This document shows positions 1-39,356 of a DNA stretch of 39,356 nt, piece after piece. The DNA comes from a bacterium (lineage in GTDB: Bacteria; Patescibacteriota; Microgenomatia; UBA12405; BS750m-G30). The number at the start of each line of letters is the position of its first letter. Position 1 is the first letter of the stretch. Where the stretch lies: the NCBI GenBank assembly GCA_021157735.1, contig JAGGVZ010000019.1, positions 1 through 39,356 of the forward strand. The letters run 5' to 3'. The position numbers and the translations under genes were made by a program. A model generated the notes under the pieces. It had not been told where the DNA came from and ran no database searches. It was given only the letters and a program-made list of their open reading frames with translations.

Positions 1-69
1 GGTAATATCAATAATATCAGTGAAACCGCGGGTAGAAACGTGTATTTTAAACATTTTTTTAATTTTAAC

Positions 70-687
70 ATGGAAGACAATGACTCCCTGGCAAAAATTG
101 CCGCCGAGATTAAAGCCTGCCGCAAATGTCCTTTAGGAAAAACTGCCCACCGGGCTGTTCCCGGAGAAGGCAATCCTGAGGCAGAAATTATGTTTATTGG
201 CGAAGCGCCGGGATACTGGGAAGACCAACGGGGAATTCCTTTCTGCGGCGCGGCGGGCAACCTTCTCAACGAACTTCTGGCAAGTATTAATCTTAAAAGA
301 GAAGATATTTTTATTACCAATATTCTTAAACACCGCCCTCCCAACAATCGTGATCCCCTTCCCGGAGAGATAAAACTCTGTTCTCCCTTTTTAAAAAGGC
401 AGCTGCTGGTAATAAAACCAAAAGTGGTGATTACTTTGGGAAGGTTTGCGATGAACTTTTTTCTCCCTAATCTCTACATCTCCCGAGCTCACGGCCAACC
501 CCGAAAGATTACTTGGGAAGGAATTCCCCTTTTGATAATTCCTCTTTTCCACCCCGCCGCTGCCTTAAGAAATGGTGAAGTAATGGAAAAGTTAAAAGAA
601 GATTTTCTTAAAATTCCCCAAATCATCAAAGAAGCAACCAATCCTCCCCCAAAAGAGGAAACTCCTATCCAAGGGAGTCTTTTTTAA
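70..687 (+). CDS. Uracil-DNA glycosylase, family 4
   Basis: ORF 40..687 opens on GTG; the first ATG is at 70. Family-4 UDG signatures are present: N-terminal CRKCPLG Cys pair, GEGNPEAEIMFIGEAPG motif, and HPAAALR near the C-terminus. Confidence 0.85.
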   Translation: MEDNDSLAKIAAEIKACRKCPLGKTAHRAVPGEGNPEAEIMFIGEAPGYWEDQRGIPFCGAAGNLLNELLASINLKREDIFITNILKHRPPNNRDPLPGEIKLCSPFLKRQLLVIKPKVVITLGRFAMNFFLPNLYISRAHGQPRKITWEGIPLLIIPLFHPAAALRNGEVMEKLKEDFLKIPQIIKEATNPPPKEETPIQGSLF

Positions 688-1244
688 TTCTTCCTGCTCA
701 CATATTCTCCGGTTTCGGTGTTGATAACAATCTTTTCTCCTTTTTTGATAAAAAGAGGGACTTTCACTTCCATCCCGTTCTCCAAAATTGCTGGTTTGGT
801 CGCCCCGGTTACCGTATCCCCCCTCACCGCGTTTTCTGTTTTTACCACCGTAAAAACCATCTTTTTGGGAAGTTTAAGAGAAATGACTTCTCCCTCCCAA
901 ACCGCCAAAATATATTCCTTGCCCTCCTGAAGGTACTTCTCTGCCTCGCCAACAACATTTTTTCCGACCTCAATTTGTTCGTAGCTGTGAGGGTCCATAA
1001 AAACAAACTCATTTCCTGTTTTGTAAAGAAATTGAACATGGCGATGATAAACCTCAATCTCTTCCACCATTTCATCGGTCTTAAGAACCTCACGAACAAC
1101 ATTACCAGTTTTTACTCCCTTCAGTTTCAGCCTTACTACCGCCGCTCCTTTTCCCGGATTAAAAAACTCTTTATCCACCACCAAAACTGGTTCTCCTCGC
1201 CATTGCAAAAACATTCCCTTGGTAATACTTCCTGCTTTAATCAT
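684..1244 (-). CDS. efp: Elongation factor P
   Basis: 186 aa. The N-terminal loop NPGKGAAVVRLKLK carries the conserved modifiable Lys. Length matches the three-domain EF-P architecture. Its 3' end overlaps the convergent UDG gene by 4 nt. Confidence 0.93.
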   Translation of the reverse strand: MIKAGSITKGMFLQWRGEPVLVVDKEFFNPGKGAAVVRLKLKGVKTGNVVREVLKTDEMVEEIEVYHRHVQFLYKTGNEFVFMDPHSYEQIEVGKNVVGEAEKYLQEGKEYILAVWEGEVISLKLPKKMVFTVVKTENAVRGDTVTGATKPAILENGMEVKVPLFIKKGEKIVINTETGEYVSRKN

Positions 1245-1262
1245 AAGAAGTATTTTAACACA

Positions 1263-2282
1263 TCAAAAAATTTCCTCACCGGCAAAAAGCACCACCTCTT
1301 TAATATCTGTTTTGTTGGCAAAAATCATCACCAAGCGATCTATCCCTAAAGCCACTCCACTGCAAGGAGGAAGGCCGCTTTTTAAAGCCGCCAAGAAATC
1401 CTCGTCTGGCCTCACTTTTATCTTTCCCATCTCTTTTCTTCTCTTCATTTCTTCGGCAAAGCGCTTTTTCTGTTCTTGGTAATCAGTCAATTCGTTGTAG
1501 GCATCAGCCAGTTCTATTCCAAAAAGATAAAGTTCAAACCTTTGTTTTACCCGAGGATTAGCGGGATTGGTTTTGGCTAAAGGAGCAAACTGGGCAGGGA
1601 AATCATAGATAATCGTGGGTTGGTTTTGGCCCAGATGAGGTTCAACTTCCTTTAGATAAATTAAGTTATAAATTACTTCCCAGTTGTCTTTCTTTCCTAT
1701 CCGGTAGCCCCGCTTTTGCGCTTCTTTCTTTAACAAGTCAGCATCAAAAAGAATCTTGCTGTCAATACCGGCATATTTTTTGAAAGCTTCAATGACAGAA
1801 ATCCGCGCAAACGGTTGGCTGATATCCAAAGTTTTCCCTTGATAGGTTAAAGTGGGCTGATTTTTATTAATAAATCTAATCAATCTTTCGCAATCATCCA
1901 TGGTTTGCCAATAGTCAGCTTTTACCCGATACCACTCCAAAAGAGTAAATTCAGGATTATGAAAATGTCCACCGATATCGGTATTACGAAAACTTTTGGT
2001 AATCTCAAAAATATTTCCTGAACCCGCCGCCAAAAGTTTTTTGTGCCAAATCTCCGGGGAAGGGGTAAGAAAAGCTGGAGATACCTTTCCCAGTCTATCT
2101 TTCAACTGAGTGGTGAAAACTTCCAGATAGGATTCGGGAATCAGTCGAGGAGAAAGAACTGGAGTTTGTACTTCCAAAAACCCCTCCCGGGCAAAAAACT
2201 CCCTTATCCGAGCAATGATTTCCGCCCGAAGGCGAAAGGTTTCCCATAAAGAAGGATTTTCTTTCAGCTGTTGCCAATTCAT
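1263..2282 (-). CDS. epmA: EF-P lysine ligase (EpmA/PoxA/GenX-type truncated class II LysRS paralog)
   Basis: 339 aa class II aaRS catalytic core without an anticodon-binding domain. LysRS-like motifs are present (FRNTDIGGHFHNPEFTLLEWY, FELYLFGIELADAYNEL, GLPPCSGVALGIDRL). It lies immediately upstream of efp on the same strand. Confidence 0.82.
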   Translation of the reverse strand: MNWQQLKENPSLWETFRLRAEIIARIREFFAREGFLEVQTPVLSPRLIPESYLEVFTTQLKDRLGKVSPAFLTPSPEIWHKKLLAAGSGNIFEITKSFRNTDIGGHFHNPEFTLLEWYRVKADYWQTMDDCERLIRFINKNQPTLTYQGKTLDISQPFARISVIEAFKKYAGIDSKILFDADLLKKEAQKRGYRIGKKDNWEVIYNLIYLKEVEPHLGQNQPTIIYDFPAQFAPLAKTNPANPRVKQRFELYLFGIELADAYNELTDYQEQKKRFAEEMKRRKEMGKIKVRPDEDFLAALKSGLPPCSGVALGIDRLVMIFANKTDIKEVVLFAGEEIF

Positions 2283-2285
2283 GGT

Positions 2286-2801
2286 TTACCATTGATCCCA
2301 GTGAACCTTTTCCGGGGAGTATTCATCATCTTGATGTTCTCCTGGGTAGCTGCTGGGGTAGCCGAGAGGGAAAAGAGCCACCACTCGAAATTTTGCCGGA
2401 ATACCCAGCAGTTGGCGAACAAACTCTTCGGAATCTTCTCCTGTTTGGCTTTGATGACCTCTTACCTGAATCCAGCAGGTTCCTAATCCCTGGTTGGTAG
2501 CTTCCAAATAAATATGGGCTCCAGCAATAGCCGCATCTTCCAACCACTCCCGGGAAAGTTCCTCATCAACACAGAGAACCAAAACCACCGGAGCTTTTGA
2601 GGCGAAATCCGCCCACGGCGTTGCCCGCGCCAGAGCCTCTTTTTTTTCTGGATCTTCCACGACCACAAATTCCCACGGTCGCCGATGAACAGCAGAAGGA
2701 GCAAACATCACCGCCTTCAAAATCTCTTCTATCTTCTCTTTTTCTACTGGTTTGTCCAAAAACTCCCGGATACTGCGTCGTTTTTTAATAACTGCCAGCA
2801 T
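2286..2801 (-). CDS. Nitroreductase family protein
   Basis: 171 aa. N-terminal RRSIREF motif and a GLGTCW segment are typical of FMN nitroreductase-fold proteins. Its stop is 4 nt from the epmA start. Confidence 0.78.
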   Translation of the reverse strand: MLAVIKKRRSIREFLDKPVEKEKIEEILKAVMFAPSAVHRRPWEFVVVEDPEKKEALARATPWADFASKAPVVLVLCVDEELSREWLEDAAIAGAHIYLEATNQGLGTCWIQVRGHQSQTGEDSEEFVRQLLGIPAKFRVVALFPLGYPSSYPGEHQDDEYSPEKVHWDQW

Positions 2802-2842
2802 AAAACTATTTTAGCATACCCTTTTTTGTTAAAATTAACTAA

Positions 2843-3703
2843 ATGGATACTTATCTTCGGCCGCCAGTATTCGCCGGTCGCTTTTACCCCGCCCCAAAAG
2901 AGGCCTTAGAAGAACAGTTAACTTCTTTATTTGCCGAAACCAAAAGGCTTGCTTTTCCGGGACCAATAAAATTCCTTCTTCTTCCCCATGCCGGGATAGT
3001 TTTCTCCGGCCTTACTGCCGCCTGGGGAGTAAGACAACTAGAAAAAGACCTTCCCGAACAAATAATTATCCTTGGTGTCAGCCACCGTGAATGGTTTTCT
3101 CACGCCGCTGTTTTTCCTAAAGGATATTGGGAAACTCCCTTGGGTAAAGTCCCTGTTTCCTCCCGTCTGCAAAAAAAGATTACCAACCAAAAAGAAATCA
3201 TCTCCGACCCCCAACCTCACCGGGAAGAACATTGCTTGGAGGTTATCCTCCCTTTCCTCCAATTTCTTCTCCCCCAGTTTGCCATTCTTCCTGTTTTGAT
3301 AAGTCAACCCCTTCCCACAGTCAAAAAAGCTCTTGCCGCTAAACTAGCAGCTTTCCTAAAAGAAGAGAAAACTCTCCTGATAGTTAGTTCTGATCTTTCC
3401 CACTATCCTCCTTTTTCCTTTGCCCAAAAAGCGGATGCCGCGGTAATTAAGGGAATTGTTACCGGAAAAGAAGCTCTTTTCCAAAAAGCTATCAAAGAGG
3501 TGGAAAACGCCCAATTTCCAGGATTAGAAACAGCTGCCTGTGGTCAAGAAGCGATTGGCATTGCTTTGAAGGCGGGAGAGAAGATAGCCTTAAAATATCG
3601 TTTGGTTAACTATCGCAATTCCGGTGACTCTCCTTGGGGAGAGAAAGACGCTGTTGTTGGTTATGCGGCCATTGCCGGCTACCAAAATGGTCAAAATTCT
3701 TGA
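2843..3703 (+). CDS. amrB: AmmeMemoRadiSam system protein B (MEMO1-like)
   Basis: 286 aa. N-terminal RPPVFAGRFYP motif, HAG and SHRE His-containing motifs, SSDLSHY, and a C-terminal VVGYAAI segment match the Memo family. Confidence 0.85.
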   Translation: MDTYLRPPVFAGRFYPAPKEALEEQLTSLFAETKRLAFPGPIKFLLLPHAGIVFSGLTAAWGVRQLEKDLPEQIIILGVSHREWFSHAAVFPKGYWETPLGKVPVSSRLQKKITNQKEIISDPQPHREEHCLEVILPFLQFLLPQFAILPVLISQPLPTVKKALAAKLAAFLKEEKTLLIVSSDLSHYPPFSFAQKADAAVIKGIVTGKEALFQKAIKEVENAQFPGLETAACGQEAIGIALKAGEKIALKYRLVNYRNSGDSPWGEKDAVVGYAAIAGYQNGQNS

Positions 3704-4250
3704 TAAAAAAGCTCAGAAAGAAGCCCTTGATATTGCCCGAAAAACCCTAGAGGCCTACTTTGCGGGTCAATCTTTCCAGCCCTCTGTTCGCTCTTCTTCT
3801 TTAAAAAAGAAAATGGGAGCATTTGTAACCCTGAAAAAAGAAGGGCAACTCCGGGGCTGTATCGGTCAATTTGCTCCCCCTTATCCTCTTTGGCAAACCA
3901 TCCAAAAGATGACCCTAGCCGCTGCTTTCCAAGACCCCCGCTTTCCTCCTTTACAACCAACAGAATTAGAACAAGTTACCATTGAGATTTCGGTGATGAC
4001 CCCCAGAAAACCAATTCGCCACTGGCAAGAAATTCGCTTAGGAGAGGATGGCGTGGTCATTGAAAAAGATGGCCGAGAGGGGGTGTTCCTTCCCCAAGTT
4101 GCTCAGGAAACAGGTTGGAGTTTGGAAGAGTTTCTCTCCCAACTCTGTTGGCAAAAAGCCGGCCTTCCTCCGGATTGTTATCGTCATCCGGAGACAAAGA
4201 TTTATACTTTCCAAGTGCAAATTATCACAGAGAAAAGAAAAACCTCTTGA
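3687..4250 (+). CDS. amrA: AmmeMemoRadiSam system protein A (AMMECR1 domain)
   Basis: ORF 3624..4250. The plausible start is ATG 3687 (MVKILDKK), overlapping the amrB stop. The AMMECR1 hallmark GAFVTLKKEGQLRGCIG and the motif DPRFPPL are present. Confidence 0.85.
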   Translation: MVKILDKKAQKEALDIARKTLEAYFAGQSFQPSVRSSSLKKKMGAFVTLKKEGQLRGCIGQFAPPYPLWQTIQKMTLAAAFQDPRFPPLQPTELEQVTIEISVMTPRKPIRHWQEIRLGEDGVVIEKDGREGVFLPQVAQETGWSLEEFLSQLCWQKAGLPPDCYRHPETKIYTFQVQIITEKRKTS

Positions 4251-4530
4251 GATCTACCTTCTTTTTGGCAACAAACCCCACCCCCTCCCTCAAGAGCTTT
4301 TCTTTCTGCTTTCGCCAACCCCCAAAAGCAAAGCTCTTGGCCAATTCTCCTTTGCGATTAACCACCCGATGGCAAGGAACGGCAGGGTCGCGGTTAGCAT
4401 GCAAAGCCCAACCCACCACCCGAGCATCAGCCAATCGCAAAGCCCGGGCAATTTCTCCATAGGTAGTTACCTTCCCCTGAGGAATCTTCTTCACCAACGA
4501 ATAAATCTGGGCAAAGGTATTCTTTTTCAT
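4225..4530 (-). CDS. MGMT-family protein (methylated-DNA-protein-cysteine methyltransferase DNA-binding/active-site domain only)
   Basis: 101 aa. VPCHRVV active-site motif with the Cys retained, and a helix-turn-helix segment TTYGEIARAL. It lacks the N-terminal Ada/Ogt domain. Confidence 0.8.
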   Translation of the reverse strand: MKKNTFAQIYSLVKKIPQGKVTTYGEIARALRLADARVVGWALHANRDPAVPCHRVVNRKGELAKSFAFGGWRKQKEKLLREGVGFVAKKKVDLKRFFFSL

Positions 4531-4561
4531 TTCCCCTTCACAAAGGGTGTAGAATAATTAT

Positions 4562-6229
4562 ATGGCACAACCAACTACTGTTAAAATCGTCGGCCCGGCA
4601 GGAACGGGGATAAAATCAATCGGCCGTCTTCTTTCCCGAATTCTTGCCAAGCATCGTTTCTTTCTCCACGATTATAGCGAATATCCTTCTTTGGTTCGAG
4701 GCGGACACAACACCTACCAAGTCAGTTTTTCTCCCCAAGAAAACTTTGCTGTCTTCAGGACCGTTGATTTTCTTTTCTCTCTTCAGCCAGGACATTGGCA
4801 AGAACACCAAAAAGAAATTTCTCCTCAGGGGCTAATCTTTAGTGAAGAAACTCCTCCTGCGGGGAAATTAAAAAAGAATTTCCTTTTTTTCCCCCTCAGC
4901 GAACTTGCCCGAGATCTTCCCCCCGTCGTTGCCAACACTGTCTCCTTGGGAGCAATTGGTTTTCTTTTAAACCTTAAAAAAGAGATTTGCCAAAACACCC
5001 TTGCCACCACTTTTCCCCAGGCGAAAAAAGAAAATCTCCGCGCTTTCCAAAAGGGATGGGAATTTGCCCAACAACACTGGTCGGAAAAAAGACTACCGCC
5101 TTTTTCTCAAGGAAAGGGGGAAAAAGAGATTGTCGATGGTAATGAAGCTTTTGGCTGGGGATTTCTCAAAGGAAAAGGGGATTTTTACGCTGCTTACCCA
5201 ATGACCCCTTCTACCGGTACCCTTCACTTCCTCGCTGAAAAACAAAAAGAAGCAAAAATAATTGTCCGCCACCCCGAAGATGAAATTGCTGTTGCTAATA
5301 TGGCCGCCGGAGCAGCTTTCGCCGGTGCCCGGGCCGCCGTAGGCACTTCCGGAGGCGGGCTGGCGCTGATGAATGAAACTATAAGCTTTTGCGGAATAGC
5401 AGAAATCGGGGTTGTCTTTTATCTTGTCCAAAGAGTTGGTCCGGCCACAGGAATGCCTACCTGGACCGCCCAAGGAGACCTTCTTTTTGCTGTCTTTTCT
5501 GGTCATGGAGAATTTCCCAAAGTAGTCATTGCCCCTGGCGATCAGAAAGAAAGTTTTCAGTTCTCTTGGCAGGCTTTAAATCTTGCCGCTGAATTACAAA
5601 CCCCAATAATAGTCGTTAGCGACAAGTTTCTGGCCGAATCCAGCGCCAACTTTTCCCTGGAAAAACAGCAAAAGGAAGTGAAAATAAAAAAGGGAAAAAT
5701 AGTCATTAATCCTCGTGAAGATTTTCGAAGATACTCCTGGCAAAACAAAGACGGTTGTTCCCCCCGCACCCTTCCGGGAACAAAAAACGGCGAGTTTCTT
5801 GCCAACAGTTATGAACATGATCAGAGCGGATTTTCCACCGAAAACGCTTTTGTAGCCGCGAAAATGGCCCAAAAAAGGATGAAAAAATTAAAAAAAGCTT
5901 TGCAAATCACCCCCAAACCGCAACTTTTTGGCAGACCCAAAAACTTAATCGTCAGCTGGGGGTCAACTAAAGGCAGTATTTTGGCGGCAATAAAAAATTC
6001 CTCAAAATGGGGATTTTTGCAAATAAAAACTCTCTGGCCCCTTCATCCTGAGATTGGCAAGATTCTTTCTCAAGCTCAAAAAATTGTTCTGGTGGAAAAC
6101 AACCAACTTGGTCAGCTGGAAACTTTGTTGAAAACACACTTTTCCTTTTCGGTAAAGAAAAGATTATTAAAGTTTACTGGTCGACCGTTCTTTCCCGAGG
6201 AGATAAAAAATGAACTGGAAAAAATTTGA
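4562..6229 (+). CDS. 2-oxoacid:ferredoxin oxidoreductase, fused gamma-alpha subunit
   Basis: 555 aa. The N-terminal gamma-type domain (IVGPAGTGIKSIG) is followed by an alpha domain (YPMTPST, AVGTSGGGLALM). It is followed by an overlapping beta-subunit gene. Confidence 0.82.
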   Translation: MAQPTTVKIVGPAGTGIKSIGRLLSRILAKHRFFLHDYSEYPSLVRGGHNTYQVSFSPQENFAVFRTVDFLFSLQPGHWQEHQKEISPQGLIFSEETPPAGKLKKNFLFFPLSELARDLPPVVANTVSLGAIGFLLNLKKEICQNTLATTFPQAKKENLRAFQKGWEFAQQHWSEKRLPPFSQGKGEKEIVDGNEAFGWGFLKGKGDFYAAYPMTPSTGTLHFLAEKQKEAKIIVRHPEDEIAVANMAAGAAFAGARAAVGTSGGGLALMNETISFCGIAEIGVVFYLVQRVGPATGMPTWTAQGDLLFAVFSGHGEFPKVVIAPGDQKESFQFSWQALNLAAELQTPIIVVSDKFLAESSANFSLEKQQKEVKIKKGKIVINPREDFRRYSWQNKDGCSPRTLPGTKNGEFLANSYEHDQSGFSTENAFVAAKMAQKRMKKLKKALQITPKPQLFGRPKNLIVSWGSTKGSILAAIKNSSKWGFLQIKTLWPLHPEIGKILSQAQKIVLVENNQLGQLETLLKTHFSFSVKKRLLKFTGRPFFPEEIKNELEKI

Positions 6230-6830
6230 TACCGGAAAAACACCCACCTGGTGTCCTGGCTGTCCCAATTACCTTCTTTGGCTAGCTTTAAAACAATCTC
6301 TGGCAGAGTTGAAACTTAAAAGAGAAAAGATTGTCATTGCCTATGACATTGGTTGTGCCGGCAATATGGCTGATTTTATTAAAACCTATGGAGTCCATAC
6401 CCTTCACGGAAGAGCTATTCCCGTGGCTATGGGGGTCAAATACTTCCGTCCTGAATTGACAGTAATTGTCGTTGGTGGTGATGGGGGAATATACGGCGAG
6501 GGGCTTAATCACCTCGTCACCGCTGCCCGCGCTAACATTGATATCACTGTTTTGGTCGCCAACAATCATCTTTACAGTTTAACTACCGGCCAAGCCAGTC
6601 CCACTACCCCCAAAGGGGCAGCTAGCAAATCAACTCCTCAAGGAACAGATTTAAATCCGCTCCCAGCGGTGGCAATGGTAAAAAAAGTCAACCCCCAAGT
6701 TCTGGCGGAAACTATCTCTCCCCAACAGCACCTAAAGGAAAAGATTAAAAAAGCGATTAAATTTCCCGGCTTTGCCCTTTTGGATATTGACCAAACCTGT
6801 GTCACCTTTGGAAAACTGCTCCGAAAATGA
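6210..6830 (+). CDS. 2-oxoacid:ferredoxin oxidoreductase, beta (TPP-binding) subunit, short form
   Basis: 206 aa. N-terminal TWCPGCPNY motif and TPP-binding motif VVGGDGGIYGEGLNHL. It overlaps the alpha gene by 20 nt. Confidence 0.82.
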   Translation: MNWKKFDTGKTPTWCPGCPNYLLWLALKQSLAELKLKREKIVIAYDIGCAGNMADFIKTYGVHTLHGRAIPVAMGVKYFRPELTVIVVGGDGGIYGEGLNHLVTAARANIDITVLVANNHLYSLTTGQASPTTPKGAASKSTPQGTDLNPLPAVAMVKKVNPQVLAETISPQQHLKEKIKKAIKFPGFALLDIDQTCVTFGKLLRK

Positions 6831-8143
6831 AAATCGGTGCCCACCTCTCCATTAAAGGAGAACTCAGCCATGCTCTAGAAGATGCCGTAAAAATTAAAGC
6901 CAACACCCTGCAAATTTTCTCCGGACCACCGCGAAGTTGGCTCTTCCCCCGGCGGTCAGAAAAAGAACTGGAGAAATTCCGTCAGTTAGCAAAAAAGAGG
7001 GGAATTTCACCCGTTTTTATCCATGCCAAATATTTAATCAATCTTGCCAGTCCCTACCGTTCTATCCGAGAAAAATCAATCCGCTCTCTTCTAGAAGACC
7101 TCTCCTTGGCAAAAAAGATTGGCGCCCAGGGAGTTATCTTCCACCCCCATCCCAAAAATCTCTCTCTTCTCCTCAAAAATCTGGCTATTGTCCTGCCGCA
7201 AATACCTCCACAGACATCTCTTATTCTGGAAAATTCAGCCCAAATGAAACTAGAAACTATCGGGAAAATTATCCGTCAGCTTTCTTCGCCTCAGTTAAAA
7301 TTTTGCCTGGATACTGCCCATGCTTTTGAGGCTGGCTATCGTCTTCCCGAGGCTCTGCAGATAATTAAGGAAAAAATCGGTTTTCAAAATTTAGTGGCTA
7401 TCCATATTAATGATTCCCAAACCCCGCAAGGCTCCTTTCACGACCAACACGCCGACATCGGCAAGGGGAAAATTAACCCGGAGGAGTTCTTTGTTCTTCT
7501 CAACCTTCCCTTTACCAAAAATCTTCCTTTTGTTCTGGAAACCCCGGCAGTTAAGAAAGAGGGGCTGGCTGGTGATAGGAAAAATATCAAGCAACTTTTA
7601 AAACTCCAAGGAAAGGTTTTAAAAAGAGACTTTTTTCTTCAAAACACTGTTGATGTTGCCAAAAAACTTCTGGGAAAATATCTGATTGTTAACCGTCACC
7701 AGCGGTTCCAGATAGGAAAAATTATGGAAACAGAAGCCTACTGTGGCCCTGATGATAAAGCCTCCCATGCCTCTCGAGGGAAAACCCCACGCACCAAAAT
7801 AATGTTTGGTCCACCGGGAAAATTATATGTTTATCTTATCTACGGAATGTATCACTGTCTCAATATCGTTACCGAAAAGAAGGGTTATCCCGCCGCTGTT
7901 TTAATCCGGGCAATTGAACCGGTTTGGGGAATTCAGGGAAAAACCGACGGGCCAGGAAAGCTCTGTCGAGAATTGGCAATCAAAAGAACTGATACCGGCT
8001 TGGACATCACCTCTCCCCAAAATGGTATTTATTTTAAAGATATTGGCCTCAAACCCAAAAAAATCATTGCCACCCCCAGAATTGGCGTTGATTATGCCGG
8101 AGAATGGGCAAAAAAGAAGTGGCGATTTGTCGCTCAGTTCTAA
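6827..8143 (+). CDS. Fusion protein: endonuclease IV (Nfo, AP endonuclease 2 TIM barrel) + 3-methyladenine/methylpurine DNA glycosylase (Mpg/AAG family)
   Basis: 438 aa. Residues ~1-262 carry the Nfo metal-ligand series (HAKYLINL, IFHPH, LENS, CLDTAH, IHINDS, HADIG, LETP). Residues ~265-438 carry Mpg motifs (ETEAYCGPDDKASHASRGKTPRTKIMFGPPGKLYVYLIYGMYHCLN, GPGKLC). The frame is uninterrupted. Confidence 0.85.
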   Translation: MKIGAHLSIKGELSHALEDAVKIKANTLQIFSGPPRSWLFPRRSEKELEKFRQLAKKRGISPVFIHAKYLINLASPYRSIREKSIRSLLEDLSLAKKIGAQGVIFHPHPKNLSLLLKNLAIVLPQIPPQTSLILENSAQMKLETIGKIIRQLSSPQLKFCLDTAHAFEAGYRLPEALQIIKEKIGFQNLVAIHINDSQTPQGSFHDQHADIGKGKINPEEFFVLLNLPFTKNLPFVLETPAVKKEGLAGDRKNIKQLLKLQGKVLKRDFFLQNTVDVAKKLLGKYLIVNRHQRFQIGKIMETEAYCGPDDKASHASRGKTPRTKIMFGPPGKLYVYLIYGMYHCLNIVTEKKGYPAAVLIRAIEPVWGIQGKTDGPGKLCRELAIKRTDTGLDITSPQNGIYFKDIGLKPKKIIATPRIGVDYAGEWAKKKWRFVAQF

Positions 8144-8170
8144 AATAATTATGTTATAATTTCTATACTG

Positions 8171-8244
8171 GGGCGGTTAGCTCAGTTGGCTAGAGCGTTC
8201 GCTTGACGTGCGAAAGGTCAGAGGTTCGAGTCCTCTACCGCCCA
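8171..8244 (+). tRNA. tRNA-Val (anticodon GAC)
   Basis: Manual cloverleaf: acceptor GGGCGGU/ACCGCCC, D arm GCUC/GAGC, anticodon stem UUCGC/GCGAA with loop UUGACGU, T arm AGAGG-UUCGAGU-CCUCU, discriminator A. No encoded CCA. Confidence 0.9.
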
Positions 8245-8304
8245 CAAAAACTTCTCCTCTTGGAAAAATTTTTTGAGGAAACTTCCAGAAGAACCCCATT
8301 TGTT

Positions 8305-9405
8305 TTACTTGTAGCCGATAGGTTTTTCGGTGGGGGTAAGAACTAAACTCAACCGCCGTCTCTCTTTATCAATATGCTCAATAAAGCACTTAACTTTTTC
8401 TCCCTCCTTAAGTTTTACTTTAGGAGGGATTTTACTGATATGTATTAATCCTTCTATTCCCGGCTCAAGATTTACCAAAGCACCAAAGTCGGTTATCTCT
8501 ACCACCTTTCCTTTTACCGGGGAATCAACCGGATACTTCTTTTCAATTCCCTCCCATGGATCAGGCTTTAGTCTTTTGATAGAAAACTGAAGTTTATCGC
8601 CTGCTTTATTCAAAAGCATTACCTTCACCTTTTCTCCCACTTTGAACATCTGAGTCAAATCAGTCACCTTTTCCCAGGAAACTTCAGAAATGTGGACTAA
8701 CCCTTCTACTTCTACTTCCTTGGTCAAAGGAACCAGGATAAAAAGGCCAAAGGGTTCTACTCGGGCTACCTCGGCCTCAAAAATCTCTCCCTCTTTTACT
8801 TTCTTGATAACCTTTTTCTCTTTCTCCACAATTTCCGGTTCACTCACCATCCGCTCACTAAAAACTAACCTGTTTTTCTCTTTGTCTACCTCCAAAACTT
8901 TTACTTTGATATTCTGACCCACCAAATTCTCTGGCCGACGGTGGTACTTCTTCCCAATTTGCGAACCAGGAATGAAACCAAAAAGGCCAAAGGGGGCAAT
9001 CACCACCACCCCTCCCCGGTTTACTTCTTTCCCAAAAACTTCCACTACCTTTCCTTCCTTTAAAGCTTTCTGGAAAAACTGCCAAGAAAATTCTGCGGCT
9101 GCCTTTCTTAAAGAAAGAAGAGTCTGCCCCCGCTCATTTTCCAATACCCTTACCTGAGCGGTTACCTTATCACCTACCTTCAAACTCTTAACAAATTCCC
9201 TTACCAACTCCAATTCTTTTCCAGTAACAATCCCTTCTGTCTTCCCGCCGATATCAATAAAAATTGTCTTGGGTTTAATCTCAACGACTGTTCCTTCGAC
9301 AAAATCTCCCTGCTTAATAGTAGGAAATTGCTGCTGGGAAAGAGCCAGCAGTTCCTCCATACTTTTAGGTTTTTGAGAAGAAGTTTTTTTCTTGGTTGAC
9401 GTCAT
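8305..9405 (-). CDS. rpsA: 30S ribosomal protein S1 (four S1/OB repeats)
   Basis: 366 aa with four repeated S1-domain units (G..V.G.V..I......F.D.G...EG..H.SE type). A GGAGG Shine-Dalgarno lies 10 nt upstream of the ATG. Confidence 0.85.
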   Translation of the reverse strand: MTSTKKKTSSQKPKSMEELLALSQQQFPTIKQGDFVEGTVVEIKPKTIFIDIGGKTEGIVTGKELELVREFVKSLKVGDKVTAQVRVLENERGQTLLSLRKAAAEFSWQFFQKALKEGKVVEVFGKEVNRGGVVVIAPFGLFGFIPGSQIGKKYHRRPENLVGQNIKVKVLEVDKEKNRLVFSERMVSEPEIVEKEKKVIKKVKEGEIFEAEVARVEPFGLFILVPLTKEVEVEGLVHISEVSWEKVTDLTQMFKVGEKVKVMLLNKAGDKLQFSIKRLKPDPWEGIEKKYPVDSPVKGKVVEITDFGALVNLEPGIEGLIHISKIPPKVKLKEGEKVKCFIEHIDKERRRLSLVLTPTEKPIGYK

Positions 9406-9467
9406 TAATCATTGTCCTCCTTTCATTTTTATTTTTTCCTTTACCGCTTTAAAGCGGCACTGGTTAT

Positions 9468-9505
9468 CCCTGAAAATCAGATTGCTGACGGGGGAAAGTC
9501 TTTTG
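9468..9505 (-). other. 3' strand of the 23S rRNA processing stem (pairs with 12726..12763)
   Basis: As RNA, CAAAAGACUUUCCCCCGUCAGCAAUCUGAUUUUCAGGG is near-perfectly complementary to the 5' flank CCUGAGAAUCAGAUUGCUGACUCAGGGGGAGUCUUUUG. This is the typical RNase III-type stem bracketing a 23S. Confidence 0.7.
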
Positions 9506-9923
9506 GTCGGTCTGATAGGAATGGCTCGGCTAAAATCCTTACGGATCTTACACCTGCCACCCATACCCGGTAGTCTTCCGGGGACCTGATAACGATTCCT
9601 TATCTTGGGGTGGGCTTCCCGCTTTAGATGCTTTCAGCGGTTATCCCTTGGGAACGTAGCTACCCGGCAGTGCCCTTGACAGGACAACCGGTACACCAGC
9701 GGTTCCCTCAGCCAGGTCCTCTCGTACTGTGGCCGACTCCCCTCAGGAATCAACGGTTACTGCGGATAGAGTCCGAGCTGTCTCACGACGCTCTGAACCC
9801 AGCTAACGCGGCGCTTTAATGGGCGAACAGACCAACCCTTCCCGACTTCTCCATCGGGAGGATGCGCCAAGCCGACATCGAGGTGCCGAACCGGGCCGTC
9901 AATGTGGACTATCGGGCCCGACC

Positions 9924-9956
<33 letters not shown>

Positions 9957-10012
9957 AAGCCCAGAGGCTTACCACGAGCCACTGGGGATCACTAAGACCT
10001 GCTTTCGCATCT

Positions 10013-10100
10013 CTCCGGCTTTCGACAAAGTCGAAACGTCGGAGTCGCCTCCCTTTACCTTCACCCAACCGGCTGGCAGGGATCAGATAAAGTTTGGCGA
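10013..10100 (-). other. ~88-nt expansion segment in 23S domain V
   Basis: It lies between the conserved blocks CUGCGAGACUGACGAGUCGAGC and GAUGCGAAAGCAGGUC. E. coli has only ~10-15 nt here; this gene has a long foldable insert (UCGCC...GGCGA stem plus a CGAC-UUU-GUCG tipped hairpin). Confidence 0.6.
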
Positions 10101-10376
10101 GCTCGACTCGTCAGTCTCGCAGTTAGGCTAGCTTTTGCCTTTGCACTTACACTCCGATTTCCATTCGGAGTAAGCTAACCTTTGTACGCCCGCGTTACCT
10201 TTTAGCAGGCGGCTGCCCCAGCCAAACTGACCGCCAAGCACTGTCCCCGTCCGCGTTTCCAGCGGACATAGGTTAGGTTCAGGAATGATGAAGGGTGGTA
10301 TTCCACTGGTGTCCGACGTGACGTCGGACTCCCACCTATTCTCGACAGTCATCAAACCATCCCCAATGCTAAGCTT

Positions 10377-10408
<32 letters not shown>

Positions 10409-12329
10409 AGTAACTAACCGGCATCTTCACCGGTATTTCAATTTCGCCGGACAGAGGGTCGAGACAGTTGCTCGGTCGTTGGGCCTTTCATACCGGTCGG
10501 AACTTACCCGACAAAGGACTTCGCTACCTTTGGACGGTTAGAGTTACCGCCGTCGTTCACCGGGGCTTCGGTTCTCCGCCCTCCGACGCAACGTCGGAGG
10601 ACGAATCCCCTTAACCTTCCGGCACCGGACAGGCTTCAGCCCCTATACATCCCCTTACGGGTTTGCAGAGACCTGTGTTTTTGGTAAACAGTCGCCGAGC
10701 AGTCTTTCGCTGCGGCCCCGACGTGACGTCGAGGCAGGGCATCTCCCGAAGTTACGCCCAGCTTTTTTGCCGAGTTCCTTGACCCTCCTTTATCCGACCG
10801 TCTTCCCGTTCTCCGGGTGCCCACCAGTGTCGGTTTGCGGTACGGACGCCTCTCTTTCTCTGCACGAAGCTTTTCTCGGCGCCAGAAGTCAGCTGACTTC
10901 TCCGACAAACGTCGGAGTCGCGGCTAGCCTCGCCTTAAAACGAGACGGCGGATTTCCCTACCATCTCTAGCTTGGCTAACCGATGCGGCAGTTTCACTAC
11001 CACACCCAGCCTATCCCAACGCGTCACTCCCTGCATGATAACGAAAGAGAGACGGGGCCGGAATATTAACCGGCTATCCATCGGGTACCCCCGACATCAC
11101 GTCGGGACTCCCCTTAGGCCCGCCTAACCCTCAGCCGACAAACGTTGCTGAGGAAACCTTGGGCTTTCGACGGTCCGGATTCTCACCGGACTTACGCTAC
11201 TCATGCCGGCATTCTCACTTCCCAGCGCTCCACCCCGACTTTCATCGGGACTTCACCGCCCTGGGAACGCTCCCCTACCCTCCGACGTAACGTCGGAGCT
11301 CCGTCTTCGGTAGCCTGTTTAAGCCTCGTTAAATTTTCGGCGCAGTTAACCCCCTCCGACAAACGTCGGAGTTCGACCAGTGAGCTGTTACGCTTTCTTT
11401 AAAGGATGGCTGCCTCTAAGCCAACCTCCTGGCTGTCTAGGGTTAACCACCTCCTTTACCACTTAACTTAAGTCCCGACGTAACGTCGGGACAGGCATTT
11501 GGAGACCTTAGACGGGAGTCTGGGTTGTTTCCCTCTTGCCTAACCAGCTTAGCCCGGCTAGGCTGACTGCCTCGCTAGAACACCCGGTATTCGGAGTTTG
11601 GTTAGACACTGGAGGTTGCCCCCCAAATGCCTATCCAGTCGCTCTACCCCCGGGTGCCATCACGAGACGCTATACCAATATATATTTCGGGGAGAGCCAG
11701 CTATCTCCGGGTTCGATAGGCATATTACCCCTAACCACAGGTCATCCGATAGGATTGCAGCCCTAACCGGTTCGGGCTTCCCCCCGACTTTCGTCGGGGT
11801 TCACCCTGCCCATGGTTAGCTCACCCGGTTTCGGGTCTCTTGCCAGCCGCTAAACGCCTTATTCAGACGTTTCGCTTTCGCTCCGCCTCCGTCCGAATTG
11901 CTCCGGACTTAGACTCGCGACAGGCAAGAACTCGCCGGCTCATTCTTCAATAGGCACGCCGTCAGTCCGACATAACGTCGGACCTCCGACTGCTTGTTAG
12001 CAAACGGTTTCAGGTTCTATTTCACTCCCCTCCCGGGGTTCTTTTCACCTTTCCCTCGCGGTACTATCCGCTATCGGTCGGCAAGAGTATTTAGCCTTTC
12101 CGGGTGGCCCCGGAAGATTCCCACGGAATTTCGCGTGTTCCGTGGTACTCAGGTATCCTGCACCGCTGTACTCAGTTTTCGGATACAGGGCTTTCACCTT
12201 CTCTGGCTACCTATTCCAAGGTATTCTCCTAACCTTTCCAGCGGGGGAAGCAGGACCCTACAACCCTCCGACGTAACGTCGGAGTTTGGGCTGTTCCCTG
12301 TTCGCTCACCGCTACTAAGGGAATCACAC

Positions 12330-12511
12330 CTCGCCCTCCGGGCGAGAAAGCCCTAAATCCTAATGACCTAAATCCTAAACAATATCTAACGACTAAAAAT
12401 TTAAATGCCCAAAATAAAAAATGTTTTTTGGTTATTGAGTCATTAGAGTCTTGAATTTGTTTAGGATTTCGGATTTAGAAAATTAGAGCTTCCTTGTCCG
12501 AAGGACGAGGA
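12330..12511 (-). other. Intervening-sequence-like insertion in 23S domain I: AT-rich ~135-nt inverted-repeat element (12354-12488) flanked by two GC mini-hairpins (12330-12346, 12491-12511)
   Basis: The insert interrupts the conserved GAGGAAAAGAAA...GAUUCCC region. The arms ctaaatcctaaacaa / ttgtttaggattt are complementary. The element is built from CTAAATYC octamers and is homologous to the 16S insert at 22629-22760. Confidence 0.75.
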
Positions 12512-12526
12512 TTTTTTGTTTTCTTT

Positions 12527-12565
<39 letters not shown>

Positions 12566-12725
12566 CTCCGACGTAACGTCGGAGGCTCCGATTCAACATC
12601 GGAGCGGGTTTCCCCATTCGGAGACCGCCGGATCATCGGTTGCAGACACCTCCCCGACGAGTATCGCCGTCTGCCGCGTCCTTCTTCGGCTCTTGCCGCC
12701 AAGGCATCCACCGTTTGCTTCAGTT

Positions 12726-12763
12726 CAAAAGACTCCCCCTGAGTCAGCAATCTGATTCTCAGG
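12726..12763 (-). other. 5' strand of the 23S rRNA processing stem (pairs with 9468..9505)
   Basis: ~38-nt complementarity with the 3' flank, with one small internal loop and one G-U pair. Confidence 0.7.
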
Positions 12764-12812
12764 TTAACCTTCTAACTCCATCAATTTTCAAGGTGCCTTC
12801 TCAAAAGAGAAG

Positions 12813-12886
12813 TGGACCGAAGGGGACTCGAACCCCTGACCTTCCGGATGCAAACCGGATGCTCTAGCCAACTGAGCTATCGGCCC
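12813..12886 (-). tRNA. tRNA-Ala (anticodon UGC)
   Basis: Reverse complement: GGGCCGA-UA-GCUC-AGUUGGCUA-GAGC-A-UCCGG-UUUGCAU-CCGGA-AGGUC-AGGGG-UUCGAGU-CCCCU-UCGGUCC-A. The G3:U70 Ala identity pair is present. It lies 50 nt upstream of the 23S processing stem. Confidence 0.92.
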
Positions 12887-12910
12887 TTAACTTTTAACCT
12901 TGATTTTCAA

Positions 12911-12940
12911 ATTAAAAAGCCGGGCTCACACCCGGCTTTC
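12911..12940 (-). terminator. Intrinsic-terminator-like hairpin on the minus strand, upstream of tRNA-Ala
   Basis: Minus-strand RNA AGCCGGG-UGUGAG-CCCGGCU is followed by UUUUUAAUUU. The plus-strand version has a poor U tract (UUUCCC). Confidence 0.4.
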
Positions 12941-13128
12941 CCAAAAAGACCAGTCCTTTTTTCCTAGCCTCCTTTTTTAACTCGCCAAAATTGTTTCATT
13001 CTTTTGGGAAAGCGGGTCTGAGCTTCAAATTAACAAGCTGGAGTATTATAGCGACATCGACATCCCTTTGTCAACCACAAACCTTTGTCCTTGACTTAGA
13101 AAGAGTTTTAAGATTAAATAAGAAGAAG

Positions 13129-14712
13129 ATGAAAAGAAAGTTTTTAGGGTGGTTGTTTTTGGGAACCTTTGTTTTTCTCTTTTTTTCTTGGTCTCCTGTT
13201 CAGGCAATTGGTTGGGAATCTCTTAAAAAGGCTTATGAGTTCGTCAAGGATCCCAAAGGTAATCTTTTCAAATGGGTAGGAGGAGATAATGGACTGATTT
13301 CTGCGGGAATAACAGGAATGAATCGCCTCTTAATAGGAGATCTCGAGGAAAAGAAGGAAGGAAAAGAAGAAGGATCTCTTTCTCTTCCTCCTACTGCCCT
13401 AGTCGTTCCGGGAACAAATTATTATTTTACCGGTGGTTTAGCACAACTTCCTTCTCAAGGAATCGCCATGATTTATGCTTCCCCTCCTGCTTCAGGTGTC
13501 TATTATGCAAGCACTGTTTTCCAAAAACTCCGTGGTCAACCTGTCTATGCCGCGGGTGAAGGATTTGGCTACAACCAACTTCGAGGAATTCTGGAAATAT
13601 GGAAAGCAATGCGCAATATTGCCTACGCACTTTTAACAATAGTCTTCCTCTTTGTCGGTTTGGCAATAATGTTTCGCGTTAAAATTTCCCCTCAAGCAGT
13701 ATTAACTGTTGAAAATGCTCTTCCCAAACTTATTGGTGCTTTGGTTTTAATAACCTTTTCCTACGCAATTGCTGGTTTCATGATTGATTTAATGTATGTA
13801 GTCATAGCTCTTGTTTACAATATCCTTCCTACTTCCCGGGAAGCAGCGGTAAGCCTAAATGATTTTGTTAATCAATACGGTATTTTTGGATTCGGTTGGC
13901 AATTTTTTAGGAATATTCTTTTATCCCTCAGTAAAGGTGCTCCCGGAATAGCAATACCTGCTTCTCTAACCACAGGGGCATTTGGAGCACTAGGGGGAGG
14001 ATTAATAAGCACATTTGTCTTTGGGCTCTCAGGAGGATGGGCAACACTTCCAGTCATTGGTGGAGTTATCTTACTCTTTGCCATTATCTACCTTTACCTT
14101 ATCTTTAAACTCTGGTTTAGTCTCTTAAAGATTTACTTCTCTATCGTAATCTCTATTATCTTTTCTCCCCTGATTATCCTGGCGGGAGTTTTACCCAACA
14201 GCCCTTTTGGATTTGGAAAATGGCTTAAATCTTTGGCAGCCAACCTAGCTGTTTTTCCTGCCCTTTTTGCTCTCTTTAAAATAGCCCAATATATCGTTTC
14301 CCAAGAAAAACTAGCAATGTGGAAAGCACCTATAATCAGGTCTGGGCTAGGAAACGGAGCGCCTTTTCTTATTTCTCTAGGTCTTTTATTAACTTTACCT
14401 TCGGTTCCTTTAATTATCAAAGCAGCCATCGAAGGAAAGGAGGTTCCTGTCGGAAAACTTGTAGCAGGAACTATTACCCCTGTGGTTGGATTTGTTACCT
14501 ACCCAGCCAAAACCTACCTAGGCATTCGTGAAAAAGCAGCTACCGATAAAGCGGCAAAAGACCTAGAAAGGGGAGCTAGGTTCCTCTTTTTGGGACAACG
14601 ACGAGGAAAAGAAAAATCCACTTCGAAATCTGAGGATAAAAACAAAAAAGGCAACCAGTCTAATGGACCAGGTACTGATAATGCGGGTGGAACAGGAGGT
14701 TTTATAGGCTAA
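13129..14712 (+). CDS. Polytopic membrane protein with signal peptide (possible VirB6/TrbL-like channel component; function unproven)
   Basis: ORF 12991..14712 opens on TTG. The likely start is ATG 13129 (MKRKFLGWLFLGTFVFLFFSWSPVQA signal peptide). It has a ~150-aa exported domain, then ~8 hydrophobic helices and a Lys/Gly-rich C-terminal tail. Confidence 0.7.
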   Translation: MKRKFLGWLFLGTFVFLFFSWSPVQAIGWESLKKAYEFVKDPKGNLFKWVGGDNGLISAGITGMNRLLIGDLEEKKEGKEEGSLSLPPTALVVPGTNYYFTGGLAQLPSQGIAMIYASPPASGVYYASTVFQKLRGQPVYAAGEGFGYNQLRGILEIWKAMRNIAYALLTIVFLFVGLAIMFRVKISPQAVLTVENALPKLIGALVLITFSYAIAGFMIDLMYVVIALVYNILPTSREAAVSLNDFVNQYGIFGFGWQFFRNILLSLSKGAPGIAIPASLTTGAFGALGGGLISTFVFGLSGGWATLPVIGGVILLFAIIYLYLIFKLWFSLLKIYFSIVISIIFSPLIILAGVLPNSPFGFGKWLKSLAANLAVFPALFALFKIAQYIVSQEKLAMWKAPIIRSGLGNGAPFLISLGLLLTLPSVPLIIKAAIEGKEVPVGKLVAGTITPVVGFVTYPAKTYLGIREKAATDKAAKDLERGARFLFLGQRRGKEKSTSKSEDKNKKGNQSNGPGTDNAGGTGGFIG

Positions 14713-14714
14713 GA

Positions 14715-17423
14715 CTAACTTTTAAATTCTTCTTCCACCGACTGCAAAAGAGCTTTAAAGAAGTACCCTAACCAACCAAAAAGTAAAAATCGAGCCACCA
14801 ACGGACTCCGCAGAGAAACTCCAAAGTTAGCGTCATAAAAAATCCCTACCTTCTCCTTGAGCGGGTTTTTCCAGGCTTTCCTTCTTAAACGTTTTTCTCC
14901 CTCCTCAGTAATCAGATTATTTTCCCGAGCAAACCCTATTATTCCCGTTTTCACTACATTAGGCATCAGATAATAATTTTCTACTTGCATCCTCCCATGC
15001 CGGCTGTTAATAATCTTCAACAGGCTGGCTAGAATAACTTGCTCCATCACATCCTCTTTAGTTAATACCCAAGGGGGAATCCTATCACCATGTATCCCTG
15101 CCCGCGAAAGAAGAAAATTATTATTGGGATCATGGAAAAACTCTAAAAGTTTCTGAAACTCCTCTTCTGTAGAAGGAGGTAACGAGGAAAGTCCTAACTC
15201 AGCAAGTTTCTTTCTCATCTCATCCAAATAACCCAATGTCTTTGCATATTTCTCCCCTAAAAAGTTCTCTTTTCCGCTAGATTTAATAAACGCCAGAACT
15301 TCTTCAGAAGTTAATGCTCCCCTTATCTCCACTAAAACAACTTTATCTTTTCCTCTATCATTAGGATTCTCAGGATCTGCATAACGAACCACTTCTATTA
15401 GTACTTCTTTGCCATTAATTATTTTTGTGTAAATCAAACTTCCTTTTACCTTCTCCCCATTATCGTCTATACTTTCCACTTCATTCCCATTCCAATCCAA
15501 CAACCTCCTCCCTAGTAGTTTTCCATCTACTACTTTTAACTTAAATCCCGCTGCCTCCAATCCTTTTACGTCTGTTATTATCATCTGATAACACTCCGTA
15601 ATTCCCAAACCCATTTTCGGTCCTACCTCTTCTCCTTCTGGAGTCCTAAAAAGTCTCTGACTAGATTGCTCTCCAAAATAAACACCAAAACGCCCTACTC
15701 CATCCACCCAATCATAAAAGCACAACCCTTTTCGGAAATCCTCCGGAAGAAGTTTAGTGTAGTTTTCTATTCGGAAAAACCGGAAAAGAGTAAAAGACAT
15801 CTCCAAGTAAAGCTTTATCTCCGCAATGTCTTTGTCCTTGAAAAAATCCTCCTCTTCCTTTAACTTCTGTGCTATTCCCTCCAAGGCTTTATCTAAACTT
15901 TTCTGGTCAGTCGCTTTTCTCAAATCACTGTTCTCGTCACTATCCGCCGCAAAAAGAGCGTCAAAGGCTTCCTTCATACCCTGCGCCGTCATTATTCTTT
16001 CTAAATCACTCAAAGGGAGATTATTCTTCACCTCCCGCAGTTCTGTTGGAGTCCTGACGCGAGCAAAAGGAACTATTTTTATCAAAGCCGCCCACAAAGA
16101 AATATTTTCATCTAGTTTTTTCCTTTCCTCTCCTTTCGCTCCCTGAAGTCTCTCGGTAAAAGTCTCCAGCATCCACTTTACCAAAGGAAGATTTTCTATA
16201 GGAACTCCGGCTTGGGCTAACCTAAGAACATAAACCGCCGCATCTACAACATCCTTCTGCGTTAACTCTTTTTTCTTTATTAATTCTGTCCACCTTCTCT
16301 TCCTTATTTCTTCTAAAGACGTTCCCTTCAGGTGACGCCACAGACTTTCCACCCATCCTCCGTACTGAGAAACCAAATTCTCTTTTGGTTCTTTTTCTAT
16401 TTCCGACAACGCCTCATTAACTGCCTCTGCCCACTTTATCTTGTCAACTATTGATCCTACCTTTCCCAGCTTCTCCAAAAATTCCTCTGCTTCTTCTTTC
16501 TTTTTATTTATTTCTTTCCAGCGATTTTCAAGATAGCTACCCAGTTCCGGGTCTATGCTTCTTAGTCTATTCCAGAAATTTTCTTGGGCTACAATTTTCA
16601 ATAAAATATTGTTTATCTTCTCTTCTTCCGGTTCCTCCTTTGCTTCAGCCTCTGCCACGGCGATAAGTCCAGAAAAGGAAGTTATTTCTTTCTCTTCCAA
16701 AACCTCCTTTTCTTCCTCATTAAGGCCTTCCACCACTTTGGAGAAAAGTTCTCTGTCCGCTTTCTGCATTTCCAAATGTCGTTCTGCCCTCTTTATCTGT
16801 CTTAAGGCAAGTTCCAACCCTACCTCCTCCGGATCTCCTCCACCTCTCTTTACAATCCTCTTAAGTTTCTCCAAGTTTTTTCGGTGTTCTTTTAATTTTT
16901 CTATTGATTTTTGAATTTTTCTCGAAGAAAAAGATTTTATCTTTTCTTTTGAAGGAATCTCTTCTTCTTTAGGAAGAACGAGAGACAGAACTATTTCTCT
17001 TTCAGACTCCTGAACTACCTTTTGAATCTCCGGTAGTTTTTCTAATTTTTCCAATGACTCTTTTACGTTTTCCTCGGAAAGCTCTTTCTCTTCCTCTACT
17101 AAATGCCTCACCACCGCTGCCTCTATTGCCTCTTCTATTTTCTGTCTTGCTACTTCTTTGCTTTCGGTCTCCTCCGATAATTTCTCTACTGCCTTCTTTA
17201 TTTCCGAACTTATTTTCTCAATCTTCTTATCTTCTTCTTCCTGCTGGTCTTGAAGCGATAAAAATTCCAAAAGTAATTTCTCAATCCCTCCCTCGGAGGA
17301 ATCAGTACCAGATTGGGAAGCATTCTCTTCAGAAGAAGGCTTTTTCTTTTCTTTATTTTCTTTTTCCTTTCCCCTCTTTTTCTTTTCGTCTTCTGACCGG
17401 TTGGGTTCTGCTCTCTCTGCCAT
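14715..17423 (-). CDS. Large (902 aa) hypothetical protein: E/K-rich coiled-coil N-terminal half, unknown globular C-terminal half, C-terminal hydrophobic helix
   Basis: Long uninterrupted ORF. The first ~330 aa are extremely Glu/Lys rich. The C-terminus LVARFLLFGWLGYFFKALL looks like a tail anchor. I recognise no family motif. Confidence 0.72.
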   Translation of the reverse strand: MAERAEPNRSEDEKKKRGKEKENKEKKKPSSEENASQSGTDSSEGGIEKLLLEFLSLQDQQEEEDKKIEKISSEIKKAVEKLSEETESKEVARQKIEEAIEAAVVRHLVEEEKELSEENVKESLEKLEKLPEIQKVVQESEREIVLSLVLPKEEEIPSKEKIKSFSSRKIQKSIEKLKEHRKNLEKLKRIVKRGGGDPEEVGLELALRQIKRAERHLEMQKADRELFSKVVEGLNEEEKEVLEEKEITSFSGLIAVAEAEAKEEPEEEKINNILLKIVAQENFWNRLRSIDPELGSYLENRWKEINKKKEEAEEFLEKLGKVGSIVDKIKWAEAVNEALSEIEKEPKENLVSQYGGWVESLWRHLKGTSLEEIRKRRWTELIKKKELTQKDVVDAAVYVLRLAQAGVPIENLPLVKWMLETFTERLQGAKGEERKKLDENISLWAALIKIVPFARVRTPTELREVKNNLPLSDLERIMTAQGMKEAFDALFAADSDENSDLRKATDQKSLDKALEGIAQKLKEEEDFFKDKDIAEIKLYLEMSFTLFRFFRIENYTKLLPEDFRKGLCFYDWVDGVGRFGVYFGEQSSQRLFRTPEGEEVGPKMGLGITECYQMIITDVKGLEAAGFKLKVVDGKLLGRRLLDWNGNEVESIDDNGEKVKGSLIYTKIINGKEVLIEVVRYADPENPNDRGKDKVVLVEIRGALTSEEVLAFIKSSGKENFLGEKYAKTLGYLDEMRKKLAELGLSSLPPSTEEEFQKLLEFFHDPNNNFLLSRAGIHGDRIPPWVLTKEDVMEQVILASLLKIINSRHGRMQVENYYLMPNVVKTGIIGFARENNLITEEGEKRLRRKAWKNPLKEKVGIFYDANFGVSLRSPLVARFLLFGWLGYFFKALLQSVEEEFKS

Positions 17424-17494
17424 TTCCCCTTATTTTACCCCAAACAGGCAGTTTTTTCACCTGGGTTGCCCCTGAAGAGGAAACCCGTTAAAAT

Positions 17495-18382
17495 ATGAGT
17501 ATTATGAAAAAGAAACTTTTTTTGCTGGCAGGACTGTTGTTGGTTTTTCTTTCTCCTCCAAAAATTTTTTCCCAAACTCCCTCGGCAACTCCGGAAGCAA
17601 CTGCTGAGGGTGAACTTCTTTCTCCTACCCCTACTGTGGTGAAAGACAATATTACCGAACCAAAAAGCCAAGAGGCAAAAGAAAAATTTGCCGCTGTTTT
17701 AAACCAACAAAAATTAGGTAAATTAGGGCCAACTAACTTTTTAAAATACAGTATCCGATTTGCTGTCTCCCGTGGAGTTCCCGCCAACACCTTAGTTGTT
17801 ATTCTTCTTCTTCCCTTAGTAGGTACCTTGGTAGGAATTCTCCAGTATCTTGTTGGTCTTTCTGGTTTTGGCATTTTCACTCCTGCTATGGTATCCGTTG
17901 CTTTTCTAGCTACAGGAATTTCTGGAGGATTAATTCTTTTTGGTGCCATTCTAATTGCCACTCTCATTGCCGGTGTAATCCTCAAAAAGGTCCGCCTTCA
18001 CTATCAACCCCGCCGAGCTATTACCTTAATGGTAATCTCCCTCATCACCTTTTTCCTCTTGGCTGTTTCTCCCCTACTAGGACTTTCCTCTCTCACCGAA
18101 ATTTCCATTTTCCCCATTCTCTTTCTTATTCTTCTTTCCGAAGAATTTACCAGAACTCAACTGGGAAAAAGCCGTAAAAGCGCTATCAGTTTGACTTTAG
18201 GAACCATTATCATTGCCATCATCGGTGCTTCTTTAATGAGCTGGGAAAAGCTGCAAAAACTCATTCTTCTCAACCCCGAACTCTCTTTTCTAATCATTCT
18301 TATCGTCAACGTCCTCATCGGCAAATATGGGGGGTGGCGTTTACTAGAGTACCGTCGCTTTCGTTCCATAATTAGAAAATAA
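17495..18382 (+). CDS. 7TM membrane protein of the type associated with RimK-like ATP-grasp systems (7TM_transglut-like, no transglutaminase domain)
   Basis: 295 aa: signal peptide, Pro/Thr/Ser linker, then ~7 hydrophobic helices (LVGLSGFGIFTPAMVSVAFLATG...). It sits immediately upstream of two ATP-grasp genes. Confidence 0.65.
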   Translation: MSIMKKKLFLLAGLLLVFLSPPKIFSQTPSATPEATAEGELLSPTPTVVKDNITEPKSQEAKEKFAAVLNQQKLGKLGPTNFLKYSIRFAVSRGVPANTLVVILLLPLVGTLVGILQYLVGLSGFGIFTPAMVSVAFLATGISGGLILFGAILIATLIAGVILKKVRLHYQPRRAITLMVISLITFFLLAVSPLLGLSSLTEISIFPILFLILLSEEFTRTQLGKSRKSAISLTLGTIIIAIIGASLMSWEKLQKLILLNPELSFLIILIVNVLIGKYGGWRLLEYRRFRSIIRK

Positions 18383-18388
18383 CCAACC

Positions 18389-19714
18389 ATGCACATGCGG
18401 GAAGAAATCCTCACCAAAAATGCCCGGAACAAGTACTACCTGAGGACAAATTCCTCACGGGCAAAAGCAATTGCCAATTCTAAAACCTGGACCAAGAAAG
18501 TTCTTTCCAAAAACAATATCCCTGTTCCTAAATTAATTGCTAAATTTACTCACCCCGAACAAGTACTTTCTTTCCCTTGGGAAAAACTAGAAAAAGGTTT
18601 TGTCATTAAACCAACCAACAGTTCGGGGGGAGAAGGAGTTTGGGTAGTAAAGAAAAGAGCCAAATGGGCAGGCGAGTGGTTTTTGATTGAGGGGCGAAAA
18701 GTTACCATTAGTGATATTCGTCTTCACTGCCTGGATATTCTTCAGGGAAGATATAATCTCGCCGGTTTTCCTGACCGGGTCATTGTGGAAGAAAGAATCA
18801 AAATCCACCCCAAATTCCTCCGGCTCACCCGCAAGGGCACCCCTGATATTCGGGTCATTGTCTACAACAAGGTTCCAGTCATGGCTATGCTTCGGGTCCC
18901 TACCGAAGAGTCAAAAGGAAAAGCTAATCTTCACCAAGGAGCTATTGGTTTAGGCTTGGATATGGCTACAGGAATTACTACTGCCGGCATCCACAACGGC
19001 CAGCCAATTCAGAAAATCTTTGACCTTCGCAGAAAAAAATGGATAAAGGTTAACGGCATCCGCATCCCCAACTGGAAACAAATTCTTACCGTAGCTGTTA
19101 ACTGCGCCTGGGCAATTAAAGGATTGGAGTTTTTTGGCGCCGACATTGTCCTTGATGAGGAAAAAGGTCCTTTGGTTTTGGAATTAAATGCCCGGCCAGG
19201 TCTCTCCATTCAAATCTGCAATCAGGCAGGGCTTTTGGGACGATTAAAAAGAGTAGAGGGTATTAAAGTACGTAATCCCGAACACGCCATTAAAATTGCC
19301 CAAACCCTTTTTGGAGAAAGCTTTGTTGACAAAGTTCAGCCCGAGGAAACTCTCCAGATAGTAGAGGTTTTGGAAACAATCAAAGTTAAAGGCAAAGATG
19401 GAAAAAGACAAGAGGTTCTGGCAAAAATTGACACCGGTGCCTACCGCTCTTCAATTGATTTGGCTCTTGCCAAAAGTTTGGGTCTTCTGGAACCGACCAA
19501 CATCCTCTTCTACCGCCACTACCGTTCTTCTTTGGGCAGACGCCACCAGAGGCCAGTCATCCAGTTGGTCTTTTGGCTCAAGGGAAAGCGGATTAAAACT
19601 GCTGCTAATGTCACCAACCGCAGTCATCTCAACACTCCTGTTTTAATCGGCCGCCAAGATTTAGGGGGCTTTTTGGTAAAACCAGAACCAGTCAATACTA
19701 AAATCTTTTCTTAA
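18389..19714 (+). CDS. Fusion: alpha-L-glutamate-ligase-like ATP-grasp enzyme + C-terminal retropepsin-like aspartic protease domain (RimB / Zn_protease PF05618-like)
   Basis: 441 aa. ATP-grasp core motifs are present (VIKPTNSSGGEGV, DIRVIVYN, GADIVLDEEKGPLVLELNARPGLS). The C-terminal ~120 aa carry KIDTGAYRSSID (D-T-G-A aspartic protease signature). Confidence 0.75.
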   Translation: MHMREEILTKNARNKYYLRTNSSRAKAIANSKTWTKKVLSKNNIPVPKLIAKFTHPEQVLSFPWEKLEKGFVIKPTNSSGGEGVWVVKKRAKWAGEWFLIEGRKVTISDIRLHCLDILQGRYNLAGFPDRVIVEERIKIHPKFLRLTRKGTPDIRVIVYNKVPVMAMLRVPTEESKGKANLHQGAIGLGLDMATGITTAGIHNGQPIQKIFDLRRKKWIKVNGIRIPNWKQILTVAVNCAWAIKGLEFFGADIVLDEEKGPLVLELNARPGLSIQICNQAGLLGRLKRVEGIKVRNPEHAIKIAQTLFGESFVDKVQPEETLQIVEVLETIKVKGKDGKRQEVLAKIDTGAYRSSIDLALAKSLGLLEPTNILFYRHYRSSLGRRHQRPVIQLVFWLKGKRIKTAANVTNRSHLNTPVLIGRQDLGGFLVKPEPVNTKIFS

Positions 19715-19760
19715 AAAAGGTAAAATGATAGAATAAACAGTTATTAGTTATCAGCAAAAA

Positions 19761-20636
19761 ATGAAAAAAGTTGCCCTTTTTTATACCGCTTGGACTGATT
19801 CTACTGAAAAGTTTCTGAAGGAAGCCCAAAAGGAAAATGTTTCCCTTACTCCTATCCATTACTCCCAACTGGTCTGTCAGGGGGAACCAGGGAAATGGGA
19901 AATTTCTTTCCAAAACAAACCTCTGGAAGAATTTGGCCTTTTCTTTTTCCGCAATGTTGGCGATAAAAATGAACTGCTTCCCTTGCTTTTGGAGTACGCC
20001 CAAAAGAAAAAAATTCCCATTATTGATGAGTATCTCCTCGGTTTAGGGGGAGCAATGAGAAAGAAGAAATCAACCGAAGCAGGAGTTCTCCTCGCTCATA
20101 ATGTTCCCTATCCAAAAACAATTTTTACTTCCGGCCAAGAGGAATTAAAAAGAATTGTCCGCTCCCTTCCCAAACCAGTAATAATCAAATCCACAGGAGG
20201 AAGACACGGAAAAGCCACCTTCCTTATCAAAAAAAATTCCCAGCTGGAAAGGGTTCTTTTGGGAAGAGGAGGAGTAAGCTTTCTTATCCAACAATACATT
20301 CCCAACGATGGTGACTACCGCATCTTTCTGATAGGTTATCGGGCGGTGGCCGGATTTAAAAGACAACCTAAAGAGGAAAAATTAATTCTTGACCGCTCCC
20401 AAGGAAAGTCAGAACCTTTGGAAAAAATTCCCGCCCCAATTAAAAGAACAGCGGAAAAAGCCGCCAAAGTGTTGGGGGTGGAGATCGCCGGAATAGATAT
20501 GGTTGTCAACCAACAAACAAAGAAACCGGTAATTATCGAAGTCAACCAGGCTCCAGAATTTTATGTCATGGAAAGAAGAACCGGAGTTAATATTGCCAGA
20601 AAGATTATTCAATATTTAAAAAAGAAATGCCGCTGA
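19761..20636 (+). CDS. RimK-family ATP-grasp ligase (alpha-L-glutamate ligase type)
   Basis: 291 aa. Motifs present: VIIKSTGGRHGKATF, DYRIFLIGYRAV, AGIDMVVNQQTKKPVIIEVNQAPEF. Confidence 0.8.
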   Translation: MKKVALFYTAWTDSTEKFLKEAQKENVSLTPIHYSQLVCQGEPGKWEISFQNKPLEEFGLFFFRNVGDKNELLPLLLEYAQKKKIPIIDEYLLGLGGAMRKKKSTEAGVLLAHNVPYPKTIFTSGQEELKRIVRSLPKPVIIKSTGGRHGKATFLIKKNSQLERVLLGRGGVSFLIQQYIPNDGDYRIFLIGYRAVAGFKRQPKEEKLILDRSQGKSEPLEKIPAPIKRTAEKAAKVLGVEIAGIDMVVNQQTKKPVIIEVNQAPEFYVMERRTGVNIARKIIQYLKKKCR

Positions 20637-20986
20637 AAAGAATTTTTTCCATTGTTGTTTTTGCTAAAAACAAAGACCCCAGCCCCTTCGCTGGCTGTGA
20701 TAACGGCGTCAACACCGCTTTAGGTTGTATTCCTTACGGCAGCAGCGAAGCTTTTGCCCAATGGTTTTTCAACCATCTTTTGGGAATTGCCGGGGGAATT
20801 GCTCTCCTTTTGATTATTTATGGCAGTTTTAAAATTATTACCTCAGGCGGTAATCCAGAAAAGGTAAAAGAAGGAAAATCTTTCATTACCAGCGCCCTTT
20901 CCGGACTTTTATTTATGATTCTCTCCCTTTTTCTGTTAAAATTTATTGGGGTTGATGTTTTACACCTACCTGGATTAGAAAGATGA
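20627..20986 (+). CDS. VirB2/TrbC-like mini-pilin (T4SS_pilin-type two-helix membrane protein), paralog 1
   Basis: 119 aa. TALGCIP motif, then helix-loop-helix: GGIALLLIIYGSFKIITSGGNPEKVKEGKSFITSALSGLLFMIL. Its start overlaps the RimK stop by 10 nt. Confidence 0.75.
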   Translation: MPLKRIFSIVVFAKNKDPSPFAGCDNGVNTALGCIPYGSSEAFAQWFFNHLLGIAGGIALLLIIYGSFKIITSGGNPEKVKEGKSFITSALSGLLFMILSLFLLKFIGVDVLHLPGLER

Positions 20987-21276
20987 ACAGCGTCTTTAAA
21001 ATTCCCTCTTCACCGGTAGAAAGTAAAATTCACACCGTCGGAGATTTAGTTTCTATTGTTTTCCAATACGCTATTCCCCTAGCAGGCCTTTTGATGCTGG
21101 CAATGATTATCTATGGAGGTTACCATTTAATGATTTCGGCAGGAAATCCGGAAGGAATCAGAGAGGGAAAAAGCAAAATTTTAATGGGAATAGTGGGTTT
21201 TCTTCTTGTCTTTCTCTCCTGGTTTGTAATTAGGGTGATAGAAACTATCTTTGGGATAAATATCCTCGGAAGGTAA
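20983..21276 (+). CDS. VirB2/TrbC-like mini-pilin, paralog 2
   Basis: 97 aa. Same helix-loop-helix (LMLAMIIYGGYHLMISAGNPEGIREGKSKILMGIVGFLLVFL). ATGA overlap with paralog 1. Confidence 0.75.
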   Translation: MNSVFKIPSSPVESKIHTVGDLVSIVFQYAIPLAGLLMLAMIIYGGYHLMISAGNPEGIREGKSKILMGIVGFLLVFLSWFVIRVIETIFGINILGR

Positions 21277-21304
21277 TCTTCTTCTCTGGTTGACCGCAAA
21301 CTGC

Positions 21305-21318
21305 CTGCAACAGGAAGC
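21305..21318 (-). other. 3' strand of the 16S processing stem (pairs with 22975..22988)
   Basis: ctgcaacaggaagc at 21305-21318 is the exact reverse complement of gcttcctgttgcag at 22975-22988. The two bracket the 16S. Confidence 0.7.
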
Positions 21319-21409
21319 AAAAATCCTTTAGAAAGGAGGTGATCCATCCGCTCCTTCCAGAACGGATACCTTGTTACGACTTAGCCCTCATCGCTGGCCC
21401 CACCTTATT

Positions 21410-22883
<1,474 letters not shown>

Positions 22884-22974
22884 CGCTCGACTTGCATGCC
22901 TTAGGCACGCCGCCAGTGTTCATCCTGAGCCACGATCAAACTCTCAGTTAAAAAACAAACACTCAAACGAAATG

Positions 22975-22988
22975 GCTTCCTGTTGCAG
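22975..22988 (-). other. 5' strand of the 16S processing stem (pairs with 21305..21318)
   Basis: Perfect 14-nt complementarity with the 3' flank. Confidence 0.7.
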
Positions 22989-23055
22989 ACAATCTGCGTT
23001 CAACTAACTCTCCCTCTTTTCAAGGTGCATGGGCAACGTTTAAAGAAGCGTTATT

Positions 23056-23084
23056 ATAATACCCTGGTTTCTTCCTTCCGTCAA
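23056..23084 (-). promoter_or_regulatory. Candidate sigma70-type promoter for 16S rRNA
   Basis: The minus strand reads TTGACG - 17 nt - TATTAT (with an overlapping TATAAT 3 nt further). It lies ~105 nt upstream of the mature 16S 5' end and upstream of the processing-stem strand. Confidence 0.45.
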
Positions 23085-23092
23085 GGGGAAAA

Positions 23093-23101
23093 TGATATAA
23101 T
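23093..23101 (+). promoter_or_regulatory. Candidate extended -10 (TGaTATAAT) for tRNA-Ile, divergent from the 16S promoter
   Basis: tgatataat lies 47 nt upstream of the tRNA. No good -35 is present. Confidence 0.35.
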
Positions 23102-23147
23102 TCATCCGAAAGCATTGGTTTTCAAACCAACATAAAAAAGAAAAAGA

Positions 23148-23220
23148 GGATGCGTAGCTCAGGGGTTAGAGCGCCACTCTTATAAAGTGGAGGTCGCAGG
23201 TTCGAATCCTGCCGCATCCA
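23148..23220 (+). tRNA. tRNA-Ile with unmodified-type UAU anticodon (AUA decoder)
   Basis: Cloverleaf: GGAUGCG-UA-GCUC-AGGGGUUA-GAGC-G-CCACU-CUUAUAA-AGUGG-AGGUC-GCAGG-UUCGAAU-CCUGC-CGCAUCC-A. The anticodon loop CUUAUAA puts UAU at positions 34-36. Confidence 0.85.
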
Positions 23221-23243
23221 CAACCACCTTTTCAAAACAAAAC

Positions 23244-24146
23244 CTATCTTTTTATCTCCTTCTCCAGCCTTTGCCAATAGTACTTTTCCCACAATTGATA
23301 AAAATCGCGGGCTGACTCGCCAAAAGAATCCCTCATTCCAATTCGCACCAGCTCTCCTTTAAGTCCCTTTTCCGCCATTATCTCGGCAATTAAACTTCCC
23401 AAACCTCCAACTTCCTGATGGTCTTCAATTACCACTGCTCTTTTTGTTTTAGCAAGAGAACGCACAATTATTTCCGGCTGGCAAGGTTTTAGGACCGGAC
23501 AATTAATTACCTCCACTCCTCCCAAATAACTACTAAATTTTTCCATTGTTTCGGCCAAAAGTGGCCCGGTTCCAATCAGGGTCAGCCGGTTGCCTCTTTT
23601 TAAAATCTCTGGTTTGCCAAAAACAAAAGGACGGCTGCCTACTACCGTTGTTTTCGGTCTCACCAGACGCAAATAAGCTGGGCCTTTATCCTCACCTAGA
23701 AAGGAAACCATTTTTTTAACCTGGTAATAATCAATGGGAACGAAAACTTTCATCTTGGGTAAAGCTCGCATTAAGGCAATATCTTCCAGAGCCTGGTGAG
23801 TCGCTCCATCAGCGCCTGTAGCTAAACCTCCATGTCCTCCAACAATCTTGACATTGGCATTGTTCATACAAATACTTTGGCGAATCTGCCCCCAGTTCAG
23901 CGAAGGAGAAAAACAAGCAAAAGACACCAAAAAAACTATCTTACCCGACAAAGCCAACCCCGCCGCTATTGAGGCAGCATTTTGCTCAGCTACCCCCACC
24001 TCAATAAATCTTTTGGGAAAACGCCGGGCAAACTCCTGGACTCTCATCGAGCTGGCCAAGTCAGCGCTAACTACCACCACCTCGGGATGTTTTTTTCCCA
24101 AGGCAAGCAAAGCTTCTCCAAAACCATCACGAATAGATTTTTTCAT
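23244..24146 (-). CDS. Transketolase, C-terminal half (pyrimidine-binding + C-terminal domains of a split transketolase)
   Basis: 300 aa. Motifs RDGFGEAL, EVGVAEQN, GGLATGADGATHQALEDIA. Confidence 0.85.
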   Translation of the reverse strand: MKKSIRDGFGEALLALGKKHPEVVVVSADLASSMRVQEFARRFPKRFIEVGVAEQNAASIAAGLALSGKIVFLVSFACFSPSLNWGQIRQSICMNNANVKIVGGHGGLATGADGATHQALEDIALMRALPKMKVFVPIDYYQVKKMVSFLGEDKGPAYLRLVRPKTTVVGSRPFVFGKPEILKRGNRLTLIGTGPLLAETMEKFSSYLGGVEVINCPVLKPCQPEIIVRSLAKTKRAVVIEDHQEVGGLGSLIAEIMAEKGLKGELVRIGMRDSFGESARDFYQLWEKYYWQRLEKEIKR

Positions 24147-24152
24147 TATCTT

Positions 24153-25064
24153 TCATTTAAAAAGTAACTGTTGTTTCGGTGCTGTTGTCAAACCAAACTG
24201 ATTATCTATCCTCTTCACCAAAGCCCTAAATCCTTCTTCTTTTAAAGCCTCTTTTAATTTTAACAGTTTTTTCCTATTCCAAAAAAGAGATGACGATTTC
24301 ACTTTTAAGGGAACCTGAGAAACAATGGTGGCTAGTTGATAGGATAACTCCCCAGCCTCCCTGCCCTCTTCAAGTTTTTTCTTTAAAGAAGCTGGTAACT
24401 GGGAAAGGTGTTGATAGATTGCCGAAAAACTGCCGTATTTTTCCAAAAGTTGGCGGGCGGTTTTGGGACCAACGCCGGGAACACCAGGGTAATTATCAGA
24501 GCTATCTCCTGCCAAAGCTTTGTAGTCAATTACCTGCTTGGGCTTAACTCCTAACCTCTCTTCTACTACCTTTTCGTCGGCAACAATAAATTCATTCATC
24601 TGCCGCTGCAGCAACAAAAGCTTTACCCTTTTGGTGACCAATTGCATCAAGTCTTTATCCCCGGTCAAAATCAAAACCTCCCTTCCTTTTTTACTCTCTT
24701 TTCTCGCCAGGGTAGCAGCTAAATCATCTGCTTCAAAGCCCGGTTTGATAAAAACCGCTATTTTCGCCTTTTGCAAAACTTCCCTAGTTCTTTTAATCTG
24801 CTCCGCCAACCTTTCATCCATCTCCGGCCGTTTAATTTGGTAACCAACAAACGCTTGGTGCCGAAAAGTCGGTCCGGGAGAGTCAAAACAAACTGCCAGA
24901 AGGGAAGGAGAAATCTTCCTCAAGGCACTTAAAAGAATACTGAAAAACCCAAATTCTGCCCCTACCGGCCTCCCTTGACGATTGGTTAAAGGCGGGAGGG
25001 CGTGAAAAGCACGATGCAAAAGAGCATGGGCATCAACAATGAGGAATTTTCTCCGAACCATCAA
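24153..25064 (-). CDS. 5'-3' exonuclease / flap endonuclease (stand-alone Pol I N-terminal domain homolog)
   Basis: 303 aa. Motifs LIVDAHALLHRAFHAL, FDSPGPTFRH, EADDLAATLA, LTGDKDLMQLV, SDNYPGVPGVGPKTA (H3TH). Confidence 0.88.
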   Translation of the reverse strand: MMVRRKFLIVDAHALLHRAFHALPPLTNRQGRPVGAEFGFFSILLSALRKISPSLLAVCFDSPGPTFRHQAFVGYQIKRPEMDERLAEQIKRTREVLQKAKIAVFIKPGFEADDLAATLARKESKKGREVLILTGDKDLMQLVTKRVKLLLLQRQMNEFIVADEKVVEERLGVKPKQVIDYKALAGDSSDNYPGVPGVGPKTARQLLEKYGSFSAIYQHLSQLPASLKKKLEEGREAGELSYQLATIVSQVPLKVKSSSLFWNRKKLLKLKEALKEEGFRALVKRIDNQFGLTTAPKQQLLFK

Positions 25065-25101
25065 TTGAATTTTATCATCATTATGGTATAAATTAAATAC
25101 A

Positions 25102-25992
25102 ATGCAACAGCATCCAATTCCGCAACAAATTTCCTCCTATGAATTTCGCCTTGTGGGCGATATGACCCTCAAGCAATTTCTGAAATTAGCTGGCGGTGCT
25201 CTTCTTGCTTATCTAGTCTTCTCCTCTCATCTTTTCATTCTTCTCCGTCTTCCCCTGGCTCTTCTCTTTCTTTTTTTAGGAATTGGAATGGCTTTTTTTC
25301 CTATCAACGAAAAACCTTTGGAATACTGGCTCCTTGCTTTCTTAAAAGCAGTCTATTCTCCCACTATTTATATCTGGAAAAGACCTTCTTCCCTCAAACA
25401 AGTTTCTTCTCCGGCATCTTCTCCTCAACCGGTAGTTCCTCCTCAAAAAACTCCCCCTGTTTCCCGACCTCCAGTTTCTCCTCAGAAAAAAACCTTGCCC
25501 AAAACTCCTCCTTTGTCCAAACCACCCCAACCAAAACCGAAGAAGACAATCTCCATTGCTTCTGTTTCTCCTTCTCCCAAACCAACCTCTCCCTCCCCTG
25601 CTCCTTCACCAACCCCTATTTCTCGAAAAACTTTTCCTTCTCCCCATCTGACAGAAACTACTCCTCCACAACAAACCACCTCGCCAGAATTCTTCCAAAA
25701 TCCCCTCCCTGCTACCCCCACTGTTCCTAACTTGGTTAACGGGGTTGTTCTTGATGAAGAAGGAAAAACTATTGAAGGAGCAATTGTGGAAATTCAAGAT
25801 GCCCAGGGAAATCCTCTCCGGGCAATGAGAACAAACGCCCTCGGCCAATTCCAAACCGCCACCCCTCTTCCCAATGGAATATATTTTGTTCTCGTTGAAA
25901 AGGAACCTTTCCACTTTGATATAATCAAAATAGAAGCGAAAGGAGATATTATCCCTCCATTAAAAATTCAAGCCAAAAAAGTTATCAACTAA
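25102..25992 (+). CDS. PrgI-like (VirB3-analog) membrane protein fused to a Pro-rich linker and a C-terminal carboxypeptidase-regulatory-like beta-sandwich domain
   Basis: The N-terminal ~95 aa match the PrgI pattern (IPQQISSYEFRLVGDMTLKQF, two TM helices, PLEYWLLAFLKAVYSP). Residues ~100-200 are P/S/T/K rich. The C-terminus GVVLDEEGKTIEGAIVEIQD...NGIYFVLVEKEPF is CarboxypepD_reg-like. Confidence 0.7.
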   Translation: MQQHPIPQQISSYEFRLVGDMTLKQFLKLAGGALLAYLVFSSHLFILLRLPLALLFLFLGIGMAFFPINEKPLEYWLLAFLKAVYSPTIYIWKRPSSLKQVSSPASSPQPVVPPQKTPPVSRPPVSPQKKTLPKTPPLSKPPQPKPKKTISIASVSPSPKPTSPSPAPSPTPISRKTFPSPHLTETTPPQQTTSPEFFQNPLPATPTVPNLVNGVVLDEEGKTIEGAIVEIQDAQGNPLRAMRTNALGQFQTATPLPNGIYFVLVEKEPFHFDIIKIEAKGDIIPPLKIQAKKVIN

Positions 25993-25998
25993 CTGCCC

Positions 25999-26730
25999 AT
26001 GGACATCAAAACCAAAGCGATAAAAGGAACCACCCAGGAGCATCTTTCTATTGAAGATATTACCCATGATATGGTTATCCTCAAAAACGGCCACTGCGCC
26101 TATATTTTGGAGACCTCCTCGGTCAATTTCGACCTTCTTTCCGAAAGAGAACAAGAGGCAATGATTTATGCCTATGCTTCCCTCCTTAACTCTTTAACCT
26201 TCCCCATTCAAATTTTTATCCACTCTGCCTTAAAAGACGTCAGTAATTATCTCAAATACCTCCATCAGTGGGAAATGAAAACTAACCAACCCCTCATTAA
26301 AAAACAAATTGCCCACTACCGTCAATTTATTACTCAGGTGGTAGAAAAAAACCAAGTTTTAACCAAGTCTTTCTATCTTGTCGTTCCTTTTTCTCCCCTG
26401 GAAATGGGTGTTGCTGCCGCCAAAACTGTCTTTTCTTTCCGCTCTCTTTTCCGCAAGAACCTTTCCTCACAACTGCCTCTACCTAAACCCCAATTAATTG
26501 CTCGGGCTAAAGCTAACCTTGATCCCAAAAGAGACCATCTTATCCACGCCCTGGCAAGATTGGGTCTACGTGCCCACCAATTAAAAACTCCTCAGTTGAT
26601 TTCTCTTTTCTACAGTATCTACAATCAGGAAAAATTAGAAGTTAAAAATTCGCCGCTGAAAGAGAACGAAACACCGGTTGTGTTGGCAAAAGTAAACCAA
26701 AACAAAGCTCAGCAAAAAGAAAATGGATAA
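25999..26730 (+). CDS. Hypothetical protein resembling the N-terminal (non-ATPase) domain of Gram-positive VirB4/TcpF-type proteins
   Basis: 243 aa. The segment HLSIEDITHDMVILKNGHCAYILETSSVNFDLLSEREQEAMIYAYASLLNSLTFPIQIFI parallels the start of the next gene (VQDIIAPSAIEVDFTYLRINNRYYRTFYVVNYPRYV...). No Walker motifs. It overlaps the VirB4 start by 8 nt. Confidence 0.55.
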   Translation: MDIKTKAIKGTTQEHLSIEDITHDMVILKNGHCAYILETSSVNFDLLSEREQEAMIYAYASLLNSLTFPIQIFIHSALKDVSNYLKYLHQWEMKTNQPLIKKQIAHYRQFITQVVEKNQVLTKSFYLVVPFSPLEMGVAAAKTVFSFRSLFRKNLSSQLPLPKPQLIARAKANLDPKRDHLIHALARLGLRAHQLKTPQLISLFYSIYNQEKLEVKNSPLKENETPVVLAKVNQNKAQQKENG

Positions 26731-28591
26731 ACAGTGGTGGGAAAAAATCCGTCAGAAAATTCAGAAAATTCAACCGCCATCCTCGGAAAAACCAAAAGAG
26801 GAAAGTAACTCTTTGGCAGCGGGATTAATTACCGTTCAAGACATCATTGCCCCCTCGGCCATTGAGGTAGATTTCACCTACTTGCGTATCAACAACCGCT
26901 ATTACCGCACTTTTTATGTTGTCAACTACCCCCGCTATGTTAGCCCCACCTGGCTTGCCCCTCTGATTAACTTCGACCAAGAGCTGGATATAGCTATGTA
27001 CATTTACCCCTCCGAAGAAAAAAGGATTCTTGAAGATTTGAAAAAGACCATCGCCCAAATGGAAGCAGAAATCTCTATCGATACCCAACGAGGAAAGGTA
27101 GTTGACCCGGTAACTCAAGCAAAACTAGAAGACGCCCTTCTCCTTCAAGAAAAACTTGCCAAGGGAATAGAAAGATTTTTCCAGTTTGGCCTTTATATCA
27201 CAATTTCTTCAGAATCACTAGAACAACTTAACCGGGCCAGCAAAGAACTACAATCCTCACTGGGAGCCTTGATGATTGTCCCCAAACAGGCAATGCTGGA
27301 GATGGAAGAAGGATTTCGCACCGTCCTTCCCCTTTGTCATGACGAGCTTAATGTCACCCGTAATATGGACACCACCGCCTTGGCAACCACCTTTCCCTTT
27401 GTCTCCAGTGAACTTTCTGATGAAAAAGGGATTATGTACGGTATCAACGAACACAACGGCTCCCTGGTTATTTTTGACCGCTTTTCGATGGAAAACTACA
27501 ACAGTGTTATCTTTGCTAAATCAGGTGCAGGAAAAAGCTATCTCGTCAAATTAGAAGTCCTCCGCCAGTTAATGTTTGATACAGAAGTAATTGTTATTGA
27601 TCCGGAAAATGAATACCGCACCATGTGCCAAGCCCTAGGGGGACAATATATTACCTTTGGCTTCAGTTCTCCTGCCAAAATCAATCCCTTTGACTTGGAA
27701 ATTTCCCTTCACTCGCCAAACCAAGAAGAAAACGAATTAAGCCGAAAAGTTCTTTCCCTTTATAGTCTTTTCCGAATTATCATGGGGAAAATGACTCCCC
27801 AAGAAGAAGCTATTCTTGACCGCGCCCTTATCCAAACTTATAAAAACAAAGGGATTACTATGGACCCCTCCACCCAACAAGGAAAAGAAATGCCTCTTAT
27901 GGAAGATCTCTACAAAGTTCTTATTGGCATGGAGGAAGAGAAAGCGGCTTCTTTAGCTGCCCGCCTGGAGAAGTTTATCAAGGGAGCATTTGCCGGTTTG
28001 TTTAATGCCCAAACCAATGTCAACATTAAAAATAAATTTGTTGTTTTTGGCATCCGCGATTTGGAAGAAGCCCTCCGTCCTATTGCCATGCATATCATTC
28101 TTGACTTTATCTGGAATAAAGTCCGCCAGCAACTTAAAAAGAGAATCCTTGTGGTTGATGAGGCCTGGTATCTAATGCGCTATCCAGACTCTGCTCGTTT
28201 TCTTTACGGAATCGCCAAAAGAGCCCGGAAATACTATCTGGGATTAACCACCATTACCCAAGATGTTGACGACTTTCTCGGCTCCAAATACGGAGGGGCG
28301 ATTGTCAAAAACTCCTCTATGCAAATTCTCCTCAAACAACATCCAGCTGCTATTGACCAAGTAGGAGATATCTTTTATCTCTCTCAAGGAGAAAGGCAAT
28401 TCCTTCTCTCCGCTGATGTTGGTGAAGGAATTTTCTTTGCCGGGCAAAACCATGTCGCTATCAAAATCATTGCCTCTCCCCAAGAACACAAACTAATCAC
28501 TTCCAACCCAGCAGAATTAATAAAAAGACAGCAACCAAAATCTCCTCCCCAAAACCCTCCCCCTTCTGGTAAACTACCAGAGAGGCAATGA
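26723..28591 (+). CDS. VirB4/TraC-family type IV secretion ATPase
   Basis: 622 aa. Walker A FAKSGAGKSYLVK, Walker B RILVVDEAWYLM, then ITQDVDDF. The N-terminal VirB4-type domain follows a PrgI-like gene, as in Gram-positive T4SS loci. Confidence 0.85.
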   Translation: MDKQWWEKIRQKIQKIQPPSSEKPKEESNSLAAGLITVQDIIAPSAIEVDFTYLRINNRYYRTFYVVNYPRYVSPTWLAPLINFDQELDIAMYIYPSEEKRILEDLKKTIAQMEAEISIDTQRGKVVDPVTQAKLEDALLLQEKLAKGIERFFQFGLYITISSESLEQLNRASKELQSSLGALMIVPKQAMLEMEEGFRTVLPLCHDELNVTRNMDTTALATTFPFVSSELSDEKGIMYGINEHNGSLVIFDRFSMENYNSVIFAKSGAGKSYLVKLEVLRQLMFDTEVIVIDPENEYRTMCQALGGQYITFGFSSPAKINPFDLEISLHSPNQEENELSRKVLSLYSLFRIIMGKMTPQEEAILDRALIQTYKNKGITMDPSTQQGKEMPLMEDLYKVLIGMEEEKAASLAARLEKFIKGAFAGLFNAQTNVNIKNKFVVFGIRDLEEALRPIAMHIILDFIWNKVRQQLKKRILVVDEAWYLMRYPDSARFLYGIAKRARKYYLGLTTITQDVDDFLGSKYGGAIVKNSSMQILLKQHPAAIDQVGDIFYLSQGERQFLLSADVGEGIFFAGQNHVAIKIIASPQEHKLITSNPAELIKRQQPKSPPQNPPPSGKLPERQ

Positions 28592-30813
28592 AAAAAACTA
28601 AAAAGACGCTCAAAAAAATTATCAAAAAAATGCCCTCCCGTTGGTGGCTAATTGCCGCCGCAGGAGTTGTTCTTCTTTTAGGAGGTGGGATTACTTCCCT
28701 TCTCCTCTCTCTCCCCTCTCCCAAAAAACTCACTACCTTCCCCTATCCCGCCTCTACTTTGATTATGGACCGCCACGGGAAAGTCCTTTACGAAATCTAT
28801 GCCGAAAAAAATCGCATCCCGGTTAAGCTTGAACAAATTCCTCCCTATCTTCGTCAGGCAACCTTAGCGATTGAGGATAAAAATTTTTACCACCACCACG
28901 GCTTTGACTTCCGGGGAATTTTCCGGGCTTTTTACCATATTGTCGTCCACCACCAGCTTCAAGGAGGCTCTACCATTACCCAGCAGCTGGTCAAAAATGC
29001 CCTTTTAACCCCGGAAAGAACTTTAAAGAGAAAGATAAAAGAAGCTTTTTTAACCATTGCTACCGAAATTATCTATAGCAAAGATCAGATTTTGGAAATG
29101 TACTTCAACCAGACCCCTTATGGGGGAACAGCCTGGGGAGTGCAAGCAGCAGCAAAAACATATTTTGGTAAAGATGTCAGTGAGCTGACGTTGGCCGAAG
29201 CCGCTCTCCTTGCCGGCCTCCCCGCTGCTCCCACCCGCTATTCCCCCTTCATTCACCCTGATTTAGCCAAAAAGCGCCAAGAATTAGTTTTGGATAAAAT
29301 GGTAGAAAACGGTTTTATCTCTCCCCAAGATGCCCAAAAAGCCAAAGAAGAAAAACTGCACTTTGTTTCTCCCCAGACAAAAATTCTCGCTCCTCATTTT
29401 GTCTTTTATGTCAAAGAAAAGTTAGTAGAAAAATACGGACAAGCAAGGGTAGAAACAGGGGGGTTACGGGTCAAAACTACCCTTGACTGGGACTTGCAAC
29501 AATTTGCCCAAGCAACCGTTGCTACCGAGATAGCCAAACTGAAAAAATATCACGTCACCAATGGGGCGGCCTTAGTGACCAATCCTAAAACTGGAGAAAT
29601 TCTAGCAATGGTTGGTTCCAAAGACTACTTTGCTGAAGATATTGACGGCAAGTTCAACGTCACCACCGCCTTGCGCCAGCCCGGGTCGGCAATAAAACCA
29701 ATCAACTATGCCGACGGTCTGCTTCACCGCCGGGTAACCCTGGCAACAGTCTTCAACGACTTGCCTACCTGTTTTATTGTTGGTGGCCAACCTAAAGCTT
29801 ATTGTCCCCGCAACTATGACGGTCGTTTTCGCGGTCCTGTTCAACTCCGTTTTGCCCTCGGCAATTCCCTGAATATCCCGGCAGTAAAAATGCTGGCTAT
29901 CAACGGCCTTGACAGTTTTATCCAAACCGCCCAAAAAATGGGCATTGAGACTTTTACCAACCCCCAACGCTATGGTCTCTCTCTGACCTTGGGAGGAGGA
30001 GAAGTAAGGATGACGCAGATGGCGACTGCCTTTGGTGTTTTTGCCAACATGGGAATCCGCCGCGATCTTACCGCTATTCTAGAGGTTAAAGATAAAGACG
30101 GCCGAGTCTTAGAAAAAAAGGATTTTTCCACCGGAAAAAGAGTTCTTCCTCCAGAAGTAGCCTATCTTATCAACCACACCCTTCTGGATAACAACGCCCG
30201 CAGCGCCGTCTTTGGTCCTCATTCCTGGCTGGTAGTGAAAAACCATCCCGAAGTTTCAGTAAAAACTGGCACTACCAATGACAAAAGAGACAACTGGACC
30301 ATTGGCTATAATCCCGATATCCTGGTGGCTGTCTGGGTGGGAAATAATGACAACTCTCCGATGAGCGCTGTTGCTTCAGGAACCACCGGCGCTTCCCCCA
30401 TCTGGAACAAAATCATCAGTTTTGCCTTGAAAGACAAACCCCAGAAATGGCCTCCCAAACCCCAAGGGATTGTAGGAAAAACTATCTGTAATGAAACCGG
30501 TTTTCTCCCCCCTCCAGAAGGATGCTCCCTTCGCTTTGAATATTTCATCAAAGGTACAGAACCCACCCAAGCAGTTCCTTTAAGAAGGAATATTCTCATC
30601 GACAAGGATACTAACCAACCTGTCCAACCGGGAGAAAAGAAAGAAAACACCGAGTGGCAGTCTCACCTGGCTGTGGTTGATCTTTTGGGGACTGTTTCCT
30701 GTCTGGATTGTCCTTCCAGTGAGGAAAAGTCGCCGGCCAAAATTTTTATCAAAGACAACCGCAAACCGTTTCCCACCCTCGCTCCTTCTTCTCCGCAAAC
30801 AAATCCGTTATAA
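28588..30813 (+). CDS. Class A penicillin-binding protein (glycosyltransferase GT51 + transpeptidase), copy 1
   Basis: 741 aa. TM anchor. GT51 motifs EDKNFYHHHGFD, GGSTITQQLVKN and RKIKE. Transpeptidase motifs GSAIKP (SxxK), SLN and KTGTT. ATGA overlap with the VirB4 stop. Confidence 0.9.
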   Translation: MKKTKKTLKKIIKKMPSRWWLIAAAGVVLLLGGGITSLLLSLPSPKKLTTFPYPASTLIMDRHGKVLYEIYAEKNRIPVKLEQIPPYLRQATLAIEDKNFYHHHGFDFRGIFRAFYHIVVHHQLQGGSTITQQLVKNALLTPERTLKRKIKEAFLTIATEIIYSKDQILEMYFNQTPYGGTAWGVQAAAKTYFGKDVSELTLAEAALLAGLPAAPTRYSPFIHPDLAKKRQELVLDKMVENGFISPQDAQKAKEEKLHFVSPQTKILAPHFVFYVKEKLVEKYGQARVETGGLRVKTTLDWDLQQFAQATVATEIAKLKKYHVTNGAALVTNPKTGEILAMVGSKDYFAEDIDGKFNVTTALRQPGSAIKPINYADGLLHRRVTLATVFNDLPTCFIVGGQPKAYCPRNYDGRFRGPVQLRFALGNSLNIPAVKMLAINGLDSFIQTAQKMGIETFTNPQRYGLSLTLGGGEVRMTQMATAFGVFANMGIRRDLTAILEVKDKDGRVLEKKDFSTGKRVLPPEVAYLINHTLLDNNARSAVFGPHSWLVVKNHPEVSVKTGTTNDKRDNWTIGYNPDILVAVWVGNNDNSPMSAVASGTTGASPIWNKIISFALKDKPQKWPPKPQGIVGKTICNETGFLPPPEGCSLRFEYFIKGTEPTQAVPLRRNILIDKDTNQPVQPGEKKENTEWQSHLAVVDLLGTVSCLDCPSSEEKSPAKIFIKDNRKPFPTLAPSSPQTNPL

Positions 30814-30822
30814 TCATTCAAG

Positions 30823-31050
30823 ATGCACTGGCAAAAGTTGCTTATCTTAAATAGGAAAAAGGGGAGTGTCCTTTTGGGAACAGAGGTGCTGGCAATCCTT
30901 CTTCACAATTTCCTCGGTGCCTGGTTAAAAACAGAAGAGGCTTTCTTTTTCGTCATCGCTGTTTTACTTATTCCCGGATACTTCCTGTTGAGCATTTTGT
31001 TTACCACTGTTTCTTTAGTGAGTAAAAAAATAGACTCTTCCCGGAAATAA
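30823..31050 (+). CDS. Small hypothetical two-helix membrane protein
   Basis: 75-aa ORF between the two PBP genes with two hydrophobic segments. No recognisable motif; coding status is uncertain. Confidence 0.3.
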   Translation: MHWQKLLILNRKKGSVLLGTEVLAILLHNFLGAWLKTEEAFFFVIAVLLIPGYFLLSILFTTVSLVSKKIDSSRK

Positions 31051-31081
31051 AAAACAAATTCTCACCTTTTAATTTTTCCCA

Positions 31082-31111
31082 TTGCCCCTCCCCTTCTTCT
31101 CCCGCTATAAT
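31082..31111 (+). promoter_or_regulatory. Candidate promoter for PBP copy 2
   Basis: TTGCCC - 18 nt - TATAAT, ending 17 nt before the ATG at 31129. Confidence 0.3.
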
Positions 31112-31128
31112 TAACTGATCCTTTAAAA

Positions 31129-33282
31129 ATGAAAAAACTTCTTCTTCCTTTTACCATTATTGGCCGTTTTTTTCTCCGCTTTTTCTATTTTATCGGCCAT
31201 CCTCTTTATCTTTTGGGGCTGTTTTTAGGAAAAAGTCTCCTTTCTTCTCTATTTCTTTTCCGCCCCTTTTTGCTTTTTCTTGGAAAAAGAATAGTTATCC
31301 TTTTGGCTACCTTTACTCTTTTTCTGATTTCTTTCTGGTTTTTTATCCTTAAAGATCTTCCCTCGCCCAACAAACTCAACCAGCGTTTTTTACCCCTTTC
31401 TACCAAAATCTACGATAGAAAAGGAAGACTCCTTTACAAAATCTACCGTCACCAAAACCGCACCTTAATTCCCTTAGATGACCTTCCCCCTTTTCTTATC
31501 CAAGCAACTGTTGCCGCCGAAGACAAAGAATTCTGGCAACACCGGGGAATTTCTCTGCGAGGAATAGTCAGAGCTCTAATTCATAATCTCTCCCACCCTC
31601 ACCATTCCTTAATGGGAGGCTCCACTATTACCCAGCAGCTGGTCAAAAATGCCCTTTTAACCCCGGAAAAGACATGGCGACGGAAGTTAAAAGAAATGAT
31701 TCTTGCCCTTTGGGTGGAGACAAAATTTTCTAAAAAAGAGATTCTCCAAATGTATCTTAACGAAGTTCCCTATGGAGGAACTGCTTATGGAATCGAAGAA
31801 GCTGCCCAAAAATACTTTGGCAAATCAGCTCGGGAACTCAACCCCGCGGAAGCCGCCCTTCTTGCCGGCCTCCCTGCTGCTCCCACCCGCTATTCTCCTT
31901 TTGGCGCCTACCCCCAACTGGCCAAAAAACGCCAAAAACAAGTTCTTGAAGAGATGGTCAAAGCAGGCTATCTCCTCCCCGAACAAGCTGCCCAAATTGC
32001 CAAAACCCCTCTTTACTTTTCCTTCCAAGCCAATCATCTAAAAGCACCTCATTTTGTTTTTTATGTTAAAGATCTTTTAGTTGAAGAGTACGGTCAAAAT
32101 CTAGTTGAACAGGGAGGATTGGTAGTTACCACCACTCTCGACTTAGAACTGCAAGAAAAAGCAGAAAAAATCCTCCGCGAGGAATTGGAAAAAATCAAAA
32201 ATCTTCATGTGACCAACGGGGCAATCTTAATCATCCATCCTCCCACCGGAGAAATCCTGGCAATGGTTGGCTCCAAAGACTACTTTGATTTTCAAAATCA
32301 AGGAAACGTTAATGTGGTGCTTTCCCCCCGTCAACCGGGATCTACTATTAAGGTCGTCAACTATGCTGTTGCCCTCCAGAAAGGTTTCACTCCCGCTACC
32401 ATTCTCTCTGATACTCCGGTAACTTTTCGCCTCTCCCGGTGGCAAACATACTCCCCCAAAAATTATGATCGTAAGTTCCACGGAAAAGTTCCCTTAAGGG
32501 TTGCCTTTGCCTCTTCTTTAAATGTTCCCGCGGTTAAGGTTCTTGCCGCAGTAGGAGTAGAGGAAATGGTCAAGATGGGAAAGAAAATGGGTATCACCAC
32601 CTGGGACAATTCTCAACGCTTTGGCCTTTCTCTAACTCTGGGAGGAGGAGAGGTAAAAATGATTGACTTGGCCCAGGTTTATTCTGTTCTCGCTAATTTA
32701 GGGATAAAAGTTCCCTTAAAAGCAATTCTCAAAGTACAACAACCACAAAAAGCTTTGGACTTTCCCTCACCCCCCTCCCAAGAAGTTCTTGACCCGGGGG
32801 TAGCTTTTCTTATCAACGACATCCTCAGCGATAACAAAGCACGAACGCTGGGATTTGGTCCTCACTCTCTTCTTAACATTCCTAACAAAACAGTGGCGGT
32901 CAAAACCGGTACCAGCAACAACCTTCGCGACAACTGGGCTATTGGCTATACCCCTCAATTTCTCGTAGCCGTCTGGGTGGGAAATAATGACAACTCTCCG
33001 ATGAGCAAAATTGCCTCGGGAATTACTGGGGCTACTCCTATCTGGCGACGGCTCACCGATTATCTTCTCACCCAATATCCCCAAACTGGTTGGCCCAAAC
33101 CCAAAAATGTTGTCTCTCTGGCTATTTGTCGTCCAACCGGAACTCTTCCCTGTCAAGGATGCCCTTTGATAGAAAATGAGTATTTCCTTACCTCTTTTCT
33201 CCCCAAAACTGCTTGCCGCCCTGCCTGGTTTTCTCCTAATCAGTCACCAAAAACCAGTAAATCTTCTCTGTCATCCCTCTAA
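31129..33282 (+). CDS. Class A penicillin-binding protein, copy 2
   Basis: 717 aa. Long hydrophobic N-terminus. Motifs EDKEFWQHRGIS, GGSTITQQLVKN, GSTIKV (SxxK), SLN and KTGTS. Confidence 0.9.
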   Translation: MKKLLLPFTIIGRFFLRFFYFIGHPLYLLGLFLGKSLLSSLFLFRPFLLFLGKRIVILLATFTLFLISFWFFILKDLPSPNKLNQRFLPLSTKIYDRKGRLLYKIYRHQNRTLIPLDDLPPFLIQATVAAEDKEFWQHRGISLRGIVRALIHNLSHPHHSLMGGSTITQQLVKNALLTPEKTWRRKLKEMILALWVETKFSKKEILQMYLNEVPYGGTAYGIEEAAQKYFGKSARELNPAEAALLAGLPAAPTRYSPFGAYPQLAKKRQKQVLEEMVKAGYLLPEQAAQIAKTPLYFSFQANHLKAPHFVFYVKDLLVEEYGQNLVEQGGLVVTTTLDLELQEKAEKILREELEKIKNLHVTNGAILIIHPPTGEILAMVGSKDYFDFQNQGNVNVVLSPRQPGSTIKVVNYAVALQKGFTPATILSDTPVTFRLSRWQTYSPKNYDRKFHGKVPLRVAFASSLNVPAVKVLAAVGVEEMVKMGKKMGITTWDNSQRFGLSLTLGGGEVKMIDLAQVYSVLANLGIKVPLKAILKVQQPQKALDFPSPPSQEVLDPGVAFLINDILSDNKARTLGFGPHSLLNIPNKTVAVKTGTSNNLRDNWAIGYTPQFLVAVWVGNNDNSPMSKIASGITGATPIWRRLTDYLLTQYPQTGWPKPKNVVSLAICRPTGTLPCQGCPLIENEYFLTSFLPKTACRPAWFSPNQSPKTSKSSLSSL

Positions 33283-34285
33283 TTAATGCCTCTCCGGCAG
33301 GAAGAGAGGTGTGGCGAGAAAGAAAAACTAAAAGGATTGGCTGGCCGGGAACAAATATCACCCCAGCGTCATTCACCACCCCCTGCTCCGTTCCCACCTT
33401 ATGGGAAACTTTTATCCCCTCCGGCACTCCCTTGGGAATCCTGTTCTCAAAAGCAGTCTTGGTTAATGCCTCCCAAAACTGGGCCTGATGTTCTTTTTTA
33501 GTAATAATCTCTCCCCGATAAAGGCGCCGGAAAAACAGGGCCATGTCGGCGGCGGTAGTCATATTATCAGCCAGGGAAGTATGGGTCATTCCCCATTGGC
33601 GGATTTTTTCTTCTATCGTCTCCCTCCCCAACACCCGACAGAGTATAGTAAAGGCAGTATTATCAGACTGATTAAGAGAAAGAAAGGCTAATTTTTGCAA
33701 AGATATTTTGGTTCCAATCGGTTGACTGGCCAAACTGCCTGCTCCTCCAGTGATATCCTCTTTTTTCAAAACCACCTTTTCATCAAGACGATACTTTCTC
33801 TCCTCTACCAAAGAGTACAAAGTAGCTACCACCGGCAATTTAATCAAAGAGGCTGCCAAAAAAGGCTCGTTTTCTTGGTGTTTCCAAACAAAATCTCCCT
33901 CCATCTCCTCCACCCAAATAGCCCAGTTTTTTTCTCTTCCGGAAAGAAACTCTTCCAAAAGCAAACTTAACTCTTCAGGCTTTTTCTTTCTGGAGAAACT
34001 AAAAAAAGAGAGCCAGTGATAATGCTTCTGGGGCATCTTTTCTCCTTTTATTGGAGAGGGGGAAGATTTTTGCCAGGAAACTCCTTTTTTTTGAATTTGC
34101 GTCAAAACCAAAAAGAAAAGCGACATCCCCACCGTTAAACCAAACACTAACCCAATTATCTTCCGCTCTTTTACCAAATCTCTTTTTTTCTCTTTTTTTC
34201 TGCTTTTCTCCAACGCCAGCAGGGAAGGAAAAGCTTCCTGATGTTGCTTTTCCCCGCGAAAAGCTAATGGGCTTTTTTTAGCCAT
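33236..34285 (-). CDS. Membrane-anchored serine hydrolase of the class A beta-lactamase / DD-peptidase fold
   Basis: 349 aa. N-terminal TM helix. Motifs ASLIKLPV (SxxK), QSDN (SxN) and HKVGT (KTG-like). Its 3' end overlaps PBP copy 2 by 47 nt (convergent). Confidence 0.72.
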   Translation of the reverse strand: MAKKSPLAFRGEKQHQEAFPSLLALEKSRKKEKKRDLVKERKIIGLVFGLTVGMSLFFLVLTQIQKKGVSWQKSSPSPIKGEKMPQKHYHWLSFFSFSRKKKPEELSLLLEEFLSGREKNWAIWVEEMEGDFVWKHQENEPFLAASLIKLPVVATLYSLVEERKYRLDEKVVLKKEDITGGAGSLASQPIGTKISLQKLAFLSLNQSDNTAFTILCRVLGRETIEEKIRQWGMTHTSLADNMTTAADMALFFRRLYRGEIITKKEHQAQFWEALTKTAFENRIPKGVPEGIKVSHKVGTEQGVVNDAGVIFVPGQPILLVFLSRHTSLPAGEALIRGMTEKIYWFLVTD

Positions 34286-35205
34286 TTTTTCAATCCTCTT
34301 CTTGTCAATAACCCTTGTTTGGCACCGAAGTGTTCTACCACGGAAGCAGCATTAGCAAGCCCCCAAAGCACCGCCTCTCCCGGCGATACTCCGGCCAAAA
34401 ACCCGCCAATTAAACCACTGCAAAAAGCATCACCTGCCCCAGTTGTCTCCCGCCGTTGGGCAGAAAAAGGAAGATAATGAGTTTCTTCTTTTTGCTGAGG
34501 GAAAACTAACCAGCATCCTTTTTTTCCTTCCGTAATCACCATTGTTCTTACCGGCAGACGAAAGACCTTTTGCCAAAACTCCTTTTTGCCTACCAACAAT
34601 TCTCCCTCTTCTTTATTAACTATCAAAATCTTAACCAGAGGGAGAAGAGAGATTACCGTCTCTCGTTGAACTAGTTCTCTTATCCCTGGATTCCAGGAAA
34701 CTTCTATTCCTCTCTCTTGAGCAAAAGTAAGCAGTCTCTTGGCTAGTTTTAAATTACCTTCCAGAGAAGAAAGATGAAACCAATCAGCGGTCAGCTTTTC
34801 CCAAGGGATATTTTCTTCTTCTAACCTCGTCTTCCCCCGGGAAACCAAGATAACTTTTTCGCCGTTTTCCCCCACCAAAATAGTACTGTAATCAGTGGTT
34901 TCTCCGGGAACTACCGCCAGCATATCTGTCTCTACCCCTTCCCTTCTTAACTCTTCCTTAATCAAAGGAGCAAACTCATCTTGTCCCAAACGGGCAACCA
35001 CTCCGGTTTTGAAACCTAACCGCCGCAGCCCTACCGCTACATTCGTTCCCCCTCCTCCGCTAGTAATCAGCTCTTTGGTGACCTCAATTTTCTCATCAAA
35101 AGGAAAAGAAAGCTTCTTTTTCCCTGAGAAAGCTTCACTAGTCAAAAAAACATCCACCGTTGCCGAACCAAAAGTAATTACCTTCAAAAAATTCCTTTTT
35201 TTCAT
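34264..35205 (-). CDS. PfkB-family carbohydrate kinase
   Basis: 313 aa. Motifs SGGGGTNVAVGLRRLG and TTGAGDAFCSG. Confidence 0.85.
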   Translation of the reverse strand: MKKRNFLKVITFGSATVDVFLTSEAFSGKKKLSFPFDEKIEVTKELITSGGGGTNVAVGLRRLGFKTGVVARLGQDEFAPLIKEELRREGVETDMLAVVPGETTDYSTILVGENGEKVILVSRGKTRLEEENIPWEKLTADWFHLSSLEGNLKLAKRLLTFAQERGIEVSWNPGIRELVQRETVISLLPLVKILIVNKEEGELLVGKKEFWQKVFRLPVRTMVITEGKKGCWLVFPQQKEETHYLPFSAQRRETTGAGDAFCSGLIGGFLAGVSPGEAVLWGLANAASVVEHFGAKQGLLTRRGLKKWLKKAH

Positions 35206-35972
35206 CCTAAAGACAGAAGTAGCTTAACCTTTTCTTGTAAACTTTCTTTCACCGGCTTCATTAACTCATAGATTCTCAACCCTTGATAATGAGCTAAAGA
35301 TTTCTCTACCTCCTCCCGGTAAGTTATCCGCAAAAGGGTATTAATATTTACCTTAACCACCAGTTTTTCTTTTATCGCCCTTTCCAACTCCTCCAAAGGG
35401 ACTCCAGAACCACCGTGAAGAGTTAATCCTGTTTCCTCTCCAACTGCTTCTTTAAGAGCCCTCAGCTGGGAGAAATCCAAATGCTCTGGCTTTTGGGGAT
35501 CCATCCCGTGACGATTACCGGCAAAAACAGCTACCAAATCCACACCAGTTTTTCTTTGAAACTCAGCTGCTTTCTTTACCTCTGTCCAATCTGCCTGAGG
35601 CTCTCCCTCCACCAAAACTCCCTGAGAGTGAGCCATCTCTACTACTCTTCTGGTTTGGGCAATATTTTCTTCCCAAGGCAAATCCGAACCATCAAAATGA
35701 ACCATATCAAAACCTTGTTGAATAGCTTTTTCCAAAACAGGCCAGCTACTGCCGTGGTCAATATTGAGAAAAACACCACCCCTTTTCTGCCAGGGGAAAG
35801 TTATCCGGAAAAAATTCTCCATCCCCCACCAGTTAACCTCTCCTTCAGAAAGCTGAACAATCAAAGGTTTTCCCGTTTCTTCAAAAGCCTCCAGAACTGC
35901 TTTAAGAACAACAAAATCATCAATATTGAAAGCAAAAAGACAGCTGTCTTTGAAGGCCTCTTTTAGTTTCAT
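35202..35972 (-). CDS. Class II ketose-bisphosphate aldolase family protein (short form)
   Basis: 256 aa. Motifs LNIDHGS, HFDGS, AGNRHG, TLHGGSGVP and KVNINT. Confidence 0.8.
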   Translation of the reverse strand: MKLKEAFKDSCLFAFNIDDFVVLKAVLEAFEETGKPLIVQLSEGEVNWWGMENFFRITFPWQKRGGVFLNIDHGSSWPVLEKAIQQGFDMVHFDGSDLPWEENIAQTRRVVEMAHSQGVLVEGEPQADWTEVKKAAEFQRKTGVDLVAVFAGNRHGMDPQKPEHLDFSQLRALKEAVGEETGLTLHGGSGVPLEELERAIKEKLVVKVNINTLLRITYREEVEKSLAHYQGLRIYELMKPVKESLQEKVKLLLSLG

Positions 35973-35984
35973 AAAACCATTTTA

Positions 35985-37829
35985 TCACAAAGGCCAGTCA
36001 GGAGGGTTAGTCATCTCCAGAATATACTGATTGGTCTCTTCTTCCCCCTTCTTTTTGGCATCAGGGAAAAATTCTTTATCCTCTCCCTCCAGATTATCTC
36101 CTTTTATCTCCTGTTTACCCAATCCATGGGTTTCTTCATGCTCATCGCCGGGAAGGGTAAATGGCGAGGAAACTTCCTGGGTCATCTTTGTTCCCGCTAT
36201 TTCAGAATGAGGAGAATAAATCACTTCATAAACTAGATACTCTTTGTAAATAACCTCTTTCCTTAATTCTCCGCTTATCAAATCCCTTACCCATCTTAAA
36301 ACTGCCAAGGGTAGATTGAAAATGACCTCCCCAAAAGCAACTGTTTTTTCTGTGGGCATCACCTCACCCCAATCCCCTTTGTCACCACAACTTAAAGAAG
36401 GCATCTTTGTCCCCAAAACTCCTGCTGGCTTGGCGGCGACAAATCCTCTCCCTACTTTAGCTTCTCCTTCTAAAGGAGAGTCTTTCTTCCGTGATTCTCC
36501 CGCAGTTAGCCAATCACCGGCCTGATAAATACTAGCCGCTCCTTGGGGAGCATAAGAGGCTGGCTGAAAGGTTATTTTATCTTCCCCTTCTCCCAAGCGT
36601 TTCAGCTCTCCATTGTCATCGCAATAATAAAACTCTATGTAACCTAGACAAGGAGATATCCTCTGAGGAGTTCTTTTTTTCTTTTTCTCTTCTTCATCTT
36701 CGGGAGGACGGATATTTTTCCAAAATGAAAAAACTGACTCGGCTGTATTTTTCCAAGTAGCAATTTTCATTTCCGTAAGGGCAATTCTTCTCGCCTGTCT
36801 ACTAGCGTCAGCTTCACTCTTTCCCCTGATTTTCAATCTTTTTACGGTAATCGCATAATCACAAACCTCCCCTCTTCCCGGTCCTCCTCCGGCAAATATT
36901 CCCAATTGGGCATATTCCTTTACCACCCAATTACCATTTTTGTCTTTAACCAGCAAGTACTGCTTGCCGGTTTTGTCATCCATCAAAAGAAAAGTAAAAG
37001 AGGAAAGTTCCAACCCATTGCTAGCCAGAAACTGTCTAAATTCAGGGTCGTATTTCACAATTCGCTCTATTTTTTGGGCAAAAGCACCTATTTTGGCAAT
37101 CCTTTCTTCTATGGGCAACTGCGGATCAAGGCCAATTTCCGGAATAATTAACCTTTTCCCCTGTAAAGATATTCCCATCTCACGGAGAGAAGCAACAAAA
37201 TTTTTTATTTGCCCAACTGTTTCCTCGGCAGTCTTTCCGTAACTACTGATCGACCAAACAGGAATACTCTCCAAGCAAGAAGGGCATCTTTGGGAAACCT
37301 GTCTTAAAAATTTCCGATAGTCAAACATTTCTTCTCCAAAAGGGCTTCTTCCTCCGGAGGGATTGGTAATATTTAAATTGGTTAAAGCCAAGTTAGAAAG
37401 ACCAGCGTCTAAGGCTGCTTTCAAAATTTCCGCATAGTAATCCGGATGACCATAATGATAGTTGTACTCTACAAACAAAGAAATCGTCCCTCTGTTGATT
37501 TGCTTCAGTTTGGGAAGCCAAAATTCCTCAAATCGCTGCGGGGTCGTTGCTTGCCAATCTTCTGGCTGCCACACCACATCCAAGTTATATTTGGCAGCGG
37601 TGTCTTGCACTTCTTGAATCAAATTAGGATGAGACTCCAAATCACCACTAGTTAATCTTACCGTCACCGCCCCGCCGGGATTATTTTCCCCTATTACCGC
37701 AAAAACCTCTTCATTAAATCCCCCCTCCTCATCAAAGAGATTGTTAACAATATTGTACCCTGCGCTTTGGGCAAAAACAGAAGAAGAAAAAAGAAAAAAG
37801 AAAAGAAAAAAGAAAAATACTTTCCTCAT
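35985..37829 (-). CDS. Secreted hypothetical protein (614 aa)
   Basis: Phe-rich signal peptide MRKVFFFFLFFFLFSSSVFAQS. I recognise no family. It is the last gene after four mini-pilin genes on the same strand, with a 9-nt gap. Confidence 0.7.
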   Translation of the reverse strand: MRKVFFFFLFFFLFSSSVFAQSAGYNIVNNLFDEEGGFNEEVFAVIGENNPGGAVTVRLTSGDLESHPNLIQEVQDTAAKYNLDVVWQPEDWQATTPQRFEEFWLPKLKQINRGTISLFVEYNYHYGHPDYYAEILKAALDAGLSNLALTNLNITNPSGGRSPFGEEMFDYRKFLRQVSQRCPSCLESIPVWSISSYGKTAEETVGQIKNFVASLREMGISLQGKRLIIPEIGLDPQLPIEERIAKIGAFAQKIERIVKYDPEFRQFLASNGLELSSFTFLLMDDKTGKQYLLVKDKNGNWVVKEYAQLGIFAGGGPGRGEVCDYAITVKRLKIRGKSEADASRQARRIALTEMKIATWKNTAESVFSFWKNIRPPEDEEEKKKKRTPQRISPCLGYIEFYYCDDNGELKRLGEGEDKITFQPASYAPQGAASIYQAGDWLTAGESRKKDSPLEGEAKVGRGFVAAKPAGVLGTKMPSLSCGDKGDWGEVMPTEKTVAFGEVIFNLPLAVLRWVRDLISGELRKEVIYKEYLVYEVIYSPHSEIAGTKMTQEVSSPFTLPGDEHEETHGLGKQEIKGDNLEGEDKEFFPDAKKKGEEETNQYILEMTNPPDWPL

Positions 37830-37838
37830 ACCTTCCTT

Positions 37839-38120
37839 TTATCCACCAATTTTAAACTTAGTTACCTGAACGCCGGTGATATGCTCAATGAAAAGCAAAG
37901 CAAACCACCCCAAAAAGACCAAAATCAACCCAAAAACAGCATAGGTAATGGTGTTTTTGGCTTTCTGCAATCCTTCCTTCTCTCCTCCCGCGGTAATCAA
38001 CTGGAATCCCCCCACCAAAAACATTAACCCCGTTGCCAACCCTAAAAAGGGAAGGGCTTTCTCCAGCACCCTCCCTATCACTTCCCCAAATGAACCCAAT
38101 GTCGGTACATCAGACACCAT
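37839..38120 (-). CDS. VirB2/TrbC-like mini-pilin, paralog 3
   Basis: 93 aa. Helix-loop-helix: GLMFLVGGFQLITAGGEKEGLQKAKNTITYAVFGLILVFLGW. Confidence 0.72.
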   Translation of the reverse strand: MVSDVPTLGSFGEVIGRVLEKALPFLGLATGLMFLVGGFQLITAGGEKEGLQKAKNTITYAVFGLILVFLGWFALLFIEHITGVQVTKFKIGG

Positions 38121-38126
38121 TTTGCT

Positions 38127-38504
38127 TTACTCTTGATTTCCGGTAAAAGTGGGGATACTCAGCTGGAATAGATCTCCCACACCAAATACTGTTCCAATCA
38201 GCTTAACGATTGCCCAAGCGGCAAAAACAATTGCCAAACCTACCAGAGCATGAGTAACATGACCGCGGGCAGCTTTTACCTTAGCCTCATCTCCTTGAGA
38301 CAAAATCCATTTCACCCCTCCATATATCAACATAAAGAAAAAAACTAAGGCGGCGATGACAATAGAAAAATTCACCAACCCGCCTACTATTCCTGACACC
38401 GTTAAGTCCTGCAGCTGGTGAAAATTCTTCCTAGGACTAATGTCTATTACGTCTGCTTCTCCTGCATAAACAGCTTTAATTAAAGAAGAAACCACTTTTC
38501 TCAC
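38127..38504 (-). CDS. VirB2/TrbC-like mini-pilin, paralog 4
   Basis: 125 aa. Helix-loop-helix: FFFMLIYGGVKWILSQGDEAKVKAARGHVTHALVGLAIVFAAW. Confidence 0.75.
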   Translation of the reverse strand: MRKVVSSLIKAVYAGEADVIDISPRKNFHQLQDLTVSGIVGGLVNFSIVIAALVFFFMLIYGGVKWILSQGDEAKVKAARGHVTHALVGLAIVFAAWAIVKLIGTVFGVGDLFQLSIPTFTGNQE

Positions 38505-38573
38505 CTCCTTGCCTTTTTTAACCCTTTAACATCTGTAAATTATAGCAAGCCAACTTCTTTAAGGCAACAAAAA

Positions 38574-38978
38574 TTATTGGCCATAGTAAGAAGGGATTGT
38601 CCTTTTGGGACTATACTGATCTCCCCAATCCTGAATAAAAGGCACCAAAGGCAAACGTAGTTTTTCCAGCCCCTCTACTCCAAAAATCCTTCCTATCAGT
38701 TTAATCCCTGCAAAAACCAGGAAAATAATTACCAAACCAATCAAAGCGTTCTGGATTTGCCCCCGCGCCGCTTTCACTTTCTCTTCGCTTCCTGAAGAAA
38801 GAATCCACTTTATCCCTCCTATCAGAAACTGCAAGAAAAAGAAAACTACTCCTCCTGTCAACAGCAAGTCAATTGTCTGAGAAATTAAATTTCCCACCAC
38901 ACTTCCTCCTCTCTCTCTCGAGGGGCCGGAGAGCGGTGCTGGCAAGATAGGATTTCTCAACCTTGCTAGTAATTTCAT
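38574..38978 (-). CDS. VirB2/TrbC-like mini-pilin, paralog 5
   Basis: 134 aa. Helix-loop-helix: FFFLQFLIGGIKWILSSGSEEKVKAARGQIQNALIGLVIIFLVF. Confidence 0.75.
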   Translation of the reverse strand: MKLLARLRNPILPAPLSGPSRERGGSVVGNLISQTIDLLLTGGVVFFFLQFLIGGIKWILSSGSEEKVKAARGQIQNALIGLVIIFLVFAGIKLIGRIFGVEGLEKLRLPLVPFIQDWGDQYSPKRTIPSYYGQ

Positions 38979-38979
38979 C

Positions 38980-39333
38980 TTATCGCCAAATTCCCCCCAA
39001 TAAACTACTTAAATCAAGGAAATCTACTCCAAAAAGATAACTTATCAAACTCAAAACCACCATCGCCAGCAGAACTATTACCAAGCCAATAACGCTTTGA
39101 GAAAGTCGGCTTTGGGCTTGTTTTATCTTCTGGGCATCACCTCCGGAAGAAATCCACTGAAACCCCGTGAAAATTATCTGAAAAAGAAAATACACCACGG
39201 CAGCAACAGAAAGAATGCCAATCAAGGCAGAAATCATCTGCTCCAGTTTCCTTACTGGCTCTTCTCCCACTTCTCCTATCTTCCCTACTCCTTCAAGGGG
39301 TAGATATTCCGCTGCCAGCAATTTTTCTCTCAT
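38980..39333 (-). CDS. VirB2/TrbC-like mini-pilin, paralog 6
   Basis: 117 aa. Helix-loop-helix: VVYFLFQIIFTGFQWISSGGDAQKIKQAQSRLSQSVIGLVIVLLAM. Confidence 0.75.
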   Translation of the reverse strand: MREKLLAAEYLPLEGVGKIGEVGEEPVRKLEQMISALIGILSVAAVVYFLFQIIFTGFQWISSGGDAQKIKQAQSRLSQSVIGLVIVLLAMVVLSLISYLFGVDFLDLSSLLGGIWR

Positions 39334-39356
39334 TCTGGACCGTAGAGTTTAGGAAC

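Follow-up and report, generated by a model that had tools for sequence, protein, structure and literature searches.

In this uncultured vent bacterium, each of the two rRNA genes of the window (the whole stretch of 39,356 nt analyzed here, contig JAGGVZ010000019.1) is interrupted by an AT-rich block. The 23S and 16S blocks are probably diverged copies, without a gene, of one widespread palindromic insertion element, and are best classed with the intervening sequences (IVSs) associated with IVP genes. IVSs have been known since about 1990. The element measures about 110–160 bp, and each arm is an array of 7-nt repeats, with the two arms inverted relative to each other; the full-length form carries a gene of the PF05635 family, and the copies in the window would be IVSs that lost, or never had, this IVP gene. 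Its landing sites would be two helix loops in which additional RNA is tolerated; transcribed within the pre-rRNA, the element would fold into a rod of about 60 bp that sticks out from the tip of the helix. Most likely, RNase III would cut the rod out without re-ligation, leaving the 23S rRNA as pieces of about 220 nt and 2.8 kb, and the 16S rRNA as pieces of about 180 nt and 1.3 kb.

The host 23S rRNA gene lies on the minus strand at 9495–12734 and has a length of 3240 nt, against 2925 nt for the Rfam model, which it matches over model positions 1–2925 (RF02541, 2385 bits). In the cmscan alignment, 187 nt replace a single nucleotide between model positions ~229 and 231, and in a MAFFT alignment with E. 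coli rrlH the insert begins after E. coli nucleotide 227. From these two placements, the boundaries of the insert are set at 12327–12513 (minus strand), which agrees with the block of about 180 nt at 12330–12511 that had been recognized from the letters of the DNA. The insert sits in the loop of a 2-bp hairpin that is flanked in the Rfam alignment by AGGAAAAGAAA and GAUUCCC. This hairpin, aligned to E. coli 224–231, is what we take to be helix 12 (H12) in the standard numbering, and the insert is not at any of the classical H9, H25 and H45 sites, as had been suspected.

The core of the 23S insert (12354–12488) has a GC content of 25.9% versus 56.3% in the remainder of the gene. As RNA, the insert is predicted to form a 66-bp rod with a folding energy of −74.5 kcal/mol (shuffle mean −37.4; z = −8.9), the lower ~28 bp of which constitute an almost uninterrupted duplex. 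The AT-rich core has two arms: (i) the 5′ arm in the RNA sense (12432–12494, minus strand) reads as a series of heptads, ...CUAAUUU UCUAAAU CCGAAAU CCUAAAC AA..., with a period of 7, an exact copy of the family 20-mer at 12457–12476 and a match to the arm HMM at 12480–12432 (31.5 bits); and (ii) the 3′ arm (12346–12408, minus strand) is an inverted copy of the heptad array (UUGUUUAGGAUUUAGGUCAUUAGGAUUUAG), matches the arm HMM at 12348–12408 on the + strand (21.9 bits), and is the pairing partner of the 5′ arm in the predicted MFE structure. The sequence-only reading had described an AT-rich core in a GC-rich gene, built of octamers whose arms pair as a long hairpin; composition and pairing are borne out, but the repeat unit is a heptamer, with autocorrelation peaks at lags 7 and 14 (0.47–0.48 in the window cores, 0.56 in the family).

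There is no ORF inside the 23S insert, where the sole ORFs enter from the rRNA flanks, and Rfam searches of the insert (at E-value thresholds) and of the window (at gathering thresholds) detected no intron or other family. The best Rfam scores on the insert are generic, plant-miRNA-like hairpin noise of 36 bits, compared with gathering thresholds of 171–230. With no covariance-model match and a length of 187 nt that is too short for a group I or group II intron, the insert is neither coding nor an intron, in line with the initial assessment. In several independent hydrothermal-vent metagenome runs and studies, contigs read through from rRNA into each insert on either side, and the inserts are therefore real DNA and no assembly artefact. 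Readings of these blocks as a structured functional RNA, as a self-splicing intron or as a chimeric assembly have a negligible probability: the predicted fold is very stable, but no Rfam family was found in the insert or in 11 related loci, neither an RNAalifold consensus nor covariation was detected among family copies, and the junction-spanning contigs speak against a chimera.

The 16S rRNA gene (21332–22951, minus strand; 1620 nt; Rfam RF00177, 1398.6 bits) is unlinked to the 23S gene, and contains a second copy of the same family, a 153-nt insert at 22625–22777 (minus strand) in the loop of helix 9 (h9). The cmscan alignment places 153 nt in exchange for 3 at 16S model position 188, MAFFT places the insert after E. 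coli ~191, and the hairpin whose loop it occupies precedes the AAAG/h10 region. The 16S insert contains the exact family 20-mer at 22725–22744, has a predicted fold of −62.1 kcal/mol (z = −8.9) and has no ORF; nor is there an IVP homologue anywhere in the window. The proposed homology of the two inserts is confirmed by formal alignment: blastn aligns them with 71% identity over 136 nt (E = 3e-12 for a window-sized search space), the Smith–Waterman score has a z of 19.7 relative to shuffles, and over a stretch of about 30 nt the two sequences are nearly the same.

We also considered recent copying from the 23S to the 16S gene. In the family alignment, the two window copies are 68% identical, compared with a mean of 67% over all pairs of copies, which come from different phyla, and each window copy has nearer relatives in metagenome-assembled genomes (MAGs) of other phyla than in its window partner. 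Recent copying is rejected, since the window copies are no closer than random family pairs; instead, they are old or were acquired separately. The earlier statement that one element colonised both genes therefore holds in the sense of one family, but not in the sense of a spread within this genome. Other contigs from the same vent metagenomes match a 33-nt stretch of arm in the 16S insert at all but one position before diverging, which indicates that more copies exist in that vent community. In runs X1 and X2, there are strains that lack exactly 7 nt of the 16S insert, corresponding to one heptad in the outer 3′ arm (22629–22635); slippage, or unit-wise change in length, does occur.

As for the surroundings of the inserts, 8.4 kb of protein genes separate the 16S and 23S genes, both of which are on the minus strand. 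A tRNA-Ala(UGC) gene is located just upstream of the 23S gene, and a tRNA-Ile gene with a genomically encoded UAU anticodon (23148–23221) just upstream of the 16S gene on the opposite strand; Rfam detected no 5S gene in the window. The 23S gene has a second large insertion, 88 nt at 10013–10100, which is GC-rich, follows E. coli 2368 in domain V, and does not belong to the heptad family. Further along the window, two tandem paralogous genes (28588–30813 and 31129–33282) code for products of ~720–740 aa and share stretches of 74–89% DNA identity about 2.65 kb apart; a common GGSTITQQLVKN-type motif suggests that they encode class A penicillin-binding proteins.

Relatives of the inserts are found well beyond this genome. 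The degenerate 20-mer AAATYCKAAATYCTAAACAA, taken from the 5′ arm, occurs at at least 120 loci when one genome is used per prokaryotic species, whereas we estimate that chance would account for about 9. The host MAGs among the matches listed belong to Planctomycetota, Patescibacteria including Saccharibacteria, Elusimicrobia, Nitrospirota, WOR-3, Omnitrophota, Deltaproteobacteria, Bacteroidota, Chloroflexi, Actinomycetes and others, and since several matches are located on contigs of 100–330 kb, mis-binning does not explain the spread over phyla. With blastn, full-length relatives of the insert are 68–77% identical over 110–140 nt, and among the loci listed almost none is flanked by rRNA. An arm profile identifies 202 arms in the loci listed, with about 50 compact inverted pairs that span 105–210 nt; 49 of 50 compact copies lie outside ORFs of at least 120 aa, often 0–30 nt from the adjacent genes. 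Many matches are at contig ends and several MAGs have several loci each, as expected of a multi-copy repeat. The element is no speciality of rRNA genes; nearly all copies found lie between protein genes.

What recurs in these loci is a specific order of heptads. The arm consensus is AAATCCT AAATNCT AAATCCT AAATYCT AAACAA ..., the two arms being mutually inverted, and the ordered series, including a TAAACAA landmark and an ATGACC start, is present in at least 120 loci from unrelated phyla. This bears on a home-grown origin, in which the inserts would be helix extensions produced by independent slippage of AT-rich heptads at two tips, resembling each other through low complexity and involving no mobile element. 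The sequence is indeed repetitive and AT-rich, and strains differ by exactly one heptad, but against slippage stand the near-identical block of ~30 nt and the 136-nt alignment between the inserts, the same ordered heptads at all these loci, and arms that enclose a conserved protein gene (see below). Such an origin is already largely refuted, and we consider it highly improbable.

Nine predicted viral contigs of IMG/VR (L133–L141) also carry the family, with three to four arm matches on the 7–9-kb contigs L137 and L141; unless they are misclassified, viral contigs are a possible vehicle for the spread of the family between phyla. A blastn search of GenBank phages and PLSDB plasmids gave no match to the element. 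At the ends of the intergenic copies no direct repeat is evident, and neither a target-site duplication nor a transposase was found, so that the argument for mobility is the distribution itself. Two copies have a different setting: a compact copy at L028 (2235–2366) lies wholly inside an ORF of at least 120 aa, and an arm at L097 (1881–1940) is followed by apparent coding sequence. Both may represent in-frame insertions into protein genes.

A link between the element and the IVP gene is provided by three loci (L018, L026 and L116), where the 5′ arm runs directly into an ORF of 121–128 aa. The ORFs are assigned to PF05635 (23S_rRNA_IVP) by Pfam, with E-values of 5.5e-16 (L018), 1.4e-13 (L026) and 4e-14 (L116), and to TIGR02436, a four-helix-bundle protein, by NCBIfam; the arms are positioned 1–7 nt upstream of, or around, these genes. 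At L026, arms at 3145–3207 and 3558–3618 enclose the ORF (3186–3551), the ATG of which lies within the inner 5′ arm. No cargo other than the PF05635 gene recurs between arms in the family loci listed. Since only three of the ~125 arms found adjoin an IVP gene, the link is based on few cases. The gene-less copies, including the 16S insert (ATGACCAAAAUA...), retain the ATGACC stretch and, judging by this sequence, resemble gene-carrying elements reduced to two arms joined to each other. PF05635 proteins are encoded by the ORFs of IVSs in Coxiella, Leptospira and other bacteria, and the Xanthomonas member is a ring-shaped homopentamer (PMC4990558); the family is also similar to Avd, a protein of diversity-generating retroelements (PMC10053308). 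The original view of the 23S block as an IVS-type stem-loop insertion at a helix tip is supported, and its link to classical IVSs is strengthened by the same arms beside PF05635 genes elsewhere and by family copies at H9 and H25 of another 23S gene.

We analyzed the arm symmetry by counting arm–arm pairing on an alignment of 32 family copies, and by shuffling the 3′ letters among the sequences 500 times. Arm–arm cells are paired in 77.1% of cases compared with 78.5% in the shuffles, 496 of which equal or exceed the observed value, and RNAalifold finds no consensus structure for the 32 copies. Invariant positions (AAA and C of each heptad, and TAAACAA) always pair, while variable positions are uncompensated, and rRNA-embedded copies are no better paired than intergenic copies. 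Without arm–arm covariation, the hairpin is a side effect of one motif being present in two inverted arrays: the arm symmetry reflects shared heptad motifs and no selection for base pairing. The heptad arrays instead point to sequence recognition, probably by a protein.

Taken together, the family copies in rRNA genes occupy h6 and h9 of 16S rRNA, and H9, H12 and H25 of 23S rRNA, while elsewhere copies are mostly located between genes. In a Thermodesulfovibrionales MAG (L072), the tip of 16S h6 bears a 147-nt insert, within which a family copy lies in antisense orientation. In a metagenomic 23S gene (L124), family copies follow E. coli 133 (H9) and 538 (H25), and a 107-nt AT-rich insert follows E. 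coli 228. The 23S genes of L124 (9246–12602) and L127 (366–2261) have AT-rich inserts of 30–140 nt at many helix tips, which in L124 follow E. coli 133, 163, 228, 368, 538, 1549 and 2220; several of the inserts in these two genes are clear members of the heptad family.

To survey H12, we scanned a metagenome collection for a terminal heptad 8–38 nt from the conserved GAUUCCC..AGUAGCGG flank. Of the 11 loci retrieved, ten have inserts of 55–144 nt in the H12 loop, the other (L130) having only 8 nt. The H12 insert of L127 is a clear family member, and others are more degenerate AT-rich rods. The 23S genes with H12 inserts represent five lineages and are 69–74% identical to that of the window (E. 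coli, 69.5%), which indicates that H12 has been used repeatedly in deep lineages and that the distribution is sporadic. At the H12 site (window 12327–12516), a contig of another organism in run X1 has only a 20-nt GC hairpin (CTCGTGCTTCGCACGAGGTC, + strand); its stem is like the basal stem of the window insert, and it may show the unoccupied state of an extended H12.

The two GC mini-hairpins reported to bracket the 23S core are real as judged by sequence and fold. The 5′ hairpin, CUCGUCC-UUC-GGACAAG (~12493–12509, minus strand), is supported by both sequence and fold, and the 3′ hairpin, CUCGCCC-GGA-GGGCGAG (12330–12346, minus strand), by sequence; alternatively, the two can pair mutually as the 5′ and 3′ strands of a 13-bp basal stem, and then form the base of the rod. 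A hairpin bracket is present on every rRNA-embedded copy examined (both window copies, L072 at h6, and L124 at H9 and at H25); L127 at H12 has a 3′ hairpin, CCAGCGC-GGA-GCGCUGG, its 5′ side being lost at the contig end. The bracket hairpins take the forms a-b-a′ and a-rc(b)-a′, with stems that are alike and loops that are complementary (UUC/GGA or GAA; ACA/UGU), and they are near-duplicates whose orientation looks inverted, not direct. In the 23S, 16S and L072 copies, where the left stem differs from the right, the changes compensate each other within the mini-hairpin concerned, but are mismatches in the alternative long rod.

The possibility that the GC hairpins are part of the element was evaluated and rejected. 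They accompany 3 of 47 intergenic copies per side, compared with 7.8% of control windows, and since they are no commoner at intergenic copies than in controls, they go with the rRNA setting and not with the element. Mere insertion into a loop gives no account of paired GC mini-hairpins; they may have been left behind when the element integrated at a hairpin, or may act as caps that shield the freshly exposed RNA ends once the rod is gone. A different GC hairpin, CCGACG-UAAC-GUCGG, occurs with close variants in 12 copies within 10308–12604 and 21683–22883 of the window, where it caps unrelated helices of both 23S and 16S rRNA, including the tips of H9/H10 and H25.

With regard to the fate of the inserted RNA, we consider excision without ligation somewhat more likely than retention. 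This preference follows from analogy with every experimentally tested IVS, all of which are excised by RNase III (PMC4990558), and from the near-continuous basal duplex of ~28 bp, which would be an ordinary RNase III substrate. The insert, the 16S rRNA of the organism and the L124 23S rRNA were sought in public RNA runs, none of which matched (shares of at most 0.32, from conserved words only). Most of the probability left by excision falls to a reading in which the heptad-armed element has the same origin but its RNA is kept, forming expansion segments in mature, unfragmented 23S and 16S rRNAs. Such retention is a real possibility, if clearly the less probable course. In its favor, rRNAs of CPR bacteria bear many insertions of unknown fate (PMC11270868), and the H12 inserts of 55–187 nt in several deep lineages indicate that extra RNA is tolerated at this site. 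In addition, strains differ in the 23S insert by six events, five of them at unpaired positions, a weak hint, from few events, that pairing matters. Against retention stand the tested IVSs, the basal duplex, and the arms themselves, which show no covariation and are no better paired within rRNA than between genes. We regard excision of the rod from both rRNAs as the more likely outcome.

The association described here ties an IVS-type element by sequence to a large, dispersed, IVP-carrying family that is present in many phyla, and suggests where, concretely, the many short CPR rRNA insertions that lack an explanation may come from. It makes two old questions testable: does the IVP bind the heptad arrays, and is the IVP needed for spread? 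There is also a practical aspect, since inserts that lengthen, and may fragment, 16S and 23S rRNAs affect primer-based surveys and rRNA-based binning. More speculatively, IVSs as a whole could be the rRNA-resident minority of mobile palindromic cassettes that cross phyla, the arms of which would be phased 7-nt sites read by the pentameric, Avd-like IVP encoded in the full-length element; helix tips would be the sites at which insertion can be survived, and the GC hairpins either a mark left by hairpin-directed integration or caps kept by selection. We offer this generalization tentatively, as it is rather unlikely to be correct in full; if true, such insertions would give rise to novel sites of rRNA fragmentation and to novel expansion segments.

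Compared with known systems, the element resembles MITEs and REP/REPIN sequences in being short, gene-less, multi-copy and intergenic, in consisting of inverted repeats, in its occurrence at contig ends and in having a longer gene-carrying relative. Small dispersed inverted repeats, the hallmark of MITEs, are seen at about 50 of the loci listed (105–210 nt), whereas in place of a transposase-encoding parent the only recurrent cargo is the PF05635 gene. No target-site duplication was found. The element further differs from both MITEs and REP/REPIN sequences in that its long form carries the gene of a four-helix-bundle, IVP/Avd-like protein and no known transposase or RAYT, and in that its arms are built as phased 7-nt arrays where simple terminal repeats would be usual.

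Closer parallels exist among rRNA insertions. In Helicobacter fennelliae, AT-rich, ORF-less IVSs with shared homology likewise occur in the 16S and 23S genes of one organism, with a 16S site near nt 175, and the shared homology was taken by the authors as a sign of a common ancestral element; those IVSs are 355 and 271 bp long and share only 26 bp, and neither heptad arms nor dispersed non-rRNA copies were reported (PMC3335488). The insertions surveyed in CPR rRNA genes by Tsurumaki et al. (2024) are from the same host group, shorter than 200 bp, and without intron model or ORF; short ORF-less insertions and 23S_rRNA_IVP ORFs are both described there in 16S as well as 23S genes, and RNase III-type IVSs were suggested (PMC11270868). 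That survey did not define a sequence family, heptad arms or non-rRNA copies, and H12 and h9 may be among the hot spots of the survey (PMC11270868).

The best match is with the bacterial IVSs of Salmonella, Leptospira, Coxiella, Campylobacter and Helicobacter, in which stem-loops replace helix tetraloops and are excised by RNase III, some of them carrying an S23p ORF (PMC4990558). Like these, the window inserts replace the loop of a surface helix by an extended stem-loop, have complementary ends, are AT-rich and are sporadic in distribution; relatives of the element carry the S23p/PF05635 ORF, and family copies are found at H9 and H25. Unlike these, the window inserts are ORF-less and occupy H12 (E. 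coli 224–231) and 16S h9, outside the list of H9, H25 and H45, and the element is mostly located outside rRNA, of which we found no description in the IVS literature searched. The kind of insertion is thus already known, and what the present analysis adds to the literature searched, including the accessible text of the CPR survey, is the sites, the assignment to a family and the link to the IVP gene.
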